Assembly: GCA_041651235.1 (NCBI GenBank)
Contig: JBAZJQ010000001.1
Coordinates: forward strand, 558,449-622,448
DNA length: 64,000 nucleotides
Direction of reading: 5' to 3'
From: Candidatus Pacearchaeota archaeon
GTDB lineage: Archaea > Nanobdellota > Nanobdellia > Pacearchaeales > GW2011-AR1
Every line of letters begins with the position of its first letter. Positions within the stretch are counted from its first letter, which is position 1. Under the pieces are notes generated by a model, which was given only the letters and a program-made list of their open reading frames with translations, was not told the origin of the DNA and did not search any database. Position numbers and translations under genes: made by a program. Shown here piece after piece: positions 1 to 64,000 of this stretch.

Positions 1-68
1 AAAAATAGATTTTTTATGTAATTCTATTATATTCTCAATATTTTTATTATCTAATTTTAATTGCTGTA

Positions 69-1022
69 TCATTTTTTCCTCATCTTGCAAACAAAAAAAC
101 CTTCCATGTTGTTATCATGGTGATAAATTCTTTTGGCTTTTGCAATATTTTTATTTAATTCTTGATTTTTCCAACTCGTTATTCCATTTCTTGTTTTTAT
201 TGGCAAATTGAAATCTAGGATTTCAATTTCATCTTGAAATTTGTCTAATAAATGCTGAATAACTAGTTCGTTTTCTTCTGGAGAATGAGTACAAGTTGAG
301 TAAACCATTATTCCATTGGGTTTTAGTAATTCAAATGCTGATTCTGCTAATTTTTTTTGTTTTGAGCTTAGACTTTTTAGTAATCCTTCTGACCATTCTA
401 AAAAAGTTCTAGGAGATAGTCTTATGTTTCCTTCACCTGAACAAGGAACATCTGCAAGTATTTTATCAAATTGAAAATTAAGTTTTTTTAGTTTCTCGCA
501 TAATTCAACTCCATTATGTCTTGTTACAATTGTATTTGTTATTCCCATTCTTTCTAAATTTGCAGATAAAATAGATATTCTTGACATTGATAAGTCATTT
601 GCAATTATTGTTCCTTGATTATTCATTTTAGCTGCTAGCTGAGTTGTTTTGCTTCCAGGAGAGGCGCATAAATCTAGGATAGTATCATCAATCTGCGGTT
701 GAAGGGCGATTATTGGCATCATTGATGTAATTTCTTGAGAATAATAATATCCTAAAATATGCTCTTTTGTTTTTCCTAATTCTCCTGGCTGTAATTCTGA
801 TATTATTTGAATTATTTCGGGATGATTTTCTATTTGCTTGATTTTCCAGCCCTTTTCTATTAATCTTGATTTTAATTCTTCTGGAGAGATTTTTAGAGTA
901 TTAACTCTAATTGATTTTGAGGGTTTTGTTTTGCAGCATTCAAAGAATTCATTTACATCTTCTTCATTTTCAAGAAGAGCTTTTATTCTTTCAATAAATT
1001 TGGGTTTTGGTTCGTAATTCAT
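69..1022 (-). CDS. NOL1/NOP2/Sun-family RNA (cytosine-C5)-methyltransferase
   Basis: 317-aa ORF; SAM-binding DLCASPGSKTTQLA, catalytic DVPCSGEG (motif IV) and YSTCT (motif VI). Confidence 0.85.
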   Translation of the reverse strand: MNYEPKPKFIERIKALLENEEDVNEFFECCKTKPSKSIRVNTLKISPEELKSRLIEKGWKIKQIENHPEIIQIISELQPGELGKTKEHILGYYYSQEITSMMPIIALQPQIDDTILDLCASPGSKTTQLAAKMNNQGTIIANDLSMSRISILSANLERMGITNTIVTRHNGVELCEKLKKLNFQFDKILADVPCSGEGNIRLSPRTFLEWSEGLLKSLSSKQKKLAESAFELLKPNGIMVYSTCTHSPEENELVIQHLLDKFQDEIEILDFNLPIKTRNGITSWKNQELNKNIAKAKRIYHHDNNMEGFFVCKMRKK

Positions 1023-1141
1023 ATTTTTAGTTGTTTAAGATAATTATTAAAGTTAATGAATTTGAATCTCTCACAATCTTTATAAACTCATTTTATCTAA
1101 AAATATTTCTCCAAAATTTAAATTTTAACTTAAATATAAAA

Positions 1142-1438
1142 ATGGTAAAAAAATATATTAGAAATGATGAAAAATATCCTCTTTTTAGGCTTGTAAAGAA
1201 TGATTTATATCAGGTAATTGAAGGAGATGGGAGATTTAGTGGTTTGATAGATAAAATACAAAAAGAAGCTAGTGCAGACAAGTTGAAAATTAAAGAAAAA
1301 GATATTAAGAGATATATTGCCTGGATAATGTTTCATGATTATAAGATGAATAGAGAGTTATTTTTTAAATCAGTTGGAAGTCATACTTATGCTCCTAAAG
1401 TTATTTATGGAGATTTAAAGATTTTTTCTGATAATTAA
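1142..1438 (+). CDS. hypothetical protein (orphan)
   Basis: ORF 1031..1438 trimmed to first ATG (MVKKYIRN...); no motif recognised. Confidence 0.35.
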   Translation: MVKKYIRNDEKYPLFRLVKNDLYQVIEGDGRFSGLIDKIQKEASADKLKIKEKDIKRYIAWIMFHDYKMNRELFFKSVGSHTYAPKVIYGDLKIFSDN

Positions 1439-1493
1439 AATATATTTTGATTTGAACAAATGTTTTTAAGGTTAATTTTTATTTTTTATTATA

Positions 1494-1916
1494 ATGAAAA
1501 GACCTGAAATTGGAGTATCAATAATTTTAATGAAAGAAAATAAAGTATTGATGGGCAAAAGAAAAAATTCTCATGGAAATGGAACCTGGAGTTTTCCTGG
1601 TGGACATTTAAAGATGTTTGAGAATTTAAGATATTGTGCTTTAAGAGAGCTTGAAGAAGAAACGGGATTTAGACAAAATAGACATCATTACTTAATGGAT
1701 TTTTCTCCGTGTGTTTTAACAGAGGATTTTTTTGAAGAAGAAAAAAAGCATTATCTTACTCACTATTTTAGAGCTAAACATATTAATGGAGCTCCTAGAG
1801 TTATGGAACCAAACAAATGCGATCAGTGGAAATGGTATGAATGGAATAAAATGCCTAGTAATTTATTTCTTCCTATTAAAAACTTAAAAAGTAAAGGATA
1901 TGATCCTTTTAGGTAG
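1494..1916 (+). CDS. NUDIX hydrolase
   Basis: Nudix box GGHLKMFENLRYCALRELEEETG (GX5EX7REUXEEXGU). Confidence 0.8.
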   Translation: MKRPEIGVSIILMKENKVLMGKRKNSHGNGTWSFPGGHLKMFENLRYCALRELEEETGFRQNRHHYLMDFSPCVLTEDFFEEEKKHYLTHYFRAKHINGAPRVMEPNKCDQWKWYEWNKMPSNLFLPIKNLKSKGYDPFR

Positions 1917-1923
1917 TTATAAA

Positions 1924-3195
1924 ATGAAAATAGGCATAATTGGTGGAAGCGGATTAGATGATCCAAAACTTTTAACTGATTATCAGGAGAAATATACAGA
2001 TACTCCTTTTGGAAAACCTAGTTGCGCTTTGGTTTGTGGGAAATTAAATGGAGTTGAAGTTGTTATTTTAGCTAGACATGGAAAAGAACATACGATTTCT
2101 CCTGGAAATATAAATTACAGAGCAAATATTTATGCTTTAAAGCAAGAAGGCTGTGATTATATTCTTGCTACTTCTGCTGTTGGGAGTTTGAAAGAAGAAA
2201 TTGAACCTGGGAATCTTGTTTTTCCTAATCAGTTTTTGGATTTTACAAAAAACAGAAAAAATACTTTTTTTGAAGATGAAGTTAAGCATACTCCCATGGC
2301 AGAACCTTATAATAATAAGTTAAGAAGTTTATTGTGCGATTGTTGTAATAAACTTGGTTTGGAATATCATAATGAAGTTACAATGGTTGTTATTGAAGGC
2401 CCTAGATTTTCTACAAAAGCAGAAAGTTTTATGTTTAGACATTTAGGAGCAGATATTATTGGAATGACAGGATGTCCTGAATGCAGTTTAGCTAATGAAC
2501 TTGGTGTTCCTTATCAGACAATTGCAATGTCAACTGATTATGACTGCTGGAAAGAAGATGAAGAACCAGTTAGTTTTGAGATTGTTTTAAAGAGAATGAA
2601 AGAAAATGCAGATAAAGTTAAACAATTATTAATTGATGTTGTTCCTAAAATTGCTAGTGTAGATAGTGATTTTATTAAAAGTAAAATAAGAACAATTCCT
2701 GATTTTCCAAAACCAGGAATTATGTTTAGAGACATTACTACTTTAATAAAAGATAGTGAAGGAATGAATAGAGTTATTGAAATGTTTTATAATAAATATA
2801 AAGATAAAGAAATTGATGTTGTTGCTGGAATTGAATCAAGAGGATTTATTTTTGGAAGTATCTTAGCTAATAAGCTTGGAGTTGGTTTTGTTCCTATAAG
2901 AAAACCTGGAAAACTTCCAGGGGAAACTATTAAACAAGAATATTCTTTAGAATATGGAAAAGATGCAGTTGAAATTCATAAAGATGCAATTGAATCTGGA
3001 AAAAGAGTTTTGCTAATTGATGATTTGCTAGCTACTTCGGGCACCATGGGAGCAACTTGCAGTCTTATTGAACGAATAGGGGGAGAGATTATCGAATGTG
3101 CTTTTGTAATAGAATTAGAAGATTTAGGTGGAAGAAAAAAGCTTGAAGATAAAGGATATAGTGTGTTTAGTATTGTTAAGTTTGAAGGAGAATAA
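1924..3195 (+). CDS. fusion protein: 5'-methylthioadenosine/purine nucleoside phosphorylase (N-terminal) + adenine phosphoribosyltransferase (C-terminal)
   Basis: N-terminal MKIGIIGGSGL...ARHGKEHTISPGNINYRANIYALK...ATSAVGSL is MTAP/PNP-like. C-terminal IRTIPDFPKPGIMFRDITTL...GIESRGFIFG...VLLIDDLLATSGTMGA is the APRT PRPP-binding signature. Start trimmed to ATG 1924. Confidence 0.85.
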   Translation: MKIGIIGGSGLDDPKLLTDYQEKYTDTPFGKPSCALVCGKLNGVEVVILARHGKEHTISPGNINYRANIYALKQEGCDYILATSAVGSLKEEIEPGNLVFPNQFLDFTKNRKNTFFEDEVKHTPMAEPYNNKLRSLLCDCCNKLGLEYHNEVTMVVIEGPRFSTKAESFMFRHLGADIIGMTGCPECSLANELGVPYQTIAMSTDYDCWKEDEEPVSFEIVLKRMKENADKVKQLLIDVVPKIASVDSDFIKSKIRTIPDFPKPGIMFRDITTLIKDSEGMNRVIEMFYNKYKDKEIDVVAGIESRGFIFGSILANKLGVGFVPIRKPGKLPGETIKQEYSLEYGKDAVEIHKDAIESGKRVLLIDDLLATSGTMGATCSLIERIGGEIIECAFVIELEDLGGRKKLEDKGYSVFSIVKFEGE

Positions 3196-3366
3196 ATTTT
3201 TTTGTTGTTTTACTATTTTATTTATAATATACTAAACTGATGATATGTTTTATTGTGATTGTGCAGCTTCTTATAATTATAGTTTTTTATTTATATTTAG
3301 GAGTTTATTTATTTGCTTAAATGTTTTTCCAAAAACATTTAAAAACCATGTTTTCTTTTATATGAT

Positions 3367-4143
3367 ATGGGATTTGGTGATATCTTTTCAAAATCATGGG
3401 GTGAATATAAAAATAAATTTTGGGTTTTTACTCAGATATTCTTGTTATTTGGATTTCTTCCATCAATAATTTTATTTTTAGCTAATAAATCTTATTTAGA
3501 AAATTTTAATAATTTAATTGTTTCTGCAATCCAAAATAATTCTGGAGTGTTTAATAGCATAATCTCTTATATTTTTGTTGATAATCTAAGTTATACTTTG
3601 TTCCTGGCATTTTTAGGAATTTTAGTTTTTGCATTAGGAATATTAATGGGAGCTAGTTTTATTGTTAATGCTTTTTCAGGAAAAAAACTTGGATTTAAAG
3701 AATCTCTTAAAGGAGGAAAAAAATATTTTTGGAAATATTTTTGGTTTTCAGTTGTTTATAGTATATTTATTATATTATTATTTTTGTTATTAGTTGTTCC
3801 GGGTATAATTTTCATGATTTACTGGATTTTTGGAGCTTATATCTTAATTAATGAAAATAAAGGAATTTTAGCTTCATTAAAAGAAAGTAGAAAATTAATA
3901 AAAGGAAAATGGTGGAAGACATTTGGTTATTTTATCTTATTTAGTTTAATAATAATTGTTATTTCATGGATAGCTTCTCTTATTGGTTTTGGTTTAGAAA
4001 AAACTTTTTTATGGATATTGGGAAAACCTTTATGTTTTGAAGGATTTACTAATAGTATTTTTGTACAGCTAGCAAGTGTTGTAATTGCTCCTTTAAGTGT
4101 ATTATTTTTTAAGAATTTTTATTTAAGTATGAAAAAGAGATAA
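3367..4143 (+). CDS. polytopic membrane protein, unknown function
   Basis: 258 aa with about six hydrophobic helices. Confidence 0.55.
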   Translation: MGFGDIFSKSWGEYKNKFWVFTQIFLLFGFLPSIILFLANKSYLENFNNLIVSAIQNNSGVFNSIISYIFVDNLSYTLFLAFLGILVFALGILMGASFIVNAFSGKKLGFKESLKGGKKYFWKYFWFSVVYSIFIILLFLLLVVPGIIFMIYWIFGAYILINENKGILASLKESRKLIKGKWWKTFGYFILFSLIIIVISWIASLIGFGLEKTFLWILGKPLCFEGFTNSIFVQLASVVIAPLSVLFFKNFYLSMKKR

Positions 4144-4155
4144 TTCTGAAGAAAA

Positions 4156-4512
4156 TTATCCTGTGGGTTTTTCTCTTGATTTTATAAGATGTGTAAAAAA
4201 CAAATTTAAGGAGTTATTATCATCACTTTTCCTTTTTAGATGATATTTGCATCCACCATAATCAAATGAAACATCTCCTTCTTTATTACTTTTAATATTA
4301 TTTGAACTATTGGGTAATTTGAATTCATTTTGATATTCCCTTTCATTTATTTCTAAATAAAGAGGATTTAAGCAAAATTCATCTTTATCATTTCCAGGAC
4401 GTATACTAAAACAAATATTTCCATAAGGATTTTCTGGTAGTTGTTCAACTGCCCCTACTATTTCTTCTAAATAGATTCCAGGGCAGTTAAAAATAACTTT
4501 ATTTTTATCCAT
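4156..4512 (-). CDS. hypothetical protein (orphan), third gene of an SD-led minus-strand cluster
   Basis: 118-aa ORF; GGGAGG 13 nt upstream of the ATG, inside the end of the upstream gene. Confidence 0.45.
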   Translation of the reverse strand: MDKNKVIFNCPGIYLEEIVGAVEQLPENPYGNICFSIRPGNDKDEFCLNPLYLEINEREYQNEFKLPNSSNNIKSNKEGDVSFDYGGCKYHLKRKSDDNNSLNLFFTHLIKSREKPTG

Positions 4513-4520
4513 TTTGTTTC

Positions 4521-5084
4521 TTATTGCAAACCTCCCGCTTTATACATTCTTTTCATAGCTTTTTTCCAAAATTCATTTGTTTCATTACATTGTCTATTAA
4601 AGATATTAGCTGTCCAATTTTCTCCATCATCAATTAATTCCTTTGCTCTTCCATAAAGAAGTTTAGCATCCTCGTAATCATGATTAAGTTCAGCTAATTT
4701 TCCCCCATATAAGCAGGCATCGATGTAATTAAGAATAAAGTCATAATTTCCTGTCCAATTTTCTCCATAACCTTCATGGCATTTAAAGTTACAATCATTA
4801 AAATGAGTTACTTGCTTTGTTAATTTTTTAATTTCTCTAATTGCTTTTCGAGACTTTCCAGATGCAGCAAGTCTGCATAATCTTGCAAGACCGCCTTCTA
4901 ACCCATAAATAACTGAATTTTCTAATTGCTCTTTAATCGTTTTTTCAAAACCCAATATTGCTTTTTCTCCTTTACCATAACTAGGGTTATTCAAATCAGT
5001 TTTTAATCCGATTATATCTCTATAATCTATTCTCTTGCTTTTCTTAAATATCGATAGTATATTGTATTTCATTTTATTCATCAC
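4521..5084 (-). CDS. hypothetical protein (orphan) with conserved leader
   Basis: 187-aa ORF preceded by GAAAGGAGGTGATGAATAAAATG. True start is probably ATG 5081 or 5072, not GTG 5084. Confidence 0.5.
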   Translation of the reverse strand: MMNKMKYNILSIFKKSKRIDYRDIIGLKTDLNNPSYGKGEKAILGFEKTIKEQLENSVIYGLEGGLARLCRLAASGKSRKAIREIKKLTKQVTHFNDCNFKCHEGYGENWTGNYDFILNYIDACLYGGKLAELNHDYEDAKLLYGRAKELIDDGENWTANIFNRQCNETNEFWKKAMKRMYKAGGLQ

Positions 5085-5149
5085 CTCCTTTCAGAGGTTT
5101 TGTTTCAATTTTGTTTTTTGTTTGTGTTTTCATTTTGTTTGTTTTTATG
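5085..5149 (-). promoter_or_regulatory. conserved A/C-rich leader + strong SD, copy 1
   Basis: Minus-strand reading: AAACAAACAAAATGAAAACACAAACAAAAAACAAAATTGAAAC...GAAAGGAGGTG. Core shared with copies at 5714..5820 and 25960..26085. Confidence 0.55.
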
Positions 5150-5200
5150 ATGTATATTTATCTTCATATAATTAAAAAATTTAAAATAAAATTTGTATTA

Positions 5201-5713
5201 TTATCTCTGGACAGTATATTTTATCTTAGATATATGGTACCAATCCCCATAGCCTTCAAGCTTGCCATCTCTTTCTTCCGCATCCTGTATACCCAGAGTA
5301 ATATAATGTTTTTCTTGCTTGGTTCTAGCGTTTACAACTACCTTTTCATGTGCCACAAAAGCTGAATCCTTCCTCTTAAATTCATCGCATTTCCATACAG
5401 GATATTCATGATTCACAAACTGGGAAGCCTTAAATAAATCCCCTTTGCAGTAATAATCAGTAAGAGCTTCCTTGTTACAATAAAGTTTATCAAAATGTCC
5501 CCGAATAGTAACAGGAATTTCTTCCGGATCCCCCCAGGGCACACGATAAAACTTACCCAAATACTTAACAATAGATTTCTTATTATCTTTTTCATTAGAA
5601 GCTTGCCAGTAAGCATAAAGATTATCTGCTAAGTTCTCCGCGTTAATTGGTTCATCAAGAACAACACGCTTTCCAGTTAGTCTTTCTTTTAATGTCGCCA
5701 CCATTTTATTCAT
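5201..5713 (-). CDS. hypothetical protein (orphan) with conserved leader
   Basis: 170-aa ORF preceded by TTGAAAGGAGGTAATGAATAAAATG; visibly higher G+C than its neighbours. Confidence 0.5.
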   Translation of the reverse strand: MNKMVATLKERLTGKRVVLDEPINAENLADNLYAYWQASNEKDNKKSIVKYLGKFYRVPWGDPEEIPVTIRGHFDKLYCNKEALTDYYCKGDLFKASQFVNHEYPVWKCDEFKRKDSAFVAHEKVVVNARTKQEKHYITLGIQDAEERDGKLEGYGDWYHISKIKYTVQR

Positions 5714-5820
5714 TACCTCCTTTCAACTCTTTATTAAATTGAGTCTCAACTAAGCTTATTTTATTCTCATTTTTTTGTGTTATTTTATTTGTCATTTTGT
5801 TTTTTATTTGTATTTTATTA
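5714..5820 (-). promoter_or_regulatory. conserved A/C-rich leader + strong SD, copy 2
   Basis: Minus-strand reading: AAAAAACAAAATGACAAATAAAATAACACAAAAAAATG...TTTAATAAAGAGTTGAAAGGAGGTAATG. Confidence 0.5.
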
Positions 5821-5920
5821 TTTATTGTTATTATATAATGGTAACACTACTATATCAATGTTATTAGCTTAAAATTGTTCAAAACGCAAGATTTAAATAT
5901 ATTATTGCTTTTTAATTAAA

Positions 5921-6880
5921 ATGATTAGTTTAGATTTAAAAGATAGGAAGATATTATATGAATTAGATAAAGACTGCAGGCAGAGTTCTTCTGAGATAGG
6001 TAAAAAAATTAGATTAAATAAGAATACGATTAATTACAAAATTAAAAGAATGGAAGCTGAAGGGATAATCCAAGGATATTATGCGATAATTGATAGTTCA
6101 AAATTAGGATATTTTAGTTTTAGAGTTTATTTGAAATTTTTTAATACAACTAAAGAAAAAGAACAGGAAATAATAAAATGGTTAAAAGAAAATAAAAAAG
6201 TAGGTGTTGTTTCTAAATTTGATAGTATTTATGATTTGGGTTTTTTTGTATGGGTTAAAACTATTTATGAATTTGATGATTTTTGGGTAGAATTCAAGAA
6301 AAATTTCAGGGAATTTTTTTGGAATGAAAAAGTGCATGTTTTTTCAAAAGTCTATCATTTTAAAAGAAGATATTTATTAGAAGAAAAAAGACAATTAAGT
6401 GAAAAGTATGAAATAATTGGAAGTAATAAGATAGAAGATTATGATAATTTAGATCTAAAAATCCTGATGTTATTAGCTAAAAATTCTAAAATTCCATTAA
6501 TAGATTTAGCTAGTAAGCTTAAATCTCCTCCTAGAACTATTGCGTTTAGGATAAAAAGACTTGAGAAAAAAGAGATTATACAGGGGTATAGAGTAATTAT
6601 TAATATGGAGAAAATTGGCTATGAATATTATAAAATTGATTTTATATTAAATGAAATGCATGATTTTGAGAAATTAATTAATTATGCAAAAAATAATCCT
6701 AATATAATTTATATTGATAGGACTTTAGCTGAACTTGATTTTGAAATCGATGTTGAAGTTAAGAACAGACAAGAGCTGCAAAAATTAATAGAAAATATAA
6801 AAGTTAATTTTAGTATTCGCGATACAGAAGTATTTATTGTAAAAGAATATTATAAGCTTGAGACTTTGCCTCAGGTTTAA
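5921..6880 (+). CDS. tandem (double) Lrp/AsnC-family transcriptional regulator
   Basis: Two HTH_AsnC-like modules: LDLKDRKILYELDKDCRQSSSEIGKKIRLNKNTINYKIKRMEAEGIIQGY and LDLKILMLLAKNSKIPLIDLASKLKSPPRTIAFRIKRLEKKEIIQGY. Confidence 0.8.
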   Translation: MISLDLKDRKILYELDKDCRQSSSEIGKKIRLNKNTINYKIKRMEAEGIIQGYYAIIDSSKLGYFSFRVYLKFFNTTKEKEQEIIKWLKENKKVGVVSKFDSIYDLGFFVWVKTIYEFDDFWVEFKKNFREFFWNEKVHVFSKVYHFKRRYLLEEKRQLSEKYEIIGSNKIEDYDNLDLKILMLLAKNSKIPLIDLASKLKSPPRTIAFRIKRLEKKEIIQGYRVIINMEKIGYEYYKIDFILNEMHDFEKLINYAKNNPNIIYIDRTLAELDFEIDVEVKNRQELQKLIENIKVNFSIRDTEVFIVKEYYKLETLPQV

Positions 6881-6923
6881 AAAAGATAATTCTATATATT
6901 TGACTGCTTATTTATATGTATAT

Positions 6924-7016
6924 TGATAATGTATAAACTCATATCTTATGCAGATGAGATGATTAAAATTTCGATAAACAGATTACTTATTGTTTGTCTT
7001 AAGAAGATAAGATATT
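6924..7016 (+). repeat. intergenic modular repeat, locus 1 (degenerate A + B + C)
   Basis: TGATAATGTATAAACTCAT ... TGCAGATGAGATGATTAAAATTTCGAT ... ACAGATTACTTATTGTTTGTCTTAAGAAGATAAGATAT. Confidence 0.7.
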
Positions 7017-7037
7017 ATGAATTAAATAGCCTTAAAA

Positions 7038-7145
7038 ATGAACAAACAAAAATTAATTGAAAGCTTGAAAGAAAAAGGATTTAATGAGAAAATTATAACT
7101 GCATTTTTAGTGTTAAAAGAGAGGATTTTGTTTTTGTTCATTTAG
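7038..7145 (+). pseudogene. possible remnant of a protein-L-isoaspartate O-methyltransferase N-terminus
   Basis: 35-codon ORF MNKQKLIESLKEKGFNEKIITAFLVLKERILFLFI resembles Pcm N-termini (..L.E.L...G.I....V..AF..VPRE.F) but stops before the methyltransferase fold. Confidence 0.3.
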
Positions 7146-7206
7146 TAGAATAGGAGGTTTGAAGCTATAATTAGATTTATAAGTCGAATGTTTTTATATA
7201 TTTTCT

Positions 7207-7455
7207 ATGAAAACTAATTACCATCCACCTAGTGCAGAAAGTTTAGGATTAACTAGGGAACAATACAGACTTATGAGTCTAAAAGACTTAGTTAGGTACA
7301 GATCAACTAGAAAAATACCTCAAAAAACAGCAAATGATGAAGAAAGAGGCTCTTCTCAAACACCTCACCAGACTCGCTGTCTTTTTTATCATGGATTATT
7401 TCCTGAATTAGATCCTAATGGAGATTTTGACAGCTGGGCTTCTATCTTAGCTTAG
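7207..7455 (+). CDS. hypothetical protein (orphan)
   Basis: 82-aa ORF, no motif. Confidence 0.3.
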   Translation: MKTNYHPPSAESLGLTREQYRLMSLKDLVRYRSTRKIPQKTANDEERGSSQTPHQTRCLFYHGLFPELDPNGDFDSWASILA

Positions 7456-7465
7456 ACAATAATAT

Positions 7466-9829
7466 TTAAAATTCCCCTAATTTCATTTGCTTTTTGCCTT
7501 CTATTAATTGATTAATATCTACATTGAAAACTTCAAAGATGTTTTCAACTGCTGGAAGAATCTGATTGTTTAAATAATAATTAATATCATATTTTCCTGA
7601 TTCATCAATCATCTTAGCTCTGTCTCTTACAAGTGCTTTTTTATTATCTGATTCTGCAATATAATATTGAATTAACATGCCTAAATTAATTGGAATATTT
7701 TTTGCAATCATTTTTCTTGCAATTGCAATATGAGGAGTATTTGCTTTGTATTCATCAATTGATTTTTTTAGCTGAGTTCTTATTACTAATTCAGATAATT
7801 CAATTTTTCTTTCTTTAATTTTCTTAATTGTTTCTTTAATATATTCCAGTGCTTTTTTTTCATTTCCATCTGTAAGAATTAATTTTAGTATTTTGCTTTG
7901 AACTTCTCTTGCTAAATTACACCAGTCTCTTCTTACTGTTTCAAATCCTCTTATTTTTAGTTTATTATCTTCTGTAATAAGTGCATATTTCTTTTTTGCT
8001 CCAAATTCCCCTGTTCTTTTTGTTACCCAGATTCCTCTTTTATAGAAATCTTCCAGTTCCAGCTCCATTATTCCTGGAAGATGTTCATTAATTTGTTTTA
8101 ATAAATCAAGAGCTTGTTTTTTTGATTTGTTATCCAGACTTACTGCAATACTATCGGTATCACTATAAATTGGCTGAAAATTTGATTGTTCAAATTTTTT
8201 AATTGCTGATTTTATGTTTTCTCTTGCAAAATAAGCTGTTGATGCAGCTGCTTCTAAACAATAATATCTTGCTCCGAAAAATCCTTGATAACCATAAGCT
8301 GCATTTGCTATTAGCTTAAATGCATTGCTTCTTGCTTTTAAAATTGGATTGGGATTTTTATTATATTCTTTTTTAAATTCTCTTCTTTTTTCAATAATCT
8401 GCTTTAGAAGTTCAGGAAAAAATCCTGGTTTTTTTGAAAAATAAACTTTTTTATTATTTATTTCTGAAATTATATTTGTTTTTTCTTTGGATAGAGTTGA
8501 TAGACTGAGATTATAAGACACAATAACACTTGCATACATACTTGAGAAATCAAACATAGCAATATCATTGTATAATCCTGGTTTGGGCTGGAAAACAAAA
8601 GCTCCTTCATATTTTTCTCTTTCAATTCTATTTGAAATTTCTTCATGACTTGCTTTGTGCTTTGCTATTTCATTGAATTTATGGAGATTATGAAGAATAT
8701 AGTTTTCAACATTTTGAGACATTGAATCTCTAGATACATCATAAGGAGGTTCTTGAAGAACTCTTGAAAATTCTAAAATATCTGGCCAAACCTTTTCAAA
8801 TAATTTATATGTTAAAACTGAATCTTGAAGATTATATTCAAAAAAATCTTCCCAATGCTTTTGTGTATGTTCTGTTTTATTCATATCAATATGAGAAATA
8901 TCATTCTTTTTTTCTCCAATAAGTTCATTTGCAACTTCATTTAAAGAAAGAGTTTCTGACTGGAGATACTGGCTGTATGCTACTTGTATAAATCTAAATA
9001 AATCTACATGAGTTATTCCTTTTATTTTTCCTGATAAAACTCTTCCTCTGGAAAAAATAGGAGCAGAATTATCTAATCCTAGTGATAATTTTACTTTGTT
9101 ATGCTCTGCTCTTGCTCTTAAATAAGGCAAATCAAAACCATCTGAAAAATAACCTACTAAAAAATCTGGGGAATATTCTTTTATATATTTTACAAAAGCT
9201 TCTAGCATTTCTGCTTCATCTTTAAAATATTCAACAAAGGATTTTTTTGATTGTTTTTTCCAGGTAAGAACTTTTTTGAAATTATTACCTACTAATGAAA
9301 TCATTAAGATTTCTCCTTTTCCTATTTCAAATTCATTTGTTTCAATATCATAAGCTAGAAATTTCGGATGAAATTGAATATCTGATTGTGATTGTGTTAT
9401 TTTCTCTGCTTTAATTACAAAATCTACTTCTAAATTAGAACATTCATTATTTGATGCAAGTTCTCCTTCAATTTCCCATAACGTTAAAGGTGTTAGCTTA
9501 TTTTCAATTAAGAATTTAGTTATTATATTGATATCATTTTCATAAACTTCAAACTTTTCTGCAATTTCTTTTGTTTGTTTTGATGAGGAGGTATAAACTT
9601 TTAGTGCTTTAACTGGTTTTCCTAAGAAATTTTTGGATTCTTCTTGTATCTTGATTGTATCTAGTTTTTTCTTTGCCTTTTCTATATCTTTAATTATATA
9701 GCACCAGTCATTAAATTGCTTTAAGATACATAATCTCTTGCCTTTCTCATTTCTCCCATATACTTGAATATAGGTTTGATTATTTAGTTCAAAGGATTCA
9801 AAATTAATAGGGATAAATGTGAATTTCAT
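7466..9829 (-). CDS. polB: family-B DNA polymerase
   Basis: Exo I YDIETN, Exo II YNLQDS, Pol A DFSSMYASVIVSYNLS, Pol B KLIANAAYGY, Pol C YSDTDSI; 787 aa, no intein. Confidence 0.95.
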   Translation of the reverse strand: MKFTFIPINFESFELNNQTYIQVYGRNEKGKRLCILKQFNDWCYIIKDIEKAKKKLDTIKIQEESKNFLGKPVKALKVYTSSSKQTKEIAEKFEVYENDINIITKFLIENKLTPLTLWEIEGELASNNECSNLEVDFVIKAEKITQSQSDIQFHPKFLAYDIETNEFEIGKGEILMISLVGNNFKKVLTWKKQSKKSFVEYFKDEAEMLEAFVKYIKEYSPDFLVGYFSDGFDLPYLRARAEHNKVKLSLGLDNSAPIFSRGRVLSGKIKGITHVDLFRFIQVAYSQYLQSETLSLNEVANELIGEKKNDISHIDMNKTEHTQKHWEDFFEYNLQDSVLTYKLFEKVWPDILEFSRVLQEPPYDVSRDSMSQNVENYILHNLHKFNEIAKHKASHEEISNRIEREKYEGAFVFQPKPGLYNDIAMFDFSSMYASVIVSYNLSLSTLSKEKTNIISEINNKKVYFSKKPGFFPELLKQIIEKRREFKKEYNKNPNPILKARSNAFKLIANAAYGYQGFFGARYYCLEAAASTAYFARENIKSAIKKFEQSNFQPIYSDTDSIAVSLDNKSKKQALDLLKQINEHLPGIMELELEDFYKRGIWVTKRTGEFGAKKKYALITEDNKLKIRGFETVRRDWCNLAREVQSKILKLILTDGNEKKALEYIKETIKKIKERKIELSELVIRTQLKKSIDEYKANTPHIAIARKMIAKNIPINLGMLIQYYIAESDNKKALVRDRAKMIDESGKYDINYYLNNQILPAVENIFEVFNVDINQLIEGKKQMKLGEF

Positions 9830-9867
9830 GATTTTAAGAATAGAAACAGATATTTAAGGATTGGGGT

Positions 9868-10137
9868 TTATTTTTTATAGATATTATCGTGATGATCAAA
9901 ATCATCAAAATTAATTGTATCTGTTGACTTAATATATTGGAATATTAATACAAAATGTCCAATGTGAACTCTCTTTGAATCTTTCATATTATATCTTAAA
10001 TTTTTATAATGTTCAATATCATAAGAATTAACAATTTCATTTATTTTTTTAATAAGCTGTTCGTGAATATTAGGATTTTTCTTTGATAGTTTTTTGATTT
10101 TATCATTAAGATGCTCACTAATCTGAAAATTATGCAT
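9868..10137 (-). CDS. RelE/ParE-superfamily toxin-like protein
   Basis: 89 aa; KNLRYNMKDSKRVHIGHFVLIFQY...HHDNIYKK resembles the RelE/YafQ core and C-terminal H..Y. A small antitoxin-like gene lies immediately upstream. Confidence 0.5.
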   Translation of the reverse strand: MHNFQISEHLNDKIKKLSKKNPNIHEQLIKKINEIVNSYDIEHYKNLRYNMKDSKRVHIGHFVLIFQYIKSTDTINFDDFDHHDNIYKK

Positions 10138-10156
10138 TTTTACCTCTTTTGAATTT

Positions 10157-10393
10157 TTAGTCTGTAGATTTTCTTAAATCTTCAATAGAATTATACTTAA
10201 TATATTTTCCTTTTCTTATTTTCTCAAGTTTTTCTAAGTATTCTGGTCTTAATTCTGGTTCAAGAAAACTTTCTTCATAAGCTCTTGCTATAAAAGCAAC
10301 TGCTTCACTTTTGTTTTTTAATCCAAATTTTGCTTTAATAATATTTAATATTCTATCTTCTCTTTCATTAATGTCAATTATATTCTGAACCAT
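10157..10393 (-). CDS. antitoxin-like small protein (DUF2683-like)
   Basis: Trimmed to ATG 10393: MVQNIIDINEREDRILNIIKAKFGLKNKSEAVAFIARAYEE...EPELRPEYLEKL. Gap to the toxin-like gene is 19 nt. Confidence 0.45.
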   Translation of the reverse strand: MVQNIIDINEREDRILNIIKAKFGLKNKSEAVAFIARAYEESFLEPELRPEYLEKLEKIRKGKYIKYNSIEDLRKSTD

Positions 10394-10517
10394 TTTATAA
10401 TATATTATAATAAAATATAATGTTTTATTATATTTAAATGTTACTATTTTATATCTGTATTTACTTCTAAATGGTAACAATAATAATGTTTATATACTAG
10501 TTTTGCTTATAAATAAT

Positions 10518-10730
10518 ATGGAAATTAATGGTATAAGAATTGGATCTGGAAGACAGGTTATACCTGTTCAAAGCGTTGAAAATAGAGGAAATTATGGCCA
10601 TGGAAGTTATGATGAGCAAAGAAATAGAAGACCTTTGGTTAGCTCAAGGTTTGATTTTGGATATGATTATAAAGGCAGGAAATGGATATTTAGAGATAAT
10701 GAAAATAATGAGGTTGATTTAAAAGCATAA
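10518..10730 (+). CDS. hypothetical small protein, gene 1 of a 3-gene operon
   Basis: 70 aa from ATG 10518; stop lies 1 nt before the next start. Confidence 0.4.
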   Translation: MEINGIRIGSGRQVIPVQSVENRGNYGHGSYDEQRNRRPLVSSRFDFGYDYKGRKWIFRDNENNEVDLKA

Positions 10731-10731
10731 A

Positions 10732-11277
10732 ATGAGCAGACAAGGATTATTATTTGGAGAATTACCACAGGAAGAACGAGAATCACATTTAGAAGAAATT
10801 ACATATGTACCTGGAAATGCAAGAATAGCATCTGTACAGAGGGGAGATAATCTTACTTTCTATAGGTTATGTAATGAACAAGGATTAGAGCCTGAAGAAT
10901 GCTATAGAAGTCAATATGAACAAGGAAGATTGGATTTTGAAAAACTCGTTTTAGAAAATAATTTGGGGGAAGTTGTTGGAAATATTGGTCCGACATCTTA
11001 TAAAAAACAAGAAAGAATATCAAGAAAAACTTCTAGTAGAAAAAGTAAAAATCAAGATAAATATCCTTTGCTTTTAGCTGCTGCTAGGCAAGAAGGAGTT
11101 AGATCTGATGATGTTTATGAAGATATAGAGACTAAAAGAAAGCATTTAAAACAAATAATGGGATATAGGAATTTAATAGGCTCAAAAGGAGTAAGAATCA
11201 GAATTGAGGATGTTAATGCTGAAAGAATCGGAAAAGCATATCAAGAACATATTAATATGGCTAGGAAATATGAATGA
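10732..11277 (+). CDS. hypothetical protein, gene 2 of a 3-gene operon
   Basis: 181 aa; ATGA overlap with gene 3. Confidence 0.5.
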   Translation: MSRQGLLFGELPQEERESHLEEITYVPGNARIASVQRGDNLTFYRLCNEQGLEPEECYRSQYEQGRLDFEKLVLENNLGEVVGNIGPTSYKKQERISRKTSSRKSKNQDKYPLLLAAARQEGVRSDDVYEDIETKRKHLKQIMGYRNLIGSKGVRIRIEDVNAERIGKAYQEHINMARKYE

Positions 11278-11921
11278 TGGAATCTATAGATCAACAAAAA
11301 TTAGAACAAATTCTTGAAGAGTTGAATAGAAAGGGGATTAGTAAAAAATATATAAGTTCTATTGGCAAGGATATTTCATCTAGGCGAAGGTATCATCCTC
11401 TTTTTTCTGGAGATTTTAAAGAGATTCAAGAAGTTCATCAAATGGATTGTTTTTTTTCAACACCAGAAAAACCAATTTTAGCAACATATGGATTAGCTAA
11501 TTGTTTGGGAGTTTTAGCATATGACCCCCTAAAGAAAATAGCATTTTTAGGACATTCTGATGCTTTTTCTTATAAGTATAAAGGAGAAGATAAACTAGGA
11601 CATCCTTCAGTAAATGCACATGTATCAAGATTCTTCTGGGATTTAAGAGATAGAAAAGATAATTATTTACTTGATGCTTGGATTGTTATTGGGAGTAATC
11701 CAGATAATAAGGCTATAGAGACAACTGAAAATACATTCAAGGATTTAAATAATAGCCCATATTTTTCAGGTGTTAGAATAAGAAAACTTGAAAGATTAAA
11801 TGTTAAGGATGATGGAAGTATAGGGATTGACTCAAGGACAGGTAGATTATTTTCTTATGATCCTAAATTAAATCCTCTTCCTAGACAAGAGGGATTTTGG
11901 AGCCAAGTTAAACTATTTTAA
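11274..11921 (+). CDS. CheD-like (Cys/His deamidase-fold) protein, gene 3 of the operon
   Basis: YGLANCLGVLAYDPLKKIAFLGHS matches the CheD catalytic core pattern GLGSCV.V...D...K.....H (nucleophile Cys, His about 17 residues later). Confidence 0.45.
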   Translation: MMESIDQQKLEQILEELNRKGISKKYISSIGKDISSRRRYHPLFSGDFKEIQEVHQMDCFFSTPEKPILATYGLANCLGVLAYDPLKKIAFLGHSDAFSYKYKGEDKLGHPSVNAHVSRFFWDLRDRKDNYLLDAWIVIGSNPDNKAIETTENTFKDLNNSPYFSGVRIRKLERLNVKDDGSIGIDSRTGRLFSYDPKLNPLPRQEGFWSQVKLF

Positions 11922-11982
11922 AGAAATATTTCATATAAGATTTAATGCAAATTTTTATTAATACTTATTTATTATATTTTTC

Positions 11983-13008
11983 ATGGGATTACAAATAGGT
12001 GAGATTATAACCAAAAATGAAATTAAGTTTTCTGATTTAAAGGGAAAGATAATTGCTGTTGATGCATTTAATGCAATTTATCAGTTTCTTACTACAATAA
12101 GACAGCCAGATGGAACTCCTTTAAAAGATTCTAGTGGAAATGTAACTAGTCATATATCTGGGTTGTTTTATAGAAATATGAGCTTAATTTTAGAAGGAGT
12201 TAAGTTAATTTATGTTTTTGATGGTGAAGCTCCTGAGCTAAAGAAAAAAACAAGAGAAAATAGAGAAGGTATCAAAGAGCAGTATAAAGAGAAATACAAA
12301 AAAGCTGTTGAAGACGAAGATGTTGAAGCAATGGGAAAATATGCAAGATTTGAAACTAGATTAGATAAAGAAAAAATTGAAGAGAGCAAGGAATTATTAG
12401 AAGCAATGGGTATTGCTGTTGTACAAGCTCCTTCAGAAGGAGAAGCTCAAGCTAGTTATTTAGCTAAAAATAAAACAGCTTATGCTGTTGCTAGCCAGGA
12501 TTATGACTGCTTGATGTTTAAATGCCCTTTATTAATTCAGAATTTAAGTTTAGCTAGAAAGAGAAAAACTATTTCAGGTTATAAAGAAGTTTTTCCGCAG
12601 GTTATTCAGTTAGATAGTGTGCTTGCTGAATTAGAAATTAATCAAGAGCAATTAATTTGTCTAGGAATTTTATGTGGAACTGATTATAATCCTGGAGGTG
12701 TAAAAGGATTAGGGCCTAAAAAATCTTTGAAAATAGTAAGAGAATATAAAACAAAAGAAAAGATTTTTGATGCTATTGAGAATGATGAGAAATTTGAAAA
12801 ATATGAATTAGACTTTGACTGGAAAGAAATATATGAAGAAATTGAAAATCCAAAAGTTAAAGATGTCAAAATTGAATTTCCTAAAATAAATAAGGAAAAA
12901 ATAAGAGAGATATTAAGAAGCCATGATTTTTCAGAAGAAAGAATAAATAATCAGTTAGAGAAAATTGATGAGTTGAAAAAACAGAAATCGCAAAAAACAC
13001 TTTTCTGA
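11983..13008 (+). CDS. fen: flap endonuclease 1
   Basis: MGLQIGEII...GKIIAVDAFNAIYQFL, SEGEAQASYL, SQDYDCLMF, LGILCGTDYNPGGVKGLGPKKSL (H3TH). Confidence 0.95.
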   Translation: MGLQIGEIITKNEIKFSDLKGKIIAVDAFNAIYQFLTTIRQPDGTPLKDSSGNVTSHISGLFYRNMSLILEGVKLIYVFDGEAPELKKKTRENREGIKEQYKEKYKKAVEDEDVEAMGKYARFETRLDKEKIEESKELLEAMGIAVVQAPSEGEAQASYLAKNKTAYAVASQDYDCLMFKCPLLIQNLSLARKRKTISGYKEVFPQVIQLDSVLAELEINQEQLICLGILCGTDYNPGGVKGLGPKKSLKIVREYKTKEKIFDAIENDEKFEKYELDFDWKEIYEEIENPKVKDVKIEFPKINKEKIREILRSHDFSEERINNQLEKIDELKKQKSQKTLF

Positions 13009-13023
13009 ATTTATGGAATATCG

Positions 13024-13126
13024 GTAATGTATTAAGACATGAGATGAGTTGATGAGAAGATTAAGCTTTGTTTGATATCTTTTAAGAATAAATGATTTGT
13101 TATTTGTTTTATTAAGATATTAATAT
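13024..13126 (+). repeat. intergenic modular repeat, locus 2 (A+B+C)
   Basis: GTAATGTATTAAGACAT / GTTGATGAGAAGATTAAGCTTTGTTTGAT / AATGATTTGTTATTTGTTTTATTAAGATATTAATAT; begins 16 nt after the fen stop. Confidence 0.75.
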
Positions 13127-13136
13127 TATTTAAGAA

Positions 13137-13886
13137 TCAATCTTCTCCTAAAACAAAATTAGGATTATCATCACTTATAGTTTTTGTGAACTTTCCTGCT
13201 AGTTCAACTTCTGCTTTTAGTTTTTCTCTATTAAGTTCTTCTTCTTGTTTTGCTTTTTTTTCTTTATTAGATTTAAATAAATCTGCAAGATTTTTAGAAA
13301 AAATAGAACCTAAGACAAAAAGAATTATTATAATCCCTGCTCCTATTAATTGCATCCACCAAGTATTAAAAACAGCAATTGCACTGATTATAAGTTCGGC
13401 TAATTTTTTTATTATTCCTATTAGTGAGATAATTATTATTGTTCCCAGTGAGATTGCTATTTGAGTAAAATCAGATACAGGCAAAAATTCTGAAGCTCTA
13501 TAAATATACATGAAGATAGTTATCCATAGAGTTAAAGATAGTAAAAATAACCAGCTTAGACTCGGTTCTATCCCTAAAAAGAATTTAAAAATAGGATCGG
13601 TATATGGGGATATCTTATTATATCTATTTATTACTGGTCCAATATAAGTGTTATTCGCAAGAATTTTTCCCCATTCTTGTTTCAGATATTGAGTCTTGTC
13701 ATTTTCATTTTGGAATTTTCCTCCAATTGTTTGTATTTTTTCTAATTCAATTGGAAGTCCTGAATCTGGATTTACTTCTCCTAATCCTAAATCAGGCAAG
13801 GGAGGAGATTCTTCTGCTTTAATAGAAATTGCTAATATATTTAAGAGTAATAATGATATTAATAAAAATACAAATCTCTTTTTCAT
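13137..13886 (-). CDS. signal-peptide membrane protein, unknown function
   Basis: N-terminal signal/anchor, several TM helices, K/E-rich C-terminal tail. Confidence 0.55.
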   Translation of the reverse strand: MKKRFVFLLISLLLLNILAISIKAEESPPLPDLGLGEVNPDSGLPIELEKIQTIGGKFQNENDKTQYLKQEWGKILANNTYIGPVINRYNKISPYTDPIFKFFLGIEPSLSWLFLLSLTLWITIFMYIYRASEFLPVSDFTQIAISLGTIIIISLIGIIKKLAELIISAIAVFNTWWMQLIGAGIIIILFVLGSIFSKNLADLFKSNKEKKAKQEEELNREKLKAEVELAGKFTKTISDDNPNFVLGED

Positions 13887-13926
13887 AAATTAATTAAGAA
13901 GATGGTGTTTTTAAAACTAATTAATT

Positions 13927-14571
13927 TTAAGATCTATAACGTAAATTTTGTGCTTCAGTATTTAATGCACTTACATCTGCAGCAGCTTTATATGCTTTTG
14001 AAGTCTTTTTGCTTAATTCTTTATTAAATCTTATTTTATCTATCCATCTATGTAGTGGAGCAGAACCTGTAAATATTGCTACAGCTAAAACAACAAATAT
14101 TACTCCAATCATAATCATTCCAATCATTCCTCCTGCCCCGACCATTACCGCAATAAAATACATTAATCCTCCAACTATTTTTCTTGTTCCCCCGGATAAA
14201 ACTAAAATTATTAATGCTCCTATTCCTATAACTAAATTTGTAAAAGTACTAAGAGGTAATAAATTAGCTAACTCTAAAATAATTAAGCTAAAAACAATAA
14301 ATCCTATTACTGAAACCACTAACCACATATTGGCTGGTTGATCTGATCCTGTCTTTTGGTCTGGAACAATATATTTTTCAAGGATATTTGTGTTTATCCA
14401 GCTCCAAACCTTTGTATTTGTTGAATCGTAGGTATTTGAATCATATAAAGGATTATTGGTTGCAGGTGCAGTAGTATCATCTGCACTACTTATCATGATT
14501 AAATTAATAGTTAGTAATGTTAGAATTAAAACTGGCAAAATGAATACTTTCTTATTTATCCTCTTTTCCAT
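13927..14571 (-). CDS. signal-peptide membrane protein, unknown function
   Basis: N-terminal signal/anchor and about four TM helices. Confidence 0.55.
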   Translation of the reverse strand: MEKRINKKVFILPVLILTLLTINLIMISSADDTTAPATNNPLYDSNTYDSTNTKVWSWINTNILEKYIVPDQKTGSDQPANMWLVVSVIGFIVFSLIILELANLLPLSTFTNLVIGIGALIILVLSGGTRKIVGGLMYFIAVMVGAGGMIGMIMIGVIFVVLAVAIFTGSAPLHRWIDKIRFNKELSKKTSKAYKAAADVSALNTEAQNLRYRS

Positions 14572-14647
14572 GTTATTTTATGTTGTTTATTGTTTAAAAA
14601 TGTTTTTATAATTCGATATAGTATAAGTGATTATTGTTCTTTATTAA

Positions 14648-14860
14648 TTATCTTCTTTCTTGATATTTTGGTTTTGGTTTCCAGATTAATAAGATTCCTA
14701 AAACAATAATTACAATTTGATAGATAATTTCTCCTGGTGTTAAAACACTTAGAAATTTATATGTTGAAAAAAAAGTATTTACTGAAGATATTTTTAATAA
14801 GAAAGGCCAAGCTCCTAAGATTATTATAATCAAGCCAATTATTTTTTCTTTTGCACCCAT
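14648..14860 (-). CDS. small two-TM membrane protein
   Basis: 70 aa, two hydrophobic helices, basic tail. Confidence 0.4.
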   Translation of the reverse strand: MGAKEKIIGLIIIILGAWPFLLKISSVNTFFSTYKFLSVLTPGEIIYQIVIIVLGILLIWKPKPKYQERR

Positions 14861-14914
14861 TTTCTAATTATTTTAAGATGAGATTATTTATAAATCCTTT
14901 GATTTATTTAATTT

Positions 14915-15088
14915 ATAATCTATTAAGACATAAGATGTGCAGATGATGGCTTATTGGTAATATAAAATCTTAATAGCTGAGTTGATGAGCAGATTAAGCT
15001 TTGTTCGATGTTAATTATTATGGATTAAATATAATTTAAATTTTAATAGACAGATGTTTTGTTGTTTGTTTTAAGAAGAGATGGATAT
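14915..15088 (+). repeat. intergenic modular repeat, locus 3 (A+B+B+C)
   Basis: ATAATCTATTAAGACAT / GTGCAGATGATGG / GAGTTGATGAGCAGATTAAGCTTTGTTCGAT / GACAGATGTTTTGTTGTTTGTTTTAAGAAGAGATGGATAT. Confidence 0.75.
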
Positions 15089-15132
15089 TAATTTAGAATA
15101 AAATATTAATTATAAGGATTTGCACGGCCTCC

Positions 15133-15780
15133 TTAAGGAGTAGGTTTGTTTCTTCCTGCAATTGCCCAAGCTATTCCAGCTATAATAACAAGGATTATTA
15201 CTGGATAACTAATGATTATTTCATAAAGGTTTTGTATATCATACGGCAAAGTATATGCTGTTAATTCATTTAAATTAATTGTTTTTAATAAAATCCAGAC
15301 ACTAATTCCTACAATTATTAATGCAATTCCATTTCCTGTATATTGGCTCAGTTTTCTATGAAATGGAATAGACAATACAATTACAAAGATAATTGCAATT
15401 AGAGTTATCCAGGTAGTTAAAGTATTTCCTAAATATCCTGAAATAAATCCTTGTCTTGTTACTGCTGCAGCAGCAAGCAATGCAACAGCTCCTGCAATTA
15501 CTGCAATAGCCCCCTTGTTTTGTTCAGATTCATGAAGCCAGGGATGATATTTGTCTTTTATATTCCGTCTAAACATTCCTGATAAAGATAAATAAACAAA
15601 TGCAAAAACAATTAAAAATATTATAAAAAATACAAACCATTCATTGTCTAACAATTGAGAAGGAGTATAATACCCCCAAGAATTAAATGGACTCCAGCTG
15701 TAAGAATATGCTAAAATAGTCGGCAACACACTAAGTATGATTATTGATGATACTAGAATCAAAGATAGTCCTCTTTTCAT
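15133..15780 (-). CDS. polytopic membrane protein, unknown function
   Basis: 215 aa, signal/anchor plus about five TM helices. Confidence 0.55.
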   Translation of the reverse strand: MKRGLSLILVSSIIILSVLPTILAYSYSWSPFNSWGYYTPSQLLDNEWFVFFIIFLIVFAFVYLSLSGMFRRNIKDKYHPWLHESEQNKGAIAVIAGAVALLAAAAVTRQGFISGYLGNTLTTWITLIAIIFVIVLSIPFHRKLSQYTGNGIALIIVGISVWILLKTINLNELTAYTLPYDIQNLYEIIISYPVIILVIIAGIAWAIAGRNKPTP

Positions 15781-15880
15781 ATTATATTTAGAAAAAACAG
15801 ATTTAAATATCTTATTGTATTTGCAATTATTGATTTTATATTGAGATTTTAATTATTAATAATGTTAATGACTGATGCTT

Positions 15881-16068
15881 TTTGTAGATGATAAGATTAA
15901 GATGCTGATGATTTATATTTAAAATTATTTATCGATAACTTATTAAGGCATTCGTTGAGTTGATGATAAGATAGCAAGTTCATTAGATTGATTAATGAAA
16001 AATCAAAGATTGCTTATTTCTTTTTTATCTCAGATGACTTGTTGTTTGTTTTGTTAAATTATTGATAT
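15881..16068 (+). repeat. intergenic modular repeat, locus 4 (B+A+B+C)
   Basis: TTTGTAGATGATAAGATTAAGATGCTGATGAT / ATAACTTATTAAGGCAT / GAGTTGATGATAAGATAGCAAG / TCAGATGACTTGTTGTTTGTTTTGTTAAATTATTGATAT. Confidence 0.7.
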
Positions 16069-16121
16069 ATTCAATTAATGTTTTTAGATAGTATTAAAAA
16101 TATATCTTACTTAATTGTTTT

Positions 16122-16898
16122 ATGGCAGATTATGATCTATTGGGGAATATTGCAGTTATAAAGTCAGAAGAAAAAGGAAGAAAAAAAACAAAATCTGAAA
16201 AATTAAAGCAAGCAAAAGAGTTATTGAAAAAACCTGGAATAAGAACTGTTTTGGAAAAAGCAAGTGATGTTAAAGGAAGATTAAGAACAATAAGAGCAAA
16301 GCATGTTTTAGGTGAGAAAAATAAAATAGCTTTAATAAAAGAAAATGACTGCTCATTTAAATTTAATGTTGAAACATGTTATTTTTCTCCTAGATTATCT
16401 AATGAAAGAAAATTGATTGCAGATAAGATAAAAAACAGAGAGAGAGTTTTAGTTATGTTTGCAGGGGTTGGTGTTTATCCAATTGTTATTTATAAAAAAT
16501 CCCAGGCAGAGGTTGTGGGGGTTGAATTGGGGAAAGATTGCTGTAATTATTTTAAAGAAAATTTGAAATTAAATAAAATTCCTGAAGGAAAAATAAAAAT
16601 TATTCAGGGAGATGTTAAGAAAAAAATAAATATTAAGCTAGGTAAATTTGATGTTATTTTAATGCCTCGCCCGAATCTAAAAGAAAGTTTTTTGAAACCT
16701 GCTTTAATTGTTTCAAAAAAAGGAACAAGAATTTATTATAATGCTTTTTGTCATGTAAATGAGATAAAGAAAGTTTCTAAAGATTTAGTTAGTGAAGCTA
16801 AAAGTTTGGGTAAGAAAATCAAAATATTAAAAATTGTAAAAGCAGGAGATATTGCTCCATATAAATATAGATATCGAATTGAGATGAAAGTTATTTAA
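16122..16898 (+). CDS. Trm5/Taw2-type (Met-10+ like) tRNA methyltransferase
   Basis: DLLGNIAVI start, FKFNVETCYFSPRLSNER, SAM motif VLVMFAGVGVY, FDVILMPRP. Confidence 0.8.
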   Translation: MADYDLLGNIAVIKSEEKGRKKTKSEKLKQAKELLKKPGIRTVLEKASDVKGRLRTIRAKHVLGEKNKIALIKENDCSFKFNVETCYFSPRLSNERKLIADKIKNRERVLVMFAGVGVYPIVIYKKSQAEVVGVELGKDCCNYFKENLKLNKIPEGKIKIIQGDVKKKINIKLGKFDVILMPRPNLKESFLKPALIVSKKGTRIYYNAFCHVNEIKKVSKDLVSEAKSLGKKIKILKIVKAGDIAPYKYRYRIEMKVI

Positions 16899-17235
16899 AC
16901 CGGGGTGGTTGTTTTGAAAGATATTGATCTTGTTGGGGATAGCTAGGATTTTCTGGAGGAGAATAAACATCATCGCAAAATAATTTTCCATCACCTAATT
17001 TAGCATCGCTTAATAGTTTATATGTATTAAAAATAGGATCCATTGAACTAATTGTTCCACCATCTTTTATTGGAAAATCAGGATCTATTGCTAATTTTTG
17101 GATTAAAGTTCCATGATTTATTCCTCTTTCAGGATCATGTATATCTGCCATAAAGTCCATATTTAGAAATATTGTTTTTCTTTTTTCTTCGGGATTACTT
17201 TTGTCTTTTTTAGGATCACTATCTTTATTACTCAT
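16891..17235 (-). CDS. hypothetical protein (orphan)
   Basis: 114-aa ORF, no motif. Confidence 0.35.
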   Translation of the reverse strand: MSNKDSDPKKDKSNPEEKRKTIFLNMDFMADIHDPERGINHGTLIQKLAIDPDFPIKDGGTISSMDPIFNTYKLLSDAKLGDGKLFCDDVYSPPENPSYPQQDQYLSKQPPRFK

Positions 17236-17506
17236 TTGTATAAATTATTTTTTAGGTTTATAAATTTGATTGTATAAAACAATTAATATTATAAATAAAA
17301 GATTTTTTGGTAATACATGGGAAAGGAAAATGATTGTGGGTATAAAGATAAGAGATTTAAAATAATTGGAGTTTTTGGAAATTCTAATTTATGCGAACAA
17401 CTTAGTTGCCCTGATTGTTATGGAAACTATAATTATTCTGGAGAAGGTGCTGATTTCGGGATATGTGCAAGTGGATTAGAAGGTTATGTTGATAAGTCTA
17501 CAACAA

Positions 17507-18802
17507 CTACTCCGAAAAGCTAGTTTTTAATGCACTTGGAGCTTCTCCACCATGCCAGGTGAATCTTGGCCTTACTCTTATTGGATATAATCTTTCTGAA
17601 TTATCATCTAAGATTACTGCAGAACCTTTTGAAGAAGGAAGCTGATTCATTGTTTTTTGAATGTTTTCTAATAAATAACTTTGCATAATTTCATTTAGCG
17701 CTTCTCTGTCTTTTTTGTTTGTAAGTTTATGAGACATTACAATATCTGATTGAGTCATAACATCTCTGTGAATTACTCCGGGTTGCTGGGTTGCAAGAAC
17801 CATTGATATTCCGGGCTGTCTCCCTTCCCTTAATAATTGAACAAGAGCATTTGTTGCAGGAGTTTTTTCATTCATTGGAAGAAATTCATGAGCTTCATCA
17901 ATAAAAAGCCAAATCATTGGCATCTCATTTATTTTTTTTGTTGAAAATCCTCTTTGAATCGAATCAATTTCTTCTTTTTTTCTTGCTAGTATTCTTTGAT
18001 TGAATAGCTTCTTTGAAATTAATCCTATTAATAATGCTCTTACATTGAAGGTTGATGTTGAAGAATAAACAGATAAGTCTAATATAGTTGTTATTCCAGG
18101 ATTAACAAGATCTTCTATTTTTGTTGCTTGTTCATTTTTGTTTGCAAACACTTTCCAGGATTTTGCTGCTTCAAATAAAGAAATAGCTGCTTTTCTAGTA
18201 TCTTCTGTTGATTCATTGTCTTTTTTAATCTCTTGAATTATCTCTTCTAAATCGAAATTTTCTTTTAAGTTATAAATTATTTTTTGAATTAAAACTGAAA
18301 TAGGTTCAGTCATACTTAGATTAAAAATAGAAAGCCAATCTTCAATATCTAACTCAGATACGGCTAGTGCAAGTTTTTTATCAACAGGAATTTGTCTTTT
18401 TTCATATTCTTTGAAATATCCTGCAGGGGCCCACACAACAACTGGAAGATTTTTTGATTTTAACTGCCAGTCAGCTAGTAGTTCTTGTTCTTTTTCATTT
18501 TTGTATTTCATTGTCCAGAAGATCCCCATTGTATCAAAAATTATTGGAGCAATATTATTTTTTACTTCATTTGGCAAATCAGAAATTTCTTCTGCAATTA
18601 CTCCTATTGTATATGATTTACCTGAGCCTCTTTTTCCTGCAATCAAAACTACATGGCTTCTTATAACATCCATCCAAATTAAATTAGAAAGAGAGGTATA
18701 ATTTCCCATTGTAACATAACCTTTTCCAAGATAAACTAACCCTTTATCACCAAATTTTTCTTTATCAGATTTAGTTCTTCCTATTATAATATCATATGCC
18801 AT
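17507..18802 (-). CDS. HerA/FtsK-superfamily (DUF87-like) P-loop ATPase
   Basis: Walker A AGKRGSGKSYT, Walker B WLFIDEAHEFLP, 431 aa. Confidence 0.7.
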   Translation of the reverse strand: MAYDIIIGRTKSDKEKFGDKGLVYLGKGYVTMGNYTSLSNLIWMDVIRSHVVLIAGKRGSGKSYTIGVIAEEISDLPNEVKNNIAPIIFDTMGIFWTMKYKNEKEQELLADWQLKSKNLPVVVWAPAGYFKEYEKRQIPVDKKLALAVSELDIEDWLSIFNLSMTEPISVLIQKIIYNLKENFDLEEIIQEIKKDNESTEDTRKAAISLFEAAKSWKVFANKNEQATKIEDLVNPGITTILDLSVYSSTSTFNVRALLIGLISKKLFNQRILARKKEEIDSIQRGFSTKKINEMPMIWLFIDEAHEFLPMNEKTPATNALVQLLREGRQPGISMVLATQQPGVIHRDVMTQSDIVMSHKLTNKKDREALNEIMQSYLLENIQKTMNQLPSSKGSAVILDDNSERLYPIRVRPRFTWHGGEAPSALKTSFSE

Positions 18803-18932
18803 CTTTTTGTTTGTTAATGATTTAATTAAACAATTTGTCTTTTTAATTTTATTGTATTTTTCTATTATATATATTGCAAAAGATGGACTTATAGTGCGAA
18901 AGGTTTTTAAATGCTGGAAAATTAAAAGGAAA

Positions 18933-19955
18933 ATGGAAGAAGGTATGAGCGATAAAACAGAGATGATGATTGATAATAATCCTGATAAGATGAATATTTC
19001 TAAGATGACTAATAAAATGAAAAAAAATCCCTGGATGGTTTCTAGTATTGTTTTAGGGATTATTGCTATTGTGTTATTAATAATTGTTATGAGGGGAGGA
19101 ATTACTGGAAATGTTATTGGAGGAAGTGATGCTGGTGCTAATTTAGTTGATTATCTTAATGAAAAGACAGGCGGAGGAGTTGAATATGTTTCTAATGAAG
19201 ATTTAGGAAACATATATCAAGTTACTGTTTCTTATCAAGGACAGGAATTACCTGTTTATGTTACTAAAGATGGAAAGTATTTTGTTCAGGGGGCTATTCC
19301 TATAACTGGGGATGTTGTGGATGAAACTACAACTGAAACACCTACCGAAGTTGTTAAATCTGACAAGCCTGTTGTTGAAGCTTATATTTTCTCATACTGC
19401 CCTTATGGATTGCAATTTGAAAAAGCATTATTCCCTGTTTATGATTTATTAAAAGATAAAGCAGATATTAATATTGTTGCAATTGGAGCAATGCATGGGG
19501 AATTTGAAAAAATTGAATCTTTAAGACAAATAAGTATAGAACAATTATATGGAAAAGATAAATTATTTGCGTACTTAAAAGAATTTGATGTTAATGAAGA
19601 TATTGGTGCTTGTAATGGAGATGATACTTGCTTGAATAAATATCTTCCTGCAATATATACTAAACTAGGAATAGATAAGACTAAAGTTGAAAATTATATG
19701 GATACAAGTGCAGAAGCAATTTATAATACACAAGGAGAAAAAGCAAGTTCACTTGGAATTTCTGGATCTCCGACATTTGTAATAAATGGAGCTCAAGTTC
19801 AAGTTGGAAGAACTCCTGAAGCAATAAAAGCAGCAGTATGCGATGCTTTCACAACTGCTCCTAGTGAATGTTCACAGACTTTATCTTCAACATCAGCTAG
19901 TGCAGGATTTGGAGCTTCTGCTGGAAGTTCTGCAAGCAGCACTGCGAGTTGCTAA
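18933..19955 (+). CDS. membrane-anchored DsbA/thioredoxin-fold protein with CPYG in place of CxxC
   Basis: Trimmed to ATG 18933. One TM helix, then IFSYCPYGLQFEKAL and C-terminal LGISGSPTFVINGAQV (DsbA-family cis-Pro loop region), then a Ser/Ala-rich tail. Confidence 0.55.
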   Translation: MEEGMSDKTEMMIDNNPDKMNISKMTNKMKKNPWMVSSIVLGIIAIVLLIIVMRGGITGNVIGGSDAGANLVDYLNEKTGGGVEYVSNEDLGNIYQVTVSYQGQELPVYVTKDGKYFVQGAIPITGDVVDETTTETPTEVVKSDKPVVEAYIFSYCPYGLQFEKALFPVYDLLKDKADINIVAIGAMHGEFEKIESLRQISIEQLYGKDKLFAYLKEFDVNEDIGACNGDDTCLNKYLPAIYTKLGIDKTKVENYMDTSAEAIYNTQGEKASSLGISGSPTFVINGAQVQVGRTPEAIKAAVCDAFTTAPSECSQTLSSTSASAGFGASAGSSASSTASC

Positions 19956-19968
19956 TGGAGAATTTATT

Positions 19969-20334
19969 ATGAAGATTTCTGAATTAAAAACAAATCAAGG
20001 GAATGTTGAAGTAGAAGGGACAATTAAAGAAATTGGTGAAATAAGGACTTTTAATAAATTTGGAAGAGAATTAAGAGTTGCTAATGCTATTTTAAGTGAT
20101 GATTCTGGAAGTGTTAAATTAACTTTATGGAATGATGATGCAACTAGATTCAGCCAAGGAGATAAAATCAAGATAAGCAATGGTTATGTTGGAGAATTTC
20201 AAGGTGAAAAGCAATTATCTTCTGGAAAGTTTGGAAAAATAGAAAAATTAGGCTCAGGTCCTAAATCTAAAGATGATACAGATGAGATAATTGAAGAGTT
20301 AGGTGAAGTTGAAGAAGAATCTGGAGATTATTAA
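19969..20334 (+). CDS. OB-fold single-stranded nucleic-acid-binding protein (SSB/RPA-like)
   Basis: Trimmed to ATG 19969. VEVEGTIKEIGEIRTF..FGRELRVANAILSDDSGSVKLTLWND OB-fold pattern plus an acidic C-terminal tail DDTDEIIEELGEVEEESGDY. Confidence 0.55.
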   Translation: MKISELKTNQGNVEVEGTIKEIGEIRTFNKFGRELRVANAILSDDSGSVKLTLWNDDATRFSQGDKIKISNGYVGEFQGEKQLSSGKFGKIEKLGSGPKSKDDTDEIIEELGEVEEESGDY

Positions 20335-20344
20335 TAAATTATTG

Positions 20345-20403
20345 GATGAATTTTTTATAATATAAAATTTAAATGCTGAATTGATGATTAAGATGTTTAT
20401 GAT
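20345..20403 (+). repeat. intergenic modular repeat, locus 5 (D+B)
   Basis: GATGAATTTTTTATAATATAAAATTTAAATGCTGAATTGATGATTAAGATGTTTATGAT; begins 11 nt after the stop. Confidence 0.7.
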
Positions 20404-20455
20404 TTTGTTATTGATTTATGATTATTAATTGAATGATATTTTAATTATTATATAT

Positions 20456-21958
20456 TCATATTACTCTTCTTTCTCTTTCTGGTATTTGTTTTGAAGTTCT
20501 TTTTTTACGTTTATATTCAATATATCTTGATTTTGCATCTAAATATACTTCAGGAATATTTCCATGCATATAAAAATCTCTATTTAATCCTTTATAATTA
20601 AATACACATTTTCCATGTGAACTGGAAAGTCTCATTAATGTCATAGGACTTCTATTTAATAAATCTCCTAAATCTGAATAAGAGAGACTATGTCTATTTT
20701 TTAATACAAATCCAAGGATAAATCTCGCTTTCATACCATTTTCATCTCTTGAATCTGATAAAATTTCTTGTTTCTGGAGCTTTAAGTCTTGATATGCAAA
20801 ATCATATAATTTATTCAAATCTAATTCAATTTGTTTTTCATCTTTTTTATTTTTTAAATAATTTTTATCTTCTTTATTTTGCTGTGGATATAGCCCCCAG
20901 ATTTTTTTAAAATCTTCTTCAGGGTTTCCTGTTGGAATAAATTCATTCCCATTTAAATAACTCTTCACTTTTCTACAAGCTAATATAACTGTTGCATGAT
21001 TTTTGTCTCCCATTATTCTTCCTATGTTTGGATAGCTTCCAATATGATCTCCATTAATTGTAGGGCTGTCTTGAAAATTTTCTCTTAATAAAAACATTAC
21101 TAATTGTCGTATTTTGCTTATTTCTCTTGTTTTTTTACTTCCCTCTATATCCTCTCTAGTGATTCCTTTTTCTTGTATTATTTCATATAATCTGCCTAAA
21201 TATCCATCAAAGTTTGTTTGAGTAATTGTTTCTTTTGTTTTTTCTTCAAGGTTTGTTCCTTGTTGGGTGAGATAGTCAGTTACATCAGGATCATTGGTAT
21301 ACCATACTCCTGCTTTTAAGGCATTAGTAATTACTCTTTTCATTTTTGCTTGTTGTTCAAAAAAAGTTTGTTCTTGATATTTTGGTTTAGGTCTAAATCT
21401 TATTTCTGCATAGTATTGATCAGGTGTTCCTATTTTTCTTTTAGTTAATATTTCTCCTATAGTTGTTAGTTGTTCTAAAAATGATTCTATTTTGTTATCT
21501 CTTTCTGGGTCAGTTACAGGTGCTGCAATTCTTAATTTGTATAAGTTATTTTCTTCAGGTTCAAAAACAAGATTTAATATAACTTTTTCTTCAGAATTTG
21601 CTAATTGTTCTAAATCTGGGTCTGAAATTCTTAGTTTTCTTTGTAGTGTAAGCTGATGCATTACTGCTAGAGGGGTTGTTTTTATTCTTGTAACTTGATA
21701 TCCTTCAATTAAATTATCTATTATTGGTTGGAAAGCTTGCAAATCTTCTTCTTGAGTTTTTCTTGGAATTAACTGATTCTCTCTTTTTACATATAATGGA
21801 GGAATAGGATAATCTTTTAATTGGTCTGTTCTAACAACAAAAATTTGTTCTTTTGGAGGTATGACTTCAACAATAGATGCATTAGAAGAAAGAGTTATTA
21901 TTTGAGATTTTTGACTATTTGGAATATCTGTTGTTTCTTCTTTGATATCTTGTATCAT
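20456..21958 (-). CDS. protein with two DnaA domain-IV-like (Bac_DnaA_C) HTH modules, third gene of the RFC operon
   Basis: KKTREISKIRQLVMFLLRE...IGRIMGDKNHATVILACRKV parallels E. coli DnaA [19 protein letters not shown]...[20 protein letters not shown]. A weaker second copy is SRDENGMKARFILGFVLKN..SYSDLGDLLNRSPMTLMRL. ATGA overlap with the rfcL stop. Confidence 0.6.
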   Translation of the reverse strand: MIQDIKEETTDIPNSQKSQIITLSSNASIVEVIPPKEQIFVVRTDQLKDYPIPPLYVKRENQLIPRKTQEEDLQAFQPIIDNLIEGYQVTRIKTTPLAVMHQLTLQRKLRISDPDLEQLANSEEKVILNLVFEPEENNLYKLRIAAPVTDPERDNKIESFLEQLTTIGEILTKRKIGTPDQYYAEIRFRPKPKYQEQTFFEQQAKMKRVITNALKAGVWYTNDPDVTDYLTQQGTNLEEKTKETITQTNFDGYLGRLYEIIQEKGITREDIEGSKKTREISKIRQLVMFLLRENFQDSPTINGDHIGSYPNIGRIMGDKNHATVILACRKVKSYLNGNEFIPTGNPEEDFKKIWGLYPQQNKEDKNYLKNKKDEKQIELDLNKLYDFAYQDLKLQKQEILSDSRDENGMKARFILGFVLKNRHSLSYSDLGDLLNRSPMTLMRLSSSHGKCVFNYKGLNRDFYMHGNIPEVYLDAKSRYIEYKRKKRTSKQIPERERRVI

Positions 21959-23154
21959 TTTATCTCTGATAATAATTCCTGCTTTTTCTCTTTTAAATAT
22001 TCCTGTTCTTTATCATCTAGATCTAATGACTCATAATCTTTTTGAGAGAATATTAAAGGGAACAAAAAGCTTTCTTTCATCGCTTTCTTCTTAGATATAT
22101 GATTAAATTGAGCATATTTTGATACTATTGATTTCTTTTTTGCATTTTTCTGGTTTGAGAGCCAAATTTTTAGTATTCTTGAAGGTCTTTTATATCCTGT
22201 GAATTTTTTGTATTTAATTTTAGTTGCAGAAGATATTCCTGCTGATAAAAAGAAGTTCTCATAAACTAAAAATCTCCAGTATTGCTGTCTATATATTCTT
22301 CCTTTAAATAAATCTGCTTTGCTTAAACTATCATAAGCTTTTGCTAATGCCTGCCCTTGATATTCCATAGGAATATTTTCTTCTACCCATAGAATTATCT
22401 CATCTAGTTCCATCTGAGTTTCATCTAATATAGAAAGTGTTTTTTTGTTTGGAGATTCTTGGAATATTTTTTTTAATGCATTGAAAATGCTTTCTTCTTT
22501 TTCTCTTTCACTTATTTCTTCAATAAATGCATCTTCACCAAGGGAAAGAACTGATTGCAAGTCATTTAATGCTGCTCTTATATCCCCTCTTGATTTACTT
22601 GAGATTAAATTTAATGTTTCTGGCTTCAAAGTCCTATTTTCTTTTTGAAGAACTGCATGAAGAATATCTAATACAATCTCTTGTTTTAGCTCTTTTAAGC
22701 TAACTAGCTGGCATTTTTTTCTTAGTAGACTGAATTTTTGCTGCCAAATATCATTTGCAGTTATAATAATTGGGTGGGGTGTTTTGTCAATTAGCGCGAT
22801 TAATTCTGGAAGTCCTCCTCTGTCCGAGGCTGTTATTCCATCTGCTTCATCCATTAAAATTAGCTTTCCTTTTTTAAATAAAGATTGCTGTTTTATTGCA
22901 GGAGATAAAACTTCTTCTAATTTTGAACGATTTCTCAAATCACTTGCATTTAGTTCAAATAATTCTAAATTTAATTCATTTGCAAGTGCAATTGCAATTG
23001 ATGTTTTTCCTGTTCCAACAGGACCGCTTAGTATTAAGGCTCTTTTTAATGGAAATTTTTTGAAAAATATTTGAACTTCCTGGATAACTGAGTCTTGTCC
23101 CTTTATTTCTGAGAATTTTTTTACACGATATTTTTCAATTAATGGAAGAGTCAT
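21955..23154 (-). CDS. rfcL: replication factor C large subunit
   Basis: Walker A LSGPVGTGKTS, Walker B LILMDEADGI; overlaps rfcS by 4 nt. Confidence 0.85.
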   Translation of the reverse strand: MTLPLIEKYRVKKFSEIKGQDSVIQEVQIFFKKFPLKRALILSGPVGTGKTSIAIALANELNLELFELNASDLRNRSKLEEVLSPAIKQQSLFKKGKLILMDEADGITASDRGGLPELIALIDKTPHPIIITANDIWQQKFSLLRKKCQLVSLKELKQEIVLDILHAVLQKENRTLKPETLNLISSKSRGDIRAALNDLQSVLSLGEDAFIEEISEREKEESIFNALKKIFQESPNKKTLSILDETQMELDEIILWVEENIPMEYQGQALAKAYDSLSKADLFKGRIYRQQYWRFLVYENFFLSAGISSATKIKYKKFTGYKRPSRILKIWLSNQKNAKKKSIVSKYAQFNHISKKKAMKESFLFPLIFSQKDYESLDLDDKEQEYLKEKKQELLSEIK

Positions 23155-24125
23155 TTTATAATGCCTTTGCCAGCAAGAACAAATCCTGCTAAAAGAGCTT
23201 CTAATTGAATAAATTCATCACTGCCTTCAACTAATCTAAATTCAACTTCCCCTGTTTTCTCTGTTAACCGAACTTTAAGCTCATCATCAATCTGAAGATT
23301 CCATATTTCTTTTTGAATTGATTTTATAATATCTGTTCCTGAAACAGATTCTTTAAGCATAACCTCTAATAATTTTTCTTTTGATTTAATAAAATCTCCT
23401 GAAAGAGCATATTCTAGAACAATTTTAATGTCTGCTGGTTTTGCACTTGAAGCTAAGGTATTAATTAAATCAGGGGTTATTGAAGGAGAAATTGATGCAG
23501 ATGCTTGCAATAAGTTAATAACTCTTCTGCAGTCTCCTTCTGAAGCTTCATATAATGATTCTATTGTTACATCTGAAATTTGAAGTTTTTCTTTTTCTGC
23601 AATTAATCTTATTCTTTTTTCTATATCTTTTTTTTCTAATAGTTTAAATCTAAAAATAGCACATCTTGACTGAATAGGGTCTATTATTTTTGAAGAGTAG
23701 TTGCAGGACATAATAAATCTGCAGGTTGAAGTGTAGTTTTCCATTGTTCTTCTTAAAGCCTGTTGAGCTTCTCTTGTTAATGCATCTGCTTCATCTAAAA
23801 AAATAACTTTAAAAGGGACATTTCCAATTGCTTTTGTTCTTGCAAAATCCTTTACTTTTTGCCTTACAACATCAATTCCTCTTTCATCAGAAGCATTTAA
23901 TTCTAAGTAATTTTCTTTCCAATTAATCCCAAATAATTCCCTTACAATTATTAGAGCTAGTGTTGATTTTCCTGTTCCAGCAGGACCTGCAAATAGTAAA
24001 TGAGGTATATTAAGAGATTTAGTTAGATTTTTTGTCTTTTTTATTATTTCATCCTGCCCTACAACTTCTTCAAATTTTTTAGGTCTATATTTTTCAGTCC
24101 AAATAGCAGTATTGTTATTATCCAT
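23151..24125 (-). CDS. rfcS: replication factor C small subunit
   Basis: WTEKYRPKKF, FAGPAGTGKST, VIFLDEADALT, SRC motif PIQSRCAIFRF. Confidence 0.95.
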   Translation of the reverse strand: MDNNNTAIWTEKYRPKKFEEVVGQDEIIKKTKNLTKSLNIPHLLFAGPAGTGKSTLALIIVRELFGINWKENYLELNASDERGIDVVRQKVKDFARTKAIGNVPFKVIFLDEADALTREAQQALRRTMENYTSTCRFIMSCNYSSKIIDPIQSRCAIFRFKLLEKKDIEKRIRLIAEKEKLQISDVTIESLYEASEGDCRRVINLLQASASISPSITPDLINTLASSAKPADIKIVLEYALSGDFIKSKEKLLEVMLKESVSGTDIIKSIQKEIWNLQIDDELKVRLTEKTGEVEFRLVEGSDEFIQLEALLAGFVLAGKGIIK

Positions 24126-24148
24126 CTTTTAGTAAAAATCGGAAAGTC

Positions 24149-24158
24149 TTTTTATAAA
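24149..24158 (-). promoter_or_regulatory. TATA-box-like element upstream of rfcS (suggests a leaderless transcript)
   Basis: Minus-strand TTTATAAAAA ends 24 nt upstream of the rfcS ATG; no SD in between. Confidence 0.35.
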
Positions 24159-24250
24159 GATTGTTATAATGGGATGTATGGTAGATAAAAAGGTATTAAT
24201 AATATAAAAAATATACAATAAGATATCTGTTATTTAGCTTAATGTCCGTA

Positions 24251-24560
24251 GTTAAGATGTTTGTTCTATAAGATATTGATATTTATAATTTATTAAGACA
24301 TATGTTATGCATAGGATATTAAGATGTTGATGATGATTTTTACTGAATTTTTTATAATCTTATAGAACAAACATTTTGTAGATGAGAAGATTAAAATGTT
24401 TTTGACATTTATTATTAATTGATAATTATTTTAATATTAATGAGAGTATTTTGATGAATAGATGTTTTGTTGTTTGTCTTAAGAAGATATAGATATATTA
24501 CTATATTTGGAATGTTAAGGTCTTATACTTTATACAGAAGAGGGTTAAGATGTTTATAAT
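24251..24560 (+). repeat. intergenic modular repeat, locus 6 (densest cluster; several A/B/C/D modules plus an internal inverted repeat)
   Basis: ATAATTTATTAAGACAT, GCATAGGATATTAAGATGTTGATGAT, TACTGAATTTTTTATAATC, TTGTAGATGAGAAGATTAAAATGTTTTTGAC, AATAGATGTTTTGTTGTTTGTCTTAAGAAGATATAGATAT, ACAGAAGAGGGTTAAGATGTTTATAAT. Also an imperfect (18/19) inverted repeat AAGATGTTTGTTCTATAAG (24254) / CTTATAGAACAAACATTTT (24359). Confidence 0.75.
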
Positions 24561-24613
24561 TAATCTGATAAATATATATTAATATAATTTTATTAAAATA
24601 TTAAGAATTAAGC

Positions 24614-24724
24614 TTATTCTCCTCTTCTTTGCTTTCTTTTCTTCTTTACACGTCTAAGTCTTTTTCTCTGCCATTTCCATCTCATTTGGTTTTTCTTTTT
24701 CCAACGTCTTGAGCTTCTTTTCAT
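24614..24724 (-). CDS. very basic 36-aa peptide, probable ribosomal protein L41e
   Basis: Below the ORF-track cutoff. MKRSSRRWKKKNQMRWKWQRKRLRRVKKKRKQRRGE resembles the K/R-rich L41e pattern (..RWKKKRMRRLKRKRRK..). Confidence 0.45.
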   Translation of the reverse strand: MKRSSRRWKKKNQMRWKWQRKRLRRVKKKRKQRRGE

Positions 24725-24800
24725 AGAATTTAATTGAAATTTTGGTTTATAAATCTTTAGATTGAAAGTTTTTTAAAGGTATTATACTAGGATATTTTGA

Positions 24801-24873
24801 AGCCCTGTAGTCTAGCGGTCAAGGATCCGGCCCTCTGGAGGCTGGGACCCAGGTTCGAATCCTGGCGGGGCTA
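24801..24873 (+). tRNA. tRNA-Gln (anticodon CUG)
   Basis: Hand-folded cloverleaf: acceptor AGCCCTG/CGGGGCT, anticodon stem CGGCC/GGCTG, loop CTCTGGA, T arm CCAGG-TTCGAAT-CCTGG; no encoded CCA. Confidence 0.9.
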
Positions 24874-24874
24874 T

Positions 24875-25861
24875 TTAGTTATAATTATTCTTGAATAAAT
24901 TACCAAATCCTGGAGTCCACTCATCAGTTATCATTAAAACTGAATCTACTGTCCTTATTACTTCAGGAAATTCTTTTTTTAAATTTTCTATGATTTTGTA
25001 ATATTCTTGATAATTGTTTACAATTAATTCGGGTTCTATCTGAGATAGGTTTCTAATAAAGTATTGAACATTCGGCAGAGATGAAATATAACTTAAAAGT
25101 CTTTTTTCATCTTCTTTTGTGTATTTTTCTAATTTTATTATAGCTTTATATAACTCTAACCCTAACTTGTTAAGATCAACCCCGATTCTATATTGAGTTA
25201 TTACTTCCTTTTCTTTTAATTTTTTTAGTCTATTTTTGATAATAATTTCTGTAGACCTAATTCTTTTAGCCAGTTCTGTCAGAGAAATTCTTCCGTTATT
25301 TACTATTTGAGCAAGAATAGCATAATCTTTCTGGTCAAGATCATTATTTACAACTTCGCCAGCAAACATTGTAGGCTGGGTTATTTCATTTGTAAAATAC
25401 ATTTTTGAATATTGCTTAACATCAACAAGAATGCCATCTTCTTGATCAACGATTATTTTATTAAATTGAGACATAAAGTCATTTTTTATTTCATAAAATT
25501 CATAATCTGTTTTTGCAAAAATGGAGATTATTAAATCCCAGCTCCCAGAACATTCTCCCATCCAATAAACTCTCCCTAATGAACGCAAATATTTAAACAA
25601 CTTATCTTTTTCTAAGGGGATATTCTTTAGTTTGACATAAATTTTATAGGCTTTAAATCCCATTTTATTAGGATTAATTGCTGTTTGAAATCCAGTGATT
25701 ATCCCTCTTTTGATTAATTGATTAATTCTATATTCAACTGCTTGGCGAGATTTTCTAATTTTCTTAGCTAAAATTGTTGAAGGAACCCTACAATTTTTAT
25801 CTAGTTCTGCAAGAAGTTTTTTATCGGCCTTGTCTAATAAAAGCTTGTTTATTTCAACCAT
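24875..25861 (-). CDS. tandem (double) Lrp/AsnC-family transcriptional regulator, paralog of 5921..6880
   Basis: Trimmed to ATG 25861. LDKADKKLLAELDKNCRVPSTILAKKIRKSRQAVEYRINQLIKRGIITGF and LDQKDYAILAQIVNNGRISLTELAKRIRSTEIIIKNRLKKLKEKEVITQY. Confidence 0.8.
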   Translation of the reverse strand: MVEINKLLLDKADKKLLAELDKNCRVPSTILAKKIRKSRQAVEYRINQLIKRGIITGFQTAINPNKMGFKAYKIYVKLKNIPLEKDKLFKYLRSLGRVYWMGECSGSWDLIISIFAKTDYEFYEIKNDFMSQFNKIIVDQEDGILVDVKQYSKMYFTNEITQPTMFAGEVVNNDLDQKDYAILAQIVNNGRISLTELAKRIRSTEIIIKNRLKKLKEKEVITQYRIGVDLNKLGLELYKAIIKLEKYTKEDEKRLLSYISSLPNVQYFIRNLSQIEPELIVNNYQEYYKIIENLKKEFPEVIRTVDSVLMITDEWTPGFGNLFKNNYN

Positions 25862-25959
25862 ATTTAGCATAAGAGATATATAGTTTATAAATATTATCAT
25901 TTATGCTTAAATATTAAAAGAAAGTTTAATATGCTTTATAATCTTGTGATGAATAACTA

Positions 25960-26085
25960 AACAGCAGAAATAAACAAACAAAATGAAAAACAAAAAACAA
26001 CATAAGATTTGCATAAGAAATTCAAGTGCAGAACTTGAACTAGGTTATACTTTAATAAACAAATTGAAAGGGGGTAAACAACAAA
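25960..26085 (+). promoter_or_regulatory. conserved A/C-rich leader + SD, copy 3
   Basis: AAATAAACAAACAAAATGAAAAACAAAAAACAACATAAG ... TTTAATAAACAAATTGAAAGGGGGTAAACAACAAAATG. Confidence 0.5.
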
Positions 26086-26883
26086 ATGGCTAAAAGGATA
26101 GTAACAAATAAACGATTTGATGCTTATTTGGATAAATTGTGTAACAAAATAAACACTGCAAGTAGGATTCATGGAAATATAAATCAATTAAATAAACAAT
26201 CGAATCTTGAAAATAGAATAGGTATTTTAAACGGCAAAATAGCAGAGAGAGTAGCTTCTGAATGTAAAGAAGAACCAGTTTGCGAAAGTCTTCCTTACGT
26301 AATATTATGGGGCTATCGGGATTTATTAAAAGAAAAACAGTGTCCTGAAATTGATTTTTATTCTAGAATGCAAGGTATTTTAGATTATGCCCAAAATAAA
26401 ATAAAGATTGCACAAGAAAAGTCAGGAGAAAATATTGATGTAGAACATAAGCTTTACGAAAAGAATCAAAATTTTGGACTTAGTGATTTGGATATACAAG
26501 AATTAACTAGGATTGAAGATGAACATCGTGAATGTTCCAATGCAGTGAATAATTATATAATTGTTGGAAACCAATTACTAGGACATCAAATAATCCATAG
26601 TTTTCATCAATTAGCTGAAAGCAAAGAAAAACCAATTGCTAGATTTTATGAAAGAAGATTGACAGAAAAAGAATATAATTTATTTATAAATTCTTCATAT
26701 GAAGAAATAATGGATTATCTTTTGATTGAGTGGGAGATGAAAGATTTTGATGAAGATAGGAGGAAATATCATTCTTTTGGTGTATATAATTGGACTGAGA
26801 TGCCTAAGGAGAATTCTATGTTCAGTATTCAGAAGAAAATCGCTAAATGGAATAAAAAAGAAACTTCTGAAGAAGAATTTTAA
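26086..26883 (+). CDS. hypothetical protein (orphan) with conserved leader
   Basis: 265-aa ORF, no motif; divergent from the tandem-Lrp gene. Confidence 0.5.
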   Translation: MAKRIVTNKRFDAYLDKLCNKINTASRIHGNINQLNKQSNLENRIGILNGKIAERVASECKEEPVCESLPYVILWGYRDLLKEKQCPEIDFYSRMQGILDYAQNKIKIAQEKSGENIDVEHKLYEKNQNFGLSDLDIQELTRIEDEHRECSNAVNNYIIVGNQLLGHQIIHSFHQLAESKEKPIARFYERRLTEKEYNLFINSSYEEIMDYLLIEWEMKDFDEDRRKYHSFGVYNWTEMPKENSMFSIQKKIAKWNKKETSEEEF

Positions 26884-26942
26884 TTTTTTTCTATTTTTTA
26901 TTATTTCAAAAACTTTAAATATTAGTTAAACTTATATATTTC

Positions 26943-27194
26943 ATGGAAGGTAAGCTAATTGGAGAGGTAAGTAATTTCTTTGAACACGTTAGTGTTGCTG
27001 CTATAAAGCTAACTGGAAATGTAAAATTAGGAGCTACAATAAGAATTGTTGGGGGAGATAAGGATTTTACAGAAATTGTTGATAGCATGCAATTACAGCA
27101 TAAAAATGTCACTTCTGCAAAAAAAGGTGATGAAATTGGAATTAGAATAAGTGATAAAGCAAGAAAAGGATATAAGGTTTATTTAGTTAAGTGA
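26943..27194 (+). CDS. small beta-barrel protein resembling EF-Tu/IF2 domain II
   Basis: 83 aa; VAAIKLTGNVKLGATIRIVG...VTSAKKGDEIGIRI pattern. Confidence 0.4.
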   Translation: MEGKLIGEVSNFFEHVSVAAIKLTGNVKLGATIRIVGGDKDFTEIVDSMQLQHKNVTSAKKGDEIGIRISDKARKGYKVYLVK

Positions 27195-27209
27195 TTCTGT
27201 TGGATTGGG

Positions 27210-27259
27210 ATAGTCTATTAAGATAAATGCGTTGTTTGATATGATAAGATGTTAATGAG
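27210..27259 (+). repeat. intergenic modular repeat, locus 7 (A + B-like)
   Basis: ATAGTCTATTAAGATAA ATGCGTTGTTTGATATGATAAGATGTTAATGAG; begins 16 nt after the stop. Confidence 0.6.
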
Positions 27260-27359
27260 ATAATTAAATATGAATTTCTGATGATTGAGTTTATCTGCTG
27301 ATTTTTATTGTTCTTCGAATAATAAACATTTAAAAAGAATCCGAAAGTTAACTAATTAT

Positions 27360-27432
27360 GCCCCTTTCATCTAGAGGCCAAGGATCCAGCCTTCTCAAGG
27401 CTGTAACCCGGGTTCAAATCCCGGAGGGGGCA
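27360..27432 (+). tRNA. tRNA-Glu (anticodon CUC)
   Basis: Acceptor GCCCCTT/AGGGGGC, anticodon stem CAGCC/GGCTG, loop TTCTCAA, T arm CCGGG-TTCAAAT-CCCGG. Confidence 0.9.
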
Positions 27433-27473
27433 TAATTCAAAATACTTATAAATAAAGTTTTTGTATAATATGT

Positions 27474-28016
27474 ATGAAAGAGGTAAGATTAATTCGAAAA
27501 GAGGATCTGAAAGCAAAAGAAAATATAATTCTTGATTTAGATTCTTATGGAGATATATTCTCTGATTTTGATTTAAGGGATTATAGTGTTAAGGCGTTAT
27601 CTGATGATTTTTTATCTGAATGCAAAAAAGCTTCTTTAGATAAAGAAGATAATGTAAAACTTATTTTAGTTCTAGGAAAATCAAAAAGAAATGTTAAAGA
27701 AGAAATTAAAATTAAAAAAAGACTTAAAGAACATTTTATTAAGCATTTTCATAAAAACAAAAAGGAAATAAATCGAGTAAGGAATCAAGGGTTTATTTGG
27801 TTTTTAATAGGGACTATGCTTATGTTTGTTGCAACTTTTGTATATGAAAAAACTGGATTTTTCTTTAAATTAATTGAAGTAATGTCTGAACCTGCTGCCT
27901 GGTTTATGTTTTGGGAAGGATTAGACAAAGTGTTTATTTATTCAAGAGATAAAAAGCCTAATTTTGAATTTTATAAAAAAATGGCTCACTCAAGTATAAT
28001 TTTTGCAAGTCATTAA
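27474..28016 (+). CDS. hypothetical membrane protein
   Basis: 180 aa, two TM helices in the C-terminal half. Confidence 0.45.
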   Translation: MKEVRLIRKEDLKAKENIILDLDSYGDIFSDFDLRDYSVKALSDDFLSECKKASLDKEDNVKLILVLGKSKRNVKEEIKIKKRLKEHFIKHFHKNKKEINRVRNQGFIWFLIGTMLMFVATFVYEKTGFFFKLIEVMSEPAAWFMFWEGLDKVFIYSRDKKPNFEFYKKMAHSSIIFASH

Positions 28017-28031
28017 CTTAGAATTTTCACT

Positions 28032-28152
28032 TTTTTATAATTTATTATGACAAATGTTTTGCAGATGAAAGGATTAAAATATTTAAGATATATGCAAATT
28101 TTTATTAATTAAAGATTTATTATTTAATTTGACAGATAGAGAGATATAAGAA
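28032..28152 (+). repeat. intergenic modular repeat, locus 8 (D/A + B + C-like)
   Basis: TTTTTTATAATTTATTATGACAA / TTTTGCAGATGAAAGGATTAAAATATTTAAGAT / GACAGATAGAGAGATATAAGAA; begins 16 nt after the stop. Confidence 0.65.
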
Positions 28153-28195
28153 AATTTCTAGTTAAATTTAAAAACAAATAAGAAGAAAGAATTTT

Positions 28196-29311
28196 ATGCA
28201 CTATCATTTAATTTTAACTGAATTATGCAATTCTAACTGCAAGTATTGCTATGAAAAATCAATGAGGGAAGCAGAATTAGGGATTAAATCAAATTTTGAA
28301 TTTGAAATGAACCCTGCTGTTTCCGAAGTTGATATAAATAAATTAAAGGAATTTTTGGAGAGAGATAAGAACCCTGTTTTGATTTTTTATGGAGGAGAGC
28401 CTTTGTTAGAGATAGAAAAAATAAAAAAGATTATTGATAATGGAAACATTAAGAATCTTAAATTTAGAATGCAGACAAATGGAAAACTTCTTGATAAAAT
28501 TCCTACTGAATATTTGAATAAAATAGATAAGATTTTAATTTCAATTGATGGAAATAAAAAAAGAACTGACTTTAACAGGGGAGATGGAACTTATGATAAA
28601 TTAGTTGAAAATATAAATTTGATTAGAAGAAATGGATATAAAGGTGAAATTGTTGCTAGAATGACAATAGGTTTTTCAGATATTTATGAACAGGTTTTGC
28701 ATCTTATTGATTTAACTAAAGAGCGGTTGTTTGATTCTATACATTGGCAGTTAGATGCTGGTTTTTACAGCCATGATTTTAATGAAAAAGAGTTTTCTAG
28801 ATTTGTTGAAGAATATAATTCGGGGGTTAAAAATTTAGTTGATTTTTGGATTGAGGAGATGTATTGTGGAAATGTTTTGAAATTATATCCTTTTATGGGG
28901 ATTATGGAAAGTATTTTGAATAATGAAAAAACTTTGCTTAGATGTGGGGGAGGACATTCTGGTTTTGCAATAACAACGAATGGAATGATAAGCGCATGCC
29001 CTATTATGAATTCAATAAAAGATTTTTATGTAGGAGATATAAACTGCAATGTGGATAAATTAAAAAAAATAGAAATTTCTGAATGCAATAGTTGTAATTA
29101 TCTTAATTTATGCGGGGGAAGATGCTTGTATTGGAGAAAAGCAAAATTATGGCCTGAAAAAGGAGATGAAATGATTTGCAATACAATTAAATTTTTAATT
29201 AATTTATTAAAAGAAAAGGAAAATGAAATAAAACAATTAATTGATAAGAAAATTATAAAAAAAAGTGATTTTTTTTATGAAAAATATTTTGGGCCTGAAA
29301 TAATTCCCTAA
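28196..29311 (+). CDS. radical SAM / SPASM-domain protein (peptide- or protein-modifying type)
   Basis: CNSNCKYCY (CX3CX2C) at the N-terminus. C-terminal Cys clusters CGGGHSGFAITTNGMISACP and CNSCNYLNLCGGRC. Confidence 0.85.
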   Translation: MHYHLILTELCNSNCKYCYEKSMREAELGIKSNFEFEMNPAVSEVDINKLKEFLERDKNPVLIFYGGEPLLEIEKIKKIIDNGNIKNLKFRMQTNGKLLDKIPTEYLNKIDKILISIDGNKKRTDFNRGDGTYDKLVENINLIRRNGYKGEIVARMTIGFSDIYEQVLHLIDLTKERLFDSIHWQLDAGFYSHDFNEKEFSRFVEEYNSGVKNLVDFWIEEMYCGNVLKLYPFMGIMESILNNEKTLLRCGGGHSGFAITTNGMISACPIMNSIKDFYVGDINCNVDKLKKIEISECNSCNYLNLCGGRCLYWRKAKLWPEKGDEMICNTIKFLINLLKEKENEIKQLIDKKIIKKSDFFYEKYFGPEIIP

Positions 29312-29386
29312 TAGAATAACAAAAGATTTATAATATGCTTTTTCTTAATTTAATTATAAGTTTTAAACTTAAAAAGGAGGTAAAAA

Positions 29387-29596
29387 ATGGCAAAAGAAGG
29401 CAATGCAGTAGGAAAATTAATGAGCTTAGCTGCTTGGTTAACTGGGATTCTAGTTTCTTTAGCAGTTGGTTTCGGAATGATTGACGGAGTATTACCAATT
29501 AGATGGATTCCAAATATCATTACTGTGATTGCAGGTTGGGTTGTTGTTATATTAACAATAGTTAGCCTGGTATTAGCAATAGCTAATAAATTCTAA
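29387..29596 (+). CDS. small two-TM membrane protein
   Basis: 69 aa; strong SD AAGGAGGT 7 nt upstream. Confidence 0.55.
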   Translation: MAKEGNAVGKLMSLAAWLTGILVSLAVGFGMIDGVLPIRWIPNIITVIAGWVVVILTIVSLVLAIANKF

Positions 29597-29670
29597 TTTT
29601 TTGTTCTATTTTTTATCTTTATCTTTTTTATTTTTTAATCGCTTAATCAGAGTTCTAATTTTAATATACT

Positions 29671-29724
29671 GATAATTTATTAGGGCATAATTTGTGCAGA
29701 TGAGAAGATTAAGAGGTTTATAGG
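29671..29724 (+). repeat. intergenic modular repeat, locus 9 (A+B)
   Basis: GATAATTTATTAGGGCAT / TTTGTGCAGATGAGAAGATTAAGAGGTTTATAGG. Confidence 0.7.
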
Positions 29725-29782
29725 ATTATCAAAAATTTTTATTTTAAGAAAGTTTTATAAATGTTTATTTCTTTAAAGTTTT

Positions 29783-30436
29783 ATGAAAAAGAGTTTAATG
29801 ATATTTGTTTTAGGAGTTTTATTAATTGGATTAGTCTTAGCTGCTCAAGGAAATGGTAATTCTGTTGTTAGTGGAAATAACGCAGTTCAGAATAATGAAG
29901 AAAACCAAGAAAGTAATCTGGGAGAAAATAATCAAATACAAGATATGATTTCAAATAAACTTATGGCTGGAGAATATGAGACTGAAAATGGAAAAAAACT
30001 TAAAATTCAATTGAAGGATAACAATAAAATTCAGTTAAGAGTGAGAAATGTTTCTGCTGACTGTGATTGTAATCTAACTCAGGAGAAAGTCCAGAATAAA
30101 ACTAAATTAAAAATGCAGTTAAGTAATGGTATAAATTCAGAAATTAAAATTATGCCTGATGTTGCAAGTGAAACTGCATTAGCTAGATTAAGATTAAGGG
30201 TCTGTAATGAATCTAATAATTGCACCCTGCAGTTAAAAGAGGTTGGAAATGGAGAAAAAACCAAAGCTATATATGAAATTCAAATTGAGAGACATTCAAG
30301 AATTTTGGGGATATTCCAAGCTAAAATGCAGAATAGAGTCCAGGTAGATGCTGAAAATGGAGAAGTTATTCAAGCTAAAAAACCTTGGTGGGCTTTTTTA
30401 GCAACTGAACCAGAAGAAGAAATCTCTGTTGATTAA
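29783..30436 (+). CDS. secreted protein, unknown function
   Basis: Signal peptide MKKSLMIFVLGVLLIGLVLAAQG; C-terminal KKPWWAFLA motif. Confidence 0.5.
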   Translation: MKKSLMIFVLGVLLIGLVLAAQGNGNSVVSGNNAVQNNEENQESNLGENNQIQDMISNKLMAGEYETENGKKLKIQLKDNNKIQLRVRNVSADCDCNLTQEKVQNKTKLKMQLSNGINSEIKIMPDVASETALARLRLRVCNESNNCTLQLKEVGNGEKTKAIYEIQIERHSRILGIFQAKMQNRVQVDAENGEVIQAKKPWWAFLATEPEEEISVD

Positions 30437-30552
30437 AAGAATTATAATCTATTAGATAATTTATGAAGACATTCATTTCTTTGAGGAGAGGGAGACATTA
30501 ATAAAACTTGATTTTTCGTTAGTTTTATTAATATGCATATTTTATTCATAAT

Positions 30553-33171
30553 ATGGATTGGCATGCATTATCTGAAAAAGAGGTATTTGAAGAACTGAAT
30601 TCTAGTTTAAAAGGTCTTAATGAAGAAGAAGTGGATAAAAGACTTCATCAATATGGGCACAATGTTTTGAAAAAAACAAAGCACTTTGATGCACTTAAAA
30701 TATTTTTAAATCAATTTAAATCCTTTTTAATTTTAATTTTAATTTTTGCAGCTATATTATCTATTTTTATGAAATCTCTTGTAGATTCTATTGTTATTTT
30801 TGCTATTTTGATTTTAAATGCAGGCTTAGGTTTTACTCAGGAGTACAAAGCAGAAAAGGCAATTGAGCAACTAAAAAAGATGATGGTTTCTGAAGCAAAA
30901 ATTATTCGAGGAGGAAAAATAATGAAGATCGATTCTAAGTATCTTGTTCCAGGAGATATTCTTGTTTTAGATGAAGGAGATAAGATTATGGCAGATGCAA
31001 GAGTAATCGAATCAGACGGGTTAAATGTCAATGAATCTGCTTTGACAGGAGAAAGTGTGCCTATATTAAAAATCAGCAAAAAGATCAGCTTAAAGACTGC
31101 TTTAGCAGAAAGAATAGATATGGTTTATCAAGGAACTTCTGTTGTTTCTGGTTCTGGAAAAGCGGTTGTTGTAAATACTGGAATGACGAGTGAATTTGGA
31201 AGGATTTCTGAGCTTGTTCAAGAGATTAAATCTGAAGAGAATCCATTTAAAGAAAAATTAGATAATTTTGCAAAGAAAATAGGAATTATTATTTTATTTT
31301 TATCTGCATTAATTGTTGTATTATTAGTCTGGAATGGAATTGAAGTCTTTCAATCACTTTTAGTTGCAGTTAGTTTAGCTGTTGCCGCAATACCTGAAGG
31401 ATTGCCTGCTGTTGTTTCTTTAGGACTCGCTTTTGCAACAAAAAGAATGCTTGCACATAAGGTTTTAGTTAGAAAACTTCCTGCTTCTGAAACTTTAGGG
31501 AGAGTAACTGTTATTTGTACAGATAAAACAGGGACTTTAACACAAGAGAGAATGAGAGTAACTGAGATTTATTCGAATGGAGATTTTAATTCTAAAAAAG
31601 GAAGCGAATTACTTTTTAAAATAGGAATCTTATGCAATAAAGCTAGACAGGAGATAAATGGAAAAGAAGAATATCTTATTGGAGACCCTACTGAACAATC
31701 TTTAATTATTGCTGCTAAAGAGAATTTTTTAAATAAAAAAGAGTTAACTGAAAAAAATCCTAAGTTTAAAGAATTTCCATTTAATTCAACCAGAAAAATG
31801 ATGTCAGTAATCAGAAAAACAGATAATAAATTAATAAGTTATGTTAAAGGGGCTCCTGAAAAAATTTTATCCAAATCTAATTATGAGTTTATTAATGATC
31901 GGACAATAAGATTAACTGAAGATAGAAGAAAGGAATTAACAGAATCTTATGAGAAAATGGCTAAAAAAGGACTTAGAGTATTAGGTTTTTCTTATAAAGT
32001 TGTTGGAAAAGAAAACATTTCAGAAGAAGAAGCAGAAAGTAATTTAATTTTTGTGGGTTTTCAAGGAATGATTGATCCTCCAAGACAAGAAGTAGAAAAT
32101 GCAATAAAATTATGCAAGGATGCAGGAATTAAAGTTTTAATGATTACTGGAGATAATAAGTTAACTGCAACTGCAGTTGCAAGTGAAATTGGATTGCATG
32201 GAAAAACAATTGATTCAAAAGAACTTGCAGAAATGAGTGATTATCAGTTATTTAATGAAATTAATAATATAGCTGTTTTTTCAAGAAGTTCTCCTGAAAG
32301 CAAATTGAGAATTATTAATATTCTGAAAAAGAAAAATGAAATTGTTGCAATGACTGGGGATGGGGTTAATGATGTTTTGGCTTTGAAAAGAGCAGATATT
32401 GGTATCGCAATGGGGATAAGAGGAACAGATGTTGCCAGAGACTCTTCAGATATTGTGCTTTTAGATGATAATTTTGCCTCAATTGTTAATGGGATTAAAG
32501 AAGGAAGAGGAATTTATGATAATACTAAGAAATTTATTAAACTTCTTTTAGCTGTTAATTTTTCAGAGTTATTGCTGGTTTTATTTGTTATGCTTGCTTT
32601 TAGAAATCCTGCATTTTTACCATTATTACCTTTGCAGATATTATGGATAAATTTAATTACAGATAGCTTGCCTGCTTTAGCACTGACTGTTGAACCTACT
32701 GAAAAAGATGTTATGAAGAGAAAACCTAATCGGGAGGGGATATTGTATGGAATAACTGGATTTTTATTGTTAGGAGGAATTATCGCATTTATAATTAATG
32801 TATTAGCTTTTTCTTATTATGGAATAACTTTAGAGAATATGGATAAAGCAAGGACTTTGGCTGTTACAAGCTCCATATTATTCCAGATCATTTTTGCATT
32901 TAACTGCAAGAGTAATGGGCCTGTGTTTAAATCTGCTAAGAATAAATATTTAATTTATGCTGTTTTGGCTTCTTTAGGAATACATTTAGTTGCATTATAT
33001 ACTCCTTTAAGCAAAGTATTTTCTTTTGTTAAATTAGGTGTTCTGGATTGGATTATTCTTTTTAGTATGTGTCTTCTTGGTTTTGCTATTATTGAATTAA
33101 GCAAATATACTATTCATAAGCGCAATGTTTTTAAGGAACCTAAGATTAGTATAAATGTAAAAGAAAGGTAA
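30553..33171 (+). CDS. P-type cation-transporting ATPase (type II, Ca2+/cation family)
   Basis: TGES, phosphorylation site CTDKTGTLT, MITGDN, hinge TGDGVNDVLALKRADIGIAMG; about ten TM helices. Confidence 0.95.
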   Translation: MDWHALSEKEVFEELNSSLKGLNEEEVDKRLHQYGHNVLKKTKHFDALKIFLNQFKSFLILILIFAAILSIFMKSLVDSIVIFAILILNAGLGFTQEYKAEKAIEQLKKMMVSEAKIIRGGKIMKIDSKYLVPGDILVLDEGDKIMADARVIESDGLNVNESALTGESVPILKISKKISLKTALAERIDMVYQGTSVVSGSGKAVVVNTGMTSEFGRISELVQEIKSEENPFKEKLDNFAKKIGIIILFLSALIVVLLVWNGIEVFQSLLVAVSLAVAAIPEGLPAVVSLGLAFATKRMLAHKVLVRKLPASETLGRVTVICTDKTGTLTQERMRVTEIYSNGDFNSKKGSELLFKIGILCNKARQEINGKEEYLIGDPTEQSLIIAAKENFLNKKELTEKNPKFKEFPFNSTRKMMSVIRKTDNKLISYVKGAPEKILSKSNYEFINDRTIRLTEDRRKELTESYEKMAKKGLRVLGFSYKVVGKENISEEEAESNLIFVGFQGMIDPPRQEVENAIKLCKDAGIKVLMITGDNKLTATAVASEIGLHGKTIDSKELAEMSDYQLFNEINNIAVFSRSSPESKLRIINILKKKNEIVAMTGDGVNDVLALKRADIGIAMGIRGTDVARDSSDIVLLDDNFASIVNGIKEGRGIYDNTKKFIKLLLAVNFSELLLVLFVMLAFRNPAFLPLLPLQILWINLITDSLPALALTVEPTEKDVMKRKPNREGILYGITGFLLLGGIIAFIINVLAFSYYGITLENMDKARTLAVTSSILFQIIFAFNCKSNGPVFKSAKNKYLIYAVLASLGIHLVALYTPLSKVFSFVKLGVLDWIILFSMCLLGFAIIELSKYTIHKRNVFKEPKISINVKER

Positions 33172-33172
33172 A

Positions 33173-33481
33173 ATGATAAGCTGGATAATTATTGCAATAC
33201 TAGGAATTTTTGCATATATGGTAATGAAGGCAGTGCATATAAGACATAGAGCTACTTTGCTTATAATTATTGTATTAGCTATATTTTTAGTAATAACCAT
33301 GGGAATTGTTTCTCAGAATAATTCTTTGGATTTAAGCACAACCAAGGGATTTTTTGATGCAGTTAAAGTTTATATGGGTTGGTTAGGAAACGGATTTCAA
33401 AATATGAAACATCTTACTGGTAATGCAGTTAAAATGGATTGGACATCAATTAATGGAAGTTTTGTAAATAAAACGGGATAA
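33173..33481 (+). CDS. small membrane protein
   Basis: 102 aa, two TM helices; starts 1 nt after the ATPase stop. Confidence 0.45.
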   Translation: MISWIIIAILGIFAYMVMKAVHIRHRATLLIIIVLAIFLVITMGIVSQNNSLDLSTTKGFFDAVKVYMGWLGNGFQNMKHLTGNAVKMDWTSINGSFVNKTG

Positions 33482-33489
33482 TCTATAAC

Positions 33490-33699
33490 ATGAAAACTTT
33501 AATTTTAATAATCGTGTTTTTGCTTATAGGGGCTTTTTTTATTATTTCAAATGAAAACATCAAAATGAATAGCAAGGAGAATGTTTATCATTTTTTTGGA
33601 TTGTATGCTGATTGGTTTGATAAATTAATTGGTAATGGAAAAACAGCAAGTGGTTATGTTGTTAAAATGGAATGGTTACCTGGTGAAGGGAAGGTTTGA
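33490..33699 (+). CDS. small membrane protein
   Basis: 69 aa, one TM helix; shares the C-terminal motif KMDW/KMEW with the preceding ORF. Confidence 0.4.
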   Translation: MKTLILIIVFLLIGAFFIISNENIKMNSKENVYHFFGLYADWFDKLIGNGKTASGYVVKMEWLPGEGKV

Positions 33700-33899
33700 T
33701 TAGGAAGAAGAGATGTTAAATCTTTTTTGAAAAGCTCATTATCGCAGGAACTGCATTGATATATTGGTTCGCAATATCCATTAACTCTTTGATATCTTGT
33801 ATGGATATGTAGGGAATTCTCTTCACATATTCTGCAATATGCAGTTATATTATCTCTTTTATCCTCTTTTGGCCCTTTCATTAAATTGGGTATTAACAT
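33654..33899 (-). CDS. possible zinc-ribbon protein
   Basis: CRIC...CSSC pairs; overlaps the convergent ORF by 46 nt, so uncertain. Confidence 0.3.
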   Translation of the reverse strand: MLIPNLMKGPKEDKRDNITAYCRICEENSLHIHTRYQRVNGYCEPIYQCSSCDNELFKKDLTSLLPNQTFPSPGNHSILTT

Positions 33900-33917
33900 T
33901 GATTTAAAAGTGTTATG

Positions 33918-34052
33918 GAGTAAAGATGTTTATTAGATACGATTAATGTATTAATAATTTATTAAGACATCAGTTTTGTTTGAGATAGTTAAGATATGTT
34001 TGATTAGCTTTATGAACAAATGATTGTTTGTGTGTTTTATTATAATACTGAT
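33918..34052 (+). repeat. intergenic modular repeat, locus 10 (A+B+C)
   Basis: AATAATTTATTAAGACAT / GTTTTGTTTGAGATAGTTAAGATATGTTTGAT / GAACAAATGATTGTTTGTGTGTTTTATTATAATACTGAT. Confidence 0.7.
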
Positions 34053-34071
34053 TTTTGTATATTTGTATAAA

Positions 34072-34638
34072 TCAATTACAAACTTCTTTTTTCGGAATAA
34101 TTAATGTTTGATAAGAACAAGTTACATCTTCATAAGTTTCAAATTCTGCTTTGAATGTTTGATTTGATAAAGCTTCTATTGTTTTTTTAACATAAATCTC
34201 TTCTAGTTCTGAATTATCCAGTGAAAATTCTATTTCAAATTCTCCTGTTGTTGTTTCATCAAGATTATACAAATCTAAAGAACAAATTATTAAATTATCC
34301 TCTCTTTCTTGCTTGAAATTTTTTATTCCATATGAGATTTGTTTTAAAATGCAATTTGCATCTGAAGGAATTTCTGGTGTTGAAGTAGTTCCATCACTGC
34401 TACTTCCTCCCCTTCCTCCACCAGAACCTCCGCTTCCTGAACTGCTAGAACCGCTACTTCCAGATATTGTATTTGAATTAATATCTTCTGTATTAGTATT
34501 TATGTTTTCGTTGTTTTGATTATTATTTTCATCATCTATAATTGCATTTCCTGTTTGATTTGGATTTTTCATAATAAAAAATATTCCTGTTCCTACAATT
34601 AATACTATAAATAATATCAAGAATATTTGCAATTTCAT
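34072..34638 (-). CDS. membrane-anchored or secreted protein with an N-rich and Gly/Ser-rich linker
   Basis: N-terminal TM/signal, SGSSGSSSSGSGGSGGGRGGSS linker, Cys-containing C-terminal domain. Confidence 0.5.
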   Translation of the reverse strand: MKLQIFLILFIVLIVGTGIFFIMKNPNQTGNAIIDDENNNQNNENINTNTEDINSNTISGSSGSSSSGSGGSGGGRGGSSSDGTTSTPEIPSDANCILKQISYGIKNFKQEREDNLIICSLDLYNLDETTTGEFEIEFSLDNSELEEIYVKKTIEALSNQTFKAEFETYEDVTCSYQTLIIPKKEVCN

Positions 34639-34687
34639 ACAATAAAAAGATATTTAATGCTTATAAATATTCTTGAATAAGCTGGAT

Positions 34688-34746
34688 TGTGTTTTATTAA
34701 TGTTAAAAATAAACGCTTGAGCAACAGAAGATTAAGCGGATTAAAT
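34688..34746 (+). repeat. intergenic modular repeat, locus 11 (B, degenerate)
   Basis: GCTTGAGCAACAGAAGATTAAGCGGATTAAAT. Confidence 0.5.
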
Positions 34747-34795
34747 TAGAGATTATTGGTGAATTTAATTATTTATGAGATATACTTTTTTAATA

Positions 34796-34871
34796 AGCCA
34801 CAGCCGGGAGTCGAACCCGGGACCTTTACATTACCAATGTAACGCTACTACCAAAACTGAGCTACTGCGGC
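34796..34871 (-). tRNA. tRNA-Thr (anticodon GGU)
   Basis: Minus strand GCCGCAGTAGCTCAGTTTTGGTAGTAGCGTTACATTGGTAATGTAAAGGTCCCGGGTTCGACTCCCGGCTGTGGCT. Anticodon stem TTACA/TGTAA, loop TTGGTAA. Confidence 0.9.
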
Positions 34872-34985
34872 ATATTTATTTTTTATTAGCTAAGTATTTA
34901 TAATTTATTAAAAATGCTTGTATTTCTATGTAAGTAAATGTATTTCTATAGAAATATTTAAAAAGGGAGAAAACTTCTTTCTTTT

Positions 34986-35135
34986 ATGCAAAAAAAGGTG
35001 ACTCTTAGCTTAGATTCTGAAACATATCAAAAATTCCAGGAATTTTGTGAAGAAAATGATATTATGCTTTCTAAAAGAATTGAGAGATTAATTAACAAAC
35101 ATTTAGAAGAAAATAAAAAAGGAGGAAAAAAATGA
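34986..35135 (+). CDS. ribbon-helix-helix (CopG-like) small protein
   Basis: Below the ORF-track cutoff. MQKKVTLSLDSETYQKFQEFCEENDIMLSKRIERLINKHLEE has an RHH pattern (beta strand VTLSLD plus two helices). Its stop overlaps the next start (ATGA). Confidence 0.5.
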   Translation: MQKKVTLSLDSETYQKFQEFCEENDIMLSKRIERLINKHLEENKKGGKK

Positions 35136-37666
35136 AAATAAAATACTTGAGTTTAATTTGTATTAGTTTTATTTTAATGCTAGTTTTAATTACTAATTTA
35201 TCTGCTGTTTGTACAGTTACTTTTGATAAAGATATTTATCATAATCAGGAAACAGTGACTGCAGCTATGTCTTGTTCAGAAGCAACTGAAAAATCAAAGA
35301 GTTATACTCTGAACTGGACAAATTCTTCTGGTTATCAATTAGAATTAGATACAGGAACAACCCCTGCTATCAGTGATACTCAATTTTTTAAAACATATGT
35401 TTTATCTCCTACATATAGTTCAGTTTATGGAGGAATTATTAATGCTACTTTAATTGGTTCTAATTTAGAAGGAAATGACTGGGCAAATGTAACTAATGCT
35501 GGTGCAAGTGATTTAGTTATTACTAATGCTAGTTTTACTTCAATTGTTTTACTTGGAAAAAGAATAGGGATAAAATTTGATATAAAAGACGAGAATAACA
35601 AAAAGATAAGTAATGCAAAATGCTCTGTTAATATCTTAGACAGTGGGAATAACCCAATAGACTCCTCTATCAGAGAATTTTATAGTTTTGATGGAAGAGC
35701 TAGTTTTACTCAAGAAATAACTAAAGATAGTTTTAATGAAGGAAGTGAATATAGAGCAGAAATTAGATGCACTTGTGGGGGAAACAACACAAATGAAGCT
35801 TGTTTTGATGAAGAGGGAACTGTAGTTATAAACAGCAAAGGAACTGCTTCTGGTCCTTTTGTTACAAATACTTGGCTGACTGTTAATACTTTAACTGATA
35901 AATCTATTTATCATATGAAAGACGAAATCTTTATTTGTGTTAATGTCACGAATGTAGATTCAAATTCTAGAGTCCCTATGCATATTTATAATCAAGTGAG
36001 ATGTAGCCGGGATTTAGACAATAATAGTGATTTAGATAGGGTTTTGATAATTTCAGATGATGAAGAACCTGATGAAAGGGGGATTTCAGTTAATACAACT
36101 CAAATGCAATGCAAAAGATTTGTTATTCCTGAATCGTCTTATTTGCAAGGGAGAAATTCACAATGTTATGCATCTACTACTGTTTGGGTTTTAGACCAAA
36201 ATAGAGAAAAAATTGTAAGCTATGCTACAACAAGTCCTGCATTTAATATAACTAGTGATGAACTAAATATAATTCCTGATTGGGAAAGAATCTCAGAATA
36301 TGTTTTTAATTCCATAATTAATTTAAGTGATTCTAATTTTGCTAATGTTAATGGAACTGGCATAGGCAATATAGATCTTAAATTACATAAAGTTTCCTCT
36401 ACAATTAAATCTTCTGAACAATATGGAGAAACAGAAATTGGTTTAGATAGTTTCGTTAACACTAAATATATAAAAAATATCACCGGGTATAACTTAACTG
36501 GTACTTTTACTCCTTATTTAGAAATTTTAGAAGATGGAAGTGTTGAAATTGAATTAAGAGATGTTGATATTTCTTCTAATGGATGGTACAATATAACTCT
36601 TGAATTTAATAGCTTTGAGGAAAGGCAAAGTTCTGCATTAGAAGGCATAGAAAACAAAACTGGAACCTTCCATTTAGATGTTAGCTGTCCTTCAACAGGA
36701 ACAATTGGAAATGATATGGATTGTGTAATTACTGCTTATGTTGAAGATTCTCAGTTAATGGAAAAAGAAGCTGATTTCACTTGTTATATTTCAGATGGGG
36801 TCTTTAGTTACAGTTCTGTTAATTTTAATCAAATGATTACAAGAACTCCTCTCTCTTTAACAAGAAGTTTTTCTGTTCCTTCTAGTTTTGTTTCTGGACA
36901 AAATTATATATTGCAGTGTTATGCAGATTATTATAATCTCGGAAGCAGAAGAGACAGCTTTTATGATACATTTATTGCTTCAACACCTGCAGAAGGAGGT
37001 GGAAGTTCAAGTGAAGGAGGTTCAGATAAAGGAATAAATGATAGTGGAAAAGCTCCAATAACTGGAGGAGTAGTTGATGAAGGAGATAATGAAACTCCTA
37101 TAAATATTATTGATTTGTTTAACGAAAAGCCTTATGTTGTTTATTTTGTCTTATTAATAGTTATACTAACTATAATTATTTTATTAATCAGGCATAGAAA
37201 ATGCAAAGATAGTTATCATGTTTCAAGCAAAACTAACTGGAAAGGTATTGTTGTTAGCATATTAAAATTCTTATTAGTTGTTATTATTTTTGCAGTTATA
37301 ATTATAGCTTTGGTTTATGGTTATCCAGCTCTTAAGAATAATTCAATACAATTGACAAGTAGTTCATATTCAATTTTGCAAGATAGCTTATTTAGAAATA
37401 TAATTTTAATAGGTTTTATTGTATTAATGATAATTATTTTGTTTAAAGCATTGAATTTAAGAGGAGAGATAAGATTTGGAGATAGCCCAAAATCTTATGA
37501 AGATAAGCAGTATTCTAAAATGCAGAATAATATTAATAAGATGGTATTAAAAAGAGAAATTGAAAGAGAAAAAGAAAGAATTAAAGATTCTTATAAAACA
37601 AGAAAAGTTTCTCCAGGAGAATTTAGCAGATTTCTTAATAAAATAGAAGATAAGATTGAAAAATAG
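35132..37666 (+). CDS. large Cys-rich surface protein with signal peptide and C-terminal TM helices
   Basis: 844 aa; signal MKIKYLSLICISFILMLVLITNLSAV; many N-x-S/T sequons; Gly/Ser linker; three C-terminal TM helices; SD AAGGAGG. Confidence 0.7.
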   Translation: MKIKYLSLICISFILMLVLITNLSAVCTVTFDKDIYHNQETVTAAMSCSEATEKSKSYTLNWTNSSGYQLELDTGTTPAISDTQFFKTYVLSPTYSSVYGGIINATLIGSNLEGNDWANVTNAGASDLVITNASFTSIVLLGKRIGIKFDIKDENNKKISNAKCSVNILDSGNNPIDSSIREFYSFDGRASFTQEITKDSFNEGSEYRAEIRCTCGGNNTNEACFDEEGTVVINSKGTASGPFVTNTWLTVNTLTDKSIYHMKDEIFICVNVTNVDSNSRVPMHIYNQVRCSRDLDNNSDLDRVLIISDDEEPDERGISVNTTQMQCKRFVIPESSYLQGRNSQCYASTTVWVLDQNREKIVSYATTSPAFNITSDELNIIPDWERISEYVFNSIINLSDSNFANVNGTGIGNIDLKLHKVSSTIKSSEQYGETEIGLDSFVNTKYIKNITGYNLTGTFTPYLEILEDGSVEIELRDVDISSNGWYNITLEFNSFEERQSSALEGIENKTGTFHLDVSCPSTGTIGNDMDCVITAYVEDSQLMEKEADFTCYISDGVFSYSSVNFNQMITRTPLSLTRSFSVPSSFVSGQNYILQCYADYYNLGSRRDSFYDTFIASTPAEGGGSSSEGGSDKGINDSGKAPITGGVVDEGDNETPINIIDLFNEKPYVVYFVLLIVILTIIILLIRHRKCKDSYHVSSKTNWKGIVVSILKFLLVVIIFAVIIIALVYGYPALKNNSIQLTSSSYSILQDSLFRNIILIGFIVLMIIILFKALNLRGEIRFGDSPKSYEDKQYSKMQNNINKMVLKREIEREKERIKDSYKTRKVSPGEFSRFLNKIEDKIEK

Positions 37667-37707
37667 GCTATAGATAATTTTTTAAAGACCTAATTTATAG
37701 GGCTTTT

Positions 37708-38187
37708 ATGGAAGAATCAGGTTTAGATAAATTAAAACAAGGTTATGAAATTCTTAAAAATAAATATAATCTGCCTAGTTTTGATGAAATGAATAAGTTA
37801 TTTGAAATAGAAGAATTATGTGATTGTGAAACTGATTTTTTAATTAGAAGAATAAGAAGAACTATTTCTGAAAGAGTTTCTGGACATTTGAGATTTGTTG
37901 AAACTTTGCTTAATCCCAGCAATGCACCAATTTTCTTTTTTAAATTAATTAAAAAACTTGATTCAGATGATAAAGAAAAGTTAAATAATATTTTAGAAGA
38001 GTTGGGCATGTTTGAGATAGACTTGGTTAAATTAGATTTGGAGTTTAATGAAGAAAAAGAAGCTGAGTTTGTTAATAATATATTTAATAGATTTTCTGAA
38101 ATAAAAAAACAGCTTTTAGAAATTGTTGATAAATTAGAAAACGGAGATAATAAAAAAGAAGATAATGAGAGAAGCTATTTTGGATGA
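37708..38187 (+). CDS. hypothetical acidic protein
   Basis: 159-aa ORF, no motif. Confidence 0.45.
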   Translation: MEESGLDKLKQGYEILKNKYNLPSFDEMNKLFEIEELCDCETDFLIRRIRRTISERVSGHLRFVETLLNPSNAPIFFFKLIKKLDSDDKEKLNNILEELGMFEIDLVKLDLEFNEEKEAEFVNNIFNRFSEIKKQLLEIVDKLENGDNKKEDNERSYFG

Positions 38188-38478
38188 TTGGGATTGATTA
38201 ACATCGGGATTAAGAGAAGTTGTTTGCAGTAACTTTAATCAATAAAATGGGCAAACAATTTGAGTTAATTTCAGGTTTTCACTAAGAAAATTGCAGATAG
38301 GCAAAAGAAATTACCTCTTAATCGCTGTTCAGGGATTTTTCAACATAAAAACATGAGTGGCGAACTAAGAGCCCTCGAGAGTCACAGATGAGTGGATGGT
38401 GGGAATGTTTGTCTAAAACCAATAGAATGAGAGAAATCACCTTTTTTGTTTCTTTTTTCCTAAAAAAGAAGTTTGTCT

Positions 38479-39104
38479 TTATCTCTTTTTTCTAAAGATT
38501 AAAAGTAAAACAATGATTAAAATCAATACTGCTAGACCATAAAATAAATACATCCCGTAACCTTCAAAATCCTAATTTGAACTTTCTTCAAAACTTAGGG
38601 CGGTAAGTGAACTATAATCTGGAATCTGTCTTTCTACAGAGCCAGTCATACCTTCTGGAGCAGAACCTCCTCCAAGAAGCAAACCAGGAGTTAGCTGCTC
38701 TTCAATATTCACTAAATCTTCATCACTAGCCCCAACAATAATGCCTTTAGCAGACAACATCTTTAAGGCTGTTGGAAGAAACTCAACTGCAGTATCTGCA
38801 TAATCTGGAGTGGTAAAAACTGAAAGATAATATTTATTTAAATCCTCGTCATATCTAACCTGGAAACCATTTCCACGACCACCTTCATCAGATAACTTAA
38901 AGATGATTGATCTCCAAGTGCTTCCATCATCAAAGATACAGGAGCCTTCTGAACAAAAACTTTCAATAGCATCCATATCTATCTTTATTTTATACCTTCA
39001 TTCAATTCAGCAAATCCAGTATTTCCTGGAACTAATGCAGAAGCCAAGTTAATTGAAAGCAAAGCTAAAAATAAAAATGTAGTAATTGAATATATATTTT
39101 TCAT
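38479..39104 (-). pseudogene. disrupted gene for a small secreted, C-terminally anchored protein (three pieces)
   Basis: Piece 1 is a 39-aa signal-peptide ORF 39104..38985 (MKNIYSITTFLFLALLSINLASA...). Piece 2 is a 134-aa body 38976..38572 in another frame; one extra A in the AAAA run would fuse them. Piece 3 follows an in-frame TAG at 38572-38574: DFEGYGMYLFYGLAVLILIIVLLLIFRKKR, a TM anchor ending at 38479. Confidence 0.5.
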
Positions 39105-39289
39105 GAAATAAATAGGTTTAAGGTATTTATAAATGTTTTTTTAACTTCAATGCTATTTGAAGTTAGTTTCATTCTATGAAATAAGAAAAATTTGGGAGAG
39201 CAATAGCGAATCTCTTAACCTTTGTTAGAAAAAGTGCGAAGCATTTTTTGAGTTTGTTTTGATTGGATAAAAGAAGTTTTTTCCTGTTT

Positions 39290-39560
39290 AGTTAGGCTAC
39301 AATCTGCTATCTAGGCGCGGGTGGTCGGGGGATGGCCTAAAGGATATTTTGCATTTTTAGTTTAGAACTTTCTTCTTCTGGGGCGGGGAATTCATTAGTT
39401 AAGCCAGATTCGAATTTGGGCGTAAGTCTGTGAACGTTTGCGCATAAGGAAAGTGCGAATGAAATGAGCATTTGGGTGAGTGAGTGCGCGAGCGAACTCT
39501 TTATGCGCTGTTCAACGAGGTGAGGACTAAGTCCGAAAGTGCAACGTCCCTTTAGCGTTT
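39290..39560. ncRNA. GC-rich non-coding island, candidate structured RNA (family not assigned)
   Basis: About 47% G+C by my count over 39301-39540, against a much lower background. No ORF of 60 aa or more in any frame. Stems GCGCATAA(39440)/TTATGCGC(39501) and GGAC-TAA-GTCC (39524-39534). GAAAGTGC[GA]A occurs three times (39230, 39449, 39535). Confidence 0.4.
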
Positions 39561-39571
39561 AGTTTGGAGCT
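39558..39571. repeat. left arm of a perfect 14-bp inverted repeat bracketing ORF 39609..39887
   Basis: TTTAGTTTGGAGCT; exact reverse complement at 39887..39900. Confidence 0.9.
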
Positions 39572-39608
39572 ACAAAAGATTAATAAGGTTGGAAATTATG
39601 AAATAATT

Positions 39609-39887
39609 ATGAAATCAATAAAAGAACTAAAGAATCCAGATATTATTACAATTAATAAAGAAAAATTTCAAGTTATTGAGAATTCAAGTGTCTGGTATCA
39701 TACAGATAGAAATGAATTAGAAATGGGAGTCGGATTAATTAAGATTGGAGAAAAAAGTATGACTCCCACACATGCCCTGCATTATATTTATGAAAAACCA
39801 GACAATATAAAATTATGGAAATTTTTCGCTTACAGTAAAGATAAAAAAGAGATGGAAGAGACTAATCTGGATTCTCATAATTTCTAA
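39609..39887 (+). CDS. hypothetical protein enclosed by the inverted repeat
   Basis: ORF-track start 39564 is a TTG inside the repeat arm; first ATG is 39609 (MKSIKELKNPD...); no motif. Confidence 0.35.
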   Translation: MKSIKELKNPDIITINKEKFQVIENSSVWYHTDRNELEMGVGLIKIGEKSMTPTHALHYIYEKPDNIKLWKFFAYSKDKKEMEETNLDSHNF

Positions 39888-39900
39888 GCTCCAAACTAAA
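39887..39900. repeat. right arm of the perfect 14-bp inverted repeat
   Basis: AGCTCCAAACTAAA, overlapping the ORF stop codon. Confidence 0.9.
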
Positions 39901-39914
39901 TGTCGATGAACATA

Positions 39915-39944
39915 ATCATATCATAACTTTAGTGATGATATGAT
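39915..39944. terminator. 10-bp perfect hairpin between convergent genes (terminator-like)
   Basis: ATCATATCAT-aactttagtg-ATGATATGAT. Confidence 0.35.
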
Positions 39945-39997
39945 ATCACTGGGAGATGTTAGTATAACTTCTAAGGGTATTTTATTTTAAAAAATAT

Positions 39998-41668
39998 TTA
40001 CATTAAATCTTCAATGTTTAGCTCTAATGTTGCAACTGGCATCTTAATTTTATTGTTCTTTAGAACATTAGGATTGGTTTCTCCTAAAATCCCAATTGAT
40101 TCCTGCTTTTTATCTTTATTAACTATTATCTCTCCTACTCTGCCTTCAATAAAACTTGAGTTTTCTGTTTCTCTTATTTCATATGTTTTATTTAGCATTT
40201 TCATTAAATAATCTAGAATTTGTTTTATTTCTGTAAAATTAGCTTTATCTGAACATATGGAAATACATAATTTTTCAGTTTCTTTTATCTGAGTTTCTGA
40301 ATTCTTGTAATCATTATCATTTTCAAATACTTTTCCTAATTCAAATAATTTTTGAGGATATTCTGCATTTGAATTTTCACTTAATATTTGAATTGATTGA
40401 GCTATTAATGAATTTCTTAAAATATTGTTTTCTGTTTTAGAATCAAGAACTTCAATTACTTTATGATTAAATTCTTTTATTGAAAGATTTTTGTATTGTT
40501 TTTCTTTTGTTGATAAATGGAATGTTGAAATTTCTTGTAATTTTAATCCAATTAAAATTTCTGATATTTTTCTCTTTAAGATAGCAAGAGGATTTTCTTC
40601 TCCAATTGTTGAAATTGCAGGGATTTCTTCTTTGAAATTGTCATAACCATATGCAATTGCTATTTCTTCTGTTAAATCAATTTCGTGAAGAATATCAGTT
40701 CTGTAGGCAGGAATTAAAGCAATAGCCTTTGTTTTTTGTTTTTCAAATCCAATACCCATTTTTTCCAATAATTTTATTATCTCTTTTTCAGTTAAGTTTA
40801 ATCCAAGTGTTTTGTTAATTGTTTCAATTGTAAATTCTAATTTTTCTGGTTCTAGGTTTGGGGATAACTCTGTTTTAGAGTCTTTTATCTCCATTTGATA
40901 GATTTTACCTTCCATATCTGCCAGAGAAGTTACAATCATGTTGAGGGTCTTTTGAAGATATTCTTTGTTAAATCCAGAGCATTCAATAAAAATATCTTTT
41001 GTATTTTCTGTTATTTTACCTGTTTTATGAGAGTTTATTATAGGGGGCATAGATAAGACTTCATTATTTGCATCTTGGAAAATTGGGAATAATTCATAAT
41101 CTTTTAGTAAATTTCCATATTCTCTTCCTGCTGGATGTTGAGATAAAATCTGTTTTCCTGTTATTTCTTTTGGAAATTCTAGTGGCTGGAATTTAATTTC
41201 TTCTGGTTTTTTAGCTAAAAAAGTAATTGGAAGTTTTATTGATTCTAATGGATAAATTCCAATTGCTAGTTTTTTTCTGTTTCTTCCATAACTTGCATGA
41301 AGTTTTTCTTGAATATCAATTATGTTTTTTATTTTTTCATCATTTAGTTTTAATCCCCTTACAATAGCACAAGCTGTAAATGGCCTTACATTTTTAACTG
41401 ATTTATCTATTGTTACTTTGAAATCTTTTTCTGGTTTTTCTAGTTTATATTTTTTAATTTCTGGTTTTTTTAAGAAACAACTTAGTGCTCTTGCAAATCC
41501 CTGAAAAGACAATAAATCTGGCCTGTTTGGGAAAACTTCGACACTTATTTCACTTTCACTTATTTCTTCAACAGGAGTTCCAAACATAGTTATTTTGTTT
41601 TCAATTTCAGATGTTATTTTTCCTATTTCTTTTTCAAGTTCTTTTTTGTTTAGTGTTAAGATTGTCAT
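39998..41668 (-). CDS. pheT: phenylalanyl-tRNA synthetase beta subunit (archaeal type)
   Basis: MTILTLNKKELEK...VEVFPNRPDLLSFQGFARAL (B3_4/B5 region), 556 aa. Confidence 0.9.
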   Translation of the reverse strand: MTILTLNKKELEKEIGKITSEIENKITMFGTPVEEISESEISVEVFPNRPDLLSFQGFARALSCFLKKPEIKKYKLEKPEKDFKVTIDKSVKNVRPFTACAIVRGLKLNDEKIKNIIDIQEKLHASYGRNRKKLAIGIYPLESIKLPITFLAKKPEEIKFQPLEFPKEITGKQILSQHPAGREYGNLLKDYELFPIFQDANNEVLSMPPIINSHKTGKITENTKDIFIECSGFNKEYLQKTLNMIVTSLADMEGKIYQMEIKDSKTELSPNLEPEKLEFTIETINKTLGLNLTEKEIIKLLEKMGIGFEKQKTKAIALIPAYRTDILHEIDLTEEIAIAYGYDNFKEEIPAISTIGEENPLAILKRKISEILIGLKLQEISTFHLSTKEKQYKNLSIKEFNHKVIEVLDSKTENNILRNSLIAQSIQILSENSNAEYPQKLFELGKVFENDNDYKNSETQIKETEKLCISICSDKANFTEIKQILDYLMKMLNKTYEIRETENSSFIEGRVGEIIVNKDKKQESIGILGETNPNVLKNNKIKMPVATLELNIEDLM

Positions 41669-41988
41669 TTTTTCTTAATTAAATTTTCAATATTATTTAA
41701 TTTATTGTCTATTATATTAAATTTATAATTAATATTTTTTAATTCCCCTTTAATTCTTTCAAATCCAACAGCAGTATGTTTATCAATTGAAAATAATTTT
41801 TTCCATAATAATAGTTCTGAAGATCCTGCAAAAGTGATTATTCCAATTATGGCTCCTGTTTCTGTTGGTGAGCCATGAAGGAGCCATAAAGCTATGCTTA
41901 TCATTCCAATTATAATTAACCAGAATATTATATCTTCAAATTTTATTGTTGCTTTTTTATTTTCCATTTTACCTAAATAATAATGCAT
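41665..41988 (-). CDS. small membrane protein
   Basis: 107 aa, two TM helices; overlaps the pheT start by 4 nt. Confidence 0.4.
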   Translation of the reverse strand: MHYYLGKMENKKATIKFEDIIFWLIIIGMISIALWLLHGSPTETGAIIGIITFAGSSELLLWKKLFSIDKHTAVGFERIKGELKNINYKFNIIDNKLNNIENLIKKK

Positions 41989-42151
41989 ATATGCCTAATG
42001 CTATTAGGGCAAATATTAATATCCAAAATAATATATCTGTTATTTTCATTTTTCCTTTATAGCAGCTATTAGCTCATCAAACTTGTTATTTATTGTTTCT
42101 TCTAAACTTTCTAAAACATCTCTTATTTCTTCAAGTTCTGTTTTTGTTTCT

Positions 42152-42520
42152 TCAGTCATTTTTATTGTCAATACCTCCTGCTAATTTATTTGCATGCCCT
42201 ACTTTTTTCATTACTTCTGGAGGCATTCTTTTTTCATATTCTTCTAATGTGTTTGCAATTGCTTTTTCTGCATCAACTCCTGTTTGGTTTGCTATTTTTA
42301 ATAATAAAAATAAAGTATCTCCAATATAATCTGAAACTTCCTCTTGTTTTTCATTTAATATTTGTTTTTGTTTTTCATCATTAATCCATTTTATTAAATT
42401 CCATAACTCTCCTCCTTCTTCAGTTATGTTTAATAATAAATCTTTAATATTCCAATCATCTTCCCAACCTCTTGCTTTATCAAATTCTTTTATTTTGTCT
42501 TGAGCTTCTTTTAATTCCAT
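42152..42520 (-). CDS. MazG-like nucleotide pyrophosphohydrolase
   Basis: FDKARGWEDDWNIKDLLLNITEEGGELWN...EEVSDYIGDTLFLLLKIANQTGVD (EExxE/D metal motifs). Confidence 0.7.
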   Translation of the reverse strand: MELKEAQDKIKEFDKARGWEDDWNIKDLLLNITEEGGELWNLIKWINDEKQKQILNEKQEEVSDYIGDTLFLLLKIANQTGVDAEKAIANTLEEYEKRMPPEVMKKVGHANKLAGGIDNKND

Positions 42521-44037
42521 TATTTCCTCCAGATTTTTTGGGTTCTTAATTTATTTAAATCATTTCCATACATTTCTCTTAAATCAGTTATATTAAAGAA
42601 TTCCATTATTATTCTATCAAAGCCAGGGCCCCAAGCTAATACTGGAATATGTTTTCCAAAAAATGGAATTGTAACTTCTGGCCTGAACATTCCTGCTCCT
42701 CCAAATTCAACCCATTTTTTATGAATTGGATGGAAAACATCAATTTCCAAGCTAGGTTCTGTATATGGGAAATATCCTGGACGAATTCTTATTTTTTCAT
42801 AACCCATTTTTTCAAAGAATTCCTTTAAATAACCTAATAACTGCCTGAAATTTGCATTTTCATCAACTACAATTCCTTCTGTTTGATTAAATTCAAATCC
42901 ATGGGACCAGTCAACTGTTTCATTTCTAAAGCATTTTCCTAATGCAAAATATTTAGCTGGAAATTCTTTATTTTCTGCTATTTTCTTTAAAGTTTGAGCA
43001 GATAAACAAGTTGTATGAGTCCTCATTACTACTTTTTTTGCATCTTGTTCATTCCATTCATAATTCCAGCCTTTGCTTCCTTTTATTTTTCCTTCATGAG
43101 CTGCTTTAATTTCTTCTATTAGTTTTTTTTCAGGAAGTTTAGCTTCTTTATTTTTAATAAAAAAAGTATCTTGCATTTCTCTTACTGGATGATCTTGAGC
43201 TGTAAATAAAGAATCAAAATTCCAAAATCCTGATTGAATTAAATTACCTGTCATTTCTTTGAAACCCATTTCTAACCAGATTTTTTTTGCATAATCTGTT
43301 GCTTGATTAACAAAATGTTTTTTTCCACCATAGATTCTTGGAACAGGACTTTGAATATCATATCTTCTGAATTTTTTACCTTTACACCCATTGGATTTAA
43401 GCATTTGAGGTGTAACAGCTTCTATTAAATCATCTTTTTTTAAATCTTGACTCATTAGTTCTTCTCCTAATTTTGTTAGATTTATTTCAGTTGTTTTTTT
43501 ATCCTGCATATCAATTATATTTTTTCTTGATTTTAAATTTTCAAATGCAAATTTTTCTTCTGGTTTTAAATCATTTAGATTTCTAGGAAGGGATTCTAAG
43601 AATTGCTCTTCAAATGATTTTTTAGAAATTTCTTCTTTTGTTCCTGAAAGCATTAAATTTCCATTTATAACATTGACAAGTGCTTTTCTTTTTAAAACTC
43701 CTAAAGCTGCTTTAAATTCATTATCATTAAGCTTTGTTTGTTTTTGAGCTTCTTGCAATGAAATAGAATTTTTTTCAGAAATTATATTCATAAGATTTCT
43801 TTCTGGAAGTCCCTTTTTTACATACAAAAGTCCATTTATTCCTAATTCAATTAGTTTTTCTTGTTTTGAGCTTATTTCAACTATCTTTTTATTAGATAAG
43901 AATTCTAATGCTCTTAGTATAGCTACTTCCTCTAAATTAGTCTCTTCCTTTATTTTATCTAAACTCTCTTTTAAATAAGGTATTATTTTTCTTTCATTAG
44001 GGGATAAAGATTCAATAAGCTTGTTTAAATTATCCAT
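42520..44037 (-). CDS. pheS: phenylalanyl-tRNA synthetase alpha subunit (archaeal type)
   Basis: Class II motifs: HPVREMQDTFF, MRTHTTCLS, GKCFRNE, GFEFNQTEG, AWGPGFDRI. Confidence 0.9.
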   Translation of the reverse strand: MDNLNKLIESLSPNERKIIPYLKESLDKIKEETNLEEVAILRALEFLSNKKIVEISSKQEKLIELGINGLLYVKKGLPERNLMNIISEKNSISLQEAQKQTKLNDNEFKAALGVLKRKALVNVINGNLMLSGTKEEISKKSFEEQFLESLPRNLNDLKPEEKFAFENLKSRKNIIDMQDKKTTEINLTKLGEELMSQDLKKDDLIEAVTPQMLKSNGCKGKKFRRYDIQSPVPRIYGGKKHFVNQATDYAKKIWLEMGFKEMTGNLIQSGFWNFDSLFTAQDHPVREMQDTFFIKNKEAKLPEKKLIEEIKAAHEGKIKGSKGWNYEWNEQDAKKVVMRTHTTCLSAQTLKKIAENKEFPAKYFALGKCFRNETVDWSHGFEFNQTEGIVVDENANFRQLLGYLKEFFEKMGYEKIRIRPGYFPYTEPSLEIDVFHPIHKKWVEFGGAGMFRPEVTIPFFGKHIPVLAWGPGFDRIIMEFFNITDLREMYGNDLNKLRTQKIWRK

Positions 44038-44144
44038 TTTATTAAATAGATTAAGTGTTTTATAAATTTATTTAGTTGAAATAACTTAAATGATATATAT
44101 AAGTTTATAATAATGTATTTAAATGTAAGTTTGTTAATTAATAT

Positions 44145-44618
44145 ATGGTTATAGCAGTTGAGTTAGCAATGTCTTGTAATAAAAGAAGGGAAGGATTAAC
44201 TGATGAACTAATAGGTGCTGCGATTAAACATGTTAAAACTAGCCGGGACCCAGATATTAGAGGATTAGTTTCTATTATGGCAAAAAAATTGCAAGACTCA
44301 AGAACCTCTTACATACCCAATGTCCTTTCTCATCATTATCTTGGAGGGGAGGCCACAAATATATTTCAATGCACTGAAGATTCCCAAGTTTTTTTGGCTA
44401 GATATTTACTAGAAAAATCTGCTCCTGAAGGATTAACTGTTCAGATTCTGCGGAATTCAAAATCTCCTTTTTTGATTACAGACCAAATCAGAACTAAAGC
44501 ATATGAACTGAGTCAAACTAGTGGAAAAGACGATTTTTCAAATTGGATTCTTGCCCAACATTCTTATGTCTGTGGTGCAGAAGGATTTTTTTATTCTATC
44601 GAAAAACCCCATTTATAA
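44145..44618 (+). CDS. hypothetical protein (orphan)
   Basis: 157-aa ORF, visibly higher G+C, no motif. Confidence 0.35.
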   Translation: MVIAVELAMSCNKRREGLTDELIGAAIKHVKTSRDPDIRGLVSIMAKKLQDSRTSYIPNVLSHHYLGGEATNIFQCTEDSQVFLARYLLEKSAPEGLTVQILRNSKSPFLITDQIRTKAYELSQTSGKDDFSNWILAQHSYVCGAEGFFYSIEKPHL

Positions 44619-44624
44619 ATTTAT

Positions 44625-45074
44625 TTAGTTAAAAAAAGCTTGTTTTGCCTGACTTGTAGAAGCTGTTAGGCTAAGAAATAAACTCATTATGTCTTGTTTT
44701 GATTTTTTATTAAGAATTATGATTTTGGTTCCTGTTCTTTTGCATAAATTAATATTTTGGATTATTCTTGCTAGAACTTCTGCTTTTTCTTTTTTAGGAA
44801 GTTTAGTTATTTCATTTAAATTAATTGCTATCTGAATGTTGTTTTGCTTGGCTAATTTGCATAAAACTTCATTTAAGCCAGAATCTCTTTGCTTTAACTT
44901 GTTTTTTCTATTATGCATCTCGGGACTTAATAACATATTTATATCTTTATTCTCTAGTAGTTTTCTGTTAAATTCATAATCTTGAGCTTTAACTATAATT
45001 GTTCTGTTTTCTTTTTTTAATTTTTGAATTTGCTTTCTAGCTTCATTTAAATTAGTTGTATTAATTATTTCCAT
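44625..45074 (-). CDS. RNase P protein component 3 (Rpp30-like), short form
   Basis: INMLLSPEMH...DSGLNEVLCKLAKQNNIQIAINLNEI...AEVLARIIQNINLCKRTGTKIIILN aligns by eye with Pyrococcus Rpp30 [38 protein letters not shown]...[25 protein letters not shown]. Confidence 0.55.
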   Translation of the reverse strand: MEIINTTNLNEARKQIQKLKKENRTIIVKAQDYEFNRKLLENKDINMLLSPEMHNRKNKLKQRDSGLNEVLCKLAKQNNIQIAINLNEITKLPKKEKAEVLARIIQNINLCKRTGTKIIILNKKSKQDIMSLFLSLTASTSQAKQAFFN

Positions 45075-45131
45075 ATTTATTGTATAATACAAATGTTTTT
45101 AAGCATTAAAAATGTTTTTGAAACCTGAAAA

Positions 45132-45560
45132 ATGGGGAAATATACAGTAGATTATAACGCATTTGTAAAGATAATTAAAAAGGAGAATGAATATGTCGCA
45201 GAAGTAAGGATTCCATTAAGCGCTTCGCTTGTTAAATCTCAACAGATTGATCCGATAAACTGCCTGATTCCTTTAATTTTTGAAAAAGGGAATTATATTT
45301 TTGATATAAAAAATGCAACAGATAAATCTGGAAAGCCTTATGTTATGGGAGGAAATGAGTTTAGAATTTCTAAAGGAAAAAAACTTCTAGAGCTTTTGTG
45401 TAAAGATCCATTTAGTTTTGATGAAGAAGATATTGGGGAGGTAATTACTAAGACTTTGATGTTTAATAAGCAAGAGGGTTCTTCTTCTAATAAAAGAATT
45501 GAGAAGGGGTATAATGGAAGATCTAGACTTCAAAGATCTATAGATAGCCCTCGAAATTAG
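45132..45560 (+). CDS. hypothetical protein (orphan)
   Basis: 142-aa ORF, no motif. Confidence 0.35.
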   Translation: MGKYTVDYNAFVKIIKKENEYVAEVRIPLSASLVKSQQIDPINCLIPLIFEKGNYIFDIKNATDKSGKPYVMGGNEFRISKGKKLLELLCKDPFSFDEEDIGEVITKTLMFNKQEGSSSNKRIEKGYNGRSRLQRSIDSPRN

Positions 45561-46252
45561 CCCTTAATCCTTGAACCAATAAAATACTTGTTGTTTAACA
45601 CCTTATCTAAATTTTCTATATCTGGACCAAGAATATAAGTTGTTATGTTATGCTTTTTAATTATTTTTGCAGCTGTCTGATCTAATACAAAGTTCTGTCC
45701 AGGCTTAAATTTAATTTGATTTGCTATTTTTAAAAAATCTTTGTGATTTATTTCAGGGATAAATTTAGCTGATTTAAATTTTTTTGGATTTTTATCATAA
45801 AGCCCATTTACATTTGTTAGATTAATAAAATCACTATTAAAATAATGAGCTAGTTTTGCTGAAGTAGAATCAGAGGTTTGCTTTTTTGCATATCTTAATG
45901 CACCACAAAAAACAAAATCATTAAATTTTAACATGCTTTCTATTTCTTTCATGTCGTGAGGAATACCTTGATTAGCATCTTTTCCAAAGAAATAAGTTAA
46001 AAATCTTGCATTTAGTCTTGTTACTGAAATTCCAAGCAAACTCTGAAAATATTCCTTGTTTTTTATATTTTCATTATCTAATCCATGAATATATGTTCTT
46101 GCTATACTTCCTCCCCCACAAACAACTACAAATTTGTATTTATTTTTGTTTTTTTCAAGAACTTTTTTAAATTTATTTAGAAATTCATTATTTATCTTAT
46201 CTGGAACAATCATACTTCCACCTAAGCTTAATACAATCACCTTTTTTTCCAT
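45557..46252 (-). CDS. pyrH: amino-acid-kinase-family enzyme, probably archaeal UMP kinase
   Basis: Trimmed to ATG 46252. VIVLSLGGSMIVP, FVVVCGGGSIARTYI, YDKNPKKF. Confidence 0.6.
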   Translation of the reverse strand: MEKKVIVLSLGGSMIVPDKINNEFLNKFKKVLEKNKNKYKFVVVCGGGSIARTYIHGLDNENIKNKEYFQSLLGISVTRLNARFLTYFFGKDANQGIPHDMKEIESMLKFNDFVFCGALRYAKKQTSDSTSAKLAHYFNSDFINLTNVNGLYDKNPKKFKSAKFIPEINHKDFLKIANQIKFKPGQNFVLDQTAAKIIKKHNITTYILGPDIENLDKVLNNKYFIGSRIKG

Positions 46253-46348
46253 ATTATAATTAAGATAAATTTCTGGTTTATTTAAAGGTTTTTGATGTAT
46301 TGTCTGTAGTATAATAATTGTTTTTAAGGACATTTTGCATACTGATTT

Positions 46349-46735
46349 ATGAGCAGTCATGAATATATCTCTGGACAGTATTTTGCTCAGGCATTTAGAG
46401 ATTTTATTATTCATGATAAAGGAGCATTTAGAGTATTAGGTGGAGGGGGAGTAAATCCAGATAAAGTTAGACATTCTGGGAAAACTCTTTCTTTTCCTTA
46501 TCTTAATTTAGACCATCGTTTATTTTTTGAAGATTCTATTGGAGATAAACAAATAGTTACACATGAAATACATTATTCAGAAAATGGCAATGAATGCGAA
46601 GAAGATTATAGTTTAAATTTAGATATTCAAAGAACTAGAACTGGAAGAGCTTCTGAAAATTATTCTAAAAATGTTTTGGAGCTTTTTGTTGGAGATATGA
46701 AAAAGTTCCATAGAAAACATTTAAACAGTAAATAA
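46349..46735 (+). CDS. hypothetical protein (orphan)
   Basis: 128-aa ORF, no motif. Confidence 0.3.
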   Translation: MSSHEYISGQYFAQAFRDFIIHDKGAFRVLGGGGVNPDKVRHSGKTLSFPYLNLDHRLFFEDSIGDKQIVTHEIHYSENGNECEEDYSLNLDIQRTRTGRASENYSKNVLELFVGDMKKFHRKHLNSK

Positions 46736-46999
46736 ATTAGTATCCTGGACATCAAAGATTTTTAATCTTGCTCCGCAATCTAACCAGCCATGAGCATAAT
46801 TTAAGCATCCATAAGCATTTACATAATTCCCTTGCTTTTCAAAATGTTTTGAATCTGATAAATAGCATTCCACCATTTCTATAATTTCTTTTGCTTGTTT
46901 TTCTTTTCCTTTAACAATTGATTTCTTAACTACTGCTAAAGCTTTGCTTGTGAGATTATAGTACTTTTCAATTTTTTCTTTGGTTATTTGTTTTTCCAT
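46721..46999 (-). CDS. DUF357-like small protein
   Basis: YLSDSKHFEKQGNYVNAYGCLNYAHGWLDCGARL pattern. Confidence 0.45.
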   Translation of the reverse strand: MEKQITKEKIEKYYNLTSKALAVVKKSIVKGKEKQAKEIIEMVECYLSDSKHFEKQGNYVNAYGCLNYAHGWLDCGARLKIFDVQDTNLFTV

Positions 47000-47019
47000 T
47001 TTATGTTTTTATTATCTTT

Positions 47020-47057
47020 GGTAATTTATTGTTTGTTTTATTAAGATATTGATATTC
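47020..47057 (+). repeat. intergenic modular repeat, locus 12 (A fused to C)
   Basis: GGTAATTTATTGTTTGTTTTATTAAGATATTGATATTC. Confidence 0.6.
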
Positions 47058-47193
47058 AATTATACTAAATAAAACCCTGTTTAAATATATTTTCAAATAA
47101 GCTTTTGAAAAGCATGTTTCTGATATGGCGGTTTGTCTTGTTTATATTGAATTACCTAAATCATTTAAAAAAGGAAAATATTTGGATAATTGA

Positions 47194-47226
47194 AAAAGAG
47201 AGGGAAGGGAGGGGAGCTCCTCTCTT
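47194..47226. other. GC-rich stem-loop with purine/G-tract loop
   Basis: AAAGAGAGG(47194-47202) pairs with CCTCTCTTT(47218-47226); loop GAAGGGAGGGGAGCT; followed by CTTTT. Confidence 0.4.
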
Positions 47227-47295
47227 TCTTTTAAATTGATATGAAAAATATTTAAAGTATCTTTTCTTAGTTATAATTGAAGGAGGTTAATGAAA

Positions 47296-47469
47296 ATGCA
47301 AAGTAAATGGTATGCTTGGCTGATTTTGATTTTAGGTATCTTGTTAATTTTACCCAAGATAGGAATCACGCAACTTGGAGATTTAACTATCGGAATTACC
47401 TCTTGGTTAGTCCCAATAATAATTCTTGTTGTTGCAATAATTGGCTTGATAAAAAGCTACAAAAAATAA
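47296..47469 (+). CDS. small two-TM membrane protein
   Basis: 57 aa, below the ORF-track cutoff. MQSKWYAWLILILGILLILPKIG...; SD AGGAGGT 8 nt upstream. Confidence 0.4.
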   Translation: MQSKWYAWLILILGILLILPKIGITQLGDLTIGITSWLVPIIILVVAIIGLIKSYKK

Positions 47470-47482
47470 ATCTTTAATTTTT

Positions 47483-48247
47483 TTATCTTATTTTTTGATA
47501 ACCTAAAATCCTATTTATAATAAATCTTGAACCTACAAATTCTGAAATTATTGCAGATATAACTAAATCTCCGACTGCTGCTTTTAAAATCCCCCCAGTT
47601 ATGGGGATTCTTGCTTGTCTTGAAAATTCATTTATAATCTCGGTTATTTCTTCTTGAGTTAGACTAAATTCAGTTGTGTTTACTCTGTTATTCTTTTTTA
47701 CAAGAACATTTTTTCCTGGACCAGAGCATTCAATTGATTGTATTTTTTGATCTTTTAATAACTGCTCCATCTTACCTAAATTAAAATCAGTTGGTCTTGG
47801 TTGGGCTACTGGTTGAATTTCTTTTAAAGTTTGCATTTGAGGACTCATTTCTTTTACCAACTTTTGACTTGGAATCATTGCAGGAGATTTCATGAATTGC
47901 CTGGGTCTTTGGATATCTGGATGAGGGGTAATTGATTGTTTTATCCTATGAAAAATTGGTTTTCTCTTTTCAATTATTGGAGAAGAAATAAATTGTTTTG
48001 GCTCTAATGGTTTTACTGGAATTATAATCTGCGTTTCTAATTGTTTTTTTTCTTGAATTGAAGGCATAAATGCTTTTCCTATTGCTTGTTCAGGAGATTC
48101 TAAAGGAGCTATAAATTTTTGTCTTAATTTTTCTACTTCAATTAATTTTTTTCTTTCTTCTTCGCTTTTAGAATTTAATAATAATGCGGCTGTGAATTTT
48201 CTTAAAAATATAATTCTATCTTCAGGTTTAATTAACTTTAGTGCCAT
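47483..48247 (-). CDS. protein ending in a FlaI/CpaF/VirB11-type N-terminal region but lacking the ATPase core
   Basis: IQSIECSGPGKNVLVKKNNRVNTTEFSLTQEEITEIINEFSRQARIPITGGILKAAVGDLVISAIISEFVGSRFIINRI parallels I.eImvNGp..v.vE..G.......F.....l..ii.ri....gr.i....P..dA.L.DGsRv.a......G..ftIRK. The ORF stops where the Walker A motif would follow. Confidence 0.4.
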   Translation of the reverse strand: MALKLIKPEDRIIFLRKFTAALLLNSKSEEERKKLIEVEKLRQKFIAPLESPEQAIGKAFMPSIQEKKQLETQIIIPVKPLEPKQFISSPIIEKRKPIFHRIKQSITPHPDIQRPRQFMKSPAMIPSQKLVKEMSPQMQTLKEIQPVAQPRPTDFNLGKMEQLLKDQKIQSIECSGPGKNVLVKKNNRVNTTEFSLTQEEITEIINEFSRQARIPITGGILKAAVGDLVISAIISEFVGSRFIINRILGYQKIR

Positions 48248-48633
48248 TAAAACTTTGGAAGAGGTTTGGGTCTTGAAGCTTCAAAATTTTCTGGTGAAAG
48301 GGGATGTCTAGGTTCTCTTTGTTTTATTTTGTCTTCCATTAAAATGATCCCCCTCGCAATTGTTTTGTTCTGGTCCAATAAAGAATCTAATTTTTTTAAT
48401 AATTCGTTATCCGATTTATTAATTGAACCTTCTGATTTATCCTCGTATTTTTCAGAAAAACTTTTTGCAGAAATTTCAAATAATTGAAGCATTTTAGAAA
48501 TATTCGTTGAAAGCTCATCGAACCTTACTGCAAGATTAGTAAGAACTTTTTGAAGATTAATAAAGTTGTTGAGTAATGCTTTTTCTATATCTTCTTTATC
48601 CATTATTTTATTTGCACTAGTCTTTTTTGTCAT
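48247..48633 (-). CDS. hypothetical coiled-coil protein, co-transcribed with 47483..48247
   Basis: 128 aa; its stop overlaps the downstream start by 1 nt. Confidence 0.4.
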   Translation of the reverse strand: MTKKTSANKIMDKEDIEKALLNNFINLQKVLTNLAVRFDELSTNISKMLQLFEISAKSFSEKYEDKSEGSINKSDNELLKKLDSLLDQNKTIARGIILMEDKIKQREPRHPLSPENFEASRPKPLPKF

Positions 48634-48726
48634 AATTAGGATAGGAAAAGGTAATTTATAAATTTTGGGTTTATTTATTTTTTATGTTTTAGCAGGATTT
48701 AAATATATATTTTGCTCAGCTATAAT

Positions 48727-49590
48727 ATGAAAAAGGTGGTGATAGGATATATTTTTAGTGAAAAAAGAAAAGGAAGAGATGAAAAACTCTTTTTAAAATT
48801 AGCTAAAAAGAAGAATATAGAGTTATATATGATTAATTCTAGAAAGATATCGAATATTAATGAAATAGGAGAAGTAGAAAATATAGCTAAAAAGTGCGAT
48901 ATTTTTTATAATAATTCTGCAGAAGAATTTGCATTGGAAATAGCTAAAATGATTGAAGAAACAGGAAAAAGGGTTATTGATTCTTCTCGAACTTATTATT
49001 ATAGTGAAGATAAATGGATGTGTTATTTGATTTGCAAGGAAAATAAAATTCCCACATTGAATACAATTCTTTTATCAGAAAATCTTGGTGTTGCCAGAAA
49101 AGAGTTGAAAGATTTTGGCCATTGGCCAGTTATTTTAAAAAGAGTTTACGGTTGTATGGGAGAATATGTTGATAAAGCAGATGATCTTAATGGAGCTGAA
49201 AAGATAATAAAAAAATTTTGGAGAAAAGGAAGCGAGAAGATCCCGGTTATTGCTCAGGAATTTGTTAAATCTTCCAGTTATAGAGTTTTAGTTATTGGGG
49301 GAAAGATAGTTCAGACTGCTTTAAAAGAAAGCAAGAACTGGAAAGCAACAGGAGTTCATGCAACTAAATTCAAGAAATTTCCTGTTGATAAAGAACTTAT
49401 TAAAGTAATCAAGAGATTGACTAATGCCACTAAAATAAATGTTTGTGGTGTTGATTTATTTAAGAAAAACGGAAAATGGATTGTTCTTGAAATTAATGCA
49501 GAACCTGCTTTTGATTTTTTTGAAAATGAAAGAGAAAAGATAATAGGTTTAGTTTTAGATTTAGTTAAGAGTAAAGTTAAGAAAAGATAA
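48727..49590 (+). CDS. ATP-grasp ligase (RimK/LysX-like)
   Basis: Trimmed to ATG 48727. WPVILKRVYGCMGEYV, IAQEFVKSSSYRVLVIGGKIV, VCGVDLFKKNGKWIVLEINAEP. Confidence 0.7.
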   Translation: MKKVVIGYIFSEKRKGRDEKLFLKLAKKKNIELYMINSRKISNINEIGEVENIAKKCDIFYNNSAEEFALEIAKMIEETGKRVIDSSRTYYYSEDKWMCYLICKENKIPTLNTILLSENLGVARKELKDFGHWPVILKRVYGCMGEYVDKADDLNGAEKIIKKFWRKGSEKIPVIAQEFVKSSSYRVLVIGGKIVQTALKESKNWKATGVHATKFKKFPVDKELIKVIKRLTNATKINVCGVDLFKKNGKWIVLEINAEPAFDFFENEREKIIGLVLDLVKSKVKKR

Positions 49591-49600
49591 AGTAGATTAT

Positions 49601-49647
49601 CAATAATTTATTAAGACATAAACTCGGCAGAGGATAAGAGTATCTTT
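49601..49647 (+). repeat. intergenic modular repeat, locus 13 (A + degenerate B)
   Basis: CAATAATTTATTAAGACAT / ACTCGGCAGAGGATAAGAGTATCTTT; begins 11 nt after the stop. Confidence 0.6.
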
Positions 49648-49682
49648 TAATGTTTTTTATTCTCTAAGGATATTTAGAGAAA

Positions 49683-50432
49683 TCAAATTTTATCATAAAG
49701 CTTCTCTGATTTTTCTATTTCCTTTAGGTTGATCTCTGCAACTATTAAATCTTCTTTTTTTATTGCTTCTTTTAAAATCCTGTGAGGAGAAACAATTGCA
49801 GAATAAGAAACTAAATCTTTTTCATTTATTAGTGGGTTGCATATTGCAACGAAAAAGAGATTTTCAAATGCTCTTGCTGAAACCAGTGCTTTTAACAATA
49901 AAGTTTCTCTTTTTTTGTGTTGGTTATCATATGCTTTTTTTTCATAACACCATTGAGCAGGACAAAATATAATTTCTGCCCCTTCTTCTTTCATTTTTTG
50001 AAATAATCTTGGAAATGCCAAATCCCAACATATAACAATTCCGATTGTTGCAAAATCAGTTTTAAAGACTTTTACTCTAGTTCCTGCTTCGGTTTTATCT
50101 CCATATAAATTTATTTTCTTGTAATTTCCTGCTATTTCTCCTTTTCTGTTAATTAGAACTGCGGTATTGTAATCTCTGCCTTTATGATTAATATCTTCTG
50201 TTATAATACACCAAATAGAGTGTTTTTTGCATTCTTCTTGTATTTCCTTTAAAATAGGATTTTTTAATGTTATTACTGCGGTTTTATGGACACAGGATTC
50301 AGGAAAGCAGATTATGTCAGCTCCTTTTTTTGAAGCCATATGGATGTATGCTCTTATTTTTTCTAAATTATCTTTTTCAGAAATATTAAAGTATTTTATT
50401 GGAGCTAGAGCAATAATTGGGTTTTTTTTCAT
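49683..50432 (-). CDS. carbon-nitrogen hydrolase (nitrilase superfamily)
   Basis: Trimmed to ATG 50432. Catalytic triad context ICFPESC (Glu), YKKINLY (Lys), IVICWDLAFP (Cys). Confidence 0.8.
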   Translation of the reverse strand: MKKNPIIALAPIKYFNISEKDNLEKIRAYIHMASKKGADIICFPESCVHKTAVITLKNPILKEIQEECKKHSIWCIITEDINHKGRDYNTAVLINRKGEIAGNYKKINLYGDKTEAGTRVKVFKTDFATIGIVICWDLAFPRLFQKMKEEGAEIIFCPAQWCYEKKAYDNQHKKRETLLLKALVSARAFENLFFVAICNPLINEKDLVSYSAIVSPHRILKEAIKKEDLIVAEINLKEIEKSEKLYDKI

Positions 50433-50505
50433 ATTATAAGGAATCGTGAGAAATATATAAATGTGATGGAGAGTAAATGGGGACAGGGGGAATTTAACCC
50501 CCATC

Positions 50506-50790
50506 TCAAGCTCTGGAGGCTCGAATTCTAACATTGAAATATGTCCCCCTATAATATTTAGGAATTTTATTCAATTCCTTTTGCTCCAATATAATTATTC
50601 TATTTTTACCTATTAAAAACCTATCTTTTTTTGGTTTTTGGTGAGATATGAGTATTCCTGTATTTGAATTAATCTCTTCTAGATATCTATCTAGCTGATT
50701 TATTTTATATATAGATATATCTTTTAATTTGTAATCTTTAATTTTAATTATAATCTTTTTATCTTTTCTTTCTAGAATTCTTAGGTTTTT
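50506..50790 (-). other. 94-codon open frame without ATG/GTG, in the +1 frame relative to the upstream PIN gene
   Basis: KNLRILERKDKKIIIKIKDYKLKDISIYKINQLDRYLEEINSNTGILISHQKPKKDRFLIGKNRIIILEQKELNKIPKYYRGTYFNVRIRASRA. A stop-free run this long is unexpected in AT-rich DNA. Confidence 0.35.
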
Positions 50791-51454
50791 AAAGCCCTTT
50801 CATTTCTTCTATTTCTTCTTCTGAAATAGAGCAGCCTTTATATTTTAAGCCATATAACATTGCTTCATATGCTCTTGGGTCTTTTAAATCAATCAAGCCC
50901 TTTTTATGGGCAATATAAGCAAGTTCAGTTGAACGAATTATTTTATAATCCTTAAAATGCTTGTAATTTTCTCTATTTGCTTTAACAGAGGTTTTTAGTT
51001 TTTTTTGCAATAATTTTCTTAAATTCTCTGGATTTTCGCAAAGCATTTTTGTTGTTCTTTCATCAATAACTAGAGTACATTCATCTTTTAAAATAGAGCA
51101 TAAAGCTAGTGCAGCACATTCACCTTTATCTAATAAATGAATATCCTTCTCATTTGCTCTAAAAGTAGAATTAGCTGTTTGCATTAAAAATTCTCTTATT
51201 TCTCTTAATCTTTGAACTTCGTGTTCATTTATATTTGCATGTTTTATTACTCCTTCTTCAAATAATGCTTTTAACTGGATCGCTCCTAATTCAAATCTTT
51301 TTATATTCAAAGGAGTATCAATTATTTCTTGTTTTACTTCTTTGGTTATAAGAAAATCTCCTTTAAATTCATGTTTTAATTTTCTTAAGATTGGAAGAAT
51401 TCCGTTCATTGAGAAATTAATTAATGGACCCGAATCAAAGATTAGATGTTTCAT
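50789..51454 (-). CDS. PIN-domain-like protein
   Basis: LIFDSGPLINF (first Asp), DKGECAALAL, TLVIDERT acidic residues in PIN order. Confidence 0.5.
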   Translation of the reverse strand: MKHLIFDSGPLINFSMNGILPILRKLKHEFKGDFLITKEVKQEIIDTPLNIKRFELGAIQLKALFEEGVIKHANINEHEVQRLREIREFLMQTANSTFRANEKDIHLLDKGECAALALCSILKDECTLVIDERTTKMLCENPENLRKLLQKKLKTSVKANRENYKHFKDYKIIRSTELAYIAHKKGLIDLKDPRAYEAMLYGLKYKGCSISEEEIEEMKGL

Positions 51455-51708
51455 TTTTTATTTCTTTTTAATTTATTTATTTTATCTTCTAACTTTTTGA
51501 ATCTTGCATCATTATTAACATCAAATATCCATTCTAAAAATAATATTCCTGGAAAAACTATTAAAAAAGTTATTATTATTCCTTCTATACTCAATCTTTT
51601 TATCTGGCTCCAATCTAAACCAAAAAATACCCCATGTACAATCATTGTAATTGATGCAAGTATTGAAAATACTAAGATTATTAATATTTGTTTTTTTAAA
51701 AGTTTCAT
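51451..51708 (-). CDS. small membrane protein
   Basis: 85 aa, two TM helices; 4-nt overlaps on both sides. Confidence 0.4.
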   Translation of the reverse strand: MKLLKKQILIILVFSILASITMIVHGVFFGLDWSQIKRLSIEGIIITFLIVFPGILFLEWIFDVNNDARFKKLEDKINKLKRNKK

Positions 51709-52265
51709 TCAAAAGTTTCCTCTGCTAATTTAATTCTTTTTTTTAATAGCATTGTTATTCCTAAATTAACATCTCCAATACCTACTTTGCCTGCATATTC
51801 AGCTAACTCCCAAACAGAAATCCCTAAAATTTTTGCTGTTTTTTCCATTGAAATACCATGCTCATAAATCTTTGATGCTTTGTTTATTTGAGCTTTTCTA
51901 AATACGTCGCTAATATATGCTTTCAAATTACCTGAAAGGGAATCGATTAATTTTCTTATAAGTTCTATTTCACTTCTAAATCCCCCAATATCATCTTTTC
52001 TCATTAAAATAATTAAATTATTTATGCTTTTTATGTATCTTCCTGAAAAACCAGTCCAGTTTTTTTGTTTTTTATATTCTTCTCTTTCTAAGATTTTGCT
52101 TAGAGAATAAATAATTACTGCTAGAGAAATTATATCGGGATCCTGCTCTATTGAAGCCTGGTGAATAATGGTATTGCTTAGTGCTCTAATTTCACTATAA
52201 TCTTCTCTTTTAAGTGCCTTTTGAACTTCTTCAAGAATATTGATTATATGTTTTCTTTCCCTCAT
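51705..52265 (-). CDS. hypothetical protein with C-terminal HTH-like segment
   Basis: MEKTAKILGISVWELAEYAG near the C-terminus. Confidence 0.4.
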   Translation of the reverse strand: MRERKHIINILEEVQKALKREDYSEIRALSNTIIHQASIEQDPDIISLAVIIYSLSKILEREEYKKQKNWTGFSGRYIKSINNLIILMRKDDIGGFRSEIELIRKLIDSLSGNLKAYISDVFRKAQINKASKIYEHGISMEKTAKILGISVWELAEYAGKVGIGDVNLGITMLLKKRIKLAEETFE

Positions 52266-52320
52266 TTTATTCTTATCATAAGAAGGATAATTATATAAAT
52301 ATTCCTTTAGTTGTTTGTTT

Positions 52321-52707
52321 ATGGAAGTTATACTCGATACTAATTTTCTTATTTATTGTGCAAAAGAAAAATTAGATTATGTTGAAAAAATTAGTAATCT
52401 GCTGAATGAGAATTACGAATTAGTTGTACCTAAGCAAGTTATAAAAGAACTAACTAGTCTAAAAAATGATAAATTCAAGAAGGTTTCTGGAAAAGATAAA
52501 ACTGCTTGCGACTTAGCTTTGAAGTTATTGAAGTTTAATAAAATTAAAATTGTGAGTCCTATTGGAGATAGTGTTGATGACGCAATTATTAATCTTTCTA
52601 AAGAAGATAGTAAAAATATAGTTTGTACTTTAGACAGGGAAATGAGGCATATTTTAGGGAGAGTTATTCTATTGAATAAAGATAAACAGTTGATTTTAAC
52701 GAGATAA
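52321..52707 (+). CDS. PIN-domain endonuclease (Fcf1/Utp24-like)
   Basis: MEVILDTNFLIY, VVPKQVIKEL, DDAIINL..VCTLDREMR; typical position upstream of rpoE'. Confidence 0.7.
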   Translation: MEVILDTNFLIYCAKEKLDYVEKISNLLNENYELVVPKQVIKELTSLKNDKFKKVSGKDKTACDLALKLLKFNKIKIVSPIGDSVDDAIINLSKEDSKNIVCTLDREMRHILGRVILLNKDKQLILTR

Positions 52708-52755
52708 CTGCTTAGGAGTAAGCTTTATAAATATACTTTTTTCTATTATAATACA

Positions 52756-53361
52756 ATGTTCTATGTAGTTGATGTGGAGGATTATGTAAGAGTAGAACCT
52801 AAGTTATTTGGACTTAAAACTAGCGATGCTGTTGCTCAACAACTTCAAGAAACGTATAAAGAATACCATGATAAAGAAATTGGAGAGGTTGTTGGAGTAA
52901 TTTCAGTTGCAGAAGTTGGAGAGGGCATTATAATTCCGGGAGATGGAGCTGCTTATTATAAATCTAAATTTAGGATAGTTGCTTGGAAACCTGAATTACA
53001 GGAATTATGCTTTGGGATTATTGAAGAAATAACTAATTTTGGTGCTTTTATGAATTTAGGGGTTATGAAAGGAATGATTCATATAAGCCAGACAATGGAC
53101 GATTATGTTTCATTTTCATCAACAAATACTTTACTTGGGAAAGATTCAAAGAAAATTTTGAAAAAAGGAGATGCTTGCTTAGCGAGAGTTGTTGCATTAT
53201 CTTATAAAGGAGATAATCCCAAAATAGGATTGACTATGAGACAGCCCGGATTAGGAAAATTAGAATGGATTGAAGAAGAAAAAAGAAAAAATAAAAAATC
53301 AACAAAATCAGAAGAGCCTGCTGTTAAAAAAACATTTAAAGATAAAAAGGAGAAAAAATAA
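52756..53361 (+). CDS. rpoE1: DNA-directed RNA polymerase subunit E' (Rpo7)
   Basis: MFYVVDVEDYVRVEPKLFG N-terminus; S1 domain GIIEEITNFGAFMNLGVMKGMIHISQ; K/E-rich tail. Confidence 0.85.
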   Translation: MFYVVDVEDYVRVEPKLFGLKTSDAVAQQLQETYKEYHDKEIGEVVGVISVAEVGEGIIIPGDGAAYYKSKFRIVAWKPELQELCFGIIEEITNFGAFMNLGVMKGMIHISQTMDDYVSFSSTNTLLGKDSKKILKKGDACLARVVALSYKGDNPKIGLTMRQPGLGKLEWIEEEKRKNKKSTKSEEPAVKKTFKDKKEKK

Positions 53362-53362
53362 A

Positions 53363-53728
53363 ATGGTGGAATATATTTGGGTTGATAAGCTTGGAGAATT
53401 ACCTTTTGTGAGAAGTAAAGCTGATAGGGTAGGTTTGGGAATTCAGAATCTTTCTCAAGATGATGTTTTGGATTTTGGGCAGCATAAAGAAGTTGTTGTT
53501 GATGCATCAAATATTTGTTTTCCAAATCAGAATTCTTTTCATTTACATACTATGAGAAGAGGTTTAGATAATAGTTCAATCGAGTTAATTATAAGGGGGC
53601 AAGTAAGTATGAATAGAGAAGGACCTTATGCAACTATTCATAAGAATGACGACGTTCTTTTAAGAACTCTTAATCATGGGAGAGGATATGATTTTTTAAA
53701 TAAAGTATTATTAGGAGCTGGACTTTAA
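53363..53728 (+). CDS. hypothetical protein (orphan) between rpoE' and spt4
   Basis: Trimmed to ATG 53363, 1 nt after the rpoE' stop; 121 aa; no motif. Confidence 0.4.
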   Translation: MVEYIWVDKLGELPFVRSKADRVGLGIQNLSQDDVLDFGQHKEVVVDASNICFPNQNSFHLHTMRRGLDNSSIELIIRGQVSMNREGPYATIHKNDDVLLRTLNHGRGYDFLNKVLLGAGL

Positions 53729-53729
53729 A

Positions 53730-53915
53730 ATGGCAAAAGAAAAAGCATGCAAGAATTGCAAGAGAATATATGAAGGAGATTTATGCCCTAATTGTGAAAG
53801 AAAAGATACATCAGATACTTTCAAAGGCAAAGTTGAAATTATAAATCCTGAAAAATCAGAATTAGCAAAAGAATTAAAAGTAAATAAAAAAGGAATTTAT
53901 GCTATTAAATTATAA
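53730..53915 (+). CDS. spt4: transcription elongation factor Spt4 / RNAP subunit E''
   Basis: Zinc ribbon CKNC...CPNC followed by F.G.v.IinPe.S..A. Confidence 0.8.
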   Translation: MAKEKACKNCKRIYEGDLCPNCERKDTSDTFKGKVEIINPEKSELAKELKVNKKGIYAIKL

Positions 53916-53916
53916 A

Positions 53917-54090
53917 ATGGAAAATTTAGAAAATACAGCCGTAATTCCAACTGAAGGATGGACTAGAACTATTTGCCCTTTAGCTTTTAAGGGATGTGAA
54001 GGAGCAAGAGATAATTTAAATTATTTTAACAGGATTTGCTCTAATAATTATTATTTATGTCAATTAGTTACTGAAAAGATAGATAAATAA
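53917..54090 (+). CDS. small Cys-rich protein
   Basis: 57 aa from ATG 53917, tightly packed between spt4 and S24e. Confidence 0.35.
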   Translation: MENLENTAVIPTEGWTRTICPLAFKGCEGARDNLNYFNRICSNNYYLCQLVTEKIDK

Positions 54091-54091
54091 A

Positions 54092-54427
54092 ATGGAAATT
54101 AAACAAAATATAAGAAATGATTTAGTGAAAAGAAATGAGATATTTGGGGTTTTGCATAGTGAAGCAAATCCAGGATTTGCTTCTATTAAAAAGTTAGTTT
54201 CTGAGCAAACTAAAAAACCAGAAGAGGCAATTGATGTTTTTAGTATAAAAGGAAGTTTTGGTTCTAAGAAATTTGATATAAAAGCGTATGCTTATGATTC
54301 TGCTGAAGATTTAAAGAAAGCAGAGCAGAAAACGCAAAAGCAATTAATAGCAGAGAAAAAAGCAGAAGAAGAAAAAAAGAAAGCAGAAGCTGAAGCTAAA
54401 AAAGCTGCTGAAACTCCTGCTGCGTAA
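54092..54427 (+). CDS. rps24e: ribosomal protein S24e with K/E/A-rich C-terminal extension
   Basis: NDLVKRNEIFGVLHSEANPGFASIKKLVSEQTKKPEEAIDVFSIKGSFGSKKFDIKAYAYDS. Confidence 0.8.
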   Translation: MEIKQNIRNDLVKRNEIFGVLHSEANPGFASIKKLVSEQTKKPEEAIDVFSIKGSFGSKKFDIKAYAYDSAEDLKKAEQKTQKQLIAEKKAEEEKKKAEAEAKKAAETPAA

Positions 54428-54446
54428 AATTAATTCTTGAATTTAT

Positions 54447-54590
54447 TTATGAATTTTTTATAATATTAATTTTTAGATGATTTGGAGATATAAGATTAAG
54501 CTTTGTTGGATATTTCTAATTGATGAAATTTTTATAATATTAAAATTGAAATGATGAGGTGATGAGGTTATTAAGATGTTTACAATTATT
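54447..54590 (+). repeat. intergenic modular repeat, locus 14: tandem duplication of a ~73-bp D+B unit
   Basis: Unit 1 TTATGAATTTTTTATAATATTAATTTTTAGATGATTTGGAGATATAAGATTAAGCTTTGTTGGAT. Unit 2 TTGATGAAATTTTTATAATATTAAAATTGAAATGATGAGGTGATGAGGTTATTAAGATGTTTACAAT. Confidence 0.7.
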
Positions 54591-54652
54591 GATTAATTAT
54601 TTTTAAAGCATATTTATGAAACATTTAAATAGAATTAATTCTTTTAATACTT

Positions 54653-54865
54653 ATGAAAAGGAAGAGTGTAAGAAAGAGATTGAGTGAGACAAGTGTAGCT
54701 AGATTAATGAATAGTGATTTAAATGATGATGTTAGAGAAATAGAAAGAGAAATCAGGCAAGGAGAAAGATGGGTTATTGAAAGAAGAAAGTTCTTTATTA
54801 AACTAGCAATTCTTACAGGTATGATTTTGATTCTTTTAGTTTTCTCTCATTTTTATTTAGCTTAA
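54653..54865 (+). CDS. small single-TM protein
   Basis: 70 aa, basic N-terminal half, one TM helix. Confidence 0.35.
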   Translation: MKRKSVRKRLSETSVARLMNSDLNDDVREIEREIRQGERWVIERRKFFIKLAILTGMILILLVFSHFYLA

Positions 54866-55103
54866 TAATCTTGGATAAGTTTAAAAATTCTAAAAATATC
54901 TTTTTTTATGGATAAACTTGAAGGAAAAGTTGAAAGAGTAAAACAGGTAACTAATTTTCATTTGGATCTGAATAATTGCATTTATGTTGGTTGTGGGATT
55001 GAAATTGCATTTGCTGGAGCTCATAACTTAGCACAAAGATTTAAAAATGCTTATTATCATCTCTTACATATACCTCATAAACATCAAAGTTATACAATTT
55101 AAA

Positions 55104-55298
55104 ATGGTAAAAAATCTAACTAAAAGAAAGAAGAAAAACAAACCTACTTCAAAGAAATATACAAAATACAAATTTGAAGGAAATAATATAATCAGAGAAA
55201 AAAGCTGTCCAAGATGCGGAGCAGGAGTTTTTTTAATGAAAACTAAAGATAGGCTTTATTGTGGAAGATGTCATTATACAGAATTCTTAAAGCAATAA
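55104..55298 (+). CDS. rps27ae: ribosomal protein S27ae
   Basis: Trimmed to ATG 55104. CPRCGAGVFLMKTKDRLYCGRCHYTEF zinc ribbon after a basic N-terminus. Confidence 0.85.
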   Translation: MVKNLTKRKKKNKPTSKKYTKYKFEGNNIIREKSCPRCGAGVFLMKTKDRLYCGRCHYTEFLKQ

Positions 55299-55332
55299 AA
55301 ATCTTTATAAAGACGGGATTTAGTGTTTTTTT

Positions 55333-56319
55333 ATGAAGTTATTAGATAGATTAAGAGATAAAGAAATTTGGGTTACTGGAAAAGGAGGAACTGGGAAAAC
55401 GACTGTTTCATCTGCATTAGCAATGCATTATGCTAATCAAAAAGAGTGGGTTCTTGCTTTTGATATTGATGGTTATCATTCAATGCCTGATGCTTTTTTA
55501 CCAGAAACAAATGATTTTCAATTTAAGATACCTGAAAATGAAGTATATACTTTATATGATAAATTTGGAGTTGATTTGGATTTGTGTTTAGTTTCTCCTT
55601 CAAAAATCATTGATTATATTAGAATGAATAGAGGAAAAAATCATGAAAATAGAACAAGAGGATTACCCCATTATTTTGGAATATTACATCTCTATGATGT
55701 TCTAGAACAATTAGGTACTTTTGTTGCTAATGAAGATTTAGCTTCTTTATGCTTGATTTGTGCAGAAAGAAATATGAGATTGAATTCCCCTGAAGTAAGA
55801 GATGGAAGAAAAGCTAGATTTATTTATGATAATCAGTCAAGTAACGCAACTATTAATTTATTGAACAGAGCTTCAGGTTGTGTTGAAAGATTAAAAGTTA
55901 TGCAAAATAATAAAAGAAAGTGGAATATTGGAGCAAAAGCAGCTGGCTGGCCAGATATGGCTTCTTTTGTTAATGATGGTTATATTAAAAATTTGCAACA
56001 ATATATAGACTCATTTGTTAGTTTAAATGAAGTAATTAAAGATCCTTTAAGAACCTCTTATGTAATCGTTACTGGAACAGAAAAAAGAGAAATGGTTGAA
56101 ACAATGAGATTATTAGATGAATTAAAAGAAAAAAAATTTCCAGTTGGAGCTATTTTGTTAAATAGATTTCATAATTCTCATAGAGCAAGATTAGAGGGGT
56201 TTGAAAAAGATATGAAGGGAACTCCAGTTTATACAATTCCTAGATTACCTAGTTTAGAATCTTCAGAAAATGATAAAAGAAGATTATTGCATTTTGTTGA
56301 TTCTATAGAAGAATATTAG
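55333..56319 (+). CDS. ArsA/Get3-like (SIMIBI) P-loop ATPase, divergent
   Basis: Deviant Walker A VTGKGGTGKTTVSSALA; FDIDGYHS in place of the StDPAHS motif. Confidence 0.55.
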   Translation: MKLLDRLRDKEIWVTGKGGTGKTTVSSALAMHYANQKEWVLAFDIDGYHSMPDAFLPETNDFQFKIPENEVYTLYDKFGVDLDLCLVSPSKIIDYIRMNRGKNHENRTRGLPHYFGILHLYDVLEQLGTFVANEDLASLCLICAERNMRLNSPEVRDGRKARFIYDNQSSNATINLLNRASGCVERLKVMQNNKRKWNIGAKAAGWPDMASFVNDGYIKNLQQYIDSFVSLNEVIKDPLRTSYVIVTGTEKREMVETMRLLDELKEKKFPVGAILLNRFHNSHRARLEGFEKDMKGTPVYTIPRLPSLESSENDKRRLLHFVDSIEEY

Positions 56320-56637
56320 AATGAATATGAAAAAGTGGAACAGAACTTAAAAAAGTAATGTTATAATCCACTAAAAATCTCTTTTTATTAATTTTTAAGT
56401 ATGAATGTGAAAGGTGAATATCAAACCCCGGAAAAGCCAGTTTCAAGCCAAAAAGGCAAGTCTTTGCTCTTCTGGGGAAAAAGAGGTGATAATAATTATA
56501 GAGGTTTTAAGTATTTAAATCTTTCGGTATGTTGTAACTGACTAATGACATCAGTTGTTCTACACTTTCTTTTTATTTAAATTTAGATAGGAAAAGCATT
56601 TATAAGTTTAGTTATAATTTAATATAGAGAATTAAAA

Positions 56638-57789
56638 ATGGGTTTTGAAGAATTTTTGCCTGAAAGTAATGAAAATGAAGAGGTAGATGATTCATTATCT
56701 GAAGATAATGAAAGAACACGAAAATTGGATAAAATAGGGCAGAACCAGGTTTATGACCTTGTTACTGGAAAGCAACCAGATTGGCAGTCTATTATTTATG
56801 ATTTAATTCATACAGAACAGCTAGATCCTTGGGATGTGGATATTGTTGTTTTGACTAATAAATATTTTGAGAAATTATATGAATTAGAGGAACAAGTTGA
56901 GGGGGAAACTGATTTCTATATCTCAAGCAAAGTTCTTTTAGCTGCTGCTTTGCTTTTAAGAATCAAATCTGAATTTTTACTTAATAAACACATAAAAAGC
57001 ATAGATGAGATTTTATTTGGTAAAAAAGAAACTAAAGCAGTTATTATTGAAAGAATTAATATTGATGAAGATGAACTACCTCTTTTAATTCCTAAAACCC
57101 CCTTACCTAGACAGAGAAAAGTTACTTTAGCTGAATTAATGGAGGCATTAGATAATGCAATTAATACGGAATCTAGAAGAATTAAGAGAGAGGTTGCTGT
57201 TAAAAGAGCTCATAAGCTTTCTCATGTAGATATACCTCAATTTAGGAAAATTGATTTAAAAGATAGAATTAAGCAGTTTTATGCTAGGGTTTTAACCAGT
57301 ATTAAAAAAAAGGCACAAAAACCAGAAAAACATTTGAATAAAGTTAATTATCATAGTTTAATTGGAACTGAAAAAGAAGAAAAATTAGCTTGTTTTCTTC
57401 CTTTGTTGCATTTGAGTAATACCAGGAAATTATGGTTAGAGCAAGAAAAACATTTAGATGATATTTGGATTTATTTGTATGAATATTTTGATAAAAATAA
57501 AGATTCATTTTTTGAAGAACTGGAGAAAGATTTAGTAGGTTCATCTGATAATGAAATAACACAAGAATTAGTTGCAGATTTAGCTTACAAAGCTGCTGAA
57601 GAAGCTGAAGCAGAATCAGAAGCTAGTCCTCTTGATAAAGCAAGAGCAAAAAGAGAAGAGAAAAAGAAAATGGAAGAAGAAATTAAAAGAGAGTTAGAAG
57701 CAGAGTTGGGAATAAAAAGTGAAATAGAAAGAATTAATAAAGAAGAAAAAATTGATGAAATTAGTGGATTTGATGAAGATGAAAATTAA
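56638..57789 (+). CDS. scpA: segregation and condensation protein A (ScpA/kleisin-like) with long acidic tail
   Basis: WQSIIYDLIHTEQLDPWDVDIVVLTNKYFEKL N-terminal pattern; winged-helix-like C-terminal region. Confidence 0.55.
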   Translation: MGFEEFLPESNENEEVDDSLSEDNERTRKLDKIGQNQVYDLVTGKQPDWQSIIYDLIHTEQLDPWDVDIVVLTNKYFEKLYELEEQVEGETDFYISSKVLLAAALLLRIKSEFLLNKHIKSIDEILFGKKETKAVIIERINIDEDELPLLIPKTPLPRQRKVTLAELMEALDNAINTESRRIKREVAVKRAHKLSHVDIPQFRKIDLKDRIKQFYARVLTSIKKKAQKPEKHLNKVNYHSLIGTEKEEKLACFLPLLHLSNTRKLWLEQEKHLDDIWIYLYEYFDKNKDSFFEELEKDLVGSSDNEITQELVADLAYKAAEEAEAESEASPLDKARAKREEKKKMEEEIKRELEAELGIKSEIERINKEEKIDEISGFDEDEN

Positions 57790-58987
57790 ACAAGAATCAA
57801 TAAGAGCATATACATTGAAAAATGCAGTTGAACATGAAGGCAAAGCTGTTAGTGGAAGTGTTATTCCTGGATTATTTAACTGCGGATTACAAAAAGAACA
57901 AATAAAAGAAATAATGCCTTTAGTTGAAGATGTTGTTAAACAAGTTAATAAATTAAGTTTAGATTCACAGAAAAAAGAATTTGATAAATTAAAACATTTA
58001 ATTGGACATCGCCCTGAAAGAGAGGGATTACCTGAATTAGAAAATGCAAAAAAAGGAAAAGTTATAACAAGGATGGCTCCTTCGCCATCTGGACCTTTTC
58101 ATATAGGACATATTCTTACAATAGGGCCTAATTTTCTTTATGCAAGAAAATATAATGGAAAATTTTATCTGAGAATAGAAGATACAAATCCTGAAAATAT
58201 TTATCCTAAAGCATATAAAATGCTTGAAAATGAAATAAAATGGCTTTGCAATAACCAGGTCGAGATAGTTATTCAATCTAATAGAATGAGTCTTTATTAT
58301 AAATATTTAGAAAAATTATTTGATAAAAATGCAGTTTATGTCTGCACTTGTTCTGTTGAAGATTTTAAAAAATATTCTGATAAGAAAAAAGATTGCCCTT
58401 GCAGAAGTTTAACTGAAAGAGAGCAGTTTTTAAGATGGAAAAAAATGCTTGATAAAAATGGATATGGACAAGGGGAAGCTGTTGTTAGATTTAAATCTGG
58501 AATGCAGTTGAGTAATCCTGCTATGAGAGATTTTCCATTAGCAAGGATAAATTTAACTAAACATCCTTTGCAGGGAAATAAATACAGAGTCTGGCCTTTA
58601 ATGAATTTGTCAGTTAGTGTTGATGATATTGAAACAAAGGTAACGCATATTATTAGAGGAAAAGATCATATGGATAATGCAGAAAGGCAGAAAATGATTT
58701 TTAAGGCCTTAGGAAAAAAATATCCCTGGACTGCATTTATTGGAAGATTGAATTTCAAAGATTTAGAATTATCAACAACTCAAATGAGAAAAGATATTGA
58801 AGCTGGAAAGTATTCTGGATGGGATGATTTGAGATTACCTACTGCTGCTTCTTTGAAAAAGCAAGGATATAAACCTGAAGCGTTTTGGAAATTTGTTGAG
58901 CAAAGAGGAATAAGCGAAGTGGATAAAGTAATCAGTAAAGAAGATTTTTACAAAGTCCTTGATGATTTCAACAAAGAAGTGAAATAA
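57779..58987 (+). CDS. gltX: glutamyl-tRNA synthetase catalytic core, lacking the C-terminal anticodon-binding domain
   Basis: Archaeal-type N-terminus IRAYTLKNAVEHEGKAVSGSVIPGLF; HIGH = PSGPFHIGH; RIEDTNPE; LSTTQMRK (KMSKS equivalent); SGWDDLRLPT. The ORF ends about 50 aa after that, where full-length archaeal GluRS continues for about 150-200 aa. Confidence 0.8.
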   Translation: MKIKQESIRAYTLKNAVEHEGKAVSGSVIPGLFNCGLQKEQIKEIMPLVEDVVKQVNKLSLDSQKKEFDKLKHLIGHRPEREGLPELENAKKGKVITRMAPSPSGPFHIGHILTIGPNFLYARKYNGKFYLRIEDTNPENIYPKAYKMLENEIKWLCNNQVEIVIQSNRMSLYYKYLEKLFDKNAVYVCTCSVEDFKKYSDKKKDCPCRSLTEREQFLRWKKMLDKNGYGQGEAVVRFKSGMQLSNPAMRDFPLARINLTKHPLQGNKYRVWPLMNLSVSVDDIETKVTHIIRGKDHMDNAERQKMIFKALGKKYPWTAFIGRLNFKDLELSTTQMRKDIEAGKYSGWDDLRLPTAASLKKQGYKPEAFWKFVEQRGISEVDKVISKEDFYKVLDDFNKEVK

Positions 58988-58988
58988 A

Positions 58989-59113
58989 CTTATAATTTAT
59001 TGATGAATTTTTTAGTAATATAAAATTTTAAACAATGAGGTATCTGTTGATTAAGTTATTCTTATAAACATTTTAATCTTATCATCTTTTTTATTTGTCT
59101 TAATAGATTATAA
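58989..59113 (+). repeat. intergenic modular repeat, locus 15 (A/D + B, then inverted B + A)
   Basis: CTTATAATTTATTGATGAATTTTTTAGTAATATAAAATTTTAAAC / AATGAGGTATCTGTTGATTAAGTTATTCTTAT, then AAACATTTTAATCTTATCATC and TTATTTGTCTTAATAGATTATAA (reverse complements of B and A). Begins 2 nt after the GluRS stop. Confidence 0.7.
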
Positions 59114-59215
59114 AAATGGAGGAATATCTCAAATAATAATATTTATAAAGTGAAAAATCCTCGATATATTGATTAGATTTGTCTAATTAAAAAATATATG
59201 AAAGGAGGTATGAAA

Positions 59216-59680
59216 ATGAAGAATAAAAGAGCACAATCAGAAATCATAACTACTGTTTTAATCATATTATTAGTTCTTGCTGCAATTGTTATTGTATGGC
59301 AGGTAATTAATAGTACTGTTACTGAAGGCGGTAATCAAGTTACAAGTGGCGCGAGTTGTGTTGGAATTGGAATGGAAGTAGCTAAAGGAACTGTAGCCAA
59401 CACATATATAATCAAGAGAACTTCTGCAGGAGAAGTTTTTGAAGGAACTGTAACAGAAACTGTTCTTATTAATGGACAAACTGCAACTAAGGGTGCAACT
59501 ACTGGATGGGGATATACTATAAATCCGACAACTGCTAATTTGTTTAAAGATCCTTTAACAAGTGCAACAATAACTGTAACTGAAGATAATGCAGCACCAA
59601 CAACTGCAATTACAAAGGTTGAAGCAGCATTAAAAGTTGATGGAGATGTTTGTGGTTCAACAGGAACTTTAACAATTTAA
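59216..59680 (+). CDS. archaeal type IV pilin-like protein (class III signal peptide)
   Basis: MKNKRAQSEIITTVLIILLVLAAIVIVW: basic leader, A/Q cleavage context, hydrophobic helix. SD AAAGGAGGT. Confidence 0.6.
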   Translation: MKNKRAQSEIITTVLIILLVLAAIVIVWQVINSTVTEGGNQVTSGASCVGIGMEVAKGTVANTYIIKRTSAGEVFEGTVTETVLINGQTATKGATTGWGYTINPTTANLFKDPLTSATITVTEDNAAPTTAITKVEAALKVDGDVCGSTGTLTI

Positions 59681-59746
59681 TTTTTTATTTTTTTATTTTT
59701 TTAATATATTTTATTTTTTAACTTTAATTGGAATTTTTATATTTTG

Positions 59747-59872
59747 GTAATTTATTAAAACAATCGATTTGCAGATAATTAGATTAAGATGTGTTTGAGA
59801 TTATTTTTTAATTGATATTTTTGATGAACAGATATCTTGTTGTTTGTCTTAATAAGATATCGGCATATTGAT
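59747..59872 (+). repeat. intergenic modular repeat, locus 16 (A+B+C)
   Basis: GGTAATTTATTAAAACAA / ATTTGCAGATAATTAGATTAAGATGTGTTTGAGAT / GAACAGATATCTTGTTGTTTGTCTTAATAAGATATCGGCATATTGAT. Confidence 0.75.
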
Positions 59873-59914
59873 AATTAGGATTAGACTTATAAATGGAAAT
59901 TATTGTGTATTTAT

Positions 59915-61291
59915 ATGAAACCTCCACTTTTAGATGAAGTTAGAAAACCTAGCAAAACTCTTGCTGGAGTTACTCCAATTGCAGTAATGTGCAAGCCTAA
60001 AAAATGCAGGCATGGAACTTGTGTTTATTGTCCTAGCTTGAATGTCCCTCAGAGTTATACCCCTAAGAGTCCTCCTGTACTTAGAGCAGAAAGGCTCGCG
60101 TATGATTCTTATGAGCAGGTTATTTCTAGATTAAATGCATTTGAAGCAATGCACCATCCTACTGATAAAATTGAAATAATTATTATGGGGGGTAATTTTT
60201 TAGAATATCCTGGTTTGTACCAAAATAATTTTATCTTAGGAATTTATAATGCTCTTAATAGAAGTAAGAGCAGGAGTTTAGAAGAAGCTAAGAAGAAAAA
60301 TGAAAAATCTTTGCATAGATGTGTTGCATTGTGTATTGAAACAAGACCAGATAGCTGCTCTTTAGTTAATATTAAAAAAATGCTTTCTTGGGGAACAACA
60401 AGGGTTGAAATTGGTGTTCAATGCTTGGATGATGAAATTTATAAAAAAGTTAATAGGGGGCATAAAGTTAAGGATGTTGTGATAGCAAGCAAAATCTTGC
60501 GAGATTATGGGTTTAAAGTTGGATATCACATGATGTTAGGTCTTCCGGGTTCAGATTCAAAAAAAGATTTGAAAATGTTTAAAGAGCTTTTTGAGGATAG
60601 TAGATTTAAGCCAGACCAATTGAAGATTTATCCTTGCCAGGTTTTACAAGGATCAAGACTTGCTGATTGGCATAAAAAAGGAAAATACAAGCCTTATACA
60701 AAAGAGCAAACAGAAAAATTATTAATTAAAATAATGAAAATTATCCCTAATTATTGCAGAGTTATGAGAATTATGAGAGAGATTCATCCTGATTTTTTAA
60801 TTGAAGGAACCACAAGAATTGATTTAAGAAAAGATGTTGAAGAAAAATTAAAAAAAGAAAATGCAGATATTTCTGAGATAAGATTTAGAGAAGTTGGGTT
60901 TAATTTAAGAGATTTAGAAAAGGGAGAAAAAATAACAAGAAGATTGAATCTTAAGATTACAAAATATAAAGCAAGTAATGGAGAGGAATATTTTTTAGAG
61001 TTTATTAATAAAGAGAATATCTTGTTTGGATTATTAAGATTAAGAGTTTTTGATAATAAGGCTATTGTTCGAGAATTACATGTTTATGGACAAGCATTAG
61101 GTATTGGTGAAAAAGGAAATTTATTTGGACAGCATTTAGGTTTAGGAAAGAAATTGCTTAGCAAAGCAGAAGAAATTGCTAAAAAAGAAAATGCTAACCA
61201 ATTGCAGATTATTTCTGGAGTTGGAGTTAGAGAGTATTATAAGAAGTTAGGGTATAAGTTGAAAGAGGAATATATGGAGAAGAAGCTATGA
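59915..61291 (+). CDS. elp3: Elp3-type radical SAM + GNAT tRNA uridine(34) modification enzyme
   Basis: KPSKTLAGVTPIAVMCKPKKCRHGTCVYCP cluster, IIIMGGNF, C-terminal GNAT VRELHVYGQALGIG...QHLGLGKKLL. Confidence 0.9.
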   Translation: MKPPLLDEVRKPSKTLAGVTPIAVMCKPKKCRHGTCVYCPSLNVPQSYTPKSPPVLRAERLAYDSYEQVISRLNAFEAMHHPTDKIEIIIMGGNFLEYPGLYQNNFILGIYNALNRSKSRSLEEAKKKNEKSLHRCVALCIETRPDSCSLVNIKKMLSWGTTRVEIGVQCLDDEIYKKVNRGHKVKDVVIASKILRDYGFKVGYHMMLGLPGSDSKKDLKMFKELFEDSRFKPDQLKIYPCQVLQGSRLADWHKKGKYKPYTKEQTEKLLIKIMKIIPNYCRVMRIMREIHPDFLIEGTTRIDLRKDVEEKLKKENADISEIRFREVGFNLRDLEKGEKITRRLNLKITKYKASNGEEYFLEFINKENILFGLLRLRVFDNKAIVRELHVYGQALGIGEKGNLFGQHLGLGKKLLSKAEEIAKKENANQLQIISGVGVREYYKKLGYKLKEEYMEKKL

Positions 61292-61968
61292 CAATCCCAA
61301 TTAAGATAATTGATAAAGATAAGTTTGAAGAAAAACCTAATCAGGAAAAGGTTTGGGATGAAATTGCAAGAACCTGGGAAATCTATGTTGTTAAAGAAGT
61401 TCCAATTGTTAAAGAATTTTTAGAAAATAAAAAAGGGCTTGTTCTTGATTTGGGTTGTGGTAATGGGAGAAATATGATTGCTAATAAAAATATTCAATAT
61501 TATGGGGTTGATTTTTCTGAAGAACAATTGAAAAGAGCAAAAGAAGTTATTAAGAAAAGAAAAATCAAAGCTAAATTGTTTAAATCTTCTGCTGATAAAT
61601 TAGATAAAGAGATTTTTAAAAATGAAATATTTGATTATGGGTTGTTTATGGCTACTTTACATTGCCTGGAAAGTGAAGAAAAAAGAAAAAAAGCTATTTC
61701 TGAATTTTATAGAGTTTTAAAGCCAGGAGCTGAAGCTTTGATTTCAGTTTGGCTAAAAGATGATTTTAGATTTAAAGGGCATAAAAAAGATATTTATATG
61801 AGCTGGAGACAAGAAGGAATTCCTATAATGAGATACTATCATTTGTATTCTAAACAAGAATTAATTAAATTATTAAAGGGTGTTGGATTTGAGATTTTGG
61901 AGATATATTCTCCTAGAGAACATGACAGATTTTCAAAGAAAAATCTTGTTTTAAGAGTGAGAAAATGA
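61288..61968 (+). CDS. class I SAM-dependent methyltransferase (Methyltransf_11 type; Trm9-like is a hypothesis)
   Basis: VLDLGCGNGRN motif I, YGVDFSEEQL, RVLKPGAEALISVW; ATGA overlap with elp3. Confidence 0.7.
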   Translation: MTIPIKIIDKDKFEEKPNQEKVWDEIARTWEIYVVKEVPIVKEFLENKKGLVLDLGCGNGRNMIANKNIQYYGVDFSEEQLKRAKEVIKKRKIKAKLFKSSADKLDKEIFKNEIFDYGLFMATLHCLESEEKRKKAISEFYRVLKPGAEALISVWLKDDFRFKGHKKDIYMSWRQEGIPIMRYYHLYSKQELIKLLKGVGFEILEIYSPREHDRFSKKNLVLRVRK

Positions 61969-62306
61969 TAATAGGAAAAGAATTTAGATTTGAAGCAGCA
62001 CATTCACTTGAATGGCATAATGGAAAATGCAAAAATGTTCATGGCCATAGTTATAAGTTCCATGTTTTAGTTAAAGGAGAAGTTGACAAAGCAGGAATGG
62101 TTATTGATTTTTATGAATTAAATGAAATTATAAATGATGAAGTTTTGAGTTTCTTGGATCATTCTAATTTAAATGATATTATTGAAAATCCAACTGCAGA
62201 GAATATTTCTATCTGGATTTGGGATAAACTAAAAAACAAGATAAATGGATTATATGAAATTAAGTTATGGGAAACAGGAGATAGCTTTGTTGTATATAAT
62301 GGATGA
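61965..62306 (+). CDS. queD: 6-carboxy-5,6,7,8-tetrahydropterin synthase
   Basis: FRFEAAHSL...CKNVHGHSYKFHVLVKGEVDKAGMVIDF; 4-nt overlap with the upstream gene. Confidence 0.85.
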   Translation: MIIGKEFRFEAAHSLEWHNGKCKNVHGHSYKFHVLVKGEVDKAGMVIDFYELNEIINDEVLSFLDHSNLNDIIENPTAENISIWIWDKLKNKINGLYEIKLWETGDSFVVYNG

Positions 62307-62356
62307 TTGTTTTTAGATGGCATAATGCTTTTAAAGGAGTTTTTGGTTGCTGAACT

Positions 62357-62848
62357 ATGGCAGGAAAAGCTAATACTTCATCTAATGAATCTGAAAAACC
62401 TAAAATTGTTTATAGGAGGTATTTAATAGAATCTTCAGTTAAAGGAGATGAAATTATTCCTCATCCAGATTTTTATGAACCCATGAATGGTGAGACAAGA
62501 CATTTTAATGGGTGGCATATAGAGGGAAAGAGTGGAGAACAGCCTCTTCTTAGAGCTAGATATTTAGATGTTAATACTGCAGCTGAATTTTATGATAATT
62601 TTATATCTACTGGAGATAATAATGTAAGAAAGGATATTGTTATGAAAGTTTTTAGTCATGAAAATAATTTAGATTATTCTGGCAACAGAGAAGGAAGAAT
62701 TATATATTTAGATTCAAAAAAACAATTTAAAATAAGCAACCCTATTTTTGATATAATCCCCAAGTTTCCAGAAAAAGAAGAATCTTTAATTGTTCAGCCT
62801 ATTGAGAAAAAATTACATAAACCTTTTTTGGGATTTAGAAAACACTAA
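62357..62848 (+). CDS. hypothetical protein (orphan)
   Basis: 163-aa ORF, no motif. Confidence 0.35.
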   Translation: MAGKANTSSNESEKPKIVYRRYLIESSVKGDEIIPHPDFYEPMNGETRHFNGWHIEGKSGEQPLLRARYLDVNTAAEFYDNFISTGDNNVRKDIVMKVFSHENNLDYSGNREGRIIYLDSKKQFKISNPIFDIIPKFPEKEESLIVQPIEKKLHKPFLGFRKH

Positions 62849-62849
62849 T

Positions 62850-63998
62850 TTATTTCAAGATTTTTTTAATTTGAGATTCTGAAATAAAGTTTTCTTTTCC
62901 TGATGCCATATCTTTTAATTTGTATTTTTTCTTTTTTATTTCTTCATCACCTATAAATATTACATATTTTATTTGATAGGAATTTGCATAATCCAAAGCT
63001 TTGCTTGGTTTGTTATACATAATGCTTACAGGAATATTTAGCTTTCTTATTTTATCTGCTAGTGCAATTGCTTTTTTGTCTTGGTTTAAGCTGATTATTA
63101 ATAGTTTTTTATTTGAAATACTAATTTTAGAAATTAGTTCTAATCTATCTAATCCAAAAGAAACTCCTGTTGATTGTATTCCATTGATAGGATAACTTCC
63201 TCCTGCACATATTGTTTCTTTTAAATCTGATTTAACTTCAAATATAGTTCCATTATAGTAAGATAAACCTCTTGCTAAAAATGGCTGGAAATTGAATTTT
63301 ATTTTATAGTTATTGCAGATTTCTCTTAATTCCTGAATTTCTTTATAAGAATCATATTTCTTAAAATAAGATTCTGGTTTTTTTAATAGATTCAGTATCT
63401 TTTCTGCATTATATTTTTTTAGATTTTCTCTAATTTCTTTTTCAGATAATTTATCTAGTTTGTCTATTTCTTTTATAACTTGATTCTTATCTTTTATTTT
63501 TTGCTCTTCTAGAATCTCATTTAATAGTTTTCTATTGTTTAGATTTATTGTAAATTTTATATTTAATTTGTTTAAAATTTCTGAAATTATTTTTAAAATT
63601 TCTGCTTCATCTTTTAGAGAGCTTCCTATTATATCTGCATCACACTGTGTAAATTGTCTCCATCTGTTTCCTGTTACGGGCTCGTCTCTGAACACCTCTC
63701 CTATCTGATATCTTTTATAGGGAAGTTTTTTATTATTAGCCAGCCTTTTTAATTGGAATGTGAATTCATATCTTAAAGCTAATTTTCTCTCTCCTTTATC
63801 TTTTAATTTGAAAATATCGGATATTGTTTCTTCATTTGCATTATTACCTTTTACAAATTCTTCATATTCAATTATTGGAGTTTCAACTGGAATAAAATTA
63901 TAAGATTTGAATATATTTTCAATTATCTGCTTGATTTCATTTCTTTTAGAAGAATCTTCAATGTCTCTGAAGCCTTTTATTGTTTCTGTATTTACCAT
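62850..63998 (-). CDS. hisS: histidyl-tRNA synthetase
   Basis: IKGFRDI, LRYEFTFQLKR, YQIGEVFRDEP, RWRQFTQCDADIIG, GGSY...GVSFGLDRL. Confidence 0.9.
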   Translation of the reverse strand: MVNTETIKGFRDIEDSSKRNEIKQIIENIFKSYNFIPVETPIIEYEEFVKGNNANEETISDIFKLKDKGERKLALRYEFTFQLKRLANNKKLPYKRYQIGEVFRDEPVTGNRWRQFTQCDADIIGSSLKDEAEILKIISEILNKLNIKFTINLNNRKLLNEILEEQKIKDKNQVIKEIDKLDKLSEKEIRENLKKYNAEKILNLLKKPESYFKKYDSYKEIQELREICNNYKIKFNFQPFLARGLSYYNGTIFEVKSDLKETICAGGSYPINGIQSTGVSFGLDRLELISKISISNKKLLIISLNQDKKAIALADKIRKLNIPVSIMYNKPSKALDYANSYQIKYVIFIGDEEIKKKKYKLKDMASGKENFISESQIKKILK

Positions 63999-64000
63999 AG

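Follow-up and report, generated by a model that had tools for sequence, protein, structure and literature searches.

A putative integron-like, Xer-type cassette array in a DPANN archaeon, with an inverted repeat read as the basal stem of its recombination sites

Integrons and CALINs (attC clusters lacking an integrase) are the closest described systems to the locus studied here. They consist of tandem hairpin sites in the same orientation, which mostly carry single accessory genes between them (Ghaly et al. 2022, PMC9668308). Mobile elements that exploit Xer recombinases are also relevant. In the IMEX of CTX phage, folded single-stranded DNA recreates a dif-like duplex and one strand pair is exchanged (PMC3442271). 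The dif modules of Acinetobacter plasmids have hairpin-free flanking sites of 28 bp in alternating inverted orientation (PMC6449649, PMC13141974). A long-range helix around a functional segment is furthermore found in the archaeal bulge-helix-bulge stems of rRNA operons and of tRNA and rRNA introns.

In the window (the whole stretch of 64,000 nucleotides that was analysed), a preliminary description had pointed out a perfect 14-bp inverted repeat around a small ORF, next to a GC-rich island. Our analysis of the sequence suggests that this repeat is part of a small integron-like cassette array at 38196-39985, located between a conserved gene and pheT of an ~28% GC DPANN archaeon, and that the system is integron-like and Xer-type, with basal-stem arms; we assign this reading a probability of about 0.68. 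We read the two arms of the repeat as the two halves of the basal stem of a folded recombination site which bounds a gene cassette. The features are listed below in window coordinates; here and in the text a slash within a sequence marks a proposed point of strand exchange, the end of an aligned identity or, in stems and arms, the border between the two paired strands.

38196-38334, + strand: first hairpin element (nhmmer match 38197-38331, E 3.6e-5)
38196-38202, + strand: R-box of the first element, GATTAAC
38206-38216 and 38315-38325, + strand: L-stem of the first element, GGGATTAAGAG pairing with CTCTTAATCGC
38326-38334, + strand: R'-box of the first element, TGTTCAGGG
38572-38976, - strand (majority strand): putative cargo ORF of 134 aa with no family match, in the cassette that separates the first element from the later ones
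39137-39229, + strand: degenerate element copy with TTTTTTAAC, AATTTGGGAGAGC and TTTGTTAGA in order (weak nhmmer match, E 0.055)
39290-39423, + strand: 5' half of the GC-rich island, not a hairpin element
39428-39518, + strand: attC-like hairpin of the 92-aa ORF cassette (nhmmer E 3.6e-35; single-stranded DNA fold; alignments A1 and A2)
39428-39435, + strand: R-box of this hairpin, CTGTGAAC, proposed crossover A39434/C39435
39438-39449 and 39499-39508, + strand: L-stem of this hairpin, TTGCGCATAAGG pairing with CTTTATGCGC
39509-39518, + strand: R'-box of this hairpin, TGTTCAACGA
39519-39555, + strand: conserved extension (ext) GGTGAGGACTAAGTCCGAAAGTGCAACGTCCCTTTAG, a small hairpin between R'-box and left arm
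39556-39571, + strand: left arm CGTTTAGTTTGGAGCT, 3' strand of the proposed basal stem; contains the previously described 14-mer at 39558-39571
39573-39586, + strand: BRE/TATA-like motif CAAAAGATTAATAA, its TATA-like part beginning 30 nt upstream of the ATG
39609-39887, + strand (minority strand of the array): putative cargo gene of 92 aa, 59-85% identity in 16 protein clusters
39887-39902, + strand: right arm AGCTCCAAACTAAATG, 5' strand of the proposed basal stem, ending 6 nt ahead of AAC in the next R-box
39903-39985, + strand: terminal AT-rich site
39903-39911, + strand: R-box of the terminal site, TCGATGAAC, proposed crossover A39910/C39911
39915-39924 and 39935-39944, + strand: hairpin of the terminal site, ATCATATCAT pairing with ATGATATGAT

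The sites of the window, at 38196, ~39137, 39428 and 39903, are in tandem and in the same orientation. The first element begins 9 nt past the stop of the gene at 37708-38187, and pheT ends at 39998, past the terminal site. At the degenerate copy, positions 39179-39281 are 82% identical (blastn) to noncoding DNA of two other loci, L014 and L106. The GC-rich island is composite. Its 3' half (39428-39555) is one copy of the hairpin element with attC-like AAC and GTT boxes and a variable centre of two small hairpins, and its 5' half carries a GC-rich motif, CTAGGCGCGGGTGGTCGGGGGAT at 39311-39333, which is conserved in the arrays of four other loci. In the ext, the GGAC/GTCC stem is compensated to GGAT/ATCC in L022, and the loop GARAGTGCAACG is conserved. 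The terminal site shares 90.7% identity over 43 nt with the last site of L131, which is located ~70 nt upstream of the recombinase gene; because of this similarity to a recombinase-proximal last site, the terminal site of the window appears attI-like in position. No tyrosine recombinase was detected in the window by tblastn. Since it has no recombinase gene of its own, the array resembles a CALIN. For the annotation of the window, the 92-aa ORF would be cassette cargo, and the GC-rich island would be recombination sites, not an RNA gene.

Both arms of the perfect repeat were present as previously described, with TTTAGTTTGGAGCT at 39558-39571 and its reverse complement AGCTCCAAACTAAA at 39887-39900 enclosing 315 nt. 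The complete helix has 16 positions (39556-39571 with 39887-39902), consisting of a C-G pair, a G·T wobble and the 14 perfect pairs. The right arm does overlap the ORF stop, since the TAA at 39885-39887 shares one base with the arm. The enclosed ORF starts at the reported ATG (39609), and the reported length of 93 aa corresponds to 92 aa plus the stop. The preliminary description had recommended a search of the genome for other copies of the 14-mer; in the window, no exact extra copy was found. The sole further near-copy is TTTAGTTTAGAACT at 39356-39369, with two mismatches and in direct orientation, which constitutes an orphan arm-like repeat in the 5' half of the GC-rich island. No further copies of the ORF unit were found within the window.

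The statement that such a repeat is very unlikely by chance was too strong. Three perfect inverted repeats of at least 14 bp at a spacing of 20-400 were observed in the window, while first-order Markov simulations of the window gave 1.11 ± 1.03 such repeats, with at least one in 68% of the simulations. About 1.1 are thus expected per window, and the repeat is significant only because of the comparative evidence: its conservation, its covariation and the same architecture found again around unrelated genes.

The hairpin element occurs in same-strand arrays with a spacing of 0.2-3 kb on more than 50 DPANN archaeal contigs, for example in L061, L073 (five copies), L212, L161, L154 and L182, and in ~45 further DPANN loci. 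Over 124 unique elements the anatomy is attC-like, i.e. an imperfect hairpin with AAC and GTT boxes, L''/L' pairing and a variable terminal structure. An R-box (...GTATAAC) pairs with an R'-box (GTTATAC...), followed by an asymmetric spacer, an 11-bp L-stem and a variable top; the ~40-nt ext lies past the R'-box. From AAC to GTT the elements measure 71-179 nt. Conservation in alignment A2 peaks at the AAC and TGTT columns; this alignment was built before these triplets served as anchors. In 83 of the 124 elements the spacer is composed of 3 nt 5' and 1 nt 3', effectively a 2-nt bulge. At least ~8 of 10 L-stem positions are paired in 106 of them, with many compensatory changes. No canonical extrahelical bases were identified in L''. 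The GTATAAC and GTTATAC boxes are identical to those of a published archaeal attC (PMC9668308, data S9/S10). The GTGCAACG motif and the TCGTATAAC box are absent from the sequences in the supplement of that study. Outside DPANN archaea, pattern matches in bacteria were mostly due to chance (~140-280 expected for 16-17 specified bases) and were removed by nhmmer; viral contigs gave 11 pattern matches, all by chance, and zero elements.

Cassettes of the family mostly hold one ORF each. The genes in the other cassettes are on the minus strand in 49 cases and on the plus strand in 27, and the cargo elsewhere is of accessory type (GNAT, SAM-methyltransferase, Mrr, ParE, MazG, NUDIX and HAD).

The arms recur across these cassettes as complementary pairs of 12-20 bp, which bracket the gene at two fixed positions and at fixed distances inside the attC-like recombination boxes. 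The position of the right-arm end, 6 nt ahead of the AAC of the next R-box, is common to most other cassettes. An arm helix score of at least 11 was obtained for 57 of 79 inter-element segments, compared to 3.7% of 924 mismatched controls. A clear arm helix is absent in the remaining 22 segments, which include the other cassette of the window (38572-38976), where no convincing arm pair was found (helix score 6). A repeat without function that arose by chance would agree with the ~1.1 repeats expected per window, but it is extremely improbable, considering the compensatory conservation in orthologues and the arms at the same two positions in 57 of the 79 cassettes. Complementarity across an element was seen in 7 of 116 cases, which is at the control level. 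An arrangement with the arms flanking the element (insertion into a palindrome, or a MITE) was rejected because element-flanking complementarity is no higher than in controls.

Covariation was assessed on 53 unique arm pairs, which were anchored at 6 nt ahead of AAC. They begin with A-T or C-G at position 1, followed by G·T (52 of the 53 pairs) at position 2 and T-A at position 3. From position 4 to position 15, all four pair types occur and pairing is 87-100% Watson-Crick. The arms of the window are retained in orthologous loci with compensatory changes, as the preliminary description had asked of a functional repeat; one position is A-T in the window, G·T in L022 and G-C in L014, L010 and L017. 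In L089, GGAGCT/AGCTCC has changed to GGGGCT/AGCCCC. On the + strand of the elements G·T outnumbers A·C by 64 to 6, about 52 of the 64 being the invariant wobble at position 2.

Arm sequences vary among cassettes. Gene-specific arms were considered and rejected, as L115, L168 and L209 have arms of one and the same family (AGTAAATTTGGAGTCC) around unrelated genes; the arms thus belong to the site family. This bears on the suggestion of a tiny mobile cassette with terminal inverted repeats, which came closest of the three explanations offered earlier. Mobility is supported: the 92-aa ORF and both arms form one unit in at least six distinct genomic contexts, and the array is missing from the same site in relatives. 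The transposon-type terminal repeats did not hold. For a small transposon or MITE-like cassette one can cite the small ORF inside a perfect repeat and the several contexts of the unit. However, homology between loci runs past both arms (60-120 nt on the left, about 10 nt on the right), arms differ among cassettes while one arm family also surrounds unrelated genes, no obvious target-site duplication is seen on a simple reading of the flanks, and the ORF is not transposase-like and has no extra copies in the window. We therefore regard this explanation as very unlikely.

Another alternative is that the elements are a + strand structured noncoding or cis-acting RNA, in which the arms form a long-range helix for processing, circularisation or stabilisation, similar to archaeal rRNA processing stems. 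Several observations agree with it. The G·T (in RNA, G·U) at position 2 is invariant and the 64:6 preference for G·T over A·C applies to one strand; the loop sequences GARAGTGCAACG and AATTTGGGAGAG are strongly conserved; hairpins within the element show compensatory changes; and the RNA fold of 39280-39910 has z = -4.65. Nevertheless, the GC island alone folds as RNA no better than its shuffles (z +0.13). The window and seven related loci gave no Rfam match at the gathering score and only chance snoRNA-like matches at E <= 10, thus no Rfam family even at this threshold. The helix is 16 bp long and continuous, positions 1-15 being paired in at least 87% of the 53 pairs, and has neither the 3-nt bulges nor the 4-bp central helix of a bulge-helix-bulge motif. 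Here a protein gene on either strand is enclosed and the flanks are recombination-type hairpins, unlike in the archaeal stems. With genes on both strands between the arms (49 to 27), many of them would be antisense in a single RNA strand. The conserved BRE/TATA-like motif of the ORF is inside the left arm, i.e. between the arm and the ATG, and the position of the recombinase, the strain junction in the R-box and the empty site are phenomena at the DNA level. Taken together, we consider an RNA improbable. The earlier idea of a bulge-helix-bulge helix or an insertion into a structured RNA is accordingly not supported: beside the lack of Rfam matches, the unbulged helix and the genes on both strands, no GC-rich 3' half is present after the right arm of the window. 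RNase P RNA, SRP RNA, C/D-box sRNA, riboswitches and ribozymes were rejected as candidates for the GC island, given no model match and arrays with genes on both strands.

Junctions between related sequences would fit an exchange within the R-box. The strains L014 and L015 share 99.5% identity over 1774 bp. Their final 400 nt before the divergence, ending in ...ATGTCGTATAA, show no differences (100% identity), and the sequences that follow are unrelated. ATGTCGTATAA is the conserved box after the right arm, and the divergence falls within this box; the identity stops at ...GTCGTATAA/, where the box equals the family consensus. The junction is consistent with an exchange at the canonical AA/C (= G/TT) position of integrons in the R-box. 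Because the box is a family-wide consensus, the crossover can be placed no finer than within ATGTCGTATAA/N. The homology between the window and L022 starts near 39438, just past the AAC at 39433-39435.

An empty site had been proposed as a check of mobility, and it was found. The genes that flank the array of the window are 100-190 nt apart in L001 and L002, compared to 1.8 kb in the window. Synteny with the relatives identified by PheT was also tried; no homologue of the locus was found there, and the place proved to be the empty site.

Folding calculations suggest how the split arms may function. A single-stranded DNA spanning the circle junction folds into a three-way junction closed by the arms (-31.0 kcal/mol, z -4.2), compared to -18.8 kcal/mol (z +0.3) for the element when it is joined to its 5' flank in the chromosome. 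In the proposed mechanism, an XerA-like tyrosine recombinase, supplied in trans in the case of the window, would bind the folded + strand and exchange strands at AA/C, with the crossover in the R-box at GTATAA/C on the + strand of the window. There is precedent for such an exchange in IntI at attC and in XerC on folded CTX-phage DNA. Linearising a cassette at the R-box would separate the two strands of the basal stem and place them at its opposite ends, hence the arms on either side of the gene in the chromosome. In the excised circle, where 39910 would be joined to 39435 (...GATGAA/CGTTTGCG), the arms would flank the site and close the three-way junction. They would add ~12 kcal/mol, so that the site would fold readily in the excised cassette and re-integration would be favoured. 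Alternatively, the arms may zip the two flanking sites of a cassette together for precise excision. If the mechanism is correct, the split basal stem would act as a built-in switch between resident and mobile cassettes, and could explain stable arrays alongside recombinogenic excised cassettes.

A candidate enzyme is encoded in 13 loci. This XerA-like tyrosine recombinase has 259-285 aa (37-47% identity) and is always on the + strand of the elements, beyond the 3' end of the array. Being on the + strand, it is divergent from the majority of ORFs on the minus strand (49 to 27), as in the canonical layout of integrons. All of its catalytic residues (R, K, HxxR, H and Y) are invariant. For all 12 array-end recombinases scanned the best profile was NF040815 XerA_Arch, with member 1 scoring 244.6 bits (cut-off 220). 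On the same member, TIGR02249 scored 194, below its cut-off of 265, in two stretches, the best of which covers model positions 239-313, and the IntI-specific insert region appears to be unmatched. The best match in a PDB search was XerA (4a8e, 1e-48), and IntI4 (2a3v) was matched in two stretches. An IntI-type integrase with the additional domain near patch III was found neither in the window nor among the 12 array-end recombinases scanned. Related loci also have recombinase-proximal sites; in the window a site of this proximal type (39903-39985) is present without a recombinase. The enzyme could also be a housekeeping XerA located beside the arrays by coincidence.

The type of the recombinase also fits double-stranded Xer/dif-type modules like IMEX or those of Acinetobacter, in which an 11-6-11 core would be exchanged and the hairpins and arms would be incidental or serve, for instance, in termination. 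A few minimal sites have an 11-6-11-like layout: ATGTCGTATAA-GCCCTG-TTATGTC in L014, ...-TTCTTG-TTAATTG in L015 and ...-CGATG-TTATATT in L083. On the other hand, the two arms of most sites are 70-180 nt apart, too far for a double-stranded core unless the DNA is folded, and the strand-specific G·T together with the covarying stems argue for selection on folding. The sites within each array are direct, and 28-bp 11-6-11 sites in alternating inverted orientation were not found. Such modules are thus an unlikely explanation. An integron-like system shares with the Xer-exploiting elements the Xer-family recombinase for gene mobility, the Xer-type boundary sites and some 11-6-11-like layouts. It differs in having a single XerA-type enzyme instead of the bacterial XerC/XerD heterodimer, in single-gene cassette arrays instead of phages or islands at the chromosomal dif, and in a three-way-junction site with no described counterpart among them.

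The likeness to integrons extends to most parts of the system. Shared are the AAC...GTT R-boxes, the L-stem, the variable top, the size of 60-180 nt and the strand-specific folding of the sites; the end-located tyrosine recombinase divergent from most ORFs and the distinct recombinase-proximal site; the GNAT, toxin and methyltransferase cargo; and the many arrays without a recombinase. In canonical cassettes, too, the start of the cassette is complementary to its own inverse core. In the DPANN arrays, however, this cassette-end complementarity continues outside the R-boxes as a stem of 15-16 bp, in which one G·T is invariant. Their recombinase scores as XerA and is without the IntI-specific domain. 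Their sites contain conserved internal motifs and a side hairpin of ~40 nt that is likewise conserved, and the spacer is 3 nt/1 nt instead of a canonical unpaired central spacer with extrahelical bases. About a third of the cassette genes, including the 92-aa ORF, are antisense to the array. This is a higher share than is usual for bacterial integrons. In the literature searched, no published description of the XerA-type enzyme, the ~40-nt side hairpin, the conserved internal motifs, the 3/1 spacer, the extended arm stem or the antisense share was found.

We tentatively propose, as a possibility that we hold with some doubt, that these arrays represent an undescribed class of gene capture in DPANN archaea, with an XerA-type recombinase without the IntI domain and a ~200-nt three-way junction which is split by the crossover, so that the basal stem (15-16 bp, one invariant G·T) would be divided between the two ends of every integrated cassette and the site would be fully foldable only in the circle. 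If this is true, the IntI-specific domain would be dispensable for integron-type gene capture, and a plain XerA-type enzyme, in many of these tiny genomes probably the sole type of tyrosine recombinase, may serve folded hairpin sites. It would bear on the origin of integrons from Xer systems and on the gain of accessory genes in genome-reduced DPANN archaea. The arm signature could be used to find cassettes in metagenomes, where finders that need IntI or canonical attC models may miss them.

The 92-aa ORF is, in our reading, the cargo of a cassette; it has a promoter-like motif of its own and is antisense to most cassette genes. The 16 protein clusters of its homologues come from Woese-/Pacearchaeota-type metagenomes. 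The protein had zero matches in Pfam, NCBIfam, PADLOC and PHROGs. Its AlphaFold2 model is all-beta (pLDDT 77.7), and no fold in the PDB was matched at E < 0.001; the top matches, which are weak, are eIF5A/EF-P-like beta domains. From the archaeal promoter consensus, we infer that CAAAAGATTAATAA is the promoter of the ORF. Since this motif is located between the left arm and the ATG, the mRNA of the ORF is probably without the left arm. Every orthologue that was aligned or inspected retains the motif and its position, even L011, where no element is recognisable.

Two exact 14-mers, each the reverse complement of the other, were confirmed at 39558-39571 and 39887-39900, enclosing 315 nt. The enclosed ORF encodes 92 aa (39609-39887) and not the 93 aa given in the preliminary description, and the right arm does overlap its stop codon, by one base. 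Outward, a G·T wobble and a C-G pair lengthen the helix to 16 positions (39556-39571 with 39887-39902). The repeat had been called very unlikely by chance, which we did not find: the window holds three perfect inverted repeats of at least 14 bp with a spacing of 20-400, and first-order Markov simulations yielded 1.11 ± 1.03. Taken alone, a 14-bp repeat is unremarkable in a window of 28% GC, and therefore the whole argument rests on comparison across genomes.

Compared with the closest loci, the window showed nucleotide homology from 39438 or 39500 to 39905-39911, far past the left arm on one side and to about 10 nt beyond the right arm on the other. Terminal inverted repeats of a transposon were excluded by this homology past the arms, by the variation of the arms between cassettes and by complementarity that spans genes, not elements. 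The sequence at 39428-39555, in the GC-rich island just 5' of the left arm, matched no Rfam family and was also present without the 92-aa ORF in further DPANN MAGs. Using an nhmmer profile, the element was found in more than 50 loci as same-strand arrays with 0.2-3 kb spacing, hosted by Woese-, Pace-, Nano- and Aenigmarchaeota and Nanobdellota MAGs. The 124 unique copies form a hairpin whose R-box ending in AAC pairs with an R'-box starting with GTT, with a 3-nt/1-nt spacer, a covarying L-stem of 11 bp and a variable top (71-179 nt from AAC to GTT). In an alignment that predates their use as anchors, no columns were more conserved than AAC and GTT. GTATAAC and GTTATAC, the R-boxes seen most often, are also the R-boxes of a published archaeal attC (PMC9668308 supplement). 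Many copies, the window's among them, carry a conserved side hairpin of about 40 nt after the R'-box, termed ext (GAGGCGAGGACGAAGTCCGAGAGTGCAACGTCCCTTTAG).

Hairpin elements and terminal site in the window
38196-38334, plus strand, element copy
near 39137-39229, plus strand, degenerate element copy
39428-39518, plus strand, element copy
39903-39985, AT-rich terminal site

The terminal site and the recombinase-proximal site of L131, one of the related loci (L numbers) compared with the window, share 90.7% identity. Judged by sequence, the array is a CALIN-like arrangement, a cluster of attC sites lacking an integrase, because no recombinase gene follows the window's terminal site. The other two perfect 14-bp repeats, at 24257/24361 and 48784/49134 (ATGTTTGTTCTATA and AAACTCTTTTTAAA), have short spacing and no element near them, and chance could account for their number.

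The island's 5' half (39290-39423) is distinct from the hairpin element. Part of the island is made up by a GC-rich motif at 39311-39333, (C/T)TAGGGGNGGGTGGTCGGGGGAT, which the window shares with four other arrays (L014 7683, L117 4334, L184 292 and L211 4286) and which points the same way as the elements; in L117 about 130 nt separate it from the downstream recombinase gene, and in L211 it directly precedes an element. A few array sites are minimal and without a hairpin (L014 5432-5460, L015 1757-1785, L083 ~1790 and L089 ~940), with two R-type arms only 5-10 nt apart in a dif-like 11-6-11 layout (e.g., GTCGTATAA-GCCCTG-TTATGTC). Element arrays were also seen on MAGs labelled bacterial (L056, L123, L132, L167 and L173; Moraniibacteriota, 'Gammaproteobacteria', Bdellovibrionales or 'bacterium'), most with 29-34% GC, which may reflect mis-binned DPANN DNA or cross-domain spread.

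Complementary arms recurred around other genes. In L073, TTGAGTTTCTGGAC and GTCCAGAAACTCAA occupy the same two positions around a different, minus-strand gene, right after ext and right before the next TGTCGTATAAC, and L061 has its own complementary pairs of 13 bp and 18 bp. An arm helix score of at least 11 was reached in 57 of 79 inter-element segments, compared with 3.7% of 924 mismatched left/right controls, whereas complementarity across the element instead of the gene stayed at control level (7 of 116). The right arm mostly ends 6 nt from AAC, and the left arm starts 24-129 nt, mostly 39-71 nt, past the G of the R'-box. The window's other cassette showed no clear arm pair.

Pairing along the arms in 53 distinct arm pairs, anchored at the outer end
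Position 1: A-T (44) or C-G (8)
Position 2: G·T (52 of 53)
Position 3: T-A (51)
Positions 4-15: 87-100% Watson-Crick, all four pair types
Positions 16-17: pairing falls off

Among the ORF orthologues, one arm position is A-T in the window, G·T in L022 and G-C in L014, L010 and L017, and the L089 arms hold an additional compensated change. The excess of arm helices over controls and the covariation in 53 pairs excluded a chance inverted repeat. On the element plus strand, G·T outnumbered A·C by 64 to 6, about 52 of the 64 being the single invariant wobble at position 2 and thus largely one feature counted repeatedly; this excess identifies the plus strand as the one predicted to fold. Since one arm family is able to bracket unrelated genes, we assign the arms to the site family and not to its cargo.

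The gene beside the array encodes an archaeal-type PheRS beta subunit (pheT), 70% identical to Woesearchaeota and Pacearchaeota MAG versions. The 92-aa ORF is a genuine gene: its relatives form 16 protein clusters (59-85% identity) and occupy at least six unrelated genomic neighbourhoods. Its product had no match in Pfam, NCBIfam, PADLOC or PHROGs. The structure prediction suggested earlier gave an all-beta AlphaFold2 model (pLDDT 77.7), with no significant fold match in the PDB. Downstream of the left arm and ahead of the ATG sits the motif CAAAAGATTAATAA, whose TATA-like part begins 30 nt upstream of the ATG in all orthologues aligned or inspected. Archaeal promoters follow a BRE/TATA consensus, and because a BRE/TATA-like motif holds a fixed place upstream of the ATG, this consensus suggests a leaderless or short-leader mRNA, which would be without the left arm.

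A second perfect inverted repeat, of 11 bp, joins the 5' and 3' coding ends of the ORF (39631-39641 / 39865-39875; AGAATCCAGAT / ATCTGGATTCT) across the KNPD and NLDS codons. In L007 it keeps 10 bp and in L005 8 bp (both without outer arms), and L011 has lost it. The repeat may pair the mRNA ends or arise as a by-product of conserved amino acids. Decayed arm-plus-R-box remnants 3' of distant orthologues (L005 4280-4330, GCCCCAAAACCCGAAAGCCATATAAC; L007 4280-4310, GCTCAGAACTATTTCTGTTTTTTAAC), overlapped by neighbouring genes, look like fossilised, chromosomally fixed cassettes.

In 13 loci the array was followed, just past its 3' end, by a tyrosine recombinase gene, in every case on the element plus strand (37-47% identity to the L017 enzyme, used as reference), and 49 of 76 longest cassette ORFs were on the minus strand. 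The recombinase of a canonical integron is divergent from its cassettes, and therefore this is the canonical layout. The 12 extracted recombinases are 259-285 aa long with invariant R, K, HxxR, H and Y, and all 12 matched NCBIfam XerA_Arch best (244.6 bits for L017, cut-off 220). The integron-integrase model TIGR02249 aligned to the L017 enzyme below cut-off in two separate stretches, leaving the IntI insert region apparently unmatched. Among solved structures, the best match was P. abyssi XerA. The L073 recombinase match (3136-3925) comes in two pieces, 3136-3609 and 3671-3925, suggesting a frameshift or pseudogene in that MAG.

Over 1774 bp, L014 and L015 share 99.5% identity, with the last 400 nt at 100% up to ...AAATGTCGTATAA, and they are unrelated beyond it. 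The canonical attC crossover is AA|C, i.e., G|TT on the opposite strand. The junction is consistent with it, on the G·T-carrying strand, the conserved box barring single-bond resolution. An empty site, a check proposed earlier, was present in L001 and L002, which have no array: there, 100-190 nt lie between the pheT end and the homologue of window gene 37708-38187, whereas in the window 1.8 kb of array separates the two. An RNA function of the elements and arms would agree with the loop conservation and the invariant G·U, but is not supported by the genes on either strand within the arms, the promoter-like motif inside them, the recombinase linkage, or the strain junction and empty site at the DNA level. 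The L001 empty site (~7235-7425, pheT to the 159-aa gene homologue) contains two similar units of ~60 nt that include TGAAGATGATAA...TTCACT...GAG, reminiscent of C/D-box sRNA boxes.

With crossover in the R-box, the window cassette would run on the plus strand from C39435 to A39910, in the order hairpin, ext, left arm, promoter-like motif, ORF, right arm and TCGATGAA, and circularization would make the right arm, hairpin with ext, and left arm contiguous. Folding the circle junction as ssDNA gave a three-way junction with the arms as its closing stem (-31.0 kcal/mol, z -4.2), whereas this element together with its chromosomal 5' flank reached -18.8 kcal/mol (z +0.3). A dif-like core with two arms (CGTATAA - ~6-8 - TTAAGAG) can be read from the R-duplex, spacer and L-duplex once folded, the same logic as in attC and in the folded CTX-phage DNA recombined by Xer (PMC3442271). 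Because the circle junction folds closed by the arms and the core follows this logic, we propose that a large site has been split and that the arms are its basal stem, which would ease site folding in the excised cassette. Alternatively, arms in array ssDNA could zip two flanking sites together for precise excision of a single cassette. These functional steps are inferred, whereas the architecture, its covariation, the strand bias and the associations in the genome were observed. Plain double-stranded Xer modules fit in part, by enzyme type and the few minimal 11-6-11-like sites, but most sites have 70-180 nt between the arms, and their stems covary.

The DPANN arrays have the sites and array structure of integrons and would work in a similar way, but the array-linked recombinase appears to lack the defining IntI domain; Xer-exploiting elements have a similar enzyme but differ in site layout. 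Integrons are known in Archaea including Nanoarchaeota (PMC9668308), and some of these sites may already be called attC by standard tools. A limited literature search found no description of an array-linked XerA-type recombinase, the ext hairpin or the split 15-16-bp stem.

Cargo elsewhere included GNAT, SAM-methyltransferase, Mrr, nucleotidyltransferase, YbaK-like, NUDIX, ParE, MazG and HAD proteins. At 38572-39103 on the minus strand of the window, a 38-codon signal-peptide-like ORF from 39103 (MKNIYSITTFLFLALLSINLASA...) stops just before the ATG (38976) of a 134-aa ORF, and this seemingly split gene may be frameshifted or decaying cargo. The conserved box reads GATGTTATAC on the minus strand, with an ATG exactly over the proposed crossover (AT G|TT). 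Minus-strand cassette ORFs in L073 (1626-1628), L061, L132 and L212 can be extended to this ATG (MLY.../MLN...), which is either an ORF-calling artefact or a start codon supplied by the site to incoming cassettes.
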